From an uncultured Candidatus Saccharibacteria bacterium (GTDB lineage: Bacteria; Patescibacteriota; Saccharimonadia; Saccharimonadales; UBA7683): a stretch of 41,475 bases of DNA. The notes below the pieces were generated by a model. That model had not been told where the DNA came from and made no database searches. It saw only the letters and a program-made list of their open reading frames with translations. A program made the position numbers and the translations under genes. Position 1 is the stretch's first letter. Every line of letters begins with the position of its first letter. Shown here piece by piece: positions 1-41,475 of this stretch. Location: the NCBI GenBank assembly GCA_964448015.1, contig CAYUUV010000001.1, positions 13,147-54,621 on the forward strand, written 5' to 3'.

Positions 1-28
1 CCCAAATAAATTTTCATAACAAATCCCC

Positions 29-471
29 AGTAGTTAGTAGTACGCGGTAAGTAGTACGCATTATTTTTTCTCCTTTAATGATCTGATTAGTCCTGTGATT
101 ATTTTATGGACTACCACGGACTGCTCTGCAAGTGATGCGAAAACTTCATTCTTAAGATATCCGACGTCTCGAGCAATCAATAACTGGTTTTGCACCTCCG
201 TTGCTGAACCGTGTGCCATTACATAAAAATGTATCTTATCGGCACGGGTTTGACGGCTGAAACCTTCCGCAATATTAGAAGTGATTGATACTGCAGCTCT
301 TCTAATTTGACTGGTTAATCCAAACTGTTCAGTCCGAGGAATTTTCTCAGTTGCTTTGTATACATTTATGACCAAACAATGCCCCTCTTGCCACGCCTTC
401 AAATCAGTAAACTTTTTTATTTGCCCCATTCCCTGCCCCCGCTTACTACTTGCTACTTACTTCGTGCTACT
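29..471. repeat. Imperfect inverted repeats (arms 29-60 and 440-471) bracketing the first four-helix-bundle gene
   Basis: Left arm AGTAGTTAGTAGTACGCGGTAAGTAGTACGCA. The reverse complement of the right arm is AGTAGCACGAAGTAAGTAGCAAGTAGTAAGCG. About 22 of 32 positions match by hand alignment, and both arms are built from AGTAG-like words. The right arm runs into the gap stop codon. Confidence 0.55.
61..429 (-). CDS. Four-helix-bundle protein (23S rRNA intervening-sequence protein / Avd-like family)
   Basis: 122-aa ORF. The pattern ...QIRRAAVSITSNIAEGFSR...FY..A.GS..E...QL..A is typical of this family. Confidence 0.8.
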   Translation of the reverse strand: MGQIKKFTDLKAWQEGHCLVINVYKATEKIPRTEQFGLTSQIRRAAVSITSNIAEGFSRQTRADKIHFYVMAHGSATEVQNQLLIARDVGYLKNEVFASLAEQSVVVHKIITGLIRSLKEKK

Positions 472-1492
472 TTTTTAGCGCTTTGCCAATATCAACTGTT
501 AATTCAACCAAGCGGTTAGAATAACCCCACTCGTTGTCGTACCAGGCTACAACCTTCAGAAGATTGCCGCCAACGACATTGGTAAGATTTAAATCAACAA
601 CTGATGAATGGCTGTTACCGATAAAGTCGGATGAGACCAGTTCTTCTTCAGTAACGCCAAGAATACCTTGATAAAAGGGTTCCTGGGCAGCTTTTTTAAA
701 TACTTCGTTAACTTCTTCTTTGGTGACGTCTCGTTTGGTGACTACCACGAAGTCTGAAAGAGAAACGACCGGAGTTGGAACGCGCACACTTAGGCCGCCA
801 AAGACACCTTCAAGCGCTGGTAGTGCCTTGGCTGCGGCGATTGAGGCACCGGTGGTAGTAGGCACAATATTTTCTGCGGCCGCGCGTGCTTCGCGAAGAT
901 CCTTCGCTGGCGCATCCTGCAACTTCTGGCTAGCAGTGTAGCTGTGCACGGTGGTCATCATAGCTTTTTCAATACCAAAGGCAGATTCCAATACTGCCAT
1001 CACTGGCGTAATACAGTTAGTGGTGCATGAGGCGTTACTGATTACGTCACCGACCGCTGCGATTTTATCGTCGTTCACGCCAAGTACAATCGTATCTGCA
1101 CCCTCGCCCTTGGCAGGAGCTGAGATGACCACTTTTTTAGCACCGCCACCTTCGACGTGTGCCTTCGCAAGAGCTGGATCCACAAAGAATCCAGTTGATT
1201 CAATCACGACATCAATATCATGAGCACCCCACGGTAGACTGGCTGGTTCTTTTTCGGCAAACACATGTATTTTTTTACCGTCTACAATAATACTCTCATC
1301 ATCTGCGTCGATTGTTTCATACCAATCGTGGCCCGGATAGTTCGAATCGTATTTTAAAAGATGCGCCAGTGTTTTGTTATCGGTCAGATCGTTAATTGCG
1401 ACAATCTCGACATCATTACGAGCATGTAAAATCTTAAATGCACTCCGGCCAATACGACCAAATCCGTTAATTGCTACGCGTACTTTACTCAT
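467..1492 (-). CDS. gap: Type I glyceraldehyde-3-phosphate dehydrogenase
   Basis: 341 aa. N-terminal INGFGRIGR Rossmann motif, active-site SNASCTTNC, C-terminal WYDNEWGYS. SD GGAGG lies upstream of the ATG. Confidence 0.95.
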   Translation of the reverse strand: MSKVRVAINGFGRIGRSAFKILHARNDVEIVAINDLTDNKTLAHLLKYDSNYPGHDWYETIDADDESIIVDGKKIHVFAEKEPASLPWGAHDIDVVIESTGFFVDPALAKAHVEGGGAKKVVISAPAKGEGADTIVLGVNDDKIAAVGDVISNASCTTNCITPVMAVLESAFGIEKAMMTTVHSYTASQKLQDAPAKDLREARAAAENIVPTTTGASIAAAKALPALEGVFGGLSVRVPTPVVSLSDFVVVTKRDVTKEEVNEVFKKAAQEPFYQGILGVTEEELVSSDFIGNSHSSVVDLNLTNVVGGNLLKVVAWYDNEWGYSNRLVELTVDIGKALKK

Positions 1493-1507
1493 CTTACCTC
1501 CTTTTTA

Positions 1508-1536
1508 TGTCATCCTGAACGTGCGTCAGAATCCCA
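1508..1536. repeat. Single palindromic unit of the TGTCAT...ATGACA family, in the gap 5' leader
   Basis: TGTCATCCTGAAcgtgcgTCAGAATCCCA. The reverse complement reads TGGGATTCTGA-cgcacg-TTCAGGATGACA, the same ends and stem style as the units at 17915-18175. Confidence 0.6.
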
Positions 1537-1557
1537 TCACATTGATACTCAGATCAG

Positions 1558-1585
1558 TATATACCGCTCATGCTTTTATTGACAA
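1558..1585 (-). promoter_or_regulatory. Candidate sigma70-type promoter for gap
   Basis: Minus strand TTGTCA, 16 nt, TATATA, about 65 nt upstream of the gap ATG. Confidence 0.35.
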
Positions 1586-1598
1586 GTGGTAATACGCA

Positions 1599-2396
1599 CT
1601 AGACGTCTTGCAAGGCTTTTGCAACAAGTGCACCACACTCACTGGCAATAGCAGTATTTGTAACGAGAGAGCTAAGATTTGCCCAATTCCACGTGGCCTC
1701 ACCAGGAGTTTGTACGACACCACCCGCACCATCAACCAGTATTTGACCCGGAAGATAATCGTACAGCTGACCATAGCCGTTAATTTGAATTCGCCCTTCG
1801 GTAGCTCCCCGTATCACTTGCGTCATTCCAAAGCCCGCACAAGCGGCAATCTTTTGATTAGTGTAAATACGGCTATCAATTGCCTGCATAACAGCAGCCC
1901 GCTCTGGTAAATCTCGCTTCATTTCAAACTCAATAATTGCCCGACTTATGGGGCGGTTACTGACGCGAGTAGGCCTACCGTTAAGCTGCGTGGATTCATC
2001 CGGCAAACGCGTGAACAGCTCATCAGTTGCATAGTTATAGATCAATGCCGCCCGTGGGATGCCCGCTGACACAAACGCAAGCATGCAGGTGTAAAATGGA
2101 TTGCCACGTACATACTGCTCGGTGCCGTCTATTGGATCAATGGTCCAAAAGTTTGATGTGTCACCTGCTACGCCGTATTCTTCACCATAGATACCGACAC
2201 CACCATCTAGGCCAGTGAGTATTTCACGAATATCAGCCTCAACCCGACGATCGTAGTAAGTCACAACTGACTCATCTTCTTTGTGTGCACACTCTGCCTT
2301 ACCACCACTACCAGCCCCTACTTCAGCACGAATACCACGCAGATAGTCTGCAACATCATCTAACGCACGCTTGGCATAGATACTTTCTATATTCAT
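1599..2396 (-). CDS. Inositol monophosphatase family protein
   Basis: 265 aa with the motifs YGEE and WTIDPIDGT. SD AAGGAG upstream of the ATG. Confidence 0.8.
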   Translation of the reverse strand: MNIESIYAKRALDDVADYLRGIRAEVGAGSGGKAECAHKEDESVVTYYDRRVEADIREILTGLDGGVGIYGEEYGVAGDTSNFWTIDPIDGTEQYVRGNPFYTCMLAFVSAGIPRAALIYNYATDELFTRLPDESTQLNGRPTRVSNRPISRAIIEFEMKRDLPERAAVMQAIDSRIYTNQKIAACAGFGMTQVIRGATEGRIQINGYGQLYDYLPGQILVDGAGGVVQTPGEATWNWANLSSLVTNTAIASECGALVAKALQDV

Positions 2397-2476
2397 ACAC
2401 TCTCCTTATACTGAATCTCAGCTCTTTGAATTGTCTACTGATGATAATGGCAAAACTATGACCAGCTATGGCCGAT

Positions 2477-3082
2477 TTATTTTTTAGCGATAATATGTAA
2501 CCACTTCGCATTGTTACGACCAAGCTCGCCTTCTTGAGAACTTATATCATGAAAGCCCGCCCTCGCTAACACACCTTTGATTACTGCATCTTCCCAATAA
2601 CAGAAGTATCGAGCGGCGCCAAGCTTTGCATCTGACCACTCCTCGCCAGTTCCTTGCTTGAGACTAAAAGAAAATAGTCCTCCTGGATTCAGAGAGTCGT
2701 TCACCTTCCTGATGACCGCCTGAACTTCCTCACGATTGAAATGTAACAGTACGGCATTAGCAAATACCAAATCATATTTTTCTTGAATAGCATCCTCGAG
2801 AATATTCAGTTGTCTCGCCTCATGACCCTGTTGTTGTAGATATTCCACAAACCCCAATGTTGCGTCTGAACGTTCAACGCTATACCCTTGAGATTCTATG
2901 TAATTTGCATCCCTCCCGAACGCATAACCAACTTCTAATATTCGTGCTGCCGGGGATAAATTGAGTAGCGTAGCGTCGATCCAAGTCTTTACATCGCCCG
3001 TCACATCTTGAGGGGTGCCGTCTATATATTGAGTGATGTGTGCCTCGTATGATGCAAGTGTTTTCTTATTCGTCTCGCTCAT
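2477..3082 (-). CDS. Class I SAM-dependent methyltransferase
   Basis: Motif I-like ILEVGYAFGRD and post-I DLVFANAVLLH. The start was moved to the ATG at 3082 (MSETNKK); the longer track ORF overlaps the ppa 3' end. Confidence 0.75.
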   Translation of the reverse strand: MSETNKKTLASYEAHITQYIDGTPQDVTGDVKTWIDATLLNLSPAARILEVGYAFGRDANYIESQGYSVERSDATLGFVEYLQQQGHEARQLNILEDAIQEKYDLVFANAVLLHFNREEVQAVIRKVNDSLNPGGLFSFSLKQGTGEEWSDAKLGAARYFCYWEDAVIKGVLARAGFHDISSQEGELGRNNAKWLHIIAKK

Positions 3083-3614
3083 CGCACTGTTCTTGCCAGC
3101 GAGCCTGGCATTCTTTAATGGTTGCTTTGGCATCTTCTACACCACCCCAGCCGAGTACTTTGGTTGAGCCTGGTTTTTTAAGATCTTTGTAGTGAGTGAA
3201 GTGGTGTTCAATCTGTTCCAATGTACGTTTTGGGAGATCATCGAGGGAATTGATTGCATCTCCAGTATGACGATCATCAGCAGGCACAACCACTACTTTA
3301 TGATCCATCTCGCCGTCATCTTCAAAATTCATAATACCGATGATCTTGGCCTCAAGTACAATACCTGTGGCAATTGCTTCATCACAGAGAATAAGTGCAT
3401 CAAGTTCATCACCGTCATCGTCCAGCGTCTGTGGGATAAAGCCATAGTTACATGGTTTTGCAAAAATTCCGGGCTCTACGCGATCCAATTTAAATACTTT
3501 GTCGTTACGATCCCATTCAACCTTCAGTTTAGAGCCAAGACCAATTTCATTCACAACAGTGATCACGCCACCATCAACATCACCTGCATCAAAAATATCA
3601 TTAAAATCCGCCAT
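3066..3614 (-). CDS. ppa: Inorganic pyrophosphatase
   Basis: NYGFIPQT, DGDELD and HKVVVVPADD motifs. The start was set to ATG 3614 (MADFND), which is preceded by GGAG. Confidence 0.9.
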   Translation of the reverse strand: MADFNDIFDAGDVDGGVITVVNEIGLGSKLKVEWDRNDKVFKLDRVEPGIFAKPCNYGFIPQTLDDDGDELDALILCDEAIATGIVLEAKIIGIMNFEDDGEMDHKVVVVPADDRHTGDAINSLDDLPKRTLEQIEHHFTHYKDLKKPGSTKVLGWGGVEDAKATIKECQARWQEQCDERDE

Positions 3615-3724
3615 CGTACTCCTTTCAATAGTCTGATTCAATTCTAACAGATTCCGATATCTTTTGATATTCGATATTTTCAAGGACACTCCTTGCAACA
3701 AGGAGTGTCCTTGTATAATACGTT

Positions 3725-3886
3725 TTACTGGCTGGTTTCGTCGTAGATGCGCTGGGCTTTGGCGAGTGGTTCGGTCATGGTTTTTTCAGCCATAGTGCGA
3801 ACCTGTGCCGCCGTTGTGGTAACCATATGAATAACAGTAACCATGAATGATGTGATGACGGTCAGTGTAATTAGTTTGCTCAGCAT
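3725..3886 (-). CDS. Small hypothetical membrane protein (53 aa)
   Basis: One hydrophobic helix (LITLTVITSFMVTVIHMV). The GGAGGAGG SD sits just upstream of ATG 3886; the MGGGGGY start in the track is a translation of that SD. Confidence 0.45.
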   Translation of the reverse strand: MLSKLITLTVITSFMVTVIHMVTTTAAQVRTMAEKTMTEPLAKAQRIYDETSQ

Positions 3887-3918
3887 ATAGCCTCCTCCGC
3901 CACCCATTATTGTTGTGT

Positions 3919-4890
3919 TTATGATCGGGCGTGTTCTTCAATATATTCGCGGATTTTCAGCGCGGCAGTCGCGCCTTCACCGACAGCTGAAGCAATTTGC
4001 ATGGTCGCACCGCTTCTGACATCACCGCTGGCAAATACACCCGAAATGGCAGTCATTAGATTTTCGTCTGTTTTAATAAATCCGGTTTCATCCAGCTCCA
4101 CCTCGCTATCTTGTAAGAAACCGGTGTTTGGCAGCAACCCAACAAAGACGAATACGCCATCGGTTGGAAACTCTACCTTTTTTCCATCTTTGGTGCCAAT
4201 AACTTTGACTACCTTGTTTTCTTCACCAACAATTTCATCGGTTGTTGTACCAATGTGCACGGTGATTTTGCCCGCCTCAATTGCCTGTTGCAGATCTTTT
4301 TGCAAGACCTCGCTTGCCTTCACGGTTGAGCGAACTAACAAATCAATATGGCTAGTGAAACGAGTGAGAAAGAGTGCTTCTTGAATTGCCGAATTACCAC
4401 CGCCAACCACCACCAGCTTTTTATCACGATAAAATGCGCCATCACAGGTCGCACAGTAATGCACGCCGCGGCCATAAAATTCTTCTTCGCCCGGTACGCC
4501 GATTTTTTTATAATCACTTCCTGTTGCAATCAAGACTGCTTTTGCACTGTAGACTTCATCCAGGGTATGTACCTGCACTGTGCCGTCATTTTGCGGGTTG
4601 ATCGATGCAACTTCACCGTAGCGAATATCCGCCCCAAATCGTTCAGCTTGTTTTTCCAACTTCTCGGCTAAATCTAAGCCAGTAACACCTTCCGGAAAAC
4701 CGGGGTAATTATCTACTTGGTCAGTAATTGCCGCCAAACCACCAACAACCCCTTTTTCCAGCAAGATAGTTTTAATCTCTTCACGAGTGGTATACACAGC
4801 TGCTGCCAAGGCTGAAGGCCCCGCGCCAATCATAATTACGTCGGTAGTCGTAGTAGTAGTTTTAGCTGCATTCATTGGTTCGTCTGACAC
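3919..4890 (-). CDS. trxB: Thioredoxin-disulfide reductase
   Basis: GAGPSAL FAD motif, redox-active CATCDG, GGGNSA NADPH motif. GTG start preceded by GAGGAGGAAGT. Confidence 0.9.
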   Translation of the reverse strand: MSDEPMNAAKTTTTTTDVIMIGAGPSALAAAVYTTREEIKTILLEKGVVGGLAAITDQVDNYPGFPEGVTGLDLAEKLEKQAERFGADIRYGEVASINPQNDGTVQVHTLDEVYSAKAVLIATGSDYKKIGVPGEEEFYGRGVHYCATCDGAFYRDKKLVVVGGGNSAIQEALFLTRFTSHIDLLVRSTVKASEVLQKDLQQAIEAGKITVHIGTTTDEIVGEENKVVKVIGTKDGKKVEFPTDGVFVFVGLLPNTGFLQDSEVELDETGFIKTDENLMTAISGVFASGDVRSGATMQIASAVGEGATAALKIREYIEEHARS

Positions 4891-4916
4891 ACTTCCTCCT
4901 CTTGGTAAGTTCTAAT

Positions 4917-5348
4917 CACTAAGCTCTAAATCCTAAACAATTCCAAACATCAAATGTTCAAAATGAAAAACTATTTGCTCTTTTCTATAATAGCACCAAA
5001 TATCTTCATGAGCTCTGTCGCCTCATTGATCAGTGCATCTGGTGCTTTGAGTAGCCGAAGCCATAAAATACTTTCTTTGGCTTCCTTGCGGCAAATTTTA
5101 ATCCGCATAACAAAGTCTTTTTTACTCAGTGCTTCATTCGCCTCTATATAATTTGCAGCAACTGAACCGGAAGAACGTATCACTTGCTTCACATCTTCTT
5201 GTTCTAGTCTGGCTTTTTTGAGTGCCACATATTCTCTAACTAATACCGCGAAATTGTATGTCCTCGCTTCAAGATCAAACCGCCTCTTTTGATCATTTGT
5301 CATTGTGATTTTGGTTCTTGTTTAGAGTTTAGTATTTCGTGCTTAGGG
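4917..5348. repeat. Imperfect inverted repeats (arms about 4917-4949 and 5304-5348) bracketing the second four-helix-bundle gene
   Basis: Left arm CTAAGC-T-CTAAATCCTAAACAATTCCAAACA. The reverse complement of the right arm is CTAAGC-acgaaata-CTAAACTCTAAACAAGAACCAAAATCACA. About 22 of 27 core positions match, with one bulge. Confidence 0.6.
4971..5303 (-). CDS. Four-helix-bundle protein (23S rRNA intervening-sequence protein / Avd-like family)
   Basis: 110 aa. ...IRSSGSVAANYIEA....S..DF..R..I..KEA.E...WLRLL is the family pattern. Confidence 0.8.
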   Translation of the reverse strand: MTNDQKRRFDLEARTYNFAVLVREYVALKKARLEQEDVKQVIRSSGSVAANYIEANEALSKKDFVMRIKICRKEAKESILWLRLLKAPDALINEATELMKIFGAIIEKSK

Positions 5349-5357
5349 CTTTCTCAC

Positions 5358-5609
5358 TTATGTGAGTGCTGGCATTAATTGACCAGGGTTGTACCCGGTA
5401 ATCACGCTCTGTGAACCAGTTGCGTCATCTTGGATAAGCGTTACAGGGACTCGTTGTTGACCGCTAAGTTGCAATACCTCTTGATGACGGTCTGGTGATT
5501 CATCAATATTTACTTCGTCGTAGGTATGACCTTTCATTACTAAAATCTTCTTTACCATCTTGCATTGTCCGCAAGTGTTCGAGGTGTAAATTGTAACTTT
5601 TTTAGACAT
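5358..5609 (-). CDS. Glutaredoxin-like (NrdH-like) small redoxin
   Basis: 83 aa. CGQC active site within a thioredoxin-fold pattern (TIYTSNTCGQCKMVK...RVPV). Confidence 0.75.
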   Translation of the reverse strand: MSKKVTIYTSNTCGQCKMVKKILVMKGHTYDEVNIDESPDRHQEVLQLSGQQRVPVTLIQDDATGSQSVITGYNPGQLMPALT

Positions 5610-5735
5610 ATCAGCCTTCCTGCTTTCATTTTATTTTCATTTAGATCTTTGATCTCTTGTACTTTCAAGCATACTGCTTATGGTGTAGGCGAGTCAATAA
5701 CCTACGCTATATATGTTGTTTATTTTACTGTTTTT

Positions 5736-6287
5736 CTATTTTACCTCTTTCAATTCAACAATAAACGCCAGTGGTCCAAATGGCCGGCCGCTGCCGTCGT
5801 CGGTATTGCCGTACGCCATTTCACCAGGAATCAATAACTTGACTGTTGAGCCTTGCTTCACGCCTGTCAGCCCCTTTGTCCAACCTTCAATGACGCCGCT
5901 GAGCGGAAAGTCAATTGGCGTCGCAGTATCACCCTTTTGTGTGCTATCAAAAATTTTACCATCACTTGTCCAGCCAAAATAATTTGCGCTGACTGTTGAC
6001 TCGGCAGTTGCTGCTGGGCCATCACCTTGTACTATTGTTTCGACTTTTAATTCCGTAACAGCCGCCTTGTCAAACGGTGTCGCCTCATGCCCTGCAAGTG
6101 GTTCTTTTTGCACAGCTTCCTCCTGATTCTTTAGTTGCTCTTGTAATTGTTTCTGCAAATCATCAGTACTGTTTGTACTATTGTTTTGCACAAAAAACAT
6201 CACTGTAATTGCTACAGATGAAAATAGAATACCGGCAACTGCCAGTAAAAGAAGTGCACGCTTTGCATGCTCTTTGACCTTACCCAT
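5736..6287 (-). CDS. FKBP-type peptidyl-prolyl cis-trans isomerase with N-terminal membrane anchor
   Basis: The C-terminal FDS...P..F.LG.VI.GW..GL.GMK.G....L.IP...AYG pattern is present. Start set to ATG 6287. Confidence 0.85.
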   Translation of the reverse strand: MGKVKEHAKRALLLLAVAGILFSSVAITVMFFVQNNSTNSTDDLQKQLQEQLKNQEEAVQKEPLAGHEATPFDKAAVTELKVETIVQGDGPAATAESTVSANYFGWTSDGKIFDSTQKGDTATPIDFPLSGVIEGWTKGLTGVKQGSTVKLLIPGEMAYGNTDDGSGRPFGPLAFIVELKEVK

Positions 6288-6408
6288 AAAACTTTTACCC
6301 TCCACCTATCTCTTTTTATCAAAGATATTTTTAATATACTACCCTCTTTTAACGAAAACAACTCTTGACATTCATGTACTGATATCTTTTCCTGGCATTA
6401 CAGAGGTC

Positions 6409-8187
6409 TTATGCGGCGATCTCGTAGTTCTTGAGCTTCTTCTTGGTGGTTTCGTCTGTCTTGTTTTGCAGCTTAAGAAGCTGTGCGTAAATACCGTTTG
6501 TTTTGGCAAGTTCGCTTGGCGCGCCCACTTCGTCAACTCGACCTTTTTTGAGGGTAACTATCTGATCAACCTCGGCGATGGTTGAAAGGCGATGCGCAAT
6601 AATCAGGGTCGTGCGGCCTTTCATGAGCTTTTCAAGTGCAGCCTGTACTTCGTGCTCTGATTTACTATCAAGGCTTGAGGTTGCTTCGTCTAAAATTAAA
6701 ATAGGCGCATCTTTGAGCAGTGCCCGTGCAATTGCAATTCGCTGTTTCTGTCCGCCAGAAAGCTTCATGCCTCGTTCGCCAACAAGTGTACCTAAACCGT
6801 CTGGCAATTTCTGAACGAACTCCCAGGCGTTAGCCGCTTTGGCAGCTTTTTCAATATCTTTGGTTGTTGCGTTTGGCCTTCCGTAGGCTATATTTTCTCT
6901 AACCGTACCGCTAAACAAGGTTGCCTCTTGAAACACCACGGCTATGTTTTCGCGCAAACTCTTCTGAGTGACAGTTGTAATATCCGTACCATCAATTAAA
7001 ATGTTACCTGATTGCGGATCATACAGCCGCAGCAACAGATTTGTGATGGTTGTTTTGCCTTCTCCACTTTCACCAACCAAGGCAAGTTTACTGCCCGCCC
7101 GCTGCTCAAAGTTCACGTTCTTTAAAACAGGCTGTTTGTTTTCATAGGCAAAACTAACGTCGTGAAATGTGACGGTGCCTTCAGAAACCTTTAGTCGTGA
7201 GGCACTTACAGCATCAATGATGTCCGGCTGCTCGCTCATTGCTGCAAAGAAATCCTTGCTGTCGGCAATTGCTCGTTGGGTATTATCAACCAACCAGCTC
7301 ATGCTGAAAAGTGGCAAACGAATCAAAACTCCGTACTGAATCAGCAGCACCGTTTCACCGACCGTGAATTTGCCATTGGCGGCTTCCCAGAATATATAGG
7401 CATACACAAAGCCGAAAATAACGTTCAGAACAAGTCGGCGGTAGACATCTTCTTTGTGCCACAAAAGCGACTGCGGATAGGTTGTCTTCACTGTTCTGTG
7501 CATCATTTTAGAAAAGAATGAAGCCTCAGATTTTTCAGAAGTATAACTTTTGGCGACTTTTATCTGGCCAACCACTTCAGCGAAGCGACCGCTGGCAATA
7601 TCGGTATTTTCATTAATATCTTGTTGATATTCCTGCCACTTTTTACTGGTTCGCGAGGTAAACCACAGCACTATTGGGTAGAGTGAAAGAAATAGCAGCG
7701 CAACAACCCAGCTATAACGCGCCACCACAACCAGAGTAAATACGGTACTTAAAATAAACTGTAAGAAGTTGTTACCGAACATATTTACGAACTGTGTCAG
7801 GCCGTAAATTGAACGGTTGAGCCGGCTGATAATCTTGCCTGTCAGTTCCGTTGAATAATAACGCTGACTGAGACTGAGCAGGTGTTCGTAGTACTTTGTC
7901 GAAAGAAAGTGCCGCAACTTGGCCGACATAATATCACCGTAATACCCTGAGATATTGCTGATAATGGTCGAACCAGCATCAGTCAAAAACAGTATGAAAA
8001 CGATCACCAGCACCGGCATCAATTCACTGTGACCACCAACAACACTGGGTAGTCGATCAATCGCCATTTTGGTTAAAATTGGCTGTGTTTGGTTCAGTAA
8101 AGCAATGGCCACCGAGCCAAGCGAAACGCCCAGGTAATACGGCCACAAATGCCGCGCAAATTTAAAAATCTGTCCAATACTCTTCAT
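6409..8187 (-). CDS. ABC transporter, fused permease/ATP-binding protein (exporter type)
   Basis: 592 aa. Six-helix N-terminal domain, Walker A GESGEGKTT, signature LSGGQKQR, Walker B ILILDEATS. The start overlaps the pheT stop by 1 nt (TAATG). Confidence 0.9.
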   Translation of the reverse strand: MKSIGQIFKFARHLWPYYLGVSLGSVAIALLNQTQPILTKMAIDRLPSVVGGHSELMPVLVIVFILFLTDAGSTIISNISGYYGDIMSAKLRHFLSTKYYEHLLSLSQRYYSTELTGKIISRLNRSIYGLTQFVNMFGNNFLQFILSTVFTLVVVARYSWVVALLFLSLYPIVLWFTSRTSKKWQEYQQDINENTDIASGRFAEVVGQIKVAKSYTSEKSEASFFSKMMHRTVKTTYPQSLLWHKEDVYRRLVLNVIFGFVYAYIFWEAANGKFTVGETVLLIQYGVLIRLPLFSMSWLVDNTQRAIADSKDFFAAMSEQPDIIDAVSASRLKVSEGTVTFHDVSFAYENKQPVLKNVNFEQRAGSKLALVGESGEGKTTITNLLLRLYDPQSGNILIDGTDITTVTQKSLRENIAVVFQEATLFSGTVRENIAYGRPNATTKDIEKAAKAANAWEFVQKLPDGLGTLVGERGMKLSGGQKQRIAIARALLKDAPILILDEATSSLDSKSEHEVQAALEKLMKGRTTLIIAHRLSTIAEVDQIVTLKKGRVDEVGAPSELAKTNGIYAQLLKLQNKTDETTKKKLKNYEIAA

Positions 8188-10922
8188 TACACTTGCTCCG
8201 CTTGTAGTTGCTGATGGGCATGCCAGCTCATCTGTTCAATCAGCTTGCTTATTTCATCTGTAGTTAGTGTACGCTCATGATGCGTGAAGGTAAATCGGAA
8301 TGATACGTTTTTACTTTCTTCTCCATCTTTTTGGAAGATGCTGAGTGGTCGCATCTGCCACTGAAAGTCAACTGATTGCAACACTTCTTTCATTACAGCT
8401 TCAAGCTGTGCGAATGATACATCACCGCGCACTCGCAGCGTGAGATCTTGTTCGGTTGAAGGATACTTTGAAAGCGGTTTGTACCCTTCAAGGTATCTGT
8501 TTTCTTCAAAGAAGCTTGGGCCGTCGAGCGCACATAATGCTCCAGCTGTATATTCTGGTAATTTGAAGGCTTCTGCAACCGATTCTTTGAACTCCCCGAC
8601 AATACCAATCATGCCACCTCGATCGGTTGCGTTCATAATATATGCTGAGCGTTTCAAATCGAAGGGTTGCAATGCTTGTAGTACATTGTCGTCATCAGCC
8701 GGCTCGAGTCTATACGATATACCAAGCTTATTGAGCAACTCATCTACCGTTTTGAGCATGCGAAAATATGGTGCTCCTGGTTGTACTTTTGCACTTGCGT
8801 AGACCATCTCAAGACTGTTAATTTCATCAGGAAGACCTGTTTCTTCGTCTATGACGGCCTTGTTGTGGCCTTTCCCAATCTCAAACAAGGTAAATTCATC
8901 ATGGCCAGCTTTTATGTTTGGATGTACTCTATCGAGCAAACTGGGCAATAAACTGAGTCTGTAGTATTGCAAATCTGGACTCAGCGCATTTCTAATGGTA
9001 AATGCCTGCTTAGAATCTTGGCCCGCTTTTTTCAAAAGATTACCATGCACAAAGCTATACCCGAGCAGTTCATTAGCTCCGGCTCGCGCTAGAATATGTC
9101 TAATTTCTGACTTTAATGATCTCAGCGAGTCTGGTGTGACCGGCTTGATGCTTCGCTTCGGCAAGGCCATCGGCAACTGGTTAAAGCCGTACAGGCGACC
9201 GATTTCTTCTACAATATCTTCTTTAATCTCAAGATCGGTGCGCCAGAATGGTGGTCGCACCTCGATAGGACCGGAGGCAACATGAGCGTCGATTTCGACA
9301 TTGTTCAGTAATGTCACGATCTCTTGGTCGGTGAATTTTGAGCCTAGACGATCGTTGATGAACTTTGTTTCAATTTCGATGTAGTTATCTTGATTATTGA
9401 TTATTGATTGTTGATTATTGCTATCGACAATGGTGCTGGCTTGTTTGGCTCCAGCTAGTTCTTCAAACATTGTGATAGTTTTTGTCATCACAGGCGGAAG
9501 CTGCGAGGCTGGCTGGCCTTTGGTGAAACGCGTGACGGCATCGGTGAAGATACCGTGGATCATGCTGGTTTTTCGGATGTTGTACATATCAAAAGTGGCG
9601 CACTCGAGCACCACTCGCGTGGTGTTTGCGTCAACTTCAGAATTGCCACCGCCCATCACACCGCCAAGTGCAATCGGACCATCAGAATTACAAATTAAGA
9701 CTGCATCTTTGTGTGGTTCAATTTCTTTGCCATCAAGCAGCGTCATTTTTTCACCAGCTTTTGGCTTTCTGACAATAACCTCTGCAGTTTTGTCATTCTC
9801 CGACTCGCTGCGCCCCGTGGAGTATTCTTCGGGGATCGGAGAATCTAGTTTATTACTGGATCCTCTGGTCAAGCCAGAGGATGACACTAGAGGGGTGCTG
9901 ATTTTATCAAAATCAAACACATGTAGCGGCTGCGCCGTAAGCAACATCATATAATTTGTAATATCAACCACGTTATTAATTGGCCGCACCCCGACTCGCT
10001 TCAAATAACTCTGCAACCAAATCGGACTCGGCGCAATCTTCACATCTTCCAAAACAACCGCCATATACCGCGGACACAGCGCGGGATCTTCTACGCTCAC
10101 GCTAAGAAGATCGGAGTTATGAGGTTTGAGTGATGAGGTATGAGTCTCGACATCTTCATCTTGATTCTTGATTCTTGACTCTTGACTCTGCGTATACCAG
10201 CTTGGGCTGGTAAAGCTTCGGTGTTGTATCCCCGCAATTTCCCGAGCCACACCAAGATGCCCAAAGCCATCAGGCCGGTGCGTAAACATCTTATTTTCAA
10301 TTTCTAAAATCGTATCATCAAGATCATACAAATCTTTGAATGGTGTCCCAACAATACTGTCATTCTCCGACTCGCTGCGCCCCGTGGAGTATTCTTCGGG
10401 GATCGGAGAATCTAGTGATTGACTGGATCCTCTGGTCAAGCCAGGGGATGACAAATCCTGCGGACCAATCTCCAAAATACCAGAATGATCATCTCCCAAC
10501 CCTAGTTCAGCAAGACTCGCCAACATGCCGTTACTGAGCTGACCACGTAAATCGCGAGCTTCAAGCACGAACAACTCTTTTTCACCATAACTCGCCGGCA
10601 CAATTGCACCCGGTGGAATCCACGCTACCAGTAACCCTTCGCGAACATTCGGCGCGCCGCAGACCACTTGTACATAGCCGTCTTCATCACGCGCGACATC
10701 CTTCACCGCGCCACCGTCATCAACCTTACAAAGTGAAAGCTTGTCGGCATTCGGATGCTTCTCACAGCTAACAACTTTCGCCACCACAACGCCTTCATAC
10801 TGCTTTGAAAGATCCGTCACACCCTCAATGCCGCCAAGCCGTTCCGTCGCCAGCTTCACCAACTCATCAGTAGGAATATCAACATCCGTAAACTGCTTCA
10901 CCCAATTTAAACTAACTTTCAT
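8187..10922 (-). CDS. pheT: Phenylalanine--tRNA ligase beta subunit, carrying several in-frame repeat insertions
   Basis: 911 aa. N-terminal tRNA-binding domain (KVVSCEKHPNADKLSLCKVD), B3/B4 and B5 regions, GVMGG motif. Confidence 0.95.
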   Translation of the reverse strand: MKVSLNWVKQFTDVDIPTDELVKLATERLGGIEGVTDLSKQYEGVVVAKVVSCEKHPNADKLSLCKVDDGGAVKDVARDEDGYVQVVCGAPNVREGLLVAWIPPGAIVPASYGEKELFVLEARDLRGQLSNGMLASLAELGLGDDHSGILEIGPQDLSSPGLTRGSSQSLDSPIPEEYSTGRSESENDSIVGTPFKDLYDLDDTILEIENKMFTHRPDGFGHLGVAREIAGIQHRSFTSPSWYTQSQESRIKNQDEDVETHTSSLKPHNSDLLSVSVEDPALCPRYMAVVLEDVKIAPSPIWLQSYLKRVGVRPINNVVDITNYMMLLTAQPLHVFDFDKISTPLVSSSGLTRGSSNKLDSPIPEEYSTGRSESENDKTAEVIVRKPKAGEKMTLLDGKEIEPHKDAVLICNSDGPIALGGVMGGGNSEVDANTTRVVLECATFDMYNIRKTSMIHGIFTDAVTRFTKGQPASQLPPVMTKTITMFEELAGAKQASTIVDSNNQQSIINNQDNYIEIETKFINDRLGSKFTDQEIVTLLNNVEIDAHVASGPIEVRPPFWRTDLEIKEDIVEEIGRLYGFNQLPMALPKRSIKPVTPDSLRSLKSEIRHILARAGANELLGYSFVHGNLLKKAGQDSKQAFTIRNALSPDLQYYRLSLLPSLLDRVHPNIKAGHDEFTLFEIGKGHNKAVIDEETGLPDEINSLEMVYASAKVQPGAPYFRMLKTVDELLNKLGISYRLEPADDDNVLQALQPFDLKRSAYIMNATDRGGMIGIVGEFKESVAEAFKLPEYTAGALCALDGPSFFEENRYLEGYKPLSKYPSTEQDLTLRVRGDVSFAQLEAVMKEVLQSVDFQWQMRPLSIFQKDGEESKNVSFRFTFTHHERTLTTDEISKLIEQMSWHAHQQLQAEQV
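9390..9424. repeat. Heptanucleotide tandem repeat (TTGATTA-like, about 5 units) inside pheT
   Basis: ttgatta ttgatta ttgattg ttgatta ttgctat. It encodes the low-complexity NNQQSIINNQD stretch, and the frame is preserved. Confidence 0.8.
9791..9886. repeat. 96-bp composite palindromic element (TGTCAT...ATGACA) in frame in pheT, copy 1
   Basis: TGTCATTCTCCGA...TCGGAGAATC, spacer, TGGATCCTCTGG-tcaag-CCAGAGGATGACA. It is 32 codons long and encodes SSSGLTRGSSNKLDSPIPEEYSTGRSESEND. Confidence 0.9.
10160..10187. repeat. Heptanucleotide tandem repeat (CTTGATT x2, CTTGACT x2) inside pheT
   Basis: Read directly. It lies in the low-complexity segment QSQESRIKNQDEDVETHTSSLKPHNS. The flanking G/T-rich stretch 10118-10146 is partly complementary to it. 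Confidence 0.8.
10358..10453. repeat. 96-bp composite palindromic element (TGTCAT...ATGACA) in frame in pheT, copy 2
   Basis: 91 of 96 nt identical to copy 1 by direct comparison. It encodes SSPGLTRGSSQSLDSPIPEEYSTGRSESEND. Confidence 0.9.
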
Positions 10923-11575
10923 TTCAATATCTCCTGTATTTTTTGAGCAACGGCATCAGCAATTTTCTTATGACCCTCTACGGTAAGGTGTATGCCATCC
11001 TTACCTGGCTGAGCCAGATTTGCTGCATTAAGATAAGATACCTGTTGTTGCTTTAATAAATCCTCAAGCACCAAGCCAAGCTGACGTGATTTTTCAGCAC
11101 TTTGAGCATTGTATGTATCGCCATAATATCCAGAAAAGAGCGGCGCGGAATCGTTGATGAATGGAGGACTTATTACGAGAATCTTCGAGTCGGATGCTTG
11201 TTCTTGAATAAGGTTGATGTACTCAGATATGCTGGCTGCAACATCCTGTATTGACTTATTATATTGGATCTTTAAATCGTTTGTTCCCAGCATTATGATA
11301 ATCAGTGCAAATTCATCGTGTGACTGAAGATACGGCTTGAAGTAATCAAGACCATTTCTAAAAGTTTTATTTTTATTGTAATGCTCAAAGTTAGTATTTC
11401 TACCTCCGAGACCCTCTTCAAATATTTCGTAATCCTTGCCTAGTGATTCTTGTACTCTCCCTGGCCACCTAGCATCAAGACTATACCGCCCCGCGTAATT
11501 TTTGTCATCACTCTGGCCCCAAGTATTGGAATCTCCGTAACAGAGTATTCTTTTGATATCCTGATCAAGAATCAT
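10919..11575 (-). CDS. SGNH/GDSL-family hydrolase
   Basis: Block I ILCYGDSNTWG, block III GTND, C-terminal DGIHLT. ATGA overlaps at both ends. Confidence 0.8.
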   Translation of the reverse strand: MILDQDIKRILCYGDSNTWGQSDDKNYAGRYSLDARWPGRVQESLGKDYEIFEEGLGGRNTNFEHYNKNKTFRNGLDYFKPYLQSHDEFALIIIMLGTNDLKIQYNKSIQDVAASISEYINLIQEQASDSKILVISPPFINDSAPLFSGYYGDTYNAQSAEKSRQLGLVLEDLLKQQQVSYLNAANLAQPGKDGIHLTVEGHKKIADAVAQKIQEILK

Positions 11576-11898
11576 AAGTCAGCCTCCTCAATTAGTGGGT
11601 AGATGTCGACAGCGACTTCTTCATACGGGTGGGCTTTTTTTAGCGCCGCAACGATTTCTTTGGCATCTTCGCGGTTACACAGTACCTCAATTCGTTCTTC
11701 TTGAACTGATTCCAGTTTTCCAGGTTCGCCAATGTGTGGATCAGCATTTTTTGAAGGCAAAAATCGTCCTATTCCCGTCACCGAATAGCTACAGAAAGTG
11801 TACTCACCAAGTTTTCCCGCACCAGCCGAGCCTAACACCTGGCGAATATCGTCCGCATTTTCAGTTGGTACAAACGTCACAATTTTTACCCTGCTCAT
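11572..11898 (-). CDS. Small PII-fold-like protein resembling the YqfO/NIF3 insert domain
   Basis: 108 aa from ATG 11898 (MSRVKIVTFVP...). The VPxxxxxxVxxALxxAGAG...Y..C pattern supports the call. ATGA overlap with the upstream gene. The family assignment is from memory only. Confidence 0.45.
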   Translation of the reverse strand: MSRVKIVTFVPTENADDIRQVLGSAGAGKLGEYTFCSYSVTGIGRFLPSKNADPHIGEPGKLESVQEERIEVLCNREDAKEIVAALKKAHPYEEVAVDIYPLIEEADL

Positions 11899-12314
11899 GA
11901 GAAATTCTCCGTTTCGAAGATTGGGGGATCTTGAGTGTAATTGGTGAAGCGGAGCCATGTTGGAATGATGAGGTAGTAGTTTTGACCAGATTCGCCGGCA
12001 AACTTTTTCGCTGCAGGAACTCTTTCAAAATGAAGGTTGATGCGGTCTTGGTATTCAGTCTGATTGACTTTCTCGACCACACCTTCAAGCTGCACCGTTT
12101 TGGGGCCATCAAACCCAACAACTAGCGCAATCTTATTATTTACAGCTATATTTGCTGCTTTTCGTGTTTTTTCATTGGTCGCAATCATCAGCCTAAAATC
12201 ATCATCAACTGAGAAGCCGACCGTCGCCGCCTCTGGCTGCTCATCATTACCAACCGTCGCAACCACACAGGTTTCAAAGTGGTTCAGAAATTCTTTAACA
12301 TCTTGAATATTCAT
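11895..12314 (-). CDS. Pyridoxamine 5'-phosphate oxidase family (FMN-binding split-barrel) protein
   Basis: About 139 aa with a ...CVVATVGNDEQPEAATVGF......LMIATN..TRK..NI pattern. ATG 12314 overlaps the NYN-gene stop (TGATG). Confidence 0.7.
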   Translation of the reverse strand: MNIQDVKEFLNHFETCVVATVGNDEQPEAATVGFSVDDDFRLMIATNEKTRKAANIAVNNKIALVVGFDGPKTVQLEGVVEKVNQTEYQDRINLHFERVPAAKKFAGESGQNYYLIIPTWLRFTNYTQDPPIFETENFS

Positions 12315-12991
12315 CACTTTTTCTCCTGTTTTTTAGCCTGAGATACATTGACTTTCTTTCCCTTTTTTGCTACACTTTTCTTATCACCATGTTTAGGCAG
12401 GCCTAAGGTTTCGAACCGACCGCTACTCCTAGACGATCGACCAGTCCTACCTAAGGTTTCGACCGACCGTACGGACTGGTTTTTTGATCGCTTATATTCC
12501 AGGGAGCCTTTAAGTTTATCTATTTGCACAATAAACTTCAGATAATCACGAAGGAGTTTTGAGAAGTTCCTGTTTGGCGTCATGACATGTAAAAGTTTCT
12601 GCTTCTCCATCAAATATTCGATCAAACAACGGAAGTCACCATCACCACTCACGATAATAGCCTTATCATAGGCGTGATACTTTTTGGCAGCCGCATACAG
12701 CACAACCTCTGCATCAACATTACCTTTGTGTGTCTTTTTACCACCTACGTCATACGCAATTGTTGGTTTGAAGACCAATTTATAACCGGCAGCAGATAAA
12801 TGCTCATAAAGCTGTTCGTTACCTGGCACTAGTCCAATAAAAAGGTAAGCTCTGTCAACGTTATATTTATTCTTAAGATATAAGCGAATCTTTTTAAAGT
12901 CTAGCTTCCAGCCTAGCGACTGTACGCCGAGATTCAAATTCTGACTATCTATAAATGCGTACGTAACCAAATTTTTGACCTTTTTGCTCAT
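12314..12991 (-). CDS. NYN (LabA-like) domain protein with a repeat-containing basic tail
   Basis: FIDSQNL...AYLFIG...DAEVVL...IVSGDGDF matches the NYN/LabA acidic-residue pattern. The tail VRSVETLGRTGRSSRSSGRFETLGLPKHG... is encoded by direct repeats. Confidence 0.75.
   Translation of the reverse strand: MSKKVKNLVTYAFIDSQNLNLGVQSLGWKLDFKKIRLYLKNKYNVDRAYLFIGLVPGNEQLYEHLSAAGYKLVFKPTIAYDVGGKKTHKGNVDAEVVLYAAAKKYHAYDKAIIVSGDGDFRCLIEYLMEKQKLLHVMTPNRNFSKLLRDYLKFIVQIDKLKGSLEYKRSKNQSVRSVETLGRTGRSSRSSGRFETLGLPKHGDKKSVAKKGKKVNVSQAKKQEKK
12402..12479. repeat. About 20-bp direct repeat plus hairpin in the 3' part of the NYN gene
   Basis: CCTAAGGTTTCGAACCGACCG (12402-12422) and CCTAAGGTTTCGACCGACCG (12450-12469). 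CCAGTCC (12441-12447) pairs with GGACTGG (12473-12479). The copies start 48 nt (16 codons) apart. Confidence 0.75.
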
Positions 12992-14010
12992 TTGAATTGC
13001 CTCAAGAATGCGAGTTTACCGCTGTTGAAGTGGCGGATATCTTCAATGTTGTACTTCATCATAACAAGTCGTTCTACACCAAAGCCCCAAGCAAAACCTG
13101 TGTACTTCTCAGGGTCTACACCGGCCATTTTTAACACATTTGGGTGAATCATACCGCAACCCATTAGTTCAATCCAACGTTCATTACTGCAGACTTTACA
13201 GTTCTGTCCTTCTGTGCAAAAAGGACATGTTAATGAAAGTTCAAAACTTGGTTCGGTGAACGGGAAGTAGAAAGGCGTAATTTTAGCCTCTGTAGGTTTA
13301 CCAAAGTACGTTGTCAGGAATGTCTTAAATGTTGCAACTAAATTACCGACTGTGACACCTGTGCCAACATACACACCCTCGGCTTGATGAAACGTATGTT
13401 CGTGACGTGCATCGAGATCTTCATTACGAAACGTTCTATCGACCGCCAAGACCGCGATTGGCTCGCCTTGCTCCAACTGCTCTTTTCGTGCTTTGATAAT
13501 ACGATTTTGCATGGTACTCGTGTGTGCTGGCGCAATAAGACCTTCTTCGGTCATAAAGGTATCCCAGTCATCCCGGGCTGGGTGGCCTTTTGGGAAGTTA
13601 AGACTTTCAAACATATGAAAATCGTCATCAATTTCCCGAGATTCCGAAACTTCAAAGCCCATCCGATAGAAGACGTCAGCGATCTTTTCTATCTCAGCTG
13701 ATATTGGATGAACTGTGCCATTTTCGGTCGATAACAACTCCGGCATCGATGCATTCACATCAAACGGAGCAGTCACATCAATGGGAGGTCTTTTGTCATG
13801 CGTCTTTTGTCCATCGTCTACAGCAAGAGCTTCTAGTTCTTGCTTGAGCTGATTTACCGCCTGGCCGAAGGCAGCCCGCTGATCTTCCGGCTGGTCTTTA
13901 ATTTTGCCATACAGTCCGCGAAGCTCTGGCGCACGCAAAATTGCCCGCTTATCTTCAAGTGTTTCAAGTTTTTTCAGTAACTGTTCTTTCGCCTTTTGAA
14001 TCTCTTCCAT
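12988..14010 (-). CDS. pheS: Phenylalanine--tRNA ligase alpha subunit
   Basis: 340 aa. Class II motifs HPARD, FRNE..D..H...FHQ.EG and GFA.G.G.ERL. Confidence 0.95.
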   Translation of the reverse strand: MEEIQKAKEQLLKKLETLEDKRAILRAPELRGLYGKIKDQPEDQRAAFGQAVNQLKQELEALAVDDGQKTHDKRPPIDVTAPFDVNASMPELLSTENGTVHPISAEIEKIADVFYRMGFEVSESREIDDDFHMFESLNFPKGHPARDDWDTFMTEEGLIAPAHTSTMQNRIIKARKEQLEQGEPIAVLAVDRTFRNEDLDARHEHTFHQAEGVYVGTGVTVGNLVATFKTFLTTYFGKPTEAKITPFYFPFTEPSFELSLTCPFCTEGQNCKVCSNERWIELMGCGMIHPNVLKMAGVDPEKYTGFAWGFGVERLVMMKYNIEDIRHFNSGKLAFLRQFK

Positions 14011-14039
14011 ATACTTACAATTCTACCTTATTTTGTATG

Positions 14040-14062
14040 AAAAAACCTCGCCCGTTGCGAGG
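14040..14062 (-). terminator. Attenuator terminator (helix 3:4) in the pheS leader
   Basis: Minus strand CCUCGC-AACGG-GCGAGG followed by UUUUUU, about 30 nt upstream of the pheS ATG. Confidence 0.7.
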
Positions 14063-14090
14063 TGTTTTGATTATCGACAAACAACCTCGC

Positions 14091-14138
14091 TTAGCGGGTT
14101 TCAAAAAAACTAAAAAAGAAGTTTGCCTGTGACATCAT
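14091..14138 (-). CDS. Phe-rich leader peptide MMSQANFFFSFFETR
   Basis: AUG AUG UCA CAG GCA AAC UUC UUU UUU AGU UUU UUU GAA ACC CGC UAA, read directly. It is below the ORF-track size cutoff. Confidence 0.6.
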   Translation of the reverse strand: MMSQANFFFSFFETR

Positions 14139-14209
14139 ATTTATAATACCACATCCGAACAAAAGGATGCTTGTGTATATCTCCTCTATATACGCTATAG
14201 TCATCTTTG

Positions 14210-14701
14210 ATGATTAGACCGGAAATACATTTTGCCCATATATCCGATAGATACGCCATTGCATATATCGATCAGCGGGCACAAACAGATGCTGGACGAG
14301 TCCAGTGTTCGCCTGATTTTATTGATCCGATATTTGAACATAGCTGGGAAGAGATATTTGATGCACGAACACGCTCTCGAGGTCATAGACAAATAATTGT
14401 AGCGAAACATTTTGGTGTAGTAATCGGGTTCGCGAACTTTTCATTTAGCAATTCACGATGCTGTTTGGTTGAAAGTATTGGCGTGACAGAACAGTATCGG
14501 AACCATGGAGTTGGTCAATCCCTTCTGCGTACCGTAATTAATGAGATCCCTGAGCCGAAAGAAAGAATTGCCGTAGAGATACCAAATCACTTCAGTGATT
14601 CAATAACCTTCTTTAAGCGTACGGGCTTTGAACCAACACACAGGAGATGTCTCACATCAGGAAAAAACGCAAGATTAGAACTTGATTTATCGTGTCGCTA
14701 A
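14210..14701 (+). CDS. GNAT-family N-acetyltransferase
   Basis: Motif A QYRNHGVGQSLL and a C-terminal FFKRTGF pattern. The ATG at 14210 follows the TTG used by the track. Confidence 0.75.
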   Translation: MIRPEIHFAHISDRYAIAYIDQRAQTDAGRVQCSPDFIDPIFEHSWEEIFDARTRSRGHRQIIVAKHFGVVIGFANFSFSNSRCCLVESIGVTEQYRNHGVGQSLLRTVINEIPEPKERIAVEIPNHFSDSITFFKRTGFEPTHRRCLTSGKNARLELDLSCR

Positions 14702-14842
14702 ATGCCAGAATCCGCAATGCTTACACTTATAGACCTTTAGCTTGCTACCATGAAGATGCTGGGCATACACCGCCGCACCTTCAGCTGCTTCTTTGCTGTC
14801 AAAAACCAGTTTTTCTTGGCACGGTAGTTGCTCTTCGTCCAT
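14687..14842 (-). CDS. Small zinc-ribbon-like protein (51 aa)
   Basis: Hand-translated as MDEEQLPCQEKLVFDSKEAAEGAAVYAQHLHGSKLKVYKCKHCGFWHLATR, with a Cys...CxxC-WHL pattern. No clear SD. It overlaps the GNAT 3' end by 15 nt convergently. Confidence 0.4.
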   Translation of the reverse strand: MDEEQLPCQEKLVFDSKEAAEGAAVYAQHLHGSKLKVYKCKHCGFWHLATR

Positions 14843-14860
14843 TAAATCGAGTATAGCGTA

Positions 14861-15415
14861 CTAGCGCTTCGCTGCAACCTTAGCCGCGAGGCCACCAAGC
14901 ATCGTCTTTGCTTCGTATACATGGTAATCCTCGTGTATGAGTTTCCCGTCTTCAGCAAATGCTGCCCATATTTCAGAAATACCAACATGCGCATTGATCG
15001 TATCCATGTGCGTCCAAGCGGCAACGGATGCAAACGAACCAATTGCGTACGGTGCACCAGCCGAGCCATAGCCAACAAAACTCACTGGTTTTCCATTCCA
15101 TTCATGGAACAAATGATCCACAGCATTCTTCAACGAAGCCGGGTAGCCGTGGTTGTATTCTGGCATTACAAAAACAACAGCATCAGATTGATTCACCTTA
15201 TCAGCCCAAAAATTTGTCGCCTCATCATCATACTTACTATCATGCACGTCTGCAGGCGACTTTTTAGGAAGCTCGTAAGAAAGCTTCAGTTCTTTCAAAT
15301 CCACAAGATCAGCTTCGAATCTGCCATCACTTTCAACTTGACCGACAAACCAATCCGCGACCTTTCTACCCGCCCGGCCTTCACGAACACTCGTAGCAAC
15401 AACCAATAACTTCAT
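14861..15415 (-). CDS. NADPH-dependent FMN reductase family protein
   Basis: MKLLVVATSVREGRAGRKVADW... and PEYNHGYP motifs. Start set to ATG 15415, preceded by GGAGGG. Confidence 0.85.
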   Translation of the reverse strand: MKLLVVATSVREGRAGRKVADWFVGQVESDGRFEADLVDLKELKLSYELPKKSPADVHDSKYDDEATNFWADKVNQSDAVVFVMPEYNHGYPASLKNAVDHLFHEWNGKPVSFVGYGSAGAPYAIGSFASVAAWTHMDTINAHVGISEIWAAFAEDGKLIHEDYHVYEAKTMLGGLAAKVAAKR

Positions 15416-15569
15416 ACACCCTCCAATTTTAAATATTAAGTACATACTTAATTTAAGCAAACGCTTAAACCTTTTGCAAGACCTCAGCAATAAATGCAGA
15501 TTTGTTTTTTATGTAGCCACTATATTTTATTATTTGGTACTTAGAATTTACCAGTCTATACTGGTTACT

Positions 15570-16070
15570 ATGGCGAAAGATTCTTCATTTGATATAGTTT
15601 CAGATTACGACATAGCAAAAGTAACAAACGCTGTTGAATCGGCGCAGCGTGAAATTAGTACGCGCTACGATTTCAAAGGCACAAAAGCGGGCCTAGAGTT
15701 CACTGACGGCAACAAAACTGGCGTGACTATTACTGGCGACAACAAATTCCACCTTGATAGCATTGTTGATATTTTAAGAAAGAAGTTAGCAACTTCTGGA
15801 GTAAGCCAGAAAATTTTAGATACCAGCAAAGAACCCACCGAAAATAACATGCAGATGAAGTGGGAACTAGCATTTGTAAAAGGCTTAGATCAAGAAAAAG
15901 CCAAAAAGGTTACAAAACTAATCCGCGATACCTACCCCAAAGTAAAACCACAGGTTCAAGGTGAAGAAATCCGCGTCAGCTCCCCAAAGCGAGACGAACT
16001 GCAAGCAGTTATGCAACTTCTGCGCGAAGCCGACTTCGACTTCCCGCTTGAGTTCACAAACTACCGCTAA
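15570..16070 (+). CDS. YajQ-family nucleotide-binding protein (UPF0234)
   Basis: MAKDSSFDIVS..D...V.NAV..A.REI..RYDFKG... gives full-length family similarity. Start set to ATG 15570. Confidence 0.9.
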   Translation: MAKDSSFDIVSDYDIAKVTNAVESAQREISTRYDFKGTKAGLEFTDGNKTGVTITGDNKFHLDSIVDILRKKLATSGVSQKILDTSKEPTENNMQMKWELAFVKGLDQEKAKKVTKLIRDTYPKVKPQVQGEEIRVSSPKRDELQAVMQLLREADFDFPLEFTNYR

Positions 16071-16103
16071 CCTAATCGGCTGAATCTCGAAACTTCATGG
16101 TCT

Positions 16104-16164
16104 TGTCATTCTCGACCTGATCGAGAACCTAGCTTTATAGATTCCTGCCTTCGCAGGAATGACA
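16104..16164. repeat. 61-bp composite palindromic element (TGTCAT...ATGACA family)
   Basis: TGTCATTCTCGA-cctga-TCGAGAA, spacer, ATTCCTGC-cttc-GCAGGAATGACA. The two-hairpin architecture matches the 96-bp pheT elements. Confidence 0.75.
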
Positions 16165-16338
16165 TTTGGAAAGGTTTTGAGGCTCAGGTTGATTCACGTA
16201 CGGGGAGAAAAGATTTTATGTCGGTCTTTGATAGAAAAGTCGGCAAATAAAAAGGCCTTCCGCTGTGTGGCCTAAAAACCACCCGCCGAAGGTCTTGTAG
16301 AGATTATACCTTGTTCGAATATAAGAATGAAAGCATGA

Positions 16339-16440
16339 ATCCGCGTCAGCTCCCCAAAACGAGATAAACTCAAGACAGTTATGCAACTCCTTCGCGAAGC
16401 CGACTTTGACTTCCCGCTAGAGTTCACCAATTATAAGTAG
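16339..16440 (+). pseudogene. Displaced, diverged copy of the last 33 codons of yajQ
   Basis: 102 nt aligns without gaps to 15969-16070 (84 of 102 identical by hand count). It translates to IRVSSPKRDKLKTVMQLLREADFDFPLEFTNYK* and is preceded in frame by TGA. Confidence 0.75.
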
Positions 16441-16449
16441 AGCACTACC

Positions 16450-16995
16450 TTATTCACTGGTGGGCTCGGTGTTTCGTTCAATGATTTTGTGCTTACGCAT
16501 GAACTTCATTCCCGTACGATAAGCGACCCCAGCTATTACAGCGGACCAGCCGATCCCATATACCGCATCAAGCGCATCTGGCGTATTCGCCTCTACTAAG
16601 CTGTTTGTCAAACCGTAAGCCTCTCCTACTACCTGTACCGCACTTGACGCAAAGAATCCCCCAAGTGCTGCAATACGCGCTTTTTTTACAATTTTTTCAT
16701 CTGATTTATTACGCTTAATAGTCTCCTGAGGCATAGTCAGCATAGCAATTGCAAAGCCAGCAGCCATAGTACCTATACCTGCCTCTCTGAAGTTGCCGAT
16801 ATGCGCAGCTATATCAAATGGCTCAGGATATGCACCACGTCTTAAATGTGCTTCCGAAAGTACCTCCAATGTGTCTCCGCTAGAAAATAACGCTATCGCT
16901 TTTGCGCCCAATGTTAGAGCTGGCTTCATTTGCTGCCAATCACTTTGGACTACAGCCTCATGCTGAGGTATTTCATCAAAATAAACTTCACTCAT
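16450..16995 (-). CDS. Hypothetical membrane protein
   Basis: 181 aa from ATG 16995. Several hydrophobic Gly/Ala-rich helices. No family recognised. Confidence 0.6.
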   Translation of the reverse strand: MSEVYFDEIPQHEAVVQSDWQQMKPALTLGAKAIALFSSGDTLEVLSEAHLRRGAYPEPFDIAAHIGNFREAGIGTMAAGFAIAMLTMPQETIKRNKSDEKIVKKARIAALGGFFASSAVQVVGEAYGLTNSLVEANTPDALDAVYGIGWSAVIAGVAYRTGMKFMRKHKIIERNTEPTSE

Positions 16996-17001
16996 TTTTT
17001 T

Positions 17002-17031
17002 ATTATAGCATATATTATATACTTGTGTCAA
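17002..17031 (-). promoter_or_regulatory. Consensus sigma70-type promoter positioned for a leaderless transcript
   Basis: Minus strand TTGACA (17031-17026), 18 nt, TATAAT (17007-17002), then AAAAAA and ATG 16995. No SD is present. Confidence 0.5.
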
Positions 17032-17060
17032 TATCGGTACACTCCTGTTATACTAACAAG

Positions 17061-17612
17061 ATGGAAATTACCTATTTTGTACATAGTATTACGAAAGATA
17101 ATGAGCGGGGCGTGGCTTCGGGGTGGCTTGAGGCAGAGCTTTCTGAAGAAGGAATGAAGCGAATTAAGCAGTTACCTGAGCTGGTGAGCGATGATTCGTT
17201 TGAAGTGATTTTTCCGTCTGATTTAAAACGAGCGATTGATTCGGCCACAATCCCGTTTAGTAAAACACATACAATTATGCCGGATAAACGCCTGCGCGAA
17301 GCAAACTATGGCGATCTTGATGGCACGCCAAAAGTTTTTAAAAAGCAGATAAAGAACTACATTGATACTCCGTATCCAAATGGAGAAAGCTATCAAGATG
17401 TCGAAAAGCGTATGCGCGAGTTTTAAGAAGAAAAGAGCGCCGAAGGCTGGCAACATATTGCAATCTTTGGTCACGAAGCCACCCAACTTGCGCTAGAAGT
17501 CATCTGCAACAGCAAAACATGGGAAGAAGCGATTGATGATGACTGGCGCCCAACACAGAGCTGGCAGCCAGGATGGGTGTACGGCTTTGAGATAACAGAT
17601 AGTAGCAATTAG
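17061..17612 (+). pseudogene. Histidine phosphatase (phosphoglycerate-mutase-like) family gene interrupted by an in-frame TAA
   Basis: MEITYFVHSITKDNERGVASGW... runs to TAA at 17424-17426. The same frame then continues as EEKSAEGWQHIAIFGHEATQLALEV... to TAG at 17610. The RHG arginine is replaced (FVHS). Confidence 0.6.
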
Positions 17613-17914
17613 ATAACAGTATCCCTCGCTGGTCGGCGAGGTTAGCTAGTTTCACCCATTCAGAAAAACCCGAAGACCGGAACTGTTCTTTTTCCAAGTC
17701 AAGGAGTGACTTGCCTGAACAAATAGCTAGAGAATGGTGAAGGATGCCTGCATCGTCACGACGCGGAAAAAGAATAGTGGAGGGCTATCGAGTCTTTTCT
17801 GTCATGGGTGCTGTTTTATCTTACTTTACGACGTTACTCCGAAGCTTTATGCGAAGGATGTATGCGTCAAAAGTGAGGAGGAAGAAAAGGATTGTATCGC
17901 CAGCGATGATAAAG

Positions 17915-18175
17915 ATTGGATCCTGAATCTAGTTCAGGATGACAAGCTGCGCTTGAATGAGTGGACTGGATTCCCGCGGTTCGTCTGAGCTCACCGTCGA
18001 TGACCTTCGCGGGAATGACGGAGGTTGATTGATTGGATCCCGTGTCAAAGCACGGGATGACACCCCCTCACTAAAGCTACGGGGTGCAGGCGACATGGGT
18101 TGCATAGACTGGATGCCCGCCGGAGTTGATGTTGAACTCGATTCAGCGCGGGAATGACGGCCGCGGGATTCGTTT
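17915..18175. repeat. Cluster of at least 4 palindromic units of the TGGAT..stem-loop..ATGAC family
   Basis: Unit 17915-17944 is ATTGGATCCTGAA-tctag-TTCAGGATGACA. Unit 17966-18019 is CTGGATTCCCGCG...CGCGGGAATGAC. Unit 18032-18062 is ATTGGATCCCGTG-tcaaag-CACGGGATGACA. Unit 18109-18158 is CTGGATGCCCGC...GCGGGAATGAC. There is also a CACCCC/GGGGTG hairpin. Confidence 0.8.
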
Positions 18176-18259
18176 CGTATTTTGGTATTGATGATTTAGT
18201 ATCTATTTGTTATTTGGTGCGTATGACTTCGTGCTTTCTTCGGGTATACTATAATCATA

Positions 18260-19591
18260 ATGGATGGGCAAACAAAGCTTTTTGAGTACTGTAAAGCGGT
18301 ACTCGACCGAAACGGTCTTGGCGGATGGACAAAACCAGCCCCACATTTATATCCCCATCAGTGGTTATGGGACAGCTGTTTCATCGCAATTGGACTGCGT
18401 CATTATGATGTCAAGCGGGCCCAAAAAGAAATCAAAAATCTCTTCCGTGGCCAGTGGAAGAACGGTATGGTACCCAACATTATTTATGGGTCAGAAAAAC
18501 AATATTCTGATGACATCTGGAACTCACCAATCTCGCACAATGCACCTCGTAAAATTAGAACCAGCGGCATCACCCAGCCGCCTATGATTGCCGAAGCTGT
18601 GCAGAAAATTGGCGAAATGTTGCCAGCAAAAGACCGGCGTGAGTGGTACAAAAGTATTTTTGATGACCTCGTTGCTTATCACGAATGGATGTATCGAGAG
18701 CGTGATCCGCACGGCGAAGGCCTCATCACCCTCGTACACCCTTGGGAATGCGGACTCGACAACAACCCGGGCTGGATGAGCGAAATGCGCCTCAATGAAC
18801 TGCCACTCTGGATCGCAACTATTAAAAAACTTCGACTGCACACGATATTTAATATATTTCGAGGAGAAACTAAGTATTTACCCGCCTATGAGCGCATCGA
18901 CGTAATTGATGCCCTCGGGCTCTACAGCATTGCGCGGCAACTACGCCGTAAAAAATATGAAACCCGGCTCATCCTCCGACACTCTCACTTATGCATTGAA
19001 GATCTGGCATTTAACTCTATTCTTATTCGCGCCAATACCGTGCTGATTGAGATTGCGCACGACATTAAACGTGAGGTCCCCGGCTGGCTGTACGAACGAA
19101 TGAGAAAGACGCCCCACGCACTTGAACTGCTGTGGAGCAATACACACCAGCAATACCTCAGTCGTAACTTTGATACCTTTGAACTGATTGGTGAGCCAAG
19201 TATTATGACTTTTCTACCGCTCTATGCAGGAAGTATTAGTAAACGGCGCGCTCATCAGTTGGTCGAACTACTCAAAATGCGAGATTGGAACACTCCATTC
19301 CCCATACCTTCGGTGCCAAAAACTTCAAAATCATTTCAGCCGCGGCGCTACTGGCAAGGCCCGACCTGGATCAACACGAATTGGCTGATTGCAGACGGCC
19401 TAACGAGATATGGGTATCACGAAGAAGCCGACTTAATCCGACAAAAGTCATTACAACTCGTTGCCGAACATGGCGCCTATGAATATTTCAACCCCCTCGA
19501 TGGCGCACCTGTTGGAGCCCACCCCTTCAGTTGGACCGCCGCACTCACCATCGACTTTTTACGAGAGACTCAATTCACAAACTTCAAATAG
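18260..19591 (+). CDS. GH63-like (alpha/alpha)6-barrel glycoside hydrolase (MGH1-like)
   Basis: 443 aa with HQWLWDSCF, GITQPPM, HPWECGLDN, YWQGPTWIN.NW and FSWTAAL motifs. Family assigned from memory. Confidence 0.7.
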   Translation: MDGQTKLFEYCKAVLDRNGLGGWTKPAPHLYPHQWLWDSCFIAIGLRHYDVKRAQKEIKNLFRGQWKNGMVPNIIYGSEKQYSDDIWNSPISHNAPRKIRTSGITQPPMIAEAVQKIGEMLPAKDRREWYKSIFDDLVAYHEWMYRERDPHGEGLITLVHPWECGLDNNPGWMSEMRLNELPLWIATIKKLRLHTIFNIFRGETKYLPAYERIDVIDALGLYSIARQLRRKKYETRLILRHSHLCIEDLAFNSILIRANTVLIEIAHDIKREVPGWLYERMRKTPHALELLWSNTHQQYLSRNFDTFELIGEPSIMTFLPLYAGSISKRRAHQLVELLKMRDWNTPFPIPSVPKTSKSFQPRRYWQGPTWINTNWLIADGLTRYGYHEEADLIRQKSLQLVAEHGAYEYFNPLDGAPVGAHPFSWTAALTIDFLRETQFTNFK

Positions 19592-19620
19592 AGAGTTGCC
19601 AACTCTTCTTGTTCGCAGTA

Positions 19621-20517
19621 TCAATACCCATGCTCTGACTGACCTTCGTGTTCGGGCGAGTGATCGTACAGCACTTCTTCATGTGTATGATCGCCGTCGT
19701 CATGAACGTAGTGCTCTTCTTTTACCACTTCTCCCGAATGAGTGTGATCAGTATCAATGTAGGTGTGCGCAATATTGATAGAAAGTCCCACAACAACCGC
19801 CCCTAAAACTAGCAGAAATGGACGAATATCAAGCAGGGTATTAGTTTTAGTCTCTTCGTGAATGGTGGGAATAATGTCACTCGCCGCGATGTACAGTAAA
19901 AATCCAGCACTGACACCCAGTAACACACCAATCGGCAGATGCGCATCATTACCCAGCCAGAAAGTGATAACCGCCGTTATTAACGTGGCGAAAGCACTGG
20001 CAATATTTACGAGTATAACCTTACGGCGACTCATCCCCTTTTTCAGTAATAGACCAAAGTCGCCAATTTCCTGCGGAATTTCATGAGCAGCTACCGCAAG
20101 TGTAGTAATAATCCCCGTTGGCACACTAATCAGAAAGCTCGCCGCAATCGCAACGCCATCGAGCGCATTATGCAGAGTATCGCCCACAATAACCAGACTT
20201 GTCGTTGCATCGACGTGCGTTTCGTCATCTTGGTGGTGATGGTGAAACCAATGCAAAAATCGCTCAGCAAAAAAGAAAGTTATCATTCCTATCAGGGCGG
20301 CCAGCATTACCGTTTGTGGGGCCGCCTGCTCAACGCCTTCTGTTAAAAGGTCGAGAAATACCGCCGATAGCAATGCACCGGCCGCAAACGGTGTTGCATA
20401 TCGAGCCAAATTGTCTGCCCAGCTTTTTTTACTGAGTAGAATGACACCGCCCAGGAGTGAAATGACACCGCCCAGGAGTGAAAATATAATGATATGTCCT
20501 ATATGTGCTGTCGTCAT
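19621..20517 (-). CDS. ZIP-family divalent metal transporter with His-rich loop and tail
   Basis: HEIPQEIGDFGLL signature, HWFHHHHQDDETH loop, His/Asp/Glu-rich C-terminus. Confidence 0.9.
   Translation of the reverse strand: MTTAHIGHIIIFSLLGGVISLLGGVILLSKKSWADNLARYATPFAAGALLSAVFLDLLTEGVEQAAPQTVMLAALIGMITFFFAERFLHWFHHHHQDDETHVDATTSLVIVGDTLHNALDGVAIAASFLISVPTGIITTLAVAAHEIPQEIGDFGLLLKKGMSRRKVILVNIASAFATLITAVITFWLGNDAHLPIGVLLGVSAGFLLYIAASDIIPTIHEETKTNTLLDIRPFLLVLGAVVVGLSINIAHTYIDTDHTHSGEVVKEEHYVHDDGDHTHEEVLYDHSPEHEGQSEHGY
20441..20482. repeat. Perfect 21-bp tandem duplication inside the ZIP gene
   Basis: ATGACACCGCCCAGGAGTGAA twice, back to back. It encodes SLLGGVI-SLLGGVI in the first transmembrane helix. 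Confidence 0.9.
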
Positions 20518-20556
20518 ATACGCGACCCTTTCAATACATTACATCTGTTACTTACT

Positions 20557-20609
20557 ATAATAAGTCGTGTGTGTTAATTTTGCAAAAGTGTCGCAATTTG
20601 TGATATATT
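20557..20609. promoter_or_regulatory. Back-to-back divergent promoters sharing one palindromic -35 (candidate Zur operator)
   Basis: TTTTGCAAAA (20578-20587) contains the palindromic TTGCAA. TATTAT lies 17 nt away on the minus strand (20562-20557). TATATT lies 18 nt away on the plus strand (20604-20609). Confidence 0.4.
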
Positions 20610-20634
20610 TTGAGATGTAAACAAAGGTACTATC

Positions 20635-21039
20635 ATGGAACTTGAAGTTAAAAACACACTTAAACAACAGGGTTTTACTGCTACAAAAACAAGAATGTCC
20701 GTTCTCCAGGCACTGCTTGAGATTCAGCCGGCCAGTATGAACCAACTGATTCGCACTCTACCCGACGTTGACCGAGCAACTATATATCGCACCGTCGACT
20801 TATTTGTTGATTTAAACATTGCCAAAAAGGTATACACCGGCTTTAAGTACCGCATAGAACTTGGCGATGATTTTCAAGAGCACCATCATCACCTCACCTG
20901 CCTCCGTTGCGGCTCAGTTATTGATGTCCACACGCCAGAAATTGAATATGCAATTGAACAAACTGCTCACAGTAACGGCTTCCGCGCTCTTCGTCATGAT
21001 CTTGAAGTAGCCGGCTACTGCGCGAACTGTCGAGGTTAG
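20635..21039 (+). CDS. Fur-family metalloregulator (Zur-like by context)
   Basis: 134 aa. Winged-helix N-terminus, HHHHLTCLRCG and CANC metal sites. Divergent from the ZIP transporter. Confidence 0.85.
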   Translation: MELEVKNTLKQQGFTATKTRMSVLQALLEIQPASMNQLIRTLPDVDRATIYRTVDLFVDLNIAKKVYTGFKYRIELGDDFQEHHHHLTCLRCGSVIDVHTPEIEYAIEQTAHSNGFRALRHDLEVAGYCANCRG

Positions 21040-21310
21040 TGAGCTTAGTTTATAGTTAAAAGTTTGTAGTACATAGAAAAACTCAGCCGCAAAACGACAA
21101 ACAACGAACCACAAGCTAAAAACCCCTAATCAATAAACCGGGCATATAACCCGGCTTAATGGAGTGATCAAGTGATCCTCCACTATTTAGTATACTCCCT
21201 TGGTGCAAAACCGCAAGTTGCCGATATGAAATTAACAGATGACATGCTTGCATTTTTTCTTTCAGTCCAGTATATCTAGTTGCATACTAATCATAAGGAG
21301 ATTACGTTTA

Positions 21311-22144
21311 ATGAAGATTAAAAATATTAACATCCCTTTAACTGCGCTTGCGGGTGAGTTGCTGGGAACATTTACACTTGCTGTCATAGCCTTGACTATT
21401 GGTCAGCCATTGTTGGTAGGACTCACACTTGTTGTGCTTGTTTTTGGCTTTGCTACCATTTCTGGAGCACACCTGAACCCAGCAGTAACATTTGGTCTGT
21501 GGTCTGTGAAAAAAATTGAAACACTCAAAGCACTGTTTTACTGGCTCGCACAATTTATTGGCGGCCTCTTTGCACTGTTCGTTGTTGGTGTATTTAAAGG
21601 TGACGAACCAGGAATTTCTCTGGCAAGTTTTGCTAGTTTTGATGCTAAAATTGTAACCGCTGAAATCATTGGTGTCGCAATTTTTGTATTTACCCTGGTA
21701 GCTGTCGTACATCGTAAGGCATCTGAAGGCGTACAAGCTGCTGCAATCGGTCTTGCACTCATGGTTGGCCTCTATGCAGGTGGTGGTCTTCTCAGTCTTG
21801 CTGCACAGGATCTGGATGCAAACGCAAAAGAACTACCCCGTGCTGCGAAAGTTGATGGTGTCATTTTGAACCCAGCAATTGCTTTGGCTGCAACAGAAAA
21901 AGAAGATCAAACTTCAGCTCTGCAACAGCAACTAGGCGGTACCGAAGAAAAAGCTGAAAAGAAAGCTCCGGCAAGTCGCTTTACACTTGAAACAACTGTT
22001 GGTACCTTGCTTGGTGCCGCACTTGGTGCAAACTTATTTATGGCACTTTCTGGCGTAAATCCATTCGCCAAACAACAAACTGTGGCAACTAAAGTAACGA
22101 CCACTGTGAAAAAAGTGACGAAAAAAACAAAGGGCAAAAAATAA
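21311..22144 (+). CDS. MIP/aquaporin-family channel, atypical
   Basis: SGAHLNPAVTF (first NPA) and VILNPAIALA (second NPA). Start set to ATG 21311 after AAGGAG. Lys-rich C-terminal tail. Confidence 0.8.
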   Translation: MKIKNINIPLTALAGELLGTFTLAVIALTIGQPLLVGLTLVVLVFGFATISGAHLNPAVTFGLWSVKKIETLKALFYWLAQFIGGLFALFVVGVFKGDEPGISLASFASFDAKIVTAEIIGVAIFVFTLVAVVHRKASEGVQAAAIGLALMVGLYAGGGLLSLAAQDLDANAKELPRAAKVDGVILNPAIALAATEKEDQTSALQQQLGGTEEKAEKKAPASRFTLETTVGTLLGAALGANLFMALSGVNPFAKQQTVATKVTTTVKKVTKKTKGKK

Positions 22145-22255
22145 TCCAAGGCCCAAAGTACGTTTAAACCGGATCGTGACTGACCGCTTTCAACACGCGC
22201 GTCGCCCGTCTTGCTAAGCCTTGGCGAAGTAGGGTAACCGACCGCGCAACACATT

Positions 22256-22284
22256 AAAAAACTCCCCGGCTTTCGGGGAGTTTT
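22256..22284. terminator. Bidirectional intrinsic terminator
   Basis: AAAAAA-CTCCCCG-gcttt-CGGGGAG-TTTT, between the convergent MIP gene and the 131-aa gene. Confidence 0.75.
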
Positions 22285-22295
22285 ACTTCTCTCAG

Positions 22296-22691
22296 CTATG
22301 TAGTATGTCTACCCTGTACTACCGCCTTGGCAATATCTCCTACCAGCACATCATTAAATGCGCTGCAACGCATCGGAAATGCTACCGATACTTCAACTGC
22401 ACCGTCTTGAAGATCATCATATGTTTCACGCATCGTAACCCGTTGCTCACACAAGTTACAGATGTAGTGAGCGGATGCTCTGTTATTTGATGAGCTACGA
22501 AACGCTGACTGCAAATCCGCTGCATCAAATGCCGCTTCTGGCAAAGTTTGACTTTGATCTGCACCTTCTACAGCCCGTTGAGTCGCAAGTTCCCCGTCAA
22601 ACTCAACAGCAGCTCGGAGTACACAGGCACTGGCAGGTAACCCGTTTCGATCACACCGTGCAATAAATGTCCTTCTTTCAATATCTCGCAT
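22296..22691 (-). CDS. Hypothetical protein (131 aa), apparently monocistronic
   Basis: It has its own candidate promoter, an SD (AGGAG) and a terminator. No family recognised. Confidence 0.5.
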   Translation of the reverse strand: MRDIERRTFIARCDRNGLPASACVLRAAVEFDGELATQRAVEGADQSQTLPEAAFDAADLQSAFRSSSNNRASAHYICNLCEQRVTMRETYDDLQDGAVEVSVAFPMRCSAFNDVLVGDIAKAVVQGRHTT

Positions 22692-22722
22692 ATCCTCTTA
22701 CTCCTGTCTAGTCCTGCCTGCA

Positions 22723-22750
22723 ATTGTAGCCCATCACAAACACTTTGCAA
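22723..22750 (-). promoter_or_regulatory. Candidate promoter of the 131-aa gene
   Basis: Minus strand TTGCAA, 16 nt, TACAAT, about 30 nt upstream of the ATG. Confidence 0.4.
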
Positions 22751-22789
22751 GCACATGCAGAATGCCACGCAACCAGTACTATTCTTGGC

Positions 22790-23323
22790 TTAAAGCTTTA
22801 GTTGAGCAAGCTGCTGATTCAAAGTGGAGCGATTTTTCACTATGACCACCCTGTTCTGCGGCTGCTCCGCAAGCAGTGCGAGTATTCTTGGCTTATGCGA
22901 ACGCTTGAATTCAAACACTTTTTTGATCAGTTGGAGGTTGAACTGTTCCCGCCAGCCTTCAGGCATATCAGTGCGCGTATGAGTACCTCTATACATCATG
23001 CGTCTTTTCAAGACACCGTTTAGGGCAGTTGTGGTCGGATAGTCCAGAAAAATTACTAGATCCGCAGCCGGGATACGCAGATCAAGCGTACTTGTGTAAT
23101 TACCGTCCATAATCCACGCTGGCTCCTTGAGTAGTTCGGCAATATGTTTGCGCCACTGTTTGCATTTTTGATCAACATCATTACTCCACCGATTCTTTGC
23201 ATGCCAATCTTTATCCAGGTGCAATACTGGCAGCTTAGTTTGCTCTGCAAGCTTTATTGCTAGGGTACTCTTACCAGTCCCCGGGCAACCAATAAGTACG
23301 ATTCTTTTGACGGGCTGTTTCAT
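22790..23323 (-). CDS. P-loop NTPase, adenylate-kinase-like (topology-modulation-protein-like)
   Basis: 177 aa. Walker A GCPGTGKST, then LPVLHLD..W and WIMDGNY patterns. Confidence 0.8.
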   Translation of the reverse strand: MKQPVKRIVLIGCPGTGKSTLAIKLAEQTKLPVLHLDKDWHAKNRWSNDVDQKCKQWRKHIAELLKEPAWIMDGNYTSTLDLRIPAADLVIFLDYPTTTALNGVLKRRMMYRGTHTRTDMPEGWREQFNLQLIKKVFEFKRSHKPRILALLAEQPQNRVVIVKNRSTLNQQLAQLKL

Positions 23324-23340
23324 GACACTAGTATACCCCC

Positions 23341-23405
23341 TATACGTTTCGTCCGCAGATTCTTATCTAGGACTCATCAGAGCAGTTCTTTACTACTGAC
23401 GTATA
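23341..23405 (-). ncRNA. Type III hammerhead self-cleaving ribozyme
   Basis: UAUACGUC|AGUAGU-AAAGA-ACUGCU-CUGAUGA-GUCCUAGAU-AAGA-AUCUG(C)GGAC-GAA-ACGUAUA. The full conserved core is present, with three helices of 6, 9 and 7 bp and a GUC cleavage triplet. Confidence 0.85.
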
Positions 23406-23624
23406 TGAGGCTGCTGGTGCGAAGTTATTCCCGACCTTCGGGACTTCGGCAGCCAGCGGGCCTCTTTACAGGCTGTGCCTTATTCTCGGTTTATATCAGT
23501 TTGCACTGAACTTCCTCGAGACCGTACACTCACGCTATCTTTCCTGCACTACATCAAAAACGACACGGTCGTGCTATTTTTGATGTATGATAGCCTACCC
23601 TCGCTGTTTCATCAGGACTCCCTG

Positions 23625-23652
23625 AAAAAACAACTCTCTCGCTTGCGCGAGA
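23625..23652 (-). terminator. Intrinsic terminator after the 76-aa gene
   Basis: Minus strand UCUCGC-GCAA-GCGAGA followed by GAGUUGUUUUUU. Confidence 0.6.
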
Positions 23653-23709
23653 TTTTACCTCCGGGGAGAGGTGAAGTTTTGTCACAGACTACTTAGGATA
23701 AGCCGTTTT

Positions 23710-23940
23710 TTACACCGTCTTATCCAAGGCGGCTTCTGCAAGCGTCTTCCGGGCTACTTCCAGCGCGTCATCATAGGAGATGAGAACTGTGATGTAGGTT
23801 TCCCCTTCAACGTACCGCTCTTTTATCAAATCCGTGCTCATCTGTAGCACTTTGACGTCTGCATGCTGAGCAGCGTAGTCGTTGAGCATCTCGCTGACTT
23901 TGTCGCCTCCGTACGCCTGTATGACTGCAAACTTCTTCAT
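23710..23940 (-). CDS. Hypothetical small protein (76 aa)
   Basis: Strong SD GGAAGGAGGTG, 5 nt upstream of the ATG. No family recognised with confidence. Confidence 0.7.
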   Translation of the reverse strand: MKKFAVIQAYGGDKVSEMLNDYAAQHADVKVLQMSTDLIKERYVEGETYITVLISYDDALEVARKTLAEAALDKTV

Positions 23941-24018
23941 TTTTTCACCTCCTTCCAGAGGTGATTCTCTCGATTTCTCGAGGTACGTAGGGTTGCCGTG
24001 TTGCGACCCTATTTTTTT

Positions 24019-24048
24019 ATTATAGCACTTTTATATATGTTATGTCAA
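24019..24048 (-). promoter_or_regulatory. Consensus sigma70-type promoter of the 76-aa gene
   Basis: Minus strand TTGACA (24048-24043), 18 nt, TATAAT (24024-24019). It directly abuts the rmuC stop codon. Confidence 0.55.
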
Positions 24049-25134
24049 CTAGCCATCTATAAGGGGTTTGTCGAGGCTGAGAGGTTCAACACCAGGAACG
24101 GTATCGGCAATTTTTACGATATCTTTATCAATCTTCTTCAATTCTTTATGGGCATTGTTGTAGTGGTTCACGGTGGTTCCCAGGCTGCCGCCGAGCTTTT
24201 GCATGAATGCGTCGTAAGCACCAATGTGCCGTCCAAGCTCGCCGACACGTTTTTGTATATCTTTAGCCTGCTCTTCTATCTGGAGGCTTCTAAGGCCTTG
24301 TAAAACGGTCTGAAGGTAGGCCATAAAGCTGGTGGGGCTGACAATAATGACGTGTTTTTCTTGAAAGGCGTATTCAATCAGGTCTCGGGAGTTCGTTGCG
24401 GTAGTGCCAACTTTATTGATAAGTAGGTCGTAATATAGAGATTCTGATGGTATGAACATAAAAGCAAAATCCATGGTATTTTCATTCGGCCTGATGTACT
24501 TACTTGTTTCATCTATCCGATTTTTCAGATCAACTTTGAACTTTTTAACAATCGCCTCTTTGCTAGACTTATCACCTTCTTCAATCAGGCGATTGTAGTT
24601 TTCTAGACTGAACTTAGAATCTATCGGTAAAACTTGATCACGATCCAAAAATATTACTGCGTCTACCGTTTCGCCATCTTCAAACTTATACTGCATCTGA
24701 AACTTGCCGGGTGGCATCACATTTTCAAGCACAGATTGTAGGTAGTATTCCCCGACCACCCCGCGCTGCTTCGGGTTCTGTAAAACATTCTGCAGCGTCT
24801 TGAGCTCATCAGCTACGTCTACCACGCGCTTGTTTGTTTCATCAAGCTTTGTAAGCCGCTGCGTGACATCAGCGATAATTTTTGCCGATTGCGCAAATTG
24901 CCGCTGAATTGATTCGTTAGTCTGCACTTGATTCTGATGCAATTTTTGACTGATGTTTTCTTGCAGACTTTCTTTCAGTTCGCCAACGCCGCGATTTAAG
25001 TTATCAATATCGGTTTTGAGCATCTGTGAAGCTTGATCATCGCCCATACCCGAAAGCTTCTTATTCATTACAAACAGCATTACGGCAAAGCCAACCACCA
25101 AAATCACAATCATGATAATCAAAAGTGTTTCCAT
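24049..25134 (-). CDS. rmuC: DNA recombination protein RmuC
   Basis: N-terminal membrane helix, long coiled coil, C-terminal RmuC nuclease-like region (FAFMFIPSESLY...VIIVSPTSF). Start set to ATG 25134; the GTG start in the track runs through a palindrome. Confidence 0.85.
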   Translation of the reverse strand: METLLIIMIVILVVGFAVMLFVMNKKLSGMGDDQASQMLKTDIDNLNRGVGELKESLQENISQKLHQNQVQTNESIQRQFAQSAKIIADVTQRLTKLDETNKRVVDVADELKTLQNVLQNPKQRGVVGEYYLQSVLENVMPPGKFQMQYKFEDGETVDAVIFLDRDQVLPIDSKFSLENYNRLIEEGDKSSKEAIVKKFKVDLKNRIDETSKYIRPNENTMDFAFMFIPSESLYYDLLINKVGTTATNSRDLIEYAFQEKHVIIVSPTSFMAYLQTVLQGLRSLQIEEQAKDIQKRVGELGRHIGAYDAFMQKLGGSLGTTVNHYNNAHKELKKIDKDIVKIADTVPGVEPLSLDKPLIDG

Positions 25135-25150
25135 AGTACCCCAATGCACC

Positions 25151-25176
25151 GCCTGAGTCGTGCGCACGACTCAGGC
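25151..25176. repeat. Perfect 26-bp palindrome just upstream of rmuC
   Basis: GCCTGAGTCGTGCGCACGACTCAGGC equals its own reverse complement. Confidence 0.9.
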
Positions 25177-25387
25177 GTAAGTTAATATTAACCGGAGGGT
25201 GTTAGCTTTCTGTCGCCATATGATACGATCGCAAGCTCTACATATTCCACTAACTTTTCCATTAACCCTGGGACTCACACCATGCAGTTTGACGGCCATT
25301 GATTTCGTACAACGCAATGTGGCCTTACGTACATATCCGTTCCTGCTCTGTGGTAATTGCCACCACTCTGATTATATCATCTCGTAT

Positions 25388-26095
25388 TTAATATTCTATG
25401 TTAGTGTAGCCGTCGAAGTAGTCGTATTTGATTTGGGTTCGGGGGAAACCTTCGGCGACGAGACCTTCGCCAAGGGTTTCTGAGAATTTTTGGGAGCCGG
25501 CGAGATAAATGATGTACTGTTTGATATCTGGGATATCTTTTTTGAGCTGCTCGAGCGTTAATCTCACGTCTGAATATTCTTGAAGTAAGCACGTTGGGTC
25601 TGTCTGCTCAGCTTGGTGGAGTTCGCTAAGAAACGGGCGTTTTTCGTCTTTACCAGCGTAGAGCAGCGTTGCGTTGATTGGTTGGTGTTTGTGAAGACGG
25701 TCGCGGATAATGCTGAGATAAGGCGTGATGCCGATGCCGCCGGCGATGAAGAGACGCCTTAAATTGATTGGATCCTGAATCGAGTTCAGGATGACACCAG
25801 GGAGGCTATAAGTAAAGTCGCCGCCAAGTTGGTCGGCCTCTATTTCATCGCCAGCTTCTAGTAGTTGTAACTTCTGTTTGAAATGACTCGCGCCACTAAT
25901 TGTTGTGAACTGTAGAAGCGGTTCGTGCGGCGCAGAAGCAATAGTCAAAAGCCGGTCGGAAACCGCCGGTGGCACGCCGGGCATAGACAGATTCAAATAC
26001 TGCCCAGCCACAAAGGTAACCGGTTCAAGTGGTTCAAAAAAATACGACCACACCTCGCCTACTTCATGCTGCTTTTTTACAAATAATAACCTCAT
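25388..26095 (-). CDS. Ferredoxin-NADP reductase-like FAD/NAD(P)-binding oxidoreductase
   Basis: 235 aa. RLLTIAS (RxYS-like FAD motif) and GGIGITP NAD(P) motif. Carries a 10-codon repeat insertion. Confidence 0.75.
   Translation of the reverse strand: MRLLFVKKQHEVGEVWSYFFEPLEPVTFVAGQYLNLSMPGVPPAVSDRLLTIASAPHEPLLQFTTISGASHFKQKLQLLEAGDEIEADQLGGDFTYSLPGVILNSIQDPINLRRLFIAGGIGITPYLSIIRDRLHKHQPINATLLYAGKDEKRPFLSELHQAEQTDPTCLLQEYSDVRLTLEQLKKDIPDIKQYIIYLAGSQKFSETLGEGLVAEGFPRTQIKYDYFDGYTNIEY
25767..25796. repeat. 30-bp palindromic unit in frame inside the oxidoreductase gene
   Basis: ATTGGATCCTGAATCGAGTTCAGGATGACA is 29 of 30 nt identical to the intergenic unit at 17915-17944. It encodes VILNSIQDPI. 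Confidence 0.9.
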
Positions 26096-26195
26096 CGCTT
26101 TCTGTAGTATACCATCTGACCAATAGCACTAGGTGTATGTGATAGTACGCCTAGTGCTAAGAGATCGGAACCGAAAGGAATATTCACTGCATATG

Positions 26196-27533
26196 CTAGG
26201 GTACTTGTACAATATCAATACGTTCGATCATAAGCCGTGGAAACTTTGATTTCTGCGATTGGGTAAGAACAGGTAACCTGGGTATTAATTCGGGAGAAAT
26301 AACATACCTTCCATCACGCGATGATTGAGGTGGCTTTGGAACGGTTTTAGAGCAAATGTAGAACTTTTCAAATGGCTCTACCCAGCTATTGTGACCACTG
26401 TTGAGGAAGTATCCCCCTTTGTCCGCGTTATAGTCTTTCAAGTCGACCAGGCGATGCATTTCAAACGAACCTGAACCATGTCTTGCTGATCCGATCTTTA
26501 TTGATACGTCTGGATATCCCGGGTCTCGCTTACCGTCCTTATTCTCTCCGGGAGGGTTAGCATTGTAGATTAGGGCACAAGCCTTTACTTTCTCTCCCCA
26601 GTGAGCCTCCCAGTCGTATCGATAAATTTGCTCATCACGATATTCCCGTCCATTGCCATAGTCTTTATAAATTAACTCATATAAATAATTACCGCCCAAT
26701 GGTGTCTCTTCTACGACTGTTTCGTTTTCATAAGAATACTGCCGCCTAATTTCATAGTCCTCGTCTTGCATGCTCCCGTTCATCGCACCCAGTGTCTGTT
26801 GTAGTGGTACGGGCTTCAGATGTACCCACTGCGAGCTCCCGTTTGGATTCCTCTTATATTGCAGCATGTCTTTGGCATAAATTGTTTTTACAATGGCCGG
26901 GCCATCAGCTGGGATATCTTTGTCTTGTATGACTGGTTGTGTGAGTCGTTTGGCCTGTTCACCATCTGCCTTTGCAGTCTCAATCTCTTTATATATATCC
27001 GGCGCAACCCGGCAGGTGTAGCCTACGGTGTCATTTTTTGCACGATATTCTTGATCAATTACTGACGCTCTGTCGTACCATCTGAAGATCTCGCTGGTTT
27101 CAGGATCGACACCATAAATCTTCTGGTAAGCCTTTTTGATCCAATCCCCGTTTGTCACCAACGATTTGCTGCCTGCGATATCACTGTGTATACCCGCTTT
27201 TTTACAAATACCGGTTTCAGTTGCTTGTAATTTTGAAATTTTTCCAGACTTCCCGCTCGATCTCAGGCCAAAGCTTCCCGCAAAACTCTGGTACACAAAC
27301 AAGCCACCGACAATGGTGATGATAGCCATGAGAGGTGCGGCTCGTTTCCAGTTGAACTGCTTTGCTGCAGTAAGACCACCGGAGCCGGTAGTAGATTTGG
27401 TGGCAAACTTACCTTCGTCGTCACGGTGGGGACCGTGTGGTTTTCTGCTGAGTTTGGGAAGGGTGAGTTTCCTGGGAGTCTTTTTTGGTGTATTGACCGA
27501 GGAAAGATTGATGGTATCTTTTTCGTCGTGCAT
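26196..27533 (-). CDS. Hypothetical membrane-anchored protein (about 445 aa)
   Basis: Basic N-terminus, one TM helix (LMAIITIVGGLFVYQSF), large extracytoplasmic domain. Start set to ATG 27533 because the track start would include the promoter. Confidence 0.6.
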   Translation of the reverse strand: MHDEKDTINLSSVNTPKKTPRKLTLPKLSRKPHGPHRDDEGKFATKSTTGSGGLTAAKQFNWKRAAPLMAIITIVGGLFVYQSFAGSFGLRSSGKSGKISKLQATETGICKKAGIHSDIAGSKSLVTNGDWIKKAYQKIYGVDPETSEIFRWYDRASVIDQEYRAKNDTVGYTCRVAPDIYKEIETAKADGEQAKRLTQPVIQDKDIPADGPAIVKTIYAKDMLQYKRNPNGSSQWVHLKPVPLQQTLGAMNGSMQDEDYEIRRQYSYENETVVEETPLGGNYLYELIYKDYGNGREYRDEQIYRYDWEAHWGEKVKACALIYNANPPGENKDGKRDPGYPDVSIKIGSARHGSGSFEMHRLVDLKDYNADKGGYFLNSGHNSWVEPFEKFYICSKTVPKPPQSSRDGRYVISPELIPRLPVLTQSQKSKFPRLMIERIDIVQVP

Positions 27534-27575
27534 GGTTTGTTTCCTTTTGGTGTTGTTTTTAGTGGGTATGGCTCT

Positions 27576-27604
27576 TATTGTACCCCCCTCCAGGGGGTTT
27601 GTCA
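27576..27604 (-). promoter_or_regulatory. Near-consensus sigma70-type promoter
   Basis: Minus strand TTGACA (27604-27599), 17 nt, TACAAT (27581-27576). The spacer contains CCCCCT..AGGGGG. Confidence 0.5.
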
Positions 27605-27761
27605 AGATGGGATATTACCCTGCTGAAAAAAAGTTGAGGTGGATCAAGTATGCAGCCTTATTTCGAGCATCAAAGTAAAGCGCAGTGTATGAGTGTACGC
27701 CGTGTGATGCGAAAGAATATGAGCTCGTTATTTGTCCAAAGTTCTGGGCGTCAGCAGGACC

Positions 27762-28061
27762 CTAGATCATCAACCCAATCACAATACCCGCTGATAGAAT
27801 TAACCATACGGCTTGCACGAACACTAACGGGCCGTCTTTAACTCTGAGCCCATGCCATAACCAAATTGCGGAGGTGGTTGTATATGCTACCCACGAAATA
27901 ATAGATACCCCTTCACCGCCCTTAATCCAGATTTCATACAGCTGCGGCAGAGTCATTAGCGGTCCAATAGTGATTGCAAAATAAAGCAGCGGTTCTTGCG
28001 CAACCTGTTTGGTTAGTTTCTTCTTTTTTCGCCTGTACCGATAGTATGCATGTGCACTCAT
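27762..28061 (-). CDS. SemiSWEET-family (PQ-loop) transporter
   Basis: 99 aa, three predicted TM helices, PQ motif (TLPQLYEIW). Confidence 0.7.
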   Translation of the reverse strand: MSAHAYYRYRRKKKKLTKQVAQEPLLYFAITIGPLMTLPQLYEIWIKGGEGVSIISWVAYTTTSAIWLWHGLRVKDGPLVFVQAVWLILSAGIVIGLMI

Positions 28062-28066
28062 ACTAC

Positions 28067-28879
28067 CTATTTCTTTACCTTCTGATTTTTCAGAAAATCT
28101 AGCGTTAGTTTTGTACGTGCAGCGGCGTATTCACAGTGCTCACACGGTCCGCCCATTGCTGCAGTACCTACGGCTGGCATTGCTTCACTATCCAGACAGG
28201 TTTTCATTTCTTGAACAGTTGTTTCCACCCAGTCTGTTGTGCCGGTATGCGGGAAGACATGGGTTTCAAATTTGAGGATGTTATCAAACTTCTCATGCGC
28301 CCAACTGCCAGTTGCGTAGACAAAGTAACCGGTTGAGCTCACCGAAAAACCATTCTGCTTCAAAAGCCACTGGTACACTTCCATCTGGCGACGGTAGGTA
28401 TCGTGCCACGAGCCTTGTTCTTTCAGCGCCTTCACTGGTGCATCTTTGGCGGTAGCTTTGTAGTCCACCACAATTAATTCACCGGCTGGATTCACCCACA
28501 CATCATCGACTGCCCCAAAAATTAAAAGATTACTCGGCTCGTATACATACGAAACGCCAGAAAAATTGTGCCGCCAAGTATCCATTTCTTCATGTTGAAA
28601 TGGGATCGCATCAACACCAAACTGCTTCATGAGCGGATGAGCCTCTTGGTTCTGACGATACAGATCAAATTCTTTTTTGAAGAGCTCATCGATCGCCTTA
28701 TTAATGTTGAATGGCGGCGAACTCGGTCGCTTGATCCCCTTGACTGCCTCTAGCCAAAAACAACGTTGGCACTGCGTAAACAGTTCTATTTTAGAACGAG
28801 AAAGCCGATACGGTGCTGGTGCTTTTTTGTTGTATAACCCTCGATATCCGATTTGTACCATATTATTAGTATATAACAT
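28067..28879 (-). CDS. PD-(D/E)XK nuclease, Cas4/RecB-like with Cys cluster
   Basis: N-terminal CQRC, catalytic GAVDDV...VVDYK, QMEVYQ, C-terminal CEHCEY. Confidence 0.75.
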   Translation of the reverse strand: MLYTNNMVQIGYRGLYNKKAPAPYRLSRSKIELFTQCQRCFWLEAVKGIKRPSSPPFNINKAIDELFKKEFDLYRQNQEAHPLMKQFGVDAIPFQHEEMDTWRHNFSGVSYVYEPSNLLIFGAVDDVWVNPAGELIVVDYKATAKDAPVKALKEQGSWHDTYRRQMEVYQWLLKQNGFSVSSTGYFVYATGSWAHEKFDNILKFETHVFPHTGTTDWVETTVQEMKTCLDSEAMPAVGTAAMGGPCEHCEYAAARTKLTLDFLKNQKVKK

Positions 28880-28886
28880 TAGCAGC

Positions 28887-28952
28887 TCGTAGCTAGTGAC
28901 TCGTAATTAGGGTTTTCGTGTTTTGATGCGAGCAACAAACCACTAGCTACGA
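28887..28952. repeat. 12-bp perfect inverted repeat with a 42-nt spacer in a divergent intergenic region
   Basis: TCGTAGCTAGTG (28887-28898) pairs with CACTAGCTACGA (28941-28952). The spacer contains a TTTTCGTG word resembling the arms around the four-helix-bundle genes. Confidence 0.8.
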
Positions 28953-28979
28953 TCCGCCATTTCTGTTATGCTACATTTG

Positions 28980-30164
28980 ATGAGTAAAAATAAAAAACCA
29001 ACACGAGTAGTTATTATTGGCGGTGGCTTTGGCGGTGTGAAGACAGCGCTCAATCTTGCCAATAAACCACAGTTTCAAGTACAACTAATATCTGACAATA
29101 CTCACTTTGAGTATCACGGCGCGCTGTATCGCAGTGCTGTTGGGCATTCGCCCATGGAAGTAGTCATTCCTCTCAAGGATATTTTCAAGAATACCAACGT
29201 TGAACTTATTCTCGACAGTGCTGGAACCATAGACGCTGAAAAAAAACATATTATCAGTCAAACTGGTACGACATATCCATACGATAAAGCAGTTTGCGCC
29301 CTTGGCAATACGGTTAATTATTTTGGCATTCACGGTCTTGCGGAACATACCGAGGCCATGCACGACATACCAACAACCATTCGACTACGCAAAAAAATGG
29401 TTGATCTTTTTAAAGAACCGCAGAAACGACCGGTACGCATTGCTGTTATTGGTGCTGGCGCATCAGGCGTTGAGCTTGCGGGTGAAATACCGGCATTTGC
29501 AGCCTTTGTTGCTAAAAAGTATAGTCAACCAAAACCCAAAGTGAAGGTTATTTTAGTTGACGGCAGTGATAGAGTGTTGCCGCTGCTTTCACCAAAATCA
29601 TCAGCCAAGGCTCAAAAGCATCTCCAGGAGCTTGGTGTGGAAATTCACTTAAATATTCGGGTGGAATCATGCCAAGAAGGTACGATTTGTATGAGTGCTG
29701 GCGAACTTGAGGCAGACTTAATTGTCTGGACGGCTGGCTCTAAACCATCTGAGTTTTACCAAAACAGCTCTTCGGTGTTCACCTTGGGACGAGGTGGTCG
29801 CGTTAGTGTAACCGAATTTCTTCAGGCCCAAACACAAAAAGATATTTTTGTGCTGGGTGATAACGCCGACACACAATTTAGTGGTATGGCACAAACCGCG
29901 CTGTATGATGCTGGTTTTGTCTCAAGAAATCTCCTGCGCGAGGCAGAAGGTAAAAAAATGAAAGCTTACCGTGCTCGTAAGCCAATCTACGTCGTAACTG
30001 TCGGACCAAAATGGGCGGTTGTAGAAAATAAACGACGCGCTCATAGCGGTAGAAGCGGCTGGGCCGTACGACGGCAAGCCGATTTGATGATCTTTAGAAA
30101 CTTCCAACCCTACAAGCAGGCCGTGAAAACATGGCGCCAAGCTCATAAAATGTCTAAAATCTAA
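28980..30164 (+). CDS. Type II NADH dehydrogenase-like FAD-dependent oxidoreductase
   Basis: RVVIIGGGFGG and IAVIGAGASGVE dinucleotide motifs, plus GDNA. Start set to ATG 28980 (MSKNKK). Confidence 0.85.
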   Translation: MSKNKKPTRVVIIGGGFGGVKTALNLANKPQFQVQLISDNTHFEYHGALYRSAVGHSPMEVVIPLKDIFKNTNVELILDSAGTIDAEKKHIISQTGTTYPYDKAVCALGNTVNYFGIHGLAEHTEAMHDIPTTIRLRKKMVDLFKEPQKRPVRIAVIGAGASGVELAGEIPAFAAFVAKKYSQPKPKVKVILVDGSDRVLPLLSPKSSAKAQKHLQELGVEIHLNIRVESCQEGTICMSAGELEADLIVWTAGSKPSEFYQNSSSVFTLGRGGRVSVTEFLQAQTQKDIFVLGDNADTQFSGMAQTALYDAGFVSRNLLREAEGKKMKAYRARKPIYVVTVGPKWAVVENKRRAHSGRSGWAVRRQADLMIFRNFQPYKQAVKTWRQAHKMSKI

Positions 30165-30179
30165 ACGTTGTTTGCAAAC

Positions 30180-30803
30180 TTATGGCGTCATCAGACCCCT
30201 GTCGGGAGACATGAATATATCGGTAATTTTATTTTCCGTATTAAGTTTAAATATGACAACATACCCATCCGAAGACACGCCAATAACCGCATTTTCTGGC
30301 ACATACTGGGCATACGAACCTCCTCGCCACTGCGTCAGAGTCACAGCAGGTATATCAAACGACCACTCGCCTCGGGCACTATTTAAAAACTTGATATCCT
30401 CAAGTGCCTGAGCGGGTGTGCGAGCACCCAAACCCTCGCTCGCTGCTAAGGTAATATTAACCGGATTCGTCATGTGCGTACTGAGTTCAATGTACGTCTG
30501 ACCTTTGACTGCTTTTTCAATTATTTCTTTCAGCGCTCCGTAACTTTCGTTGGTAGCCTCTGATGATCCATTACTGGACTGTGCAGAGCCAATTTCTTGT
30601 TTGAGTGCCTCAATGGTCGTATGTAGAACATCGATCTCTTCAGAGTGAGTTTGTTTTAATTTTTTCATTTCCTGCTGTTGCCAGACATACACGCCAGCTC
30701 CGACACCAACTAGTAATAGCACAACAAAAACAACCGAAAAGAACTTCCTTGCTTTTCGGCGGCGGCCCTGTGCTCTCGGATTGATTGCCACCTGTCGATC
30801 CAT
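30180..30803 (-). CDS. Hypothetical membrane-anchored protein with coiled coil
   Basis: ATG 30803 preceded by GAGGAGG. Basic N-terminus plus one TM helix. Confidence 0.6.
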   Translation of the reverse strand: MDRQVAINPRAQGRRRKARKFFSVVFVVLLLVGVGAGVYVWQQQEMKKLKQTHSEEIDVLHTTIEALKQEIGSAQSSNGSSEATNESYGALKEIIEKAVKGQTYIELSTHMTNPVNITLAASEGLGARTPAQALEDIKFLNSARGEWSFDIPAVTLTQWRGGSYAQYVPENAVIGVSSDGYVVIFKLNTENKITDIFMSPDRGLMTP

Positions 30804-30997
30804 ACACACCTCCTCTTTACTATCCAAAGTATACACCCGCTCGCGTGAATATCCATAGCAATATCGTGTACCTAAAAAGGACCACTACGTTTATCCGCCC
30901 GCAGGAAACTTGTAGTAGCACACGCCGCTACCTGTTGTGTAATGAGTCTCAGCCCGTCACCTCGACGCAAACAGACCTATCAACTATAGTTATTACC

Positions 30998-31795
30998 ATG
31001 AGTTTTTTACAAAAACTATACAAATCGACGCAACCCACGCCGAATCTATGCGTCACACGGCGTGGGAGCGGCCCAATTTTACTATTTCTGCACGGTATTG
31101 GCAGTTCTTCGGAAAACTGGGAGATACTAGTGCGAGAACTCGAAACTGACTACACCTGCATTACCATAGATCTACTTGGCTTTGGCGCATCACCCAAACC
31201 CAGTTGGGCAAACTACACGATTGAAGAGCATGTGCAATGCATCCGCAAGGCAATCAGAAAATTACGCCTGGAAGAATCCTACACTCTCGTCGGCCATTCG
31301 CTAGGCGGATTGCTGGCAACCCGCTATGCAACCAGTCACCCGCATGAAATAAAACAGCTCGTATTAGTCAGCCCACCAATTTACCTACACCCTTCACAGT
31401 ACCGAAGCGGCAAAGCCCGCGTGACCACCAACGCTTATTTAAAAATGTACAAATATATTCGAGCTCATAAAAAATTTACCCTGCGCCACGCCGCCTTTAT
31501 TACGAAGCTACTACCAAATCCACAAGTCATGAATATTGATGAATCGACCTGGACTGCCTTTACTAAAACACTTGAAAACTGTATAGAAAACCAAACCGCG
31601 ATCACCGACATTGTACAAATTCAAGCGCCGGTAGAAGTAATATATGGCAGTCTCGACCAGTTTATTGTGCCAGAAAACATGCAGATCCTCGATGCTCTAG
31701 AAAACACCCGCGTCACCAAAATCAAAAATGCCGACCATGTCATCCGCAAAAGCTTCGCCTCCGCGATTACTAAAAAAATTCGTACTCTCAACTAA
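30998..31795 (+). CDS. Alpha/beta hydrolase
   Basis: HGIGSS oxyanion region, nucleophile elbow GHSLGG, C-terminal ADH. Start set to ATG 30998. Confidence 0.85.
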   Translation: MSFLQKLYKSTQPTPNLCVTRRGSGPILLFLHGIGSSSENWEILVRELETDYTCITIDLLGFGASPKPSWANYTIEEHVQCIRKAIRKLRLEESYTLVGHSLGGLLATRYATSHPHEIKQLVLVSPPIYLHPSQYRSGKARVTTNAYLKMYKYIRAHKKFTLRHAAFITKLLPNPQVMNIDESTWTAFTKTLENCIENQTAITDIVQIQAPVEVIYGSLDQFIVPENMQILDALENTRVTKIKNADHVIRKSFASAITKKIRTLN

Positions 31796-31871
31796 TATTT
31801 TTATAATCTACGTTAGGTTACTCGTTTATTTTGTTGAAAATTCTGAAAATTGCGGCGACCTGTTTTGACAG

Positions 31872-32300
31872 CTACGTCGTTGCTATTGTTTCAACCGCAA
31901 GAACTGGAACATGCACAAGTTGGTCTTCTGAAACTGTGTCAAAAAATGGTAATAATGTGGCTGATTCAAAGGCCATGCAAACCGCTCGCACCGCACCAAC
32001 CCCAGCCAATCTTCCGATGTGTACTTTGGAATACGTCAAGAACCTCCCCTCAAAGGCGAGACCCATAAGGTTAACATATGTAATTCTGTCCGCTCCAGAT
32101 AAGTCTGCAGGTAAAATTACACCACGATATGCTTCAATAAAATAACTTTTTCGTAAGAATCCTAGTGCTTCTGCGCTGTGCTCCAGAAATGCCAATTGCA
32201 AAATATCTTGGTCAGTCATATCGAACACCTGTGAACTACTGCTTTCAGCAATAGGACTCGCAAGTTCGACAGGCGTAGCTGGTATCTCAAAAAATGACAT
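31872..32300 (-). CDS. Hypothetical protein (142 aa)
   Basis: Intact ORF preceded by a 100-nt AT-rich spacer. No SD and no family recognised. Confidence 0.4.
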   Translation of the reverse strand: MSFFEIPATPVELASPIAESSSSQVFDMTDQDILQLAFLEHSAEALGFLRKSYFIEAYRGVILPADLSGADRITYVNLMGLAFEGRFLTYSKVHIGRLAGVGAVRAVCMAFESATLLPFFDTVSEDQLVHVPVLAVETIATT

Positions 32301-32404
32301 AGTACAATCAGTTTAATAGGTTTGTCTTGAAATTCAAGCTTAAACGCTATGGAAAGTTTTTTACATTATTGATTATTTTGAGATGCAATTACGTACGATC
32401 TACA

Positions 32405-32835
32405 TTACCTTTGCGGTGTAGCGGCTATATGGGTTCGAAATTTTTCCAGAATATGTTGCGTGAAGGCATCTCTTGTGAAATCAATACGCGGCAAGGCGTG
32501 ACCAACTGATACAAACATAGAGCCGTGTGGTTCAATAATTCCTAGTTGATTATATAGTGCAGTTGCTCCAACAAAGGGCGGTAGATCGGGCCGTTGCTTC
32601 GATAAAGCCTCGGGGGCTGGGACTACTTTCACCACTTGCAGCGTAACATCGGGTTCTGAGCGATGCGCTAGGCGAGCCTCGACAGAGCCCTTTGTTCAAA
32701 ATACACCCGGGCACCCGGGTCAAGTAAGACGGCGTCGGAAAAACTAAGCATCTCATCTATCAACTGATTATTCTCTGTTGAAACCAGCAGCAACCTTTCT
32801 TCGGTAGGTGAATTAGGTACGATAACTTTTACCAT
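32405..32835 (-). pseudogene. Orphan gene apparently split by a frameshift near 32690-32700
   Basis: Frame A runs MVKVIVPNSPTEERLLL...VYFEQRALSRLA*. An overlapping frame B is open from about 32699 (KGSVEARLAHRSEPDVTLQVVKVVPAPE...) to 32405. Confidence 0.4.
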
Positions 32836-33013
32836 TATGTACATTATGCTACCGATATTTGACATTTTCGCAAGCACAAGTAGTAAGCTCAGTTATCCAC
32901 AAGCTATTATGCTTACGCTTTTAAAACATATTGTTTTAGTTTTGTAAATAGGTGTATGCTAAGGTCACGATTGGTGGGAATCTTACATAACACCTAATGC
33001 GAGGAGAGTTCAT

Positions 33014-33700
33014 ATGGCCCAAGCTATATCAACACAAAACCAAAACGTTCAACTCACCAAAACATTTATTGTTGCTTTCGGTGCGGTACTACTAGCACTG
33101 CCTATCGTAACAATGATCACGACTTCAATTGTACAAGCTCAACTTGGTAGCTTTGTCCACGCTGCACAGGCGCCGCAGACTAACAGTATCGTTGCTGGCC
33201 CAAGCTGTGCTGTGCCTACTGAAGAACAAGAAGCTGCAGCTGAACAAGCAAACGTAGATGGTCACGGGTTCTTTGGTAAGGTTGCAAAATGGCTTCCATT
33301 TGTTGGTCAGTCAAATTACAACAGCACCAGTACCACTACTACTACCAATACAAGCACCACCACAACTGATGATCACTCAAAAATCATTGTTAAAGACAAC
33401 GGTAACACTGATAACCGATGGAGTGGCAACACCCTTGGCTTCAGCCTAACCGACAATCGATGGAGTGGCAACACTGCAAACACTGCTATTACAACCAACA
33501 CTGATCTCAGTAATCGTAGTGTTAACACCAACATTCAAGATAGCGGTAACACCTCTACTACCAACACAACAACTGTCACCGACAACTCTGATCACAGTGT
33601 TAACAACAGTGGCAACACTGCAACAAACAACAACGTTAATACAAATGTAAACTCAAACAACACTATTACCAGCGACAATGACCTGGTCGACGTATTGTAG
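33014..33700 (+). CDS. Membrane-anchored or secreted Thr/Asn-rich repeat protein
   Basis: N-terminal hydrophobic helix, then a low-complexity region with repeated (D/N)SGNT and DNRWSGNT x2 motifs. Confidence 0.65.
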   Translation: MAQAISTQNQNVQLTKTFIVAFGAVLLALPIVTMITTSIVQAQLGSFVHAAQAPQTNSIVAGPSCAVPTEEQEAAAEQANVDGHGFFGKVAKWLPFVGQSNYNSTSTTTTTNTSTTTTDDHSKIIVKDNGNTDNRWSGNTLGFSLTDNRWSGNTANTAITTNTDLSNRSVNTNIQDSGNTSTTNTTTVTDNSDHSVNNSGNTATNNNVNTNVNSNNTITSDNDLVDVL

Positions 33701-33723
33701 ATAGTACTGCTATACATTCATAA

Positions 33724-33753
33724 AGAGGCGCTCAGAACAAGCGCCTCTTTTTT
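33724..33753 (+). terminator. Intrinsic terminator
   Basis: AGAGGCGC-tcagaacaa-GCGCCTCT followed by TTTTT. Confidence 0.8.
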
Positions 33754-33839
33754 GCATACCTCAAAATTCACTCTTGCAACCGCTTATACAGGACAGTAAA
33801 ACACCGACTTCAGAAGGCTACGGTACTGGTCAAATAATC

Positions 33840-34064
33840 TTACTGTTCTTCTTGACCCTTTAGATGCATACTATCTGAACAGTCAGTGAACTGACAATCG
33901 GGCCCTTCTCTACCGACCGCGGATCCGTCCGGGCATAACTTAGCTTCCATCGTACATCCGGTGGATGTATCAGAATTCTGATATGGATCAACCGCTCTTT
34001 TACCAAAGAAGTAACCTACTACAAAGACAAACACGCTCACGGAAATCAGCAGCAGTACAACCAC
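33840..34064 (-). CDS. Small membrane-anchored Cys-rich protein
   Basis: TM helix VVLLLISVSVFVFVVGYFF, then C-x6-CPDGS-x8-GPDC-x4-C. Only a GTG start (34064) is available, so the start is uncertain. Confidence 0.5.
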   Translation of the reverse strand: MVVLLLISVSVFVFVVGYFFGKRAVDPYQNSDTSTGCTMEAKLCPDGSAVGREGPDCQFTDCSDSMHLKGQEEQ

Positions 34065-34077
34065 CGTAACGCGTGGT

Positions 34078-35883
34078 TTACCAGCCACCACCGCCTCCAC
34101 CGCCTCCGCCACCACCAGAGAAACCACCACCACCCGAAAAACCAGATGAACCTGAACTACCGGGTGGTGTGAAGCTCGACGTGGCGACAGTATTAAAACC
34201 GCTGAGCGCGCTACCTAATACCACTCCATTAAATGCACTGTGTCCGCTGTACCAAGTTGGAGACTGCCCTTCGCCATATAGACTGGCAAATTGTTTTGCC
34301 CATTCCTTCTCGATACCAAACAGCATCGCGTAAGGTAATAGTTTTTCGTATAAGTGAAGGAGCTGCTTCGTATCCGAAGTATCGACTGGAGTTTTTTCAG
34401 CCGTTTGCGGCGATTGCAAATATTTGATTCTATCGGCTTCGGCTAATTGCATGTAATCTTTCAGCCCAAGTAGATGCTCTTTCATATGCACACCCTCGAT
34501 AGTACGCTTTGGCATGAAAGCACCAAAAATCATTACAATAATGCCGGCCAGTATGAATCCGATGAAAACTAGGCTGAACGGCATGAATAGGAATGAAACG
34601 ACCCCGCCCACCACAAGCAAGGCGGCTCCGACGCCAATTGAAGTACTGCGCGCCTTTTCAGGATTGTGTGCAAAATAACCTTTAGTCACCACCGCCTGAT
34701 GTACCGAATTGGTAATCGACTGCACGTCCGAATACATTTGATTCTTCATATCATTCAGATTCACCCGGGCGCCCACTGTAGCCGGGCCGCTAATAAGCAT
34801 GTCTATGACCTTGGCACATTCAGGGCCCAGACCAGTCGGCTCTTTGACAACTTCAATCTCGTACTCTGTTTTTGAGCCAATCAGCTGATCTTTTTTTGTT
34901 TCGTAGAGTTTGAGATACCCAGCAACACATAATTCTAACAACGCCGCTGAGATACTTTTAGTGCTCATGCGCTCGTTTAATATCACCTCAGCCATCATTG
35001 GGTCGAGGCCTTTTGGTATATCATACTGCGGCACTATCACGCCGCGCCCTTCGGGATCTTTGCCGGTCTGCGACCATTTACGGTACATAACCAACAAAGC
35101 CACAAGTCCCGGCAGTAATAAAACAATCAGGCCGAGAACTATTACGAAAACCAACGCTACGGGATCCAAGCGATATTTCTGGAATGTACCCTTAGTCACA
35201 CCAAGAGCAAAACTCATATTTTCGGCAGCGAAAAGGTTGCGTGTTGCCGTGATGGTTATGAGGGTTTCATCCGTGGTTTTTACTTTTTCAACACGGCAAT
35301 CACTGCCATTTTGTTGGTACTGCCCCGTAAAACAAACTGGTTGCTTCGTGATTGCCTCGGCAACATCTGGAGAAAGATGCAAACGCGCAATGACATTATC
35401 GATCGACTGCTTCCATTGGTCGCCATTAACATCCCAGTACCACTCATCGTGTGTATCATAAAACGTAACGACATCGCGCATGGTATAGGTAATGGTATAT
35501 ACCTGACGACCGTGTACATAGCGATCAGCCTCACCGATGCGCAAAACCAGATTGTCATTTGCATCATAGGTTGTATAGTTCCAATTGAGATCCTGTTCAT
35601 TTTGCACACTTACGATCTGTAAATTAAGTTTGTTATTCTTGTATTTTTTTGGAATCGCCCGTTCTATGCCGTGATTTTGGTCATACTCCGGGAAAACGGT
35701 AACAATTTTTTCCACCACTTTGAGCTGCGAAACGTTTTCACTATCTCGGCTCAGGTAGTAATCTGCCTCGAACGATGTCACCTCAAAGTTTTGTAAATTC
35801 TGCGCGTATACCGTGTTCGCACCGCCCAAAAACACCAATAATAAAGCAGTAAGACCGGCTAGCACAAAAGAAAATTTACGCAC
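34078..35883 (-). CDS. DUF2207-type membrane protein with poly-Gly C-terminus
   Basis: 601 aa. Signal or anchor sequence, large N-terminal ectodomain, TM cluster, and the tail SGGGGFSGGGGGGGGGGGW typical of this family. Confidence 0.75.
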   Translation of the reverse strand: MRKFSFVLAGLTALLLVFLGGANTVYAQNLQNFEVTSFEADYYLSRDSENVSQLKVVEKIVTVFPEYDQNHGIERAIPKKYKNNKLNLQIVSVQNEQDLNWNYTTYDANDNLVLRIGEADRYVHGRQVYTITYTMRDVVTFYDTHDEWYWDVNGDQWKQSIDNVIARLHLSPDVAEAITKQPVCFTGQYQQNGSDCRVEKVKTTDETLITITATRNLFAAENMSFALGVTKGTFQKYRLDPVALVFVIVLGLIVLLLPGLVALLVMYRKWSQTGKDPEGRGVIVPQYDIPKGLDPMMAEVILNERMSTKSISAALLELCVAGYLKLYETKKDQLIGSKTEYEIEVVKEPTGLGPECAKVIDMLISGPATVGARVNLNDMKNQMYSDVQSITNSVHQAVVTKGYFAHNPEKARSTSIGVGAALLVVGGVVSFLFMPFSLVFIGFILAGIIVMIFGAFMPKRTIEGVHMKEHLLGLKDYMQLAEADRIKYLQSPQTAEKTPVDTSDTKQLLHLYEKLLPYAMLFGIEKEWAKQFASLYGEGQSPTWYSGHSAFNGVVLGSALSGFNTVATSSFTPPGSSGSSGFSGGGGFSGGGGGGGGGGGW

Positions 35884-36676
35884 TGTGCGTCCCTACATCA
35901 CGCCGTCCAAACGCTGCACTGCCCAGTAGTACGACAATGATTGACATTATCACCAAGACACTAACGTTGCCCATATCTATTCCCTGCTTGATAGCCGTTG
36001 ATGCTTGATAGTAATGGAAGATCGATAGTGGATCGATATGCTTGAGCCACTCAACCTGCGCCGCAAATGAGGTCAGCAGGTAACTCCCGAATACATAGGT
36101 TGTCACAATCATTGTTGCCCAACCTTTTCTTCCTTGGCCAAAGCCAAGTCCAAGTGTCAGTGAGCCAGTTGCAATGGTTAACAGCAGACACATTAGCGTA
36201 CCCGCAATAAGCTTTTCAACTGGCATAGACTCGCCAATTGCCATAATGGTCAGAAAAATACCGATGAATAAGGCAGTGTGAACAAGAGTGAAAATAGCCA
36301 CCATGGCGACCCATTTATGTAATACAATTTTGCTGCGGCTCAGTGGCTGGGCTAGTAATTGATATAGTTTACCAGATGATTCTTCACTGGCACTCAGGCC
36401 AAGCGCCAGAATAATTGCCATGGTAATAGTCATCATTGGTATACGAAGATCAAACACGCCCGTCGCCACATAGCCAACAATATTTTTATAATCCTCCGTT
36501 GTGCCAGTAATGCTTTCTAACGCCTTGGGCATATTGGCAAAAAGTGTCCCAATTTGGTCTTTAATAGTCGGAAAGAAGGCAATGGTAATACCCGCCATCA
36601 CCACCAAACCAATCGACCAGCCAAATATGAACCAGCGTTTATCATAGAGTGTTTTCGTCATAAGATTTTTAAACAT
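35876..36676 (-). CDS. ABC-2-type transporter permease
   Basis: 266 aa, about six TM helices, 8-nt overlaps with both neighbours. Confidence 0.8.
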   Translation of the reverse strand: MFKNLMTKTLYDKRWFIFGWSIGLVVMAGITIAFFPTIKDQIGTLFANMPKALESITGTTEDYKNIVGYVATGVFDLRIPMMTITMAIILALGLSASEESSGKLYQLLAQPLSRSKIVLHKWVAMVAIFTLVHTALFIGIFLTIMAIGESMPVEKLIAGTLMCLLLTIATGSLTLGLGFGQGRKGWATMIVTTYVFGSYLLTSFAAQVEWLKHIDPLSIFHYYQASTAIKQGIDMGNVSVLVIMSIIVVLLGSAAFGRRDVGTHSA

Positions 36677-37583
36677 GATGCAGCTCCTCGTGTAATCCGT
36701 AGAGCTTTAAAAAGGTATCTTCCAGAGAAACACCTTTGATGGTAACGTCCGCCACCGGCTGCATACTGAGCCAGCGCAGCAGCGCTTTACCATTTTCGGC
36801 AGTAATAAAACGAAGCTCTGTATTGGTGTGCACCAGGACCTCAAGTTCTTTAAACGGCGGTATCTTCATCGGTTTTGTACCTTTTTCGCTGATCAGCCGC
36901 ACTTCTTTTTTATGACTATCCCGAACTTTTTTAATATCTATAATCTGAACGAGCTTCCCTTCTTTCATAAAAGCCACCTTGTCACAAATGGCCTGCACTT
37001 CAGATAAAATGTGTGATGACATAAAGACCGTTTTACCGCGCTTCACCCGTTCTTTGACAATGTCGTAAAATCTATTTTGCATTAAGGGATCGAGACCGGT
37101 CGTTGGTTCGTCTAGAATAAGAAGATCGGGATCGTGAAGCAGTGCCGCAATCAGCGCCACTTTTTGCATGTTGCCGCGAGAGAGTGTTCCGATCTTTCTT
37201 GCAAGATTTGCCTCAAGTTTTTTGGCTAGTTCCGTAATTTCTTTACTGACATTTTCAACGCCGCGAAGATTAGCGATAAATTCTAAATATTGCCCGCCGG
37301 TCAGATTTTCATACATTTCAAAATCACCCGCTAAATATCCTACCCTGTGCTTGATGTTCGTAGCATCTTTCACGCTGTCGAGACCAAATACTTCAATCGT
37401 CCCGCTAGTGGGCCGCATGAAATTCATAATTGTACGAATGGCGGTCGTTTTGCCGGCGCCATTCGGTCCAAGAAAACCAAATATTTGGCCAGGCTCAAGT
37501 TGTAGTGATACGTCTTCAATACCCCGAAACGACCCATATTGTTTGGTAACATTTTGCAGCGTCAGTGGTAATGCTTGTTTCAT
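36669..37583 (-). CDS. ABC transporter ATP-binding protein
   Basis: Walker A GPNGAGKTT, signature LSRGNMQK, Walker B LLILDEPTTGLD. Confidence 0.9.
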   Translation of the reverse strand: MKQALPLTLQNVTKQYGSFRGIEDVSLQLEPGQIFGFLGPNGAGKTTAIRTIMNFMRPTSGTIEVFGLDSVKDATNIKHRVGYLAGDFEMYENLTGGQYLEFIANLRGVENVSKEITELAKKLEANLARKIGTLSRGNMQKVALIAALLHDPDLLILDEPTTGLDPLMQNRFYDIVKERVKRGKTVFMSSHILSEVQAICDKVAFMKEGKLVQIIDIKKVRDSHKKEVRLISEKGTKPMKIPPFKELEVLVHTNTELRFITAENGKALLRWLSMQPVADVTIKGVSLEDTFLKLYGLHEELHHV

Positions 37584-37596
37584 ATGTATAGTGTAC

Positions 37597-37615
37597 CAGA
37601 CAAGTCACTTGTCTG
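37597..37615. promoter_or_regulatory. 19-bp perfect palindrome (9-1-9), candidate operator of the ABC/DUF2207 operon
   Basis: CAGACAAGT-C-ACTTGTCTG, 14 nt upstream of the ABC ATPase start codon. Confidence 0.35.
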
Positions 37616-37637
37616 ACTCACTTGCAGATTGCAGCCT

Positions 37638-37664
37638 ACAAAAATACCCCCGATTGAAGTCGGG
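37638..37664 (-). terminator. Intrinsic terminator after the MgtC-family gene
   Basis: Minus strand CCCCGA-cuucaa-UCGGGG followed by GUAUUUUUG. Confidence 0.7.
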
Positions 37665-37696
37665 GATAGGTTTTGCGTTTGTCGTCTACTAGGTTA

Positions 37697-38131
37697 TTAG
37701 TCATCAATGTAGGTGCGAACGTGAGGAATCCGGTTGATGGCGACGGCCGTCAGAGTTGCAATAACCGCAATAACATACAGACCAAAACCAATCGCCATGC
37801 CAACTGCGGCCGCATACCAGATGCTCGCCGCCGTTGTTAAATTACTTACCTTGCCCCTACGCTCAGATTTCAGAATAATGCCCGCGCCCAGAAATCCGAC
37901 TCCTGAAACAATTTGGGCAGCGATTCTTCCCGGATCACCGGTATCTAAATACTGCGACATAAAGGCAAATATCATTGAACCAACTATCACCAAACTCTGC
38001 GTACTAAGCCCGGCAGGTTTTTGTTTGAGCTCCCGTTCGAGACCAATCATGATACCGCAAAAAAGTGCGATCGCAATTTTAATCATAAATTCAACTTCTT
38101 GTGCGCCAAAAATGGTTGCAAAATATTCCAT
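37697..38131 (-). CDS. MgtC/SapB-family membrane protein
   Basis: 144 aa. GLERE....AGL.T..LV..GS and GFLGAG.I patterns. Confidence 0.85.
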   Translation of the reverse strand: MEYFATIFGAQEVEFMIKIAIALFCGIMIGLERELKQKPAGLSTQSLVIVGSMIFAFMSQYLDTGDPGRIAAQIVSGVGFLGAGIILKSERRGKVSNLTTAASIWYAAAVGMAIGFGLYVIAVIATLTAVAINRIPHVRTYIDD

Positions 38132-38249
38132 ACAACTATTTTACCATTATTCCCGACACCACGACCCGACTCGACCACTATGCAAAGCTTGCCGTGTGTC
38201 ATCAGATACAGCAAAGTGCTATACTAAACTTAAACGAGAGGAGTTCGTC

Positions 38250-39128
38250 ATGAATCACCAACAACGGGTAAAAGAAGAGCTTATTCAAGCTGGATTTAGT
38301 AAATATGCGCTACTGAAATCTGAAAGCCGGAAACTACCGTCAATTATTCATGAAAATGAACACATTATGGCTGCCGTATACGGTCGTACCCAGGCAGGCT
38401 CCGCCATGTTGATCGCTACCGACAAGCGACTACTCTTTTTAGACACGAAACCGCTATTTAGTATTATGGATGAAATTAATTATGAAGTTATCAGTGGTAT
38501 CGCGCTTGATGAACAAGCTGGCTTTGCGCATATTGTGCTTCACTCGCGTGTTGGTGATTATACCATTCGCTACGCTAACCCGACGTGTGCACATCGATTT
38601 GCCGCATTCATAGAAAAAGCTCGCATCGCAATACCAAGCGGTGGCACAATTACTGCCCCTTCAGCAAATACATCTCGGCTGCGCAGCATATCAAAACCAG
38701 CGCAAACCAAACTACCCGCAGAAGCACATACTTTTTTGGCAACTCATGAAGTGGGCGTTTTATCTACCATCAATCGACAGAACCAGCCGCATGGTTCAAC
38801 CGTTTACTACACGGTCAGCGATAACAATACATTACATATTCTGACAAAATCAGGTACTGAAAAATCCCGCAATATCGCTGGTAATCACATGGTTGCGTTA
38901 ACTATCTACGACGCAGAAAAATTACAGACTCTACAAATGAAGGCATACGCTGAGATTGAATCAAGTGCCACGATCAGGCGTCAGGTATACGAACACATCA
39001 CCCGCAAACAGATATCCACGACCGATAGCACCAAACCACCTGTTACACACTTATCCGAAGGTTCATTTACCGTAATTCGCCTGACACCAACAAGTGCCAC
39101 TTTCAGTGATTTTGGTCACAAGCAGTGA
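38250..39128 (+). CDS. Two-domain protein: bacterial PH-like domain plus pyridoxamine 5'-phosphate oxidase-like domain
   Basis: Start ATG 38250 after GAGAGGAG. N-terminal ...LPSIIHENEHIMAAVYG...AMLIATDKRLLFLD. C-terminal ...VGVLSTINRQNQPHGSTVYY. The first 172 codons of the track ORF are an antisense shadow of the MgtC gene. Confidence 0.6.
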   Translation: MNHQQRVKEELIQAGFSKYALLKSESRKLPSIIHENEHIMAAVYGRTQAGSAMLIATDKRLLFLDTKPLFSIMDEINYEVISGIALDEQAGFAHIVLHSRVGDYTIRYANPTCAHRFAAFIEKARIAIPSGGTITAPSANTSRLRSISKPAQTKLPAEAHTFLATHEVGVLSTINRQNQPHGSTVYYTVSDNNTLHILTKSGTEKSRNIAGNHMVALTIYDAEKLQTLQMKAYAEIESSATIRRQVYEHITRKQISTTDSTKPPVTHLSEGSFTVIRLTPTSATFSDFGHKQ

Positions 39129-39157
39129 ATAGTAAACACGCTTAGACTATGCGAATG

Positions 39158-39607
39158 TTATCGTTGCGGTACCGACAGTAACCCGCGCACCAGATTCGAA
39201 GACTGGTGTACTACTTCTTTGAGCGGGTATACCACCTTGGCCGGAGGACTCACGAATGCCGACACTGGTGTACTTTGTTGTGCTGAGACTGGAGTCGCAA
39301 CCGCCTGGACCGTGGACGCCGCAGTAGATCCACCCACACCAGCTGCGGTCGTCTGTGATGACGGGGCGCCTACCGATAATGTTGTGGGCAGTGGCTGTAA
39401 TTCATCCAGAAGGAGTTTCGGTTGATAGTCAATTTTTGTCAGCCGTTCAGGAGTATAAGTTGATTCAGGCGGGTTAGTAGACTGCGGCAATCCCCTACTG
39501 GTTACACCCACCACAACCAGCAGCAGGAGTGCAAGACCCACCAGTATGTTCAGTGCAGTGTCTTTCATCTTTTCACTCAAGGTAAAAGGAATTCTCAATT
39601 CTCGCAT
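39158..39607 (-). CDS. Hypothetical membrane-anchored, Ala/Thr/Ser/Pro-rich protein
   Basis: ATG 39607 after GGAG. One TM helix (ALNILVGLALLLLVVVGV). Confidence 0.5.
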   Translation of the reverse strand: MRELRIPFTLSEKMKDTALNILVGLALLLLVVVGVTSRGLPQSTNPPESTYTPERLTKIDYQPKLLLDELQPLPTTLSVGAPSSQTTAAGVGGSTAASTVQAVATPVSAQQSTPVSAFVSPPAKVVYPLKEVVHQSSNLVRGLLSVPQR

Positions 39608-39690
39608 ATACACTCCGCTTATGAAAGTAATACTATCAAATAGTGCATCCAGCGGCTGTGAAATATCTCACAGGAGTCAGGCTAAGCAAT

Positions 39691-41475
39691 TTACTGTTTT
39701 TTGAGACGCTTGCGTTTATTGGGGTCGAGTTCGCGCTTTCGTAGACGCAGATTTTGTGGCGTAACCTCAAGCAACTCATCGTTTTCGATAAAATCGAGAC
39801 ACTGTTCTAAGCTCAAAGTAGTGTGCGGGGTTAGCTGGACAATTCCATCTGAGCTTGATGAGCGAATGTTGGTGAGGTGCTTTTCTTTTACAATATTAAT
39901 TTCTAAATCATCGCCACGGTTATTCAAGCCGATCACCTGCCCGGCATATACCTTTTCACCAGGCCCAACAAAAATTTCACCTCTTGCTTGGGCATTTTCT
40001 AAGCTGTATGGTGTTGAGGTACCTTGCTCAAATGAAATCAAAGCACCGTTTCTCAGTTGTTGCAGTGGCGCACCCAGCGGCTGGTAGCCAATAGTCAGGC
40101 TATTCATAATAACGGTACCCTTCGTCGCGGTAATCAGGATATTGCGCAGACCCAACAATGCGCGGGTTGGCAGCTCGTAGACTAATTTTGTGGCACCTTG
40201 AGACGTACTAAATTGTTCTTTCAGAGATGCACGGCGCTGACCGAGTTCCATCTGCACACTACCGGCATGTTCAGCGGGAACTTCAATAATAAGTTCTTCC
40301 AGCGGCTCCATGGTTTGCCCGTCTTCTTCTTTGGTCACCACCTGCGGGCGGCCAACTTCAAATTCATAGCCCTCGCGACGCATCGTTTCAATTAAGACTG
40401 AAAGGTGAAGCTCTCCACGACCGGAAACCAAAAAACCAATCCCATCTTCTTTGACACGCAGTCCGATATTTACCTCCAGCTCTCGTTGCAATCTGTCTGC
40501 AATCTGGCGAGAGGTATTAAATTCACCCTCTTGACCCTTGAAAGGGCTGGTATTTGGACCCAAGTAGACCTGGAGGGTTGGAGCCTCTACTTCAAGTACT
40601 GGTAACGCCTCTGGCTGGTTAGCATCGGCTACTGTTTCACCAATTTGTACATCTTTGAGGCCGGTAATCTGCACGATATCGCCTGCAATACCACCAGGAA
40701 CTTCAAACTTCGTCACACCGCGACTCATAAATACTAGTTCTGCTTTTGCCTTCACAATACTGCCATCTTTTTTACACACCGCAATTGCATCACCAGGCTT
40801 GACTGTGCCGCGGTTAATACGGCCAATGGCGTACTTTCCCTTGAAGCTATCGTAGGCCAGCGCGGTCACCAGCATCTGGAATGGTTTGTCTTGCTCAACC
40901 GTTGGTGCGGGTACTTCGTTAATAATTGCATCGAAGATAACTTCAAGATCAGCCTCTTTTGTTGAGTCAGCTGGAACTTCCTTCCAAGCCTTGCCTTCAC
41001 GACCAATGGCATAATAAATAGGATAGTGTAGCTGGTCTTCATGCACTGCAAGTTCTAAAAAGAGGTCGGCCAGTTCATCTTCAACCTCTTGCAGACGAGA
41101 ACCTGGTTTGTCGATTTTATTAATAACCACAATTGGCTTGAGCTCATTCGCTAGCGCCTTGGTGAGCACAAACTTAGTTTGGGGCATCGGGCCTTCTTGG
41201 GCATCAACAATTAATACGCATCCATCAGCCATATTTAGTGTTCGCTCTACCTCGCCAGAAAAGTCGGCGTGACCGGGAGTATCGATAATATTAATACGGT
41301 ACTCGTTATGTTGCACGGCAGTAATTTTGGCCGTGATGGTAATGCCGCGTTCTCGTTCTTGATCGCCTGAATCCATAATCAGCTCTTGGCTCATTTCAGC
41401 CTGATTCTCGCGGAAAGTCTGCGACTGCTTCAACAGCCCGTCTACAAGCGTTGTCTTCCCGTGATCAACGTGAGC
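39691..41475 (-). CDS. typA: Translational GTPase TypA/BipA (5' end beyond the window)
   Basis: The window edge reads AHVDHGKTTLVDGLLKQSQTF. DTPGHADF and NKID motifs are present, followed by EF-G-like domains. The 'M' in the track is an internal TTG. Confidence 0.95.
   Translation of the reverse strand, partial: AHVDHGKTTLVDGLLKQSQTFRENQAEMSQELIMDSGDQERERGITITAKITAVQHNEYRINIIDTPGHADFSGEVERTLNMADGCVLIVDAQEGPMPQTKFVLTKALANELKPIVVINKIDKPGSRLQEVEDELADLFLELAVHEDQLHYPIYYAIGREGKAWKEVPADSTKEADLEVIFDAIINEVPAPTVEQDKPFQMLVTALAYDSFKGKYAIGRINRGTVKPGDAIAVCKKDGSIVKAKAELVFMSRGVTKFEVPGGIAGDIVQITGLKDVQIGETVADANQPEALPVLEVEAPTLQVYLGPNTSPFKGQEGEFNTSRQIADRLQRELEVNIGLRVKEDGIGFLVSGRGELHLSVLIETMRREGYEFEVGRPQVVTKEEDGQTMEPLEELIIEVPAEHAGSVQMELGQRRASLKEQFSTSQGATKLVYELPTRALLGLRNILITATKGTVIMNSLTIGYQPLGAPLQQLRNGALISFEQGTSTPYSLENAQARGEIFVGPGEKVYAGQVIGLNNRGDDLEINIVKEKHLTNIRSSSSDGIVQLTPHTTLSLEQCLDFIENDELLEVTPQNLRLRKRELDPNKRKRLKKQ

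Follow-up and report, generated by a model that had tools for sequence, protein, structure and literature searches.

Two 96-bp segments lie in frame in the phenylalanyl-tRNA synthetase beta subunit gene (pheT) of an uncultured Saccharibacteria bacterium, and it is very likely that both are copies of one small palindromic repeat, a REP heterodimer of the CGTC type, which was added to an ancestral PheT with short loops and is read through. This is a new host and a new gene for a known phenomenon, the presence of small palindromic repeats in frame. The analysis covered a stretch of 41,475 nucleotides, which we call the window, together with orthologous pheT loci from other assemblies.

The host gene and the two inserts

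The open reading frame at 8187-10922 contains five PheT domains in Pfam (tRNA_bind, B3_4, B5, tRNA_synthFbeta and FDX-ACB) and its best PDB match is the E. coli PheT (3pco_B, 4.8e-79), and for these reasons it is identified as PheT. The gene and the two inserts are the following:

8187-10922, minus strand: pheT, phenylalanyl-tRNA synthetase beta subunit, 911 aa (ORF list, translation, Pfam, PDB match, Saccharibacteria orthologues)
10358-10453, minus strand: REP dimer copy B, PheT site 1, approx. aa 157-188, following GILEI, where the tRNA_bind domain ends; encodes SSPGLTRGSSQSLDSPIPEEYSTGRSESENDS
9791-9886, minus strand: REP dimer copy A, PheT site 2, approx. aa 346-377, following FDFDKIS within the B3_4 editing domain; encodes SSSGLTRGSSNKLDSPIPEEYSTGRSESENDK

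The repeat finder returned both segments as one 96-nt direct-repeat family, identical at 91 of 96 positions (95%) and spaced by 567 nt (189 codons), exactly as an earlier note on this DNA had read from the letters; four of the five differences are located in the spacer separating the hairpins and one in a stem. Within the gene the copies begin at offsets 469 and 1036, in codon phase 1 in either case, each is 32 codons long, and the translated reading frame is unbroken through both inserts, which bears out the earlier statement that they keep pheT open. The 96-nt element is open in three of the six frames, and in one of three in the orientation used; the copies can be read through because they are 32 codons long and the frame used is the only open one in that orientation. 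An intein or intron was rejected, as the segment has 96 nt, lacks catalytic motifs and is read through in its only open frame. Three of the 32 residues of the insert peptide are hydrophobic. Should the inserts be translated, the tryptic peptides GSSQSLDSPIPEEYSTGR and SESENDSIVGTPFK are to be expected.

In the alignment to the E. coli and S. aureus PheT structures both inserts are gaps, which against 3pco_B are positioned at residues 137-140 (site 1) and 274-276 (site 2). The AlphaFold2 model, with a mean pLDDT of 66.8 on a 26-sequence alignment and with residues 109-195 around site 1 poorly modelled, gives both inserts no secondary structure and a pLDDT of about 24-35; the site 1 insert is below 35, while at site 2 residues 346-376 are below 50 and lie between the well-modelled strands E342-344 and E378-385. 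Both inserts are predicted to be disordered loops, in agreement with the placement in loops that the earlier note had raised. The protein would show two disordered hydrophilic loops of 32 aa, one at the tRNA_bind end and one in an inter-strand turn of the B3/B4 editing domain, and the enzyme probably tolerates both of them.

Architecture and folding of the element

Both copies begin with TGTCAT and end with ATGACA, and both contain the hairpins ATTCTCCGA...TCGGAGAAT and ATCC(T/C)CTGG-TCAAG-CCAG(A/G)GGAT; these ends and hairpins had already been pointed out from the sequence, and folding recovers the hairpins. Two unlike hairpins in inverted arrangement make up each copy, with tags outward and CCA/CTA tails inward, where every hairpin consists of an unpaired TGTC tag, a 9-bp stem beginning with AT and a short CCA/CTA tail, and the stem-to-stem distance between the two units of a dimer is about 11-15 nt. 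The parts are:

9791-9847, minus strand: unit 1 of copy A; TGTC tag, 9-bp stem ATTCTCCGA/TCGGAGAAT, 32-nt loop, CTA tail (strict unit scan, fold)
10358-10414: unit 1 of copy B, the equivalent of 9791-9847
9807-9833 (to within 2 nt): 27-nt segment nested in the unit 1 loop, which itself forms a hairpin, CCCCG...CGGGG (fold and site comparison)
10374-10400 (to within 2 nt): nested 27-nt segment, equivalent in copy B
9857-9886, plus strand: unit 2 of copy A, with a TGG tail (CCA on the opposite strand), the 9-bp stem ATCCTCTGG/CCAGAGGAT, a 5-nt TCAAG loop and a GACA tag
10424-10453: unit 2 of copy B, the equivalent of 9857-9886, with one stem mismatch

Two REP units thus make up each 96-bp element as a heterodimer, and one of them, unit 1, contains a nested 27-nt hairpin that extends its loop to 32 nt in both pheT copies. 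Comparison of coding-strand DNA showed that the 69-nt element of the pheT loci L002 and L003 lacks this nested segment and has the canonical 5-nt loop. Since the nested hairpin is common only to the two window copies, both would come from one recent source, via copying or gene conversion. The single-stranded DNA folds of the two copies have energies of -22.8 and -20.5 kcal/mol (z = -5.6 and -3.4 against dinucleotide shuffles), while the coding-strand RNA folds with -38.7 kcal/mol (z = -3.8), and the dimer can form one larger structure.

Further units in the window

A strict structural scan found 10 units in the window and 0 in 50 shuffles, where single bases were shuffled and dinucleotide content was not kept; the scan demanded the first four stem bases, hence it is no independent test of the stem start. 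Outside pheT the window contains:

16104-16164: intergenic REP dimer of 61 bp, built like the pheT copies with outward TGTC tags and inward CTA/TAG tails, located 34 nt past the yajQ stop codon; z = -5.65
17917-18159, plus strand: intergenic array upstream of an MGH1-like glycoside hydrolase gene, with four units in the same orientation: 17920-17944, 17970-18020, 18037-18062 and, in degenerate form, about 18113-18159 (scan, fold)
25772-25796, plus strand: one REP unit within the ferredoxin-reductase-like ORF 25388-26095 (minus strand), in frame with it; encodes VILNSIQDPI
1508-1532, minus strand: weak or decayed single unit, directly upstream of the gap (GAPDH) ribosome-binding site

There are therefore three dimers with tags outward (the two in pheT and the one at 16104-16164), one four-unit array and two singletons. 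The unit at 17970-18020 has a 29-nt loop and is the sole one with ATTCCCGC...GCGGGAAT. The VILNSIQDPI segment sits at the junction preceding the NAD-binding domain of the ferredoxin-reductase-like protein; none of 12 distant homologues has it, and in the closest one a different insert occupies this place. Of the intergenic relatives named earlier, the dimer at 16104-16164 and the units at 17917-18159 are real, and so is the weak unit at 1508-1532, whose fold is not better than that of shuffles. The dispersal proposed in the earlier note is seen in the window, as units of the same design are present between genes and, in frame, within a second gene. Other matches to GRATGACA, at 1821, 20439 and 31738, have no hairpin and were dismissed as chance. 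Domain and gene searches found no transposase gene within the window, Y1_Tnp included.

Family assignment and comparison with known systems

CGTC-tagged REPs, with families CGTC-1 to CGTC-4, were described by Di Nocera, De Gregorio & Rocco 2013 (PMC3733652). Their unit has a CGTC tag (often TGTC or CCTC), an 8-9-bp stem beginning with AT, a 4-5-nt loop and a CCA tail; the units mostly form inverted dimers, often heterodimers, have no dedicated transposase, and when intragenic encode 20-30 aa, sometimes twice per ORF and with tRNA synthetases among the host genes (PMC3733652). The window units match this CGTC/TGTC-tagged REP superfamily. All 10 strict units end with GAC(A/G), equivalent to (T/C)GTC on the complementary strand, and each pheT dimer carries the tag at both ends (TGTC...GACA). 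Stems of 7-9 bp, recovered by folding, all begin with ATTC or ATCC and pair with GAAT or GGAT, and the tail is TGG (CCA on the other strand) in six units, TAG in three and GGG in one. Loops have 4-5 nt in five of the ten strict units and 6-7 nt in two more, the 32 nt of pheT unit 1 being described above, and the inverted dimer is represented three times in the window. What is shared with the published REPs is the tag, the stem, the CCA-like tail, the inverted heterodimers, the intragenic coding copies and the lack of an adjoining dedicated transposase. What differs is that the Saccharibacteria (Patescibacteria/CPR) are outside the five phyla given in PMC3733652, that pheT is absent from the host-gene list there, that the window pheT unit has a nested 27-nt hairpin and that two loops are re-used by various dimers.

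The Rickettsia palindromic elements (RPE), proposed earlier as the nearest precedent, turn out to be closer than claimed, because RPE-4 and RPE-6 have been equated with CGTC-4 and CGTC-1, and the Neisseria dRS3 was placed in the same superfamily (PMC3733652); the putative kinship of the window units to RPE-4/RPE-6 follows from that paper. According to the summary of Ogata et al. 2000 given in PMC10969869, RPEs are palindromic repeats located in frame in housekeeping ORFs, read through and found at fold-compatible positions. The window has comparable in-frame insertions, two in pheT and one in the ferredoxin-reductase-like gene, in loops or gaps and predicted to be disordered. Unlike the window element, classical RPE-1 is, in the same summary (PMC10969869), approx. 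150 bp long and confined to Rickettsia, and the host here is an epibiotic CPR bacterium instead of an alphaproteobacterium.

The dRS3 elements are 20-bp ATTCCC-N8-GGGAAT units which flank 50-150-bp RS elements in intergenic NIME arrays (PMC1797815). The window units 16141-16164 and 17970-18020 resemble the dRS3 design (C)GTC-ATTCCC-N8-GGGAAT-CCAG, N. lactamica units have the same design as the window units, and the four units at 17917-18159 are similar to a small NIME array. The pheT units, however, depart from dRS3/NIME by their ATTCTC and ATCCTC stems, 11-15-nt spacers and coding location. REPINs (Bertels & Rainey 2011, PMC3116915) consist of like, GTAG-tagged units in inverted arrangement, with the cognate RAYT between the same REPs; the pheT element is likewise an inverted, non-autonomous REP doublet that can fold as one larger structure, but its tag is TGTC and not GTAG, its two stems differ, and no RAYT flanked by these units was seen. 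Of the earlier label MITE/REP-like, the REP part stands in the form of CGTC/TGTC-tagged units, while the MITE part fits poorly, given inverted ends of only 6 nt (TGTCAT/ATGACA), no target-site duplication and no parent IS found.

Both the dRS3-type pattern and the hairpin-2 pattern of the pheT element occur at no fewer than 120 loci each, over many phyla. It counts against the preferred reading that the stem ATTCTCCGATC..GAGTCGGAGAATGAC has only three occurrences in two large DNA collections (genome and metagenome contigs), and that it was found there in no other Saccharibacteria genome. Exact-stem scans gave real units of the same design at L007 (WOR-3), L008 and L009, all outside Saccharibacteria; the match at L001, inside a recO-like gene, is due to chance. 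A profile search with the duplicated insert peptide returned nothing useful and did not recover the known carriers either. The Rfam scan gave no family at gathering score, and a sub-threshold FtrB match (23 bits, cut-off 66) was dismissed. Our literature searches returned no report combining Saccharibacteria and RPE, nor any for typical REP-derived peptide strings.

Empty, occupied and decayed sites in PheT orthologues

Among the 120 closest PheT homologues, 76 were readable at site 1 and 77 at site 2. Usually site 1 consists of 6 aa (e.g., EEDVQP) and site 2 of 8 aa (e.g., VAKNGKAE), as opposed to 39 aa and 41 aa in the window PheT, which agrees with the lineage-specific insertion suggested in the earlier note. 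In about 20 relatives other REP dimers are present at these two sites, and in the neighbour-joining tree the insert-bearing PheTs are scattered between those with empty sites. In L002 the 69-nt version of the element fills site 1, and L003/L004 (two independent assemblies) have it at site 2. The dimer of L130 is a related one whose stem shows a compensatory change, L006 and L131 have dimers with different stems, and those of L132 and L133 have decayed. The PheT sites have been re-used, since some orthologues have the same or other REP dimers at both sites. Judging by these comparisons, the shared occupancy is re-use of the sites, and not the protein-like divergence of a native segment which the earlier note had set against its own proposal.

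The inserts could also be native, lineage-specific expansion segments of PheT with coincidental palindromes, or an assembly artefact. It is known that CPR proteins and rRNAs carry lineage-specific insertions, and in the homologue search the exact PheT protein of the window was carried by one contig only. However, both readings are difficult to reconcile with 91/96 identity at the DNA level, with a hairpin design shared by intergenic copies, with units that match a cross-phylum repeat family, with the intact reading frame over both copies and with the same element at the same pheT sites in independent assemblies from JGI and Logan. This explanation is largely refuted, and we find it hardly credible. 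The insertion of repeat copies, which is our preferred reading, would have occurred in an ancestral PheT with short loops at both positions.

Recombination, insertion or selection

The pheT genes of L002 and L005 are 93-99% identical apart from the region around the element: in its 51-nt left flank 29 of 51 positions are identical, upstream of this the identity is 94-95%, and on the right side it is restored some 90 nt further on. This pattern points to an element that reached L002 pheT on a foreign patch of roughly 250-300 nt by homologous recombination, and recombination is favoured over transposition because at least 140 nt of diverged flanking pheT came along. The window lineage was rejected as the direct donor, as the flank shares 80% identity with the window, no more than the background. 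A recombination mosaic of the kind seen around the L002 element has also been proposed for dRS3 (PMC1797815). Spread between lineages may proceed by homologous recombination of taken-up DNA.

REP dimers might instead have been inserted de novo and independently at two preferred pheT targets, by a Y1 (RAYT-like) or IS110/Piv-type enzyme, with no need of a resident REP or of recombination. The patchy presence on the tree is consistent with this, as are the identical site 1 junctions in the window and L002, the right flank GTATTGT common to three different inserts, and a Y1_Tnp gene (RAYT-like) located directly after pheT in L131. That gene, however, is flanked by a different palindrome, TTTCCAAGGCCTGGCCTTGGAAA, which was searched for in the window and not found there, and a RAYT as mobiliser found no support, with none in the window and the L131 gene having a palindrome of its own. 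In addition, the empty sites GAAGAGGATGTTCAGCCG and GTAGCAAAAAATGGTAAAGCG have no evident motif in common, no dedicated transposase is known in the literature for CGTC REPs (PMC3733652), and the L002 element arrived with its diverged flank. The flanks of the window copies, CAGGATT...GTATTGT and CCTCTAG...AAACTGC, show no duplication. We regard independent insertion as unlikely.

In L002, L003, L006, L130 and L131 the only strict units within 3-22 kb are those inside pheT, which is odd for a free disperser, and the pheT copies could persist by selection or recombination and not by ongoing transposition. The inserts may be kept because they are useful, either as protein loops (partner binding, editing modulation) or as RNA/DNA hairpins of the pheST transcript, with a role in processing, stability or pausing or as hot spots of recombination such as have been proposed for dRS3. 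Such a role would fit with the filling of the same two sites by REP dimers in many lineages, with the pheT copies as sole strict units in several related loci, with the compensatory change that preserves the L130 hairpin, with the well-folding coding-strand RNA (-38.7 kcal/mol, z = -3.8) and with the mosaic pheT around the element, which agrees with the dRS3 recombination hypothesis (PMC1797815). On the other hand, the majority of orthologues are insert-free, and therefore no insert is needed for PheRS function; the peptides are wholly different between insert types, several inserts are visibly decaying (L132, L133, and one stem mismatch in window copy B), and AlphaFold2 predicts disorder. Persistence is also expected anyway, as imprecise deletion in an essential gene is lethal. 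Usefulness of the inserts is, in our opinion, improbable.

Within the preferred reading of inserted and read-through REP copies, hairpins may be exchanged at fixed sites, with a REP already in place acting, through its conserved tag, stem base and tail, as landing pad or as substrate for recombination. To hypothesize further, the PheT loops might be exchange sites proper, where the REP tag, stem base and tail are recognised by a recombinase or nucleate recombination with taken-up DNA, and hairpin cassettes are swapped across Saccharibacteria; we offer this as a speculative idea with a rather small chance of being correct. If it were true, REPs would drive mosaic evolution and new surface loops in CPR core proteins, and it would give the first handle on the movement of CGTC REPs, which have no known transposase.

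Implications

Palindromic repeats that lie in frame in housekeeping genes are best known from Rickettsia, and the present case extends them to Saccharibacteria, a phylum with reduced genomes. Two loops of one essential enzyme offer a natural series, from empty sites through the 69-nt element and the 96-nt element with nested hairpin to dimers with other stems and decayed ones, which is suitable for questions of how repeats spread and how proteins tolerate them, with one case traceable to a short recombination tract. For the annotation and phylogenetics of CPR proteins the finding is a reason for caution, as lineage-specific "expansion segments" may be repeat DNA.

Two REP Dimers in Frame in pheT

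The window holds a single 96-nt direct-repeat family, whose two copies, at 10358-10453 (site 1) and 9791-9886 (site 2), are spaced 567 nt apart and identical at 91/96 positions, with four of the five differences in the inter-hairpin spacer and one in a stem. Both copies start with TGTCAT and end with ATGACA, and each contains two hairpins, ATTCTCCGA...TCGGAGAAT and ATCC(T/C)CTGG-TCAAG-CCAG(A/G)GGAT. The folding energies are -22.8 and -20.5 kcal/mol as single-stranded DNA (z = -5.6 and -3.4), and -38.7 and -33.5 kcal/mol as coding-strand RNA (z = -3.8 and -2.6). The host of both copies is the ORF 8187-10922 (minus strand), in which all five PheT domains are present and which matches E. coli PheT (3pco_B) at 4.8e-79. 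With starts at gene offsets 469 and 1036, the copies share codon phase 1, and each provides 32 codons for near-identical peptides with only 3/32 hydrophobic residues. The earlier note had described the repeat, hairpins, ORF, frame and peptides correctly in every detail, and its reading of a dispersed REP-like element, comparable to the Rickettsia palindromic elements (RPE), holds; the finding is real. The element is best classed as a CGTC/TGTC-tagged heterodimer of REPs (small palindromic repeat units), together with RPE-4, RPE-6 and dRS3, and it is located in frame in pheT.

Site occupancy was read from 26 aligned orthologues and from the 120 best homologues surveyed. Site 1 (after GILEI) is usually 6 aa long, e.g., EEDVQP, and 39 aa in the window; site 2 (after FDFDK) is usually 8 aa long, e.g., VAKNGKAE, and 41 aa in the window. 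HMMER alignments with the E. coli and S. aureus structures place the two inserts between aligned blocks (query 153-187 vs. chain residues 137-140, and 344-381 vs. 274-276). The AlphaFold2 model of the window PheT (mean pLDDT 66.8) shows both inserts without secondary structure at pLDDT of about 24-35, site 2 lying between the well-modelled strands 342-344 and 378-385, and the surroundings of site 1 being poorly modelled. The inserts are presumably translated and probably neutral.

A third stretch of PheT (10114-10189, aa ~245-270) is also length-variable, differing by up to ~20 aa among orthologues. Its DNA is repetitive, with 4.4 tandem copies of TCTTGAC (7 nt) and 2.3 copies of a 14-nt repeat; here the PheT homologue P0006 has an ISPQGRDD motif, REP-derived by its look.

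Architecture and Class of the Element

Read along the coding strand, each copy is made up of TGTC, ATCCTCTGG, CTTGA, CCAGAGGAT, CCA, an 8-nt copy-variable stretch, CTA, GATTCTCCGA, a 32-nt loop, TCGGAGAAT and GACA, with about 11-15 nt in all between the two stems. The element therefore consists of two different hairpin units inverted relative to each other, with the four-base tags outward and the CCA/CTA tails inward.

CGTC-tagged REPs were defined by Di Nocera, De Gregorio and Rocco (2013; PMC3733652) as having an unpaired CGTC tag, often changed to TGTC, a stem of 8-9 bp with A and T first, a loop of 4-5 nt and a CCA tail; they are mostly inverted dimers, many of them heterodimers, and have no dedicated transposase. 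In the same work CGTC-1 is Neisseria dRS3, and CGTC-1 and CGTC-4 are Rickettsia RPE-6 and RPE-4. Dimers inside genes, tRNA synthetase genes included, are reported there to add 20-30 aa and to occur in some ORFs twice; the supplementary list of that work has glycyl- and isoleucyl-tRNA synthetase hosts, PheT not being among them, and Saccharibacteria is absent from its five phyla. The window units share the tag, stem, tail and dimer arrangement of this class, but the class loop is found in a 69-nt form of the element and not in the window copies, whose unit 1 (9791-9847 in the site-2 copy) has 27 additional nt containing a separate CCCCG/CGGGG hairpin.

Collection scans gave at least 120 loci for the dRS3-type pattern and at least 120 for the pattern of hairpin 2 (TCAAG loop), with hosts among the matches listed ranging from Rhizobium, Agrobacterium, Brevundimonas and Neisseria to Chloroflexota and Patescibacteria, which confirms that unit types cross phyla. 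In scans of genome contigs, dRS3-type units (GGATTCCCGC-N4-GCGGGAATGAC) occurred at at least 120 loci in many phyla, one Nanoarchaeota MAG included; a 2007 paper had reported NIME arrays as not observed outside Neisseria. The exact unit-1 stem is rare in the collection scans (3 loci, one in a WOR-3 genome). The outer stem ATTCTCCGATC...GAGTCGGAGAATGACG of the window is present in a WOR-3 MAG (L007, 3903-3954) and two metagenome contigs (L008, 279-330; L009, 1129-1210), none from Saccharibacteria, and in L007 and L008 (2/3 loci) the loop holds a nested hairpin (CCCCTGGTCAAGCCAGAGG in L008) matching or nearly matching the window unit-2 stem. Different phyla appear to share and recombine hairpin modules.

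Other Units and Gene Context in the Window

A strict scan (stems of 7 bp or more with ATTC or ATCC at the base, followed by GAC(A/G)) found 10 units in the window and 0 in 50 single-base shuffles.

Units found by the strict scan of the window
pheT: four units
16104-16164: one unit within a 61-bp dimer, same architecture as the pheT copies, just after yajQ
Upstream of a glycoside hydrolase gene: array with three units
Before gap: one weak unit
25772-25796: one in-frame unit, encoding VILNSIQDPI, in the ferredoxin-reductase-like ORF 25388-26095 (minus strand)

The last of these, a single TGTC-tagged unit, encodes a segment directly preceding the NAD-binding motif; it is missing from 12 distant homologues, and in the closest homologue (63% identity) another insert occupies this position.

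The last ~96 nt of yajQ (DUF520; 15968-16063) are repeated 370 nt downstream at 16338-16433 with 86% identity, and the 61-bp dimer sits between the two. The second copy, open in frame by eye with several amino-acid replacements and in no listed ORF, looks like a leftover yajQ 3' end from allele replacement beside a REP. Two genes for 23S rRNA-intervening-sequence proteins (PF05635, bAvd-like four-helix bundle), at 61-429 and 4971-5303, both minus strand, lie within 5 kb, and related loci have one such gene at the syntenic position.

No tRNA gene was found in the window, an Rfam search of it gave no match, and Pfam scans of 43 window ORFs, covering the large non-overlapping ones, revealed no transposase domain. 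PheT identity to even the nearest homologues does not exceed 70%, the named ones all being Saccharibacteria/Saccharimonadales, and the order pheS, small hydrolase genes, pheT, ABC transporter and FKBP is common to the window and related loci.

Same Sites, Different Occupants

About 20/120 of the best homologues have an extra 15-72 aa at site 1 and about 9/120 have extra residues at site 2, the insert peptides being of at least five unrelated types. In the DNA of eight related pheT loci, these inserts are REP dimers as well.

Occupants of the two sites in related pheT loci
L002, site 1: 69-nt version of the window element
L003 and L004 (two independent assemblies), site 2: 69-nt version of the window element
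L130, site 2: related dimer in which a stem change is compensated
L006, sites 1 and 2, and L131, site 1: dimers with ATCCCAGC, ATTCCTGC, ATTCCCGC or ATCCCTGC stems
L132 and L133: decayed dimers

In a neighbour-joining tree, insert-bearing PheTs are dispersed among empty-site ones (e.g., the homologue P0007 inside an empty-site clade), and the right flank GTATTGT is common to the window, L002 and L131, despite the different dimer in L131.

Recombination and Possible Copying

L002 and the related locus L005 are 93-99% identical along pheT and ~90-97% over most of the shared locus (pheS 85%), except around the site-1 element, where the left 51 nt agree at only 29/51 positions, vs. 94-95% further upstream, and identity is restored ~90 nt to the right. 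These flanks indicate that the L002 lineage acquired the element as part of a ~250-300-nt segment from a diverged pheT allele, hence by homologous recombination rather than by transposition. The window lineage was rejected as donor of this segment, since its identity to the flank (80%) is at background level.

The gene is strongly mosaic among the window, L002, L003, L005 and L006; compared in 120-nt steps, for example, the window and L006 vary between 38% and 91% identity, and a second tract in which L002 and L005 diverge (gene nt ~780-1560) is free of any element.

The derived 27-nt nested hairpin is common to both window copies and missing from same-position copies in other lineages, and this shared feature suggests that the two copies stem either from recent copying or from gene conversion between sites 567 nt apart.

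Directly after pheT and before the ABC transporter gene, L131 has a 187-aa Y1_Tnp gene (12620-13335; IS200/RAYT-like, HUH motif PNHFHLL) with an identical palindrome, TTTCCAAGGCCTGGCCTTGGAAA, on both sides, which is missing from the window. Gene and palindromes together make up a REPtron-like unit with no relation to the TGTC units, here in a Saccharibacterium. Its different palindrome is in line with the literature, where CGTC REPs are described as lacking a cognate RAYT.

Saccharibacteria is a new host phylum, and pheT a new host gene, for CGTC/TGTC-tagged REP dimers. Newly documented, too, are the repeated use of two fixed PheT loops by different dimers and one lateral transfer traced to a short recombination tract. 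The REP dimers of pheT illustrate a known phenomenon clearly and instructively, in a lineage where it was not expected.

What the first reader, a model, noticed from the sequence alone, without database searches (positions are those of the whole stretch)
14040..14138. Classical Phe-codon leader-peptide attenuator in front of pheS
The minus strand encodes a 15-aa ORF, AUG AUG UCA CAG GCA AAC UUC UUU UUU AGU UUU UUU GAA ACC CGC UAA (MMSQANFFFSFFETR). Five of six consecutive codons are Phe. Three mutually exclusive helices follow it. Helix 1:2 is AACCCGC-UAA-GCG(A)GGUU and spans the stop codon. Helix 2:3 is GCGAGGU (14090-14084) with ACCUCGC (14063-14057), extended by UUUG/CAAA. Helix 3:4 is CCUCGC-AACGG-GCGAGG followed by U6. 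This is the same logic as the enterobacterial pheM/pheST attenuator: a ribosome stalled on Phe codons frees segment 2 to form the antiterminator. The leader ORF has no SD. An extended -10 (TGgTATTAT) sits only 4 nt upstream, so the leader may be translated from a leaderless or nearly leaderless transcript.
Basis: partly seen in the sequence, partly recalled or inferred. Interest (0 to 1): 0.65.

Follow-up and report, generated by a model that had tools for sequence, protein, structure and literature searches.

The report
Phe leader-peptide attenuator upstream of pheS
A 14-codon, phenylalanine-rich mini-gene followed by switchable RNA hairpins and a terminator sits in front of the phenylalanyl-tRNA synthetase gene of a Saccharibacteria (CPR) bacterium. 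It most likely raises synthetase transcription when charged tRNA-Phe runs low, which is a textbook mechanism that I found no report of in this phylum.

Summary
On the minus strand there is a Phe-rich mini-ORF (five of six codons at 14120-14103 are Phe). Three overlapping helices (1:2, 2:3, 3:4) and a U6 tract ending at 14040 follow it, 29 nt before pheS (12988-14010).

It is not chance. This is the only 5-of-6 Phe-codon run in all six frames of the window, and the terminator is the top-ranked terminator-like site in the first 20 kb.

Ten related Saccharibacteria loci carry the same unit before pheS:
- a fixed 14-codon frame (M-x4-FFF-x-FF-x-T-R-stop) that uses all three stop codons;
- four invariant pairing segments separated by variable spacers.

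A -10 box ends 7-8 nt before the start codon in nearly all copies. The leader is therefore probably leaderless and, in the window, probably starts at the second ATG (14135).

There is no sequence homology to E. coli pheM or to Rfam Phe_leader, so this is an independent analogue.

Caveats:
- The helix cores never vary, so there is no covariation evidence.
- No usable transcript-end data exist.
- A conserved ancestral -10 box (14025-14020) lies between the terminator and pheS, so part of pheS transcription probably bypasses the attenuator.

Verdict: a new member of a known kind, with no report found for CPR bacteria.

The parts
14143..14151 (-). P1: extended -10 TGgTATTAT, the promoter of the leader transcript. 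No good -35.
   Evidence: Sequence. The homologous copies have TATACT, TAAAAT, TACATT, TATAAT, TATGAT or TACAAT ending 7-8 nt before the start codon. The upstream gene is divergent, so a promoter must lie within 14139-14209.
14091..14135 (-). Leader ORF: 14 codons plus TAA, encoding MSQANFFFSFFETR. An extra in-frame ATG at 14138-14136 would give 15 aa.
   Evidence: The 14-codon frame is conserved in 11 of 11 copies. TAA, TGA and TAG are all used at the same stop position.
14103..14120 (-). Regulatory codon block: Phe codons 6, 7, 8, 10 and 11 (TTC TTT TTT AGT TTT TTT).
   Evidence: The only 5-of-6 Phe-codon run in the window. TTC/TTT synonymous changes occur among relatives.
14094..14100 (-). 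Segment 1 (AACCCGC). It overlaps codons 12-14 and pairs with segment 2 or segment 4.
   Evidence: Folds. Pairwise identity is 97% across copies. The only change, CGC to CGT in L003, keeps a G-U pair.
14083..14090 (-). Segment 2 (GCGAGGTT), immediately after the stop codon. It is the 5' arm of the antiterminator.
   Evidence: Invariant GCGAGG in 11 of 11 copies. Masked when a ribosome sits at the stop codon.
14064..14082 (-). Variable spacer between segments 2 and 3, with an inner helix GUUU/AAAC (14082-14079 with 14067-14064).
   Evidence: Fold. The spacer is only 43% identical among copies, but each copy keeps some inner pairing.
14057..14063 (-). Segment 3 (ACCTCGC). It pairs with segment 2 (antiterminator) or segment 4 (terminator).
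   Evidence: Invariant CCTCGC.
14040..14051 (-). Segment 4 (GCGAGG, 14051-14046) plus the U6 tract (14045-14040). This is the 3' arm and tail of the intrinsic terminator. The loop AACGG is at 14056-14052.
   Evidence: Terminator scan. Fold -11.9 kcal/mol, z -4.6. Stem invariant and loop variable among copies.
14020..14030 (-). Conserved TAAGGTAGAAT. TAGAAT (14025-14020) ends 9 nt before the pheS ATG. It is probably the ancestral, near-leaderless pheS promoter P2; UAAGG might also act as a far-spaced SD.
   Evidence: Conserved in all leader-bearing copies. 70 of 90 Saccharibacteria pheS loci have a 5/6-or-better -10 hexamer 5-12 nt before the ATG, against 11 of 90 in a control window.
12988..14010 (-). 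pheS (phenylalanyl-tRNA synthetase alpha subunit, 340 aa), the regulated gene.
   Evidence: Pfam tRNA-synt_2d, E 9e-79.
8187..12991 (-). Rest of the apparent operon: NYN (12314-12991), PNPOx-like (11895-12317), orf128 (11572-11958), GDSL hydrolase (10919-11575) and pheT (8187-10922). The reading frames overlap or abut.
   Evidence: ORF list and Pfam. The cassette between pheS and pheT varies among relatives.
14196..14701 (+). Divergent GNAT acetyltransferase gene (ATG 14210) with its own -10 box TATAGT (14196-14201) 8 nt before the ATG. It bounds the leader promoter region.
   Evidence: Pfam Acetyltransf_1, E 3.6e-11. Sequence.

Best explanation
This is a ribosome-mediated (leader-peptide) transcription attenuator that senses charged tRNA-Phe and controls read-through into the pheS...pheT operon of a Saccharibacteria bacterium.

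Proposed mechanism. All steps are inferred from sequence; none is shown experimentally.
1. RNA polymerase starts at P1 (extended -10 at 14151-14143), at or next to the A of the second ATG (14135). The 14-codon leader is therefore translated from a leaderless mRNA.
2. If Phe-tRNA is plentiful, the ribosome runs to the UAA at 14093-14091. Its footprint covers segment 2, segment 3 pairs with segment 4, and transcription stops at the U-tract (14045-14040).
3. If Phe-tRNA is scarce, the ribosome stalls with Phe codon 10 or 11 in the A site. It then covers segment 1 but not segment 2. Helix 2:3 forms before segment 4 is made, the terminator cannot form, and polymerase continues into pheS.
4. Without any ribosome, or with a stall at the early Phe codons 6-8, segment 1 is free. 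It pairs with segment 2 or segment 4, and both folds place a stem next to the U-tract. The default state is therefore termination.

A second, ancestral -10 box (14025-14020) just before pheS probably supplies basal pheS transcription that the attenuator does not control. The attenuator would then add a starvation-inducible share.
For: Anatomy:
- The anatomy is exactly as described.
- The helices and the whole leader fold far better than shuffles.
- It is the top-ranked terminator-like site in 20 kb and lies 5' of a gene, with only the mini-ORF upstream because the next gene is divergent.
- It is the only 5-of-6 Phe-codon run in the window, where 0.12 are expected.
- The gene downstream is pheS.

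Comparative evidence:
- 10 further loci carry the same unit before pheS: L001-L006, L035, L158, L199 and L200, all Saccharibacteria-type MAGs or contigs.
- The 14-codon frame is fixed, with Phe at codons 6-8 and 10-11, synonymous TTC/TTT changes and all three stop codons.
- Segments 1-4 are 97-100% identical, while the spacer, the terminator loop and codons 1-5 are 43-59% identical.
- 100% of cells pair in helices 1:2, 2:3 and 3:4, against 21-56% when the partner columns are slid.
- All copies keep helix 1:2 (-3 to -7 kcal/mol), 2:3 (-8.5 to -13), 3:4 (-10 to -12) and a U5-7 tract.
- The unit stays with pheS although the upstream neighbour differs: a divergent GNAT gene in the window, L003 and L200, and a co-directional upstream reading frame in at least L005, L006, L035 and L199.

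Geometry:
- Folds with the ribosome footprint masked give only 3:4 when the A site is on the stop codon.
- They give a pre-formed 2:3 when the A site is on codon 10 or 11.

Leaderless start:
- A TAnnnT box ends 7-8 nt before the start codon in 9 of the 10 relatives, and there is no SD.
- Other genes in the window have the same (T/G)GGTAnAnT-N6-10-ATG layout.

Precedents:
- E. coli pheM-pheST has 14 codons, five Phe codons, and identical segments 2 and 4 (GGAGGCT).
- Leaderless leader peptides precede leuS, trpS, alaS and thrS in Streptomyces (PMC8079986; PMC1262725).

Weak RNA hints from relatives:
- In L035, a metatranscriptome contig ends at 2963 and a 151-nt contig ends exactly at 2971, the last U of the tract.
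- In those two RNA runs (X10, X12) no contig covers 2972-3022; contigs of two runs of unknown type (X17, X18) do span it.
Against: - There is no covariation. All 17 core pairs are invariant apart from one G-C to G-U change, so the pair counts neither support nor test the structure.
- There are no transcript-end data. No RNA run holds the window.
- The RNA evidence from relatives consists of direction-less assembled contigs. Some start upstream of the predicted start site, and some run straight through the terminator into pheS.
- A conserved -10 box lies 9-10 nt before the pheS ATG, downstream of the terminator. The same feature occurs in relatives without the leader (L008, L201) and in most Saccharibacteria. 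pheS may therefore be largely expressed independently of the attenuator.
- In a read-through transcript the pheS AUG has no well-spaced SD; UAAGG lies 15 nt upstream.
- In most copies 2:3 is no more stable than 3:4, so antitermination relies on the kinetic order of folding.
- The element is confined to a narrow clade. It occurs in 8 of 185,579 species representatives and is absent from L007, L008 and L201, whose PheS is 74-76% identical to the window's.
Confidence: 0.75

Rival explanations
1. The leader is an independent small transcription unit. P1, the mini-ORF and the terminator form a self-contained gene for a small hydrophobic peptide or a short RNA. pheS is expressed only from the -10 box at 14025-14020, so the mini-ORF does not regulate pheS.
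For: A conserved, ancestral -10 box lies between the terminator and pheS. There is no well-spaced SD for pheS in a read-through RNA. In L001 about 70 extra bases, including another hairpin, separate the terminator from pheS.
Against: It does not explain several conserved features:
- Segment 2 is an invariant copy of segment 4, placed right after the stop codon so that 2:3 excludes 3:4.
- The repeated codons are those of the amino acid handled by the adjacent gene.
- The unit always accompanies pheS despite different upstream neighbours.
- The positions that do not pair (codons 2-5 and 12) vary freely, as expected for a leader rather than a functional peptide.
Confidence: 0.12
2. The unit acts mainly as a terminator or insulator that shields pheS from upstream transcription. 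The Phe-rich ORF is incidental T-rich sequence.
For: In L035-type and L006-type loci the upstream gene is co-directional. RNA-derived contigs there start upstream of the leader.
Against: In the window, L003 and L200 the upstream gene is divergent, so there is nothing to insulate against. The reading frame, the start codon 7-8 nt after a -10 box and the stop-codon position are all conserved, with three different stop codons. A 5-of-6 Phe-codon run is expected 0.12 times per window.
Confidence: 0.05
3. A protein or tRNA, rather than a translating ribosome, switches the same alternative helices. Examples would be a T-box-like element or an RNA-binding attenuation protein.
For: In Firmicutes pheS is usually under T-box control (general knowledge; PMC1262725). 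The helix cores alone do not say what triggers the switch.
Against: There is no Rfam match to T-box or to any other family, even at E up to 10. The leader is only about 96 nt, too short for a T-box. The conserved ORF with Phe codons at a fixed distance from segment 1 is unexplained by this model.
Confidence: 0.04

Closest known systems
E. coli pheM leader and pheST attenuator (gamma-proteobacteria)
   Same: - It regulates the same gene, pheS, and uses the same logic.
- The leader has 14 codons, five of them Phe, and the Phe block starts at codon 6 ([14 protein letters not shown] against MSQANFFFSFFETR).
- The stop codon lies just before segment 2.
- Segments 2 and 4 are identical in sequence (GGAGGCT in E. 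coli, GCGAGG here).
- An intrinsic terminator with a U-tract follows.
   Different: - No detectable sequence homology: a profile of the 11 Saccharibacteria leaders finds nothing in the E. coli locus at E up to 10.
- pheM has an SD and a 5' UTR, whereas this leader appears leaderless.
- The terminator lies about 215 nt before pheS in E. coli and 29 nt here.
- In E. coli the unit follows rplT; here it follows unrelated genes.
- Here a second -10 box sits between the terminator and pheS, and pheS and pheT are separated by inserted genes.
Leaderless leader-peptide attenuators before aminoacyl-tRNA synthetase genes in Actinobacteria (Streptomyces leuS, trpS, alaS, thrS; also mycobacterial poly-Cys leaderless uORFs)
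   Same: A short leaderless ORF rich in the cognate amino acid, followed in some cases (for example LeuL2 before leuS) by a hairpin plus U-tract, upstream of a synthetase gene (PMC8079986; PMC1262725; bioRxiv 10.1101/834739).
   Different: The phylum and the amino acid differ: those papers do not list a pheS example. There is no sequence relationship. Several actinobacterial cases lack a clear terminator, whereas this one has a canonical terminator.
Rfam Phe_leader (RF01859)
   Same: A Phe-codon leader plus terminator. It is the only attenuator family that cmscan aligned end to end with this region (model positions 1-125 on 14148-14037, minus strand).
   Different: The score is 15.6 bits against a gathering threshold of 55, with E = 8.2. 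That is not a match.
T-box leaders (usual control of pheS in Firmicutes)
   Same: Both control a synthetase gene through competing terminator and antiterminator helices that respond to tRNA charging.
   Different: There is no T-box match. The element is much shorter and contains a conserved translated ORF in place of a tRNA-binding scaffold.

Membership tests
Ribosome-mediated (leader-peptide) transcription attenuators | Short ORF in the 5' leader with clustered codons for the amino acid tied to the regulated gene | tested here: met
   A 14-codon ORF with 5 Phe codons before pheS. It is unique in the window and conserved in 11 of 11 copies.
Ribosome-mediated (leader-peptide) transcription attenuators | Intrinsic terminator between the leader ORF and the structural gene | tested here: met
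   A 7-bp stem with 5 G-C pairs, a 5-nt loop and a U6 tract. It is the top-ranked hit of the scan, folds at -11.9 kcal/mol with z -4.6, and is kept in all copies. Its function as a terminator has not been shown.
Ribosome-mediated (leader-peptide) transcription attenuators | Antiterminator helix that is mutually exclusive with the terminator, and a further upstream segment that can sequester it | tested here: met
   Helices 2:3 and 3:4 share segment 3, and helices 1:2 and 2:3 share segment 2. 100% of cells pair in 11 sequences. No covariation is available because the pairs never vary.
Ribosome-mediated (leader-peptide) transcription attenuators | Geometry: a ribosome at the stop codon masks the antiterminator arm, and a ribosome stalled on the regulatory codons leaves it free | tested here: met
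   Masked folds. With the A site on the stop codon only 3:4 forms. With the A site on codon 10 or 11, 2:3 is formed before segment 4 exists. The spacing is identical in all copies. The footprint size was assumed, not measured.
Ribosome-mediated (leader-peptide) transcription attenuators | Premature termination in vivo that is relieved by shortage of the charged tRNA | not testable with these tools
   No RNA run holds the window. Contigs from relatives' metatranscriptomes are only suggestive.
Enterobacterial pheM-pheST attenuator (as a homologous family) | Detectable sequence or structure homology to pheM leaders | tested here: not met
   An nhmmer profile of the 11 leaders gives no hit in the E. 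coli pheM locus L279 at E up to 10. No Rfam family reaches its threshold.
Enterobacterial pheM-pheST attenuator (as a homologous family) | Genomic context rplT-pheM-pheS-pheT, with an SD-led leader | tested here: not met
   The upstream gene is a divergent GNAT gene. There is no SD, and a -10 box ends 7 nt before ATG2. pheS and pheT are separated by four ORFs.
Rfam Phe_leader RF01859 | Score at or above the gathering threshold (55 bits) | tested here: not met
   15.6 bits, E = 8.2.
Leaderless leader-peptide attenuators (actinobacterial type) | Transcription start at the first base of the leader start codon | tested here: inconclusive
   A -10 hexamer ends 7-8 nt before the start codon in 9 of the 10 relatives, and the same layout occurs at other genes in the window. 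No start-site data exist, and RNA contigs in relatives extend further upstream.
T-box riboswitch | Match to the T-box covariance model (specifier loop, T-box sequence) | tested here: not met
   No hit in the window at gathering thresholds, and none in 13800-14400 at E up to 10.

The most novel reading that the evidence does not exclude
A lineage of Saccharibacteria invented a pheM-like attenuator independently. CPR bacteria generally have small genomes (PMC12641178), and Saccharibacteria are described as having limited biosynthetic capabilities (PMC7427843, abstract). The invention converged on the same geometry as E. coli: 14 codons, a Phe block from codon 6, and identical segments 2 and 4. 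It differs in being driven from a leaderless mRNA and in being stacked on top of the ancestral near-leaderless pheS promoter. If so, it would be the first ribosome-mediated attenuator that I could find reported for CPR. It would be evidence that a 70S ribosome loading on a 5'-terminal AUG can keep pace with RNA polymerase within about 100 nt in these organisms. It would also include a 'double lock': segment 4 can be paired by segment 3 or by segment 1, so only stalls on the last two Phe codons relieve termination.
Probability: 0.45. Interest if true: 0.6.

Novelty: new member of a known kind. Interest (0 to 1): 0.45.

Why it matters
I found no report of cis-regulatory RNA mechanisms in CPR/Patescibacteria in the library searched. 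A conserved, textbook-quality attenuator shows that at least one Saccharibacteria clade monitors tRNA-Phe charging and couples translation to transcription. For organisms described as having limited biosynthetic capabilities (PMC7427843), that is in effect a sensor of amino-acid supply.

The match with E. coli pheM in length and codon layout, without sequence homology, is a clean example of convergent design under the physical constraint of the ribosome footprint. The leaderless start and the tandem ancestral promoter offer a simple system for asking two questions: how leaderless initiation can be fast enough for attenuation, and how an attenuator is grafted onto an existing promoter.

In practical terms, the 14-codon ORF and the 96-nt leader should be annotated in these genomes, and the profile built here finds them specifically.

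Tried and rejected
1. Rfam over the whole window at gathering thresholds, and over 13800-14400 at E up to 10: no significant family.
It added only L158. A stricter 21-base pattern then gave 9 true stretches and 7 chance hits.
3. A search for a Phe-rich mini-ORF before pheS in 157 CPR pheS loci: outside the 11 copies there were only scattered hits without a terminator, such as L020 and L043. I read these as chance.
4. The conserved terminators before pheS in Dojkabacteria-type loci turned out to follow rplT. No Phe-rich mini-ORF with a terminator was found there.
5. Covariation counts: uninformative because the pairs are invariant.
6. RNA evidence: no RNA run holds the window. For relatives only assembled contigs were available, with no strand and unreliable ends.
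7. The idea that the hairpin terminates a gene on the plus strand was rejected. No plus-strand gene ends there, and the plus-strand T-tract is poor.
8. TAAGG at 14030-14026 as a normal SD for pheS was judged unlikely. It lies 15 nt from the AUG, and L001 has TAAGA while keeping TAGAAT.
9. Literature searches for attenuators, leader peptides or leaderless mRNAs in Saccharibacteria/CPR found nothing relevant.
Full report
**What is there.** Reading the minus strand of 13700-14500 confirms the finding base for base.
- An extended -10 box TGgTATTAT lies at 14151-14143.
- Two in-frame ATGs follow at 14138 and 14135.
- The codons then read TCA CAG GCA AAC TTC TTT TTT AGT TTT TTT GAA ACC CGC TAA, with the stop at 14093-14091.
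- Next come GCGAGGTT (14090-14083), a 19-nt spacer, ACCTCGC (14063-14057), the loop AACGG, GCGAGG (14051-14046) and six T (14045-14040).
- The ORF that starts 29 nt further on (14010-12988) is PheS (Pfam tRNA-synt_2d, E 9e-79).
- PheS is followed by overlapping ORFs: NYN, PNPOx-like, an unknown 128-aa ORF and a GDSL hydrolase. pheT comes last (8187-10922).
- The gene upstream is a divergent GNAT acetyltransferase (ATG 14210, plus strand). Any transcript of the leader must therefore start inside the roughly 70-nt divergent spacer.

**Is it more than chance?**
- The three helices fold as described: 1:2 at -6.9 kcal/mol, 2:3 at -14.5 and 3:4 at -11.9.
- Each has a z-score between -3.1 and -4.6 against dinucleotide shuffles. 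The whole leader has z -3.6.
- The hairpin plus T-tract is the top-ranked terminator-like site in the first 20 kb and one of about three strong ones in 40 kb. It lies at the 5' side of a gene, not the 3' side.
- The run of five Phe codons in six is the only one in any frame of the window. A first-order Markov simulation expects 0.12.

**Whose genome.** The closest PheS relatives (up to 82% identity) are all Saccharibacteria-type MAGs. A few carry obviously wrong bin labels. The window itself is found complete only in wastewater metagenome runs.

**Comparative evidence.** I collected 157 CPR pheS loci with upstream sequence, from one genome per species and from metagenome contigs, and scanned 400 nt upstream of each.
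- A Phe-rich mini-ORF followed by the same helices is present in L001-L006, L035, L199 and L200, and in L158, which was found by a DNA pattern.
- Aligned on the stop codon, all 11 copies share a 14-codon frame, M-x-x-x-x-F-F/L/T-F-x-F-F-x-T-R-stop. Synonymous TTC/TTT changes occur, and TAA, TGA and TAG are all used at the same position.
- Nine copies have ATG exactly at codon 1. Two have GTG there, and L158 also has an ATG two codons earlier. The window's second ATG (14135) is therefore the conserved start.
- Pairwise identity is 97-100% in the four pairing segments. It is only 43% in the 2-3 spacer, 47% in the terminator loop and 59% in codons 1-5.
- On alignment A2, 100% of cells pair in helices 1:2, 2:3 and 3:4, against 21-56% when the partner columns are slid. 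The pairs never vary, apart from one C-G to U-G change, so covariation is silent.
- That invariance is what one expects when each segment must pair with two partners and segment 1 is also coding.
- Every copy keeps the three helices and a U5-7 tract.
- The unit stays with pheS although the upstream neighbour differs. It is a divergent GNAT gene in the window, L003 and L200, and a co-directional upstream reading frame in at least L005, L006, L035 and L199.
- The unit is absent from L007, L008 and L201 (PheS 74-76% identical) and from all more distant loci.
- A specific 21-base pattern finds it in only 8 of 185,579 species representatives. The seven other matches are chance hits inside GC-rich sequence.

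**Leaderless start.**
- In 9 of the 10 relatives a TAnnnT hexamer (TATACT, TAAAAT, TACATT, TATAAT, TATGAT, TACAAT) ends 7-8 nt before the start codon, and there is no Shine-Dalgarno sequence. L200 has only a weaker TATTAA box 6 nt before its ATG.
- In the window, TATTAT ends 7 nt before ATG2.
- The window has two classes of gene start. One class has clear GGAGG-type SD sequences. The other has (T/G)GGTAnAnT ending 6-10 nt before the ATG, for example at 22790-23323, 36669-37583, 37697-38131 and the divergent GNAT gene.
- The leader belongs to the second class.

**Mechanism.** I folded the 96-nt leader with the bases covered by a ribosome made unavailable, assuming a 3' edge about 12 nt past the first A-site base.
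- With the A site on the stop codon, segment 2 is covered and only the 3:4 terminator forms.
- With the A site on Phe codon 10 or 11, segment 1 is covered and segment 2 is free. Helix 2:3 (-14.5 kcal/mol) is then the fold of the RNA that exists before segment 4 is transcribed.
- With no ribosome, or with a stall on Phe codons 6-8, segment 1 is free. Because segments 2 and 4 have the same sequence, segment 1 can close a stem with segment 4 around helix 2:3. That stem directly abuts the U-tract, so the default is still termination.
- This is the classical logic, with the last two Phe codons as the effective control codons.
- In most copies 2:3 is not more stable than 3:4, so the switch must be kinetic, as in the classical systems.

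- The 11 bases TAAGGTAGAAT (14030-14020) between the terminator and pheS are conserved in the leader-bearing copies.
- TAGAAT ends 9 nt before the pheS ATG.
- Across Saccharibacteria, 70 of 90 pheS loci have a 5/6-or-better match to TATAAT ending 5-12 nt (mode 9) before the pheS ATG. Only 11 of 90 have one in a control window.
- The leader-less relatives L008 and L201 have such a box too.
- In L001 about 70 extra bases separate the terminator from pheS. There the box stays next to pheS and reads TAAGATAGAAT.
- The box is therefore most simply the ancestral, near-leaderless pheS promoter (P2). The P1-leader-terminator unit was added upstream of it.
- It follows that the attenuator probably controls only part of pheS transcription. 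How pheS is translated from a read-through RNA, where its AUG is internal and the nearest SD-like UAAGG is 15 nt away, is unresolved.

**RNA evidence.**
- No RNA run holds the window.
- For L035 and L006, metatranscriptome assemblies exist, but only as direction-less contigs.
- In L035 the U-tract is at 2967-2971. One contig ends at 2963 and a 151-nt contig ends exactly at 2971. In those two RNA runs (X10, X12) no contig covers 2972-3022; contigs of two runs of unknown type (X17, X18) do span it.
- In L006 one contig runs from upstream of the leader through the terminator into pheS.
- In the strain variant seen in two of the L006-related RNA runs (X20, X22), all eight differences inside the leader fall in the spacer and the loop.
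- These observations are compatible with both termination and read-through. They prove neither.

**Comparison with known systems.**
- The E. coli pheM-pheST leader was retrieved and read. It has the same logic and a strikingly similar layout: 14 codons, five Phe codons starting at codon 6, a stop codon just before segment 2, and identical segments 2 and 4.
- There is no detectable homology, however. A profile of the 11 leaders finds nothing in the E. coli locus, and the only attenuator model that aligns, Rfam Phe_leader, scores 15.6 bits against a threshold of 55.
- pheM is SD-led, follows rplT, and lies about 215 nt before pheS.
- Leaderless leader peptides before synthetase genes (leuS, trpS, alaS, thrS) are described in Streptomyces (PMC8079986) and classical attenuators before trpS and leuS in Actinobacteria (PMC1262725). 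Leaderless poly-Cys attenuator ORFs are described in mycobacteria (bioRxiv 10.1101/834739).
- Each individual feature is therefore known.
- Searches of the held literature for attenuators, leader peptides or leaderless transcripts in Saccharibacteria or CPR found nothing relevant.

**Verdict.** The element is best filed as a new, independently evolved member of the leader-peptide attenuator class. It is an analogue of pheM, restricted to a narrow Saccharibacteria clade, probably leaderless, and stacked on an older promoter. I put confidence in the attenuator function at about 0.75. Its quantitative importance for pheS expression is open. Interest is moderate: the mechanism is ordinary, but the phylum is new and the convergence is neat.

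Noticed in passing
window 9791-9886 and 10358-10453 (inside pheT, minus-strand gene 8187-10922): Two 95%-identical copies of a 96-nt element lie in frame inside pheT, at aa 346-378 and 157-189. The element has inverted termini (TGTCAT...ATGACA) and a very stable fold (-38.7 kcal/mol). It encodes ...SSGLTRGSS..LDSPIPEEYSTGRSESEND. L007 and L010 have gaps at both sites. L200 has a different insert at both sites (...PAQAGIHGNELDSRL...RGND...). L004 has an insert at the first site only and a gap at the second. It looks like an in-frame palindromic mobile element, like the Rickettsia palindromic elements, and would explain the 911-aa PheT.
   Followed up: partly
window 14020-14030; also L001-L058 and L199-L232, just before pheS: pheS in most Saccharibacteria has a strong -10 box (GGTATAAT or TGTTATAAT type) ending 5-12 nt before its ATG. 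This holds for 70 of 90 loci against 11 of 90 in a control window. It implies a near-leaderless pheS mRNA, and the box persists downstream of the attenuator terminator in the leader-bearing clade.
   Followed up: yes
window gene starts at 18260(+), 23323(-), 26095(-), 37583(-), 38131(-), 14210(+): The window has a class of apparently leaderless genes. (T/G)GGTAnAnT ends 6-10 nt before the ATG with no SD. These sit alongside genes with canonical GGAGG SD sequences, such as pheT, GDSL and 467-1492.
   Followed up: partly
L059-L080 and L244-L278 (Dojkabacteria-type pheS loci), 60-100 nt before pheS: In these loci pheS follows rplT and a conserved terminator, AAGGACTC-loop-GAGTCCTTTTTT. The last codons and stop of rplT (AAA TCT CTG TAG AGTC) repeat the terminator's 3' arm and can pair with its 5' arm. 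In L069 both change together (AAATCCCTT with AAGGGACT...AGTCCCTT). This may be a translation-dependent terminator/antiterminator at the rplT-pheS junction.
   Followed up: partly
window 10919-12991; L001-L007, L200, L201 downstream of pheS: pheS and pheT are separated by a cassette that differs between close relatives: NYN nuclease-like, PNPOx-like, orf128 and GDSL hydrolase in the window, other combinations or only about 0.5 kb elsewhere. The pheS-pheT junction looks like an insertion hot spot.
   Followed up: partly
window 17031-17002 (-) and 24048-24019 (-): Two perfect TTGACA-18-TATAAT promoters with a TG extension (12 of 12 matches). No tRNA gene and no Rfam family was found in the window, so what they drive is unknown.
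   Followed up: no
window 14152-14169: A small inverted repeat, CATCC-N8-GGATG, lies immediately upstream of the leader's -10 box, in the divergent promoter spacer. It is not present in L200, which shares the same neighbours. It is probably not significant.
   Followed up: partly

Follow-up and report, generated by a model that had tools for sequence, protein, structure and literature searches.

What would a hammerhead ribozyme do directly in front of a kinase gene on the chromosome of a Candidatus Saccharibacteria (TM7) bacterium? The question is raised by a stretch of 41,475 nt, referred to as the window throughout this text, in which a preliminary description had pointed to a complete type III hammerhead on the minus strand and had connected it with the gene that follows. 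The window is a piece of Saccharibacteria chromosome. Its TypA protein shares up to 91% identity with proteins from Saccharibacteria MAGs, and its housekeeping genes include pheS, pheT, gap and trxB; tRNA genes were not found within these 41 kb.

Identity of the hammerhead motif

The motif occupies positions 23341..23405. Read on the minus strand from 23405 to 23341, its sequence is UAUACGUC/AGUAGU-AAAGA-ACUGCU-CUGAUGA-GUCCUAGAU-AAGA-AUCUGCGGAC-GAA-ACGUAUA, with the slash at the predicted scission site between C17 (23398) and A1.1 (23397). Stem III is formed by 7 bp (23405-23399 with 23347-23341) and stem I by 6 bp (23397-23392 with 23386-23381) closed by the loop AAAGA. Stem II (23373-23351) comprises 9 bp with a single bulged C and carries the loop AAGA. 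All conserved core positions are present, namely CUGAUGA (23380-23374), GAA (23350-23348) and C17 as part of the cleavage triplet GUC, and the core is bordered by the pairs A23397-U23381, G23373-C23351 and A23347-U23399. Loops close helices I and II, whereas helix III opens into flanking RNA and contains both ends of the motif, as is characteristic of type III. When re-read from the window, the sequence and all coordinates of stems, loops, core and C17 proved to be as previously given. On neither strand does the ribozyme share sequence with an ORF of 40 aa or longer, in agreement with its description as a non-coding element.

Covariance models lead to the same assignment. Rfam model RF00008 (Hammerhead_3), the best of the hammerhead clan for this motif, matches 23405..23341 over its full length (model positions 1-54 of 54) with 48.0 bits, and posterior probability is '*' throughout the core. 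The E-value is 7.5e-10 in a local search and 1.2e-7 when both strands of the 41-kb window are searched, and no other Rfam match with E<=1 was found there. The covariance-model check proposed for the motif has therefore come out positive. The Rfam gathering score of 48.5 is nevertheless missed by 0.5 bit; a scan of the whole window at gathering thresholds returns no match and E-value mode is needed, so standard annotation would overlook the ribozyme for this half bit. The shortfall arises because stem II contains 9 and loop I 4 nucleotides more than RF00008. We attribute it to the long stem II, which brings the score just under the threshold, and do not count it against membership. The covariance model R1, derived from 44 further type III hammerheads of Patescibacteria without the sequence under study, scores the motif 48.8 bits (rough E 2.8e-12), as compared to 16.2 bits for the runner-up in the window.

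Since the Rfam model, the leave-one-out family model and covariation at the level of the family (see below) are in agreement, the motif is confirmed as a genuine-looking type III hammerhead ribozyme, for which self-cleavage is predicted. Apart from the missing half bit, a chance match to the hammerhead consensus might be argued from folding, as the plain minimum free energy (MFE) structure (-18.9 kcal/mol) has part of the core paired. The hammerhead fold (-17.5 kcal/mol) lies within 1.4 kcal/mol of it and becomes the MFE structure when core nucleotides are held unpaired. Coincidence is effectively refuted by the E-value in the window and by the distance between the R1 scores of motif and runner-up. 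Also against it speaks the genome search described below, in which loci outnumber chance expectation by far and represent real hammerheads with covarying stems.

The inserted segment between RmuC and the kinase gene

The ribozyme and the genes on both sides of it all lie on the minus strand, in the order RmuC, 76-aa ORF, 304 nt of non-coding DNA, ribozyme, 17 nt and kinase gene. The upstream host gene (24049..25167) encodes RmuC (Pfam RmuC, 2.5e-58). The downstream gene (22790..23323) encodes a 177-aa P-loop protein, assigned by Pfam AAA_18/28/33 and by names of its homologues to the adenylate kinase / 'DNA topology modulation' family, so its earlier designation as P-loop kinase-like holds. 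It is followed by a 131-aa orphan ORF and then by a strong terminator.

In relatives that retain the kinase, its gene usually adjoins RmuC. Spacing between the two genes is 6 nt, 44 nt or an 8-nt overlap in three Saccharibacteria loci (L001, L002 and L003, the first with RmuC 94.5% identical to that of the window), as opposed to approximately 725 nt in the window; in L087, tblastn matches of RmuC and kinase are about 400 nt apart. Genome-contig loci were retrieved via RmuC, kinase peptide patterns having given none. Comparison with the relatives shows that a lineage-specific insert of about 725 nt sits between RmuC and the kinase gene. In a regex scan of 83 Saccharibacteria RmuC loci (L001-L003, L085-L164), no hammerhead was detected except for two in L114, and homologs of the 76-aa or the 131-aa ORF were absent from all 83. 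Two other contigs with the locus (L165 and L166), which derive from SRR12712864 and SRR12712865, are 100% identical to the window. Neither orthologous copies with sequence variation nor a second copy of the insert element were found, and a metagenome scan for stem I of the window ribozyme gave no match. GC content of the insert is slightly above that of flanking DNA.

The insert opens with a promoter. Right after the RmuC stop codon, a sigma-70-type site TTGACA-18-TGCTATAAT with extended -10 (TGC)TATAAT (24019..24048) matches the consensus in 12/12 positions with the TG extension. There are only two 12/12 sites in the 41-kb window, this one included. No terminator-like site was found between the RmuC stop codon and the insert promoter. 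The sequence TATAATAAAAAAAT, located after the insert promoter, also follows the other perfect promoter of the window. A 10-bp hairpin (23987..24012) lies where the minus-strand transcript is predicted to begin. The scan lists it on the plus strand as a terminator; the A-rich start and 5' hairpin of the minus-strand transcript are a more likely explanation of this site.

The 76-aa gene (23710..23940) possesses a strong Shine-Dalgarno sequence, GGAGGUG, which can pair with an upstream anti-SD in a hairpin at 23964-23943. The encoded protein is an orphan: among 5.8 billion protein clusters it retrieves only itself, and it belongs to no Pfam or PHROG family. AlphaFold2 predicts a confident small alpha/beta fold (pLDDT 81) with elements in beta-alpha-beta-beta-alpha order, and the model has no PDB match at E<0.05.

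Between this gene and the ribozyme extends a structured non-coding stretch (23406..23709). A 397-nt stretch which includes it folds far better than its shuffles (z=-8.0). Rfam scan of the insert in E-value mode for further ribozymes or RNA families gave weak matches only (E>=4.9), judged to be chance. Consensus scan revealed two terminator-like hairpins, UCUCGCGCAAGCGAGA (23637..23652), where the U-run starts 6 nt past the stem, and ACGACCGUGUCGU (23560..23572), followed by UUUU and with an A-tract on its 5' side; to place the ribozyme downstream of a terminator, as had been done, is thus reasonable. From there to the ribozyme, the promoter search yielded only a weak extended -10 (TGATATAAA, ~23498-23490) without -35. 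A long stable hairpin (23407..23464) ends 1 nt before the ribozyme, and for the 50 nt preceding the ribozyme the folding energy is -23.1 kcal/mol (z=-3.9). Beyond the ribozyme comes GGGGG (23336..23340), which probably serves the kinase gene as ribosome-binding site.

Two further candidates in the non-coding stretch were rejected. It had been considered as a decayed duplicate of the 76-aa unit, with repeats 290 and 289 nt apart; the similarity is not significant, scores as high being reached by 17 of 300 and by 47 of 300 shuffles. A stem-less hammerhead core, 'GAGUC-CUGAUGA-AAC' at ~23620-23605, was set aside as chance or unproven, CTGATGA being expected about 5 times in the window by arithmetic.

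Related ribozymes and their gene neighborhood

Relatives of the ribozyme were searched for in one genome per species (185,579 species, 596 Gb). A strict type III pattern, CGUC...CUGAUGAGUCC...GGACGAAACG, was found at 55 genome loci, where simple arithmetic predicts about 0.6 by chance. Judged by record titles, approximately 27 of them come from Saccharibacteria and approximately 13 from other Patescibacteria. The second pattern, UGUC...GAAACA, does not overlap with the first and was found at 120 loci or more, with a similar taxonomic picture. Genome matches to the two type III patterns searched are thus mostly from Patescibacteria, and the form appears to be concentrated there. Among the papers searched, we found no report that joins the hammerhead with Saccharibacteria, Patescibacteria or the candidate phyla radiation, which by itself does not prove that the enrichment is unreported. 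The strict pattern was also detected in 54 stretches of viral contigs. Many related loci contain 2-4 ribozymes in one orientation, 300-2000 nt apart.

To compare stems, 45 Patescibacteria type III hammerheads, that of the window included, were aligned. Positions forming the stems are 97.6% paired, and changes on both sides occur in 13 of the 17 pairs. The covariation score is 0.648, as compared to 0.163 for shuffled alignments and at most 0.096 when partners are slid, values to be read with the members having been partly selected for pairing by the search rules. The compensatory changes that the preliminary description had asked for at homologous loci are accordingly present within the family; the locus itself offers no variation, its two other copies being identical. 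Five Saccharibacteria ribozymes (L195, L199, L206, L210 and L219) share the unusual extended, bulged stem II of the window. In this subgroup, stem II consists of 4 bp, a bulge or internal loop and a second helix of 4-5 bp, and the outer helix covaries. The bulge, 3-6 nt on the 3' side, is a possible tertiary-contact element.

In about 350 related ribozymes, a small ORF without known family is followed by a stable hairpin and the ribozyme, often in arrays. Among the first 158 ribozymes, median z of the upstream 50 nt is -3.0 at genome loci and -3.1 in viral contigs, 61-74% of values being below -2, and median z of the downstream 50 nt is close to 0, with 14% below -2. An independent set (n=182) gave z of -2.07 upstream versus -0.04 downstream (Wilcoxon p=9e-20). 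From the end of the upstream ORF on the same strand to the ribozyme there are usually 30-100 nt, with a median of 35 nt (interquartile range 30-43) for viral contigs. Distances to the next start codon are broadly distributed, and about one third of the nearest downstream ORFs, as naively called, are on the opposite strand. Pfam domains are present in at most 3 of 55 and about 6 of 88 upstream ORFs (the latter counted from the family table), as against at least 13 of 29 and about 15 of 88 downstream ORFs, these figures being rough and based on naive ORF calls. Among the products of the downstream ORFs are EF-Tu, thioredoxin, cytidylate kinase, peptidase M1 and transporters. A small ORF of unknown family, a hairpin and a ribozyme thus seem to make up the unit, which is sometimes repeated and often located beside an ordinary host gene. 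The window conforms to this composition apart from its spacing: 304 nt separate the 76-aa stop codon from the ribozyme, much more than the 30-100 nt typical of the family.

These data bear on the question whether the ribozyme primarily serves the kinase gene, as a constitutive or conditional element of its 5' UTR which determines where the mRNA starts, how stable it is or how it is translated, the insert being incidental. Proximity speaks for such a role. The ribozyme ends at 23341, 17 nt before the ATG at 23323, in accordance with the coordinates given before, and GGGGG follows directly. A spacing of 16-18 nt to the downstream start codon recurs in L179, L182, L188, L200 and L214, and a halovirus hammerhead located 13 nt before a start codon is described in passages of PMC3088659. 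Moreover, in predicted folds, UAUAC located past the ribozyme is able to form a hairpin with the 3' strand of stem III, in whose loop GGGGG is placed; this alternative hairpin, however, has only 5 AU-rich pairs. In relatives with the RmuC-kinase synteny, the regex scan (which covered L001-L003 and L085-L164, L087 included) found no ribozyme; that of the window came with the insert. In the family as a whole, the upstream distance is tight but the downstream one is broad, and the share of downstream ORFs on the opposite strand, again by naive calls, fits poorly with service to the following gene. We consider a primarily kinase-serving element unlikely. Since ribozymes of the family follow the end of the upstream orphan ORF and its hairpin more closely than the start of the downstream gene, and since the window ribozyme belongs to the insert, its link to the kinase is probably secondary.

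Might the ribozyme instead be a passenger or relic of phage or other mobile DNA, with no function in the cell and perhaps slow or inactive? The insert is lineage-specific and carries an orphan gene. Viral contigs contain many similar type III hammerheads, frequently arranged in arrays, and the retrieved passages of PMC6155905 and PMC3088659 tie bacterial hammerheads to prophages. In addition, inspection of the sequence revealed no complementarity of loop I (AAAGA) to loop II (AAGA) or to the stem II bulge that could provide the tertiary contact on which fast cleavage at cellular Mg2+ depends. A relic would nevertheless hardly be expected to keep all core nucleotides and three stems intact, along with the upstream hairpin typical of the family. 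No integrase or phage-structural gene was matched among the annotated genes of the window, which contains a single ribozyme in 41 kb, and GC content of the insert departs little from its flanks. A functionless passenger therefore seems quite improbable to us.

Hairpin and ribozyme could also mark a boundary of mobility, either as a site of DNA recombination, in the manner of attC in integrons, or through released RNA being circularised or copied back, in the manner of plant retrozymes. Arrays of small ORF, hairpin and ribozyme with a period of about 600 nt are present in L220 and L221, and in L114 one ORF is flanked by two ribozymes. A 10-nt direct repeat, ATGAAACAGC, occurs in the window twice with a spacing of 289 nt, at 23612-23603 and, where the kinase gene starts, at 23323-23314; it is suggestive of an insertion footprint. 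Its left copy, however, lies in the middle of the insert, away from the edge, and the flanking units A and B have no significant similarity. With a single ribozyme here, no RNA segment could be excised at both ends. A recombinase or reverse transcriptase gene was not found among the annotated genes near the ribozyme, nor, as mentioned, does the element have a detectable second copy. We regard this possibility as very remote.

A more general proposal can be made tentatively. The type III hammerhead and its preceding hairpin might constitute a 3' boundary module of orphan small-gene cassettes which are widespread in Patescibacteria and phage-like contigs, occur singly or in arrays and are inserted in the orientation of host operons. 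Self-cleavage would leave cassette RNA with a 3' end protected by the hairpin and set free the host mRNA that follows, and the insert in the window would represent one recent insertion. We hold this possible, yet on balance rather doubtful. If true, ultra-small bacteria would have in the ribozyme a signature of gene-cassette turnover.

Predicted transcript processing and comparison with known systems

For the window itself, we think it fairly likely that the ribozyme acts in cis as the 3' end of the ~725-nt orphan-gene insert, and that self-cleavage of the read-through transcript uncouples insert RNA from kinase mRNA. The unit would consist, in this order, of a strong promoter, the 5' hairpin, the 76-aa gene, the structured 3' region, the long hairpin and the ribozyme. 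Since the genes lie on one strand and no terminator-like site separates RmuC from the insert promoter, RNA started at either the RmuC or the insert promoter would contain the ribozyme, provided that it passes both terminator-like hairpins. These hairpins may stop most transcripts of the insert promoter before the ribozyme is reached. We infer that the site is transcribed, that cleavage takes place in vivo and that it affects RNA stability or expression.

Read-through RNA would cut itself between C23398 and A23397. The upstream product would end with the hairpin, an A and UAUACGUC, carrying 2',3'-cyclic phosphate a few nucleotides past the stable hairpin. If cleavage occurs, it follows from hammerhead chemistry that the kinase mRNA has a 5'-OH and the ribozyme body at its 5' end, as the preliminary description had it; the mRNA would begin with 57 nt of folded ribozyme, followed by GGGGG and then ATG. 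The insert RNA would thereby be capped at its 3' end by a hairpin in place of a U-tract terminator, and the kinase mRNA would start at a defined position. Where bacteria possess RNase J, RNA with a 5'-OH can decay faster instead of being protected, and the 5'-OH product of the glmS ribozyme is degraded by RNase J in Bacillus. The effect on the kinase gene could therefore go either way, its mRNA being protected or exposed.

Compared to RF00008, the ribozyme has a full catalytic core, three helices, an open helix III and the GUC triplet in common and differs by its long stem II (9 bp, bulged C) and by the 4 extra nucleotides of loop I. The best-known members of type III are those of viroids, satellite RNAs and plants, whereas this one resides on a Saccharibacteria chromosome. 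Intergenic bacterial hammerheads of types I, II and III have been described since 2010-2011; according to the retrieved passages, small non-conserved ORFs are frequent neighbors and a link to phages is common (PMC6155905, PMC3088659). Prophage hammerheads flank genes and cleave in vitro, and Perreault et al. (2011) proposed that long transcripts are processed into gene-length mRNAs, as stated in passages of PMC3088659. That bacterial hammerheads flank small orphan-type genes is thus known, and the window ribozyme is another such element. With the clustered hammerheads of Perreault et al., as far as the passages describe them, it shares the intergenic position, the strand of its neighbors and the location beside a small non-conserved ORF. 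In contrast to them, it is present in single copy, without a prophage, in a 725-nt insert between conserved host genes. An upstream hairpin and a concentration in Patescibacteria, as seen here, were not found in the passages retrieved from PMC3088659 and PMC6155905.

A parallel to the position in front of the kinase gene is HHphage of haloviruses HF1/HF2. According to passages of PMC3088659, this hammerhead precedes the start codon of a helicase by 13 nt, and a 5' end has been mapped near its cleavage site. Both ribozymes thus precede a start codon by a few nucleotides (13 there, 17 here), and HHphage precedes the first gene of its transcript. HHphage, as portrayed in the same passages, belongs to an early operon of an archaeal virus and has a variant core that needs high salt, whereas the window ribozyme has a canonical core and is encoded on a bacterial chromosome. 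RiboJ, composed of a hammerhead and a hairpin, normalises 5' UTRs (PMC7536230). It also places a hammerhead between an upstream transcript and a ribosome-binding site, so that the downstream 5' end is fixed (PMC7536230). RiboJ is engineered and has its extra hairpin 3' of the ribozyme, whereas in the window the hairpin is on the 5' side and would stay with the upstream product. The resemblance, drawn by analogy, is one of function only.

Roles of bacterial hammerheads are called unclear in the retrieved passages of PMC3088659 and an open question in those of PMC6155905. The locus amounts to a clean natural experiment, with relatives having RmuC and kinase back to back on one side and a promoter-bearing insert ending in a ribozyme on the other, and this contrast makes it a good place to test what such ribozymes do. 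Should the concentration in Patescibacteria and the recurring layout hold genome-wide, they would point to ribozyme-based ending or insulation of transcripts in very small genomes.

Variable small ORFs without known function are reportedly found beside twister and hammerhead ribozymes among the RAGATH motifs of Weinberg et al. The insert in the window differs in that neither RAGATH nor another Rfam family matches it. Near the two ribozymes of L114, a weak match to RAGATH-10 was detected (25.7 bits, E=0.095).

Type III hammerheads in Patescibacteria

Type III hammerheads with a GUCC/GGAC stem II were found mostly in Patescibacteria MAGs (Saccharibacteria, Paceibacterota/Parcubacteria and others) among the retrieved genome contigs (L167-L221 and L276-L394). 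In searches of one genome per species, the first pattern (CGUC-type) gave 55 loci, about 40 of which belong to Patescibacteria according to the taxon labels in the records. The second, independent pattern (UGUC...GAAACA) matched at least 120 stretches; of the matches listed, roughly 80 carry a taxon label, and Patescibacteria make up about two thirds of these. Our literature search found no mention of such a concentration of type III hammerheads in Patescibacteria.

An identical 51-nt hammerhead is present in a Polynucleobacter MAG (L172) and a Saccharimonadales MAG (L180), which have been assigned to unrelated phyla, and near-identical ribozymes with homologous upstream ORFs were detected in two further MAGs, one of Methylomirabilis and one of Gammaproteobacteria (L167 and L176). 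The sharing of these ribozymes points either to binning errors or to a phage or mobile element common to the MAGs.

Structures flanking the ribozyme

Analysis of the 50 nt upstream of approximately 340 related ribozymes, from both genomes and viral contigs, revealed that most family members carry a stable hairpin directly 5' of the ribozyme; their 3' side is unstructured. The window copy of this hairpin is located at 23407-23464. The upstream hairpins of the family are not followed by a U-tract. A possible role is to cap the upstream cleavage product at its 3' end, or else to shield ribozyme folding from the upstream sequence. In a Saccharibacteria subgroup, the 10-15 nt spacer between hairpin and ribozyme contains a conserved short motif of approximately the form CCACGUGCU(Y)U (L195, L199, L206, L207, L210, L219 and L220); the window copy lacks it.

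On the 3' side of the window ribozyme, a UAUAC shortly past its end can pair with GUAUA of the stem III 3' strand (23329-23347, minus strand). The resulting hairpin has GGGGG, the presumed ribosome-binding site of the kinase gene, as its 5-nt loop. It is present in minimum free energy folds and is weak, consisting of 5 AU-rich pairs. This alternative pairing could become relevant once the 8-nt 5' fragment departs.

Loci with several ribozymes

The RmuC locus of another Saccharibacteria genome (L114) contains two nearly identical type III hammerheads on the plus strand (7545-7598 and 8457-8509), spaced 912 nt apart and flanking a GC-rich 197-aa orphan ORF. The two ribozymes differ at three places only, in loop I, N7 and loop II. 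A convergent ORF has its stop codon 1 nt from the end of the second hammerhead and was tentatively read as the C-terminal part of an MGH1-like glycoside hydrolase. A weak match to RAGATH-10 (E=0.095) was also obtained at 6846-6917 of this locus. In two Saccharibacteria-like MAG contigs (L220 and L221), units composed of an approximately 140-aa ORF, a hairpin and a hammerhead are arranged in arrays of 3-4, repeating about every 600-630 nt. Within the L220 array, two ORFs are paralogues.

Repeats, promoters and a second orphan ORF in the window

Two direct repeats in and near the insert, the segment between the RmuC and kinase genes, have nearly equal spacing. ATGAAACAGC is found inside the insert (23603-23612), where it starts a 5-codon mini-ORF, and 289 nt away at the kinase start (23314-23323). 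The anti-SD/SD hairpin UCACCUCU..GGAGGU occurs at 23653-23674 and 23943-23964, 290 nt apart. When the units between these repeats were compared, their similarity was not significant.

Between the kinase and MIP channel genes is a second orphan ORF (131 aa; 22296-22691, minus strand), which is preceded by a promoter-like site of its own (22750-22723) and followed by a strong terminator near 22265-22290; this unit contains no ribozyme. The ORF is absent from relatives, and no family was found for it in Pfam or PHROG.

Another direct repeat, 96 nt in length, is present at 15968-16063 and 16338-16433; these copies are 86% identical and spaced by 370 nt. A partial third copy occurs at 17287-17307, and the repeat may represent a duplicated gene fragment. 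The second perfect promoter of the window, TTGACA-18-TGCTATAAT (17002-17031, minus strand), shares the 17-nt TGCTATAATAAAAAAAT with the promoter of the insert. Since an ATG is located just 6 nt past its -10 element, this arrangement suggests that the ORF ending at 16450 would be translated from a leaderless mRNA.
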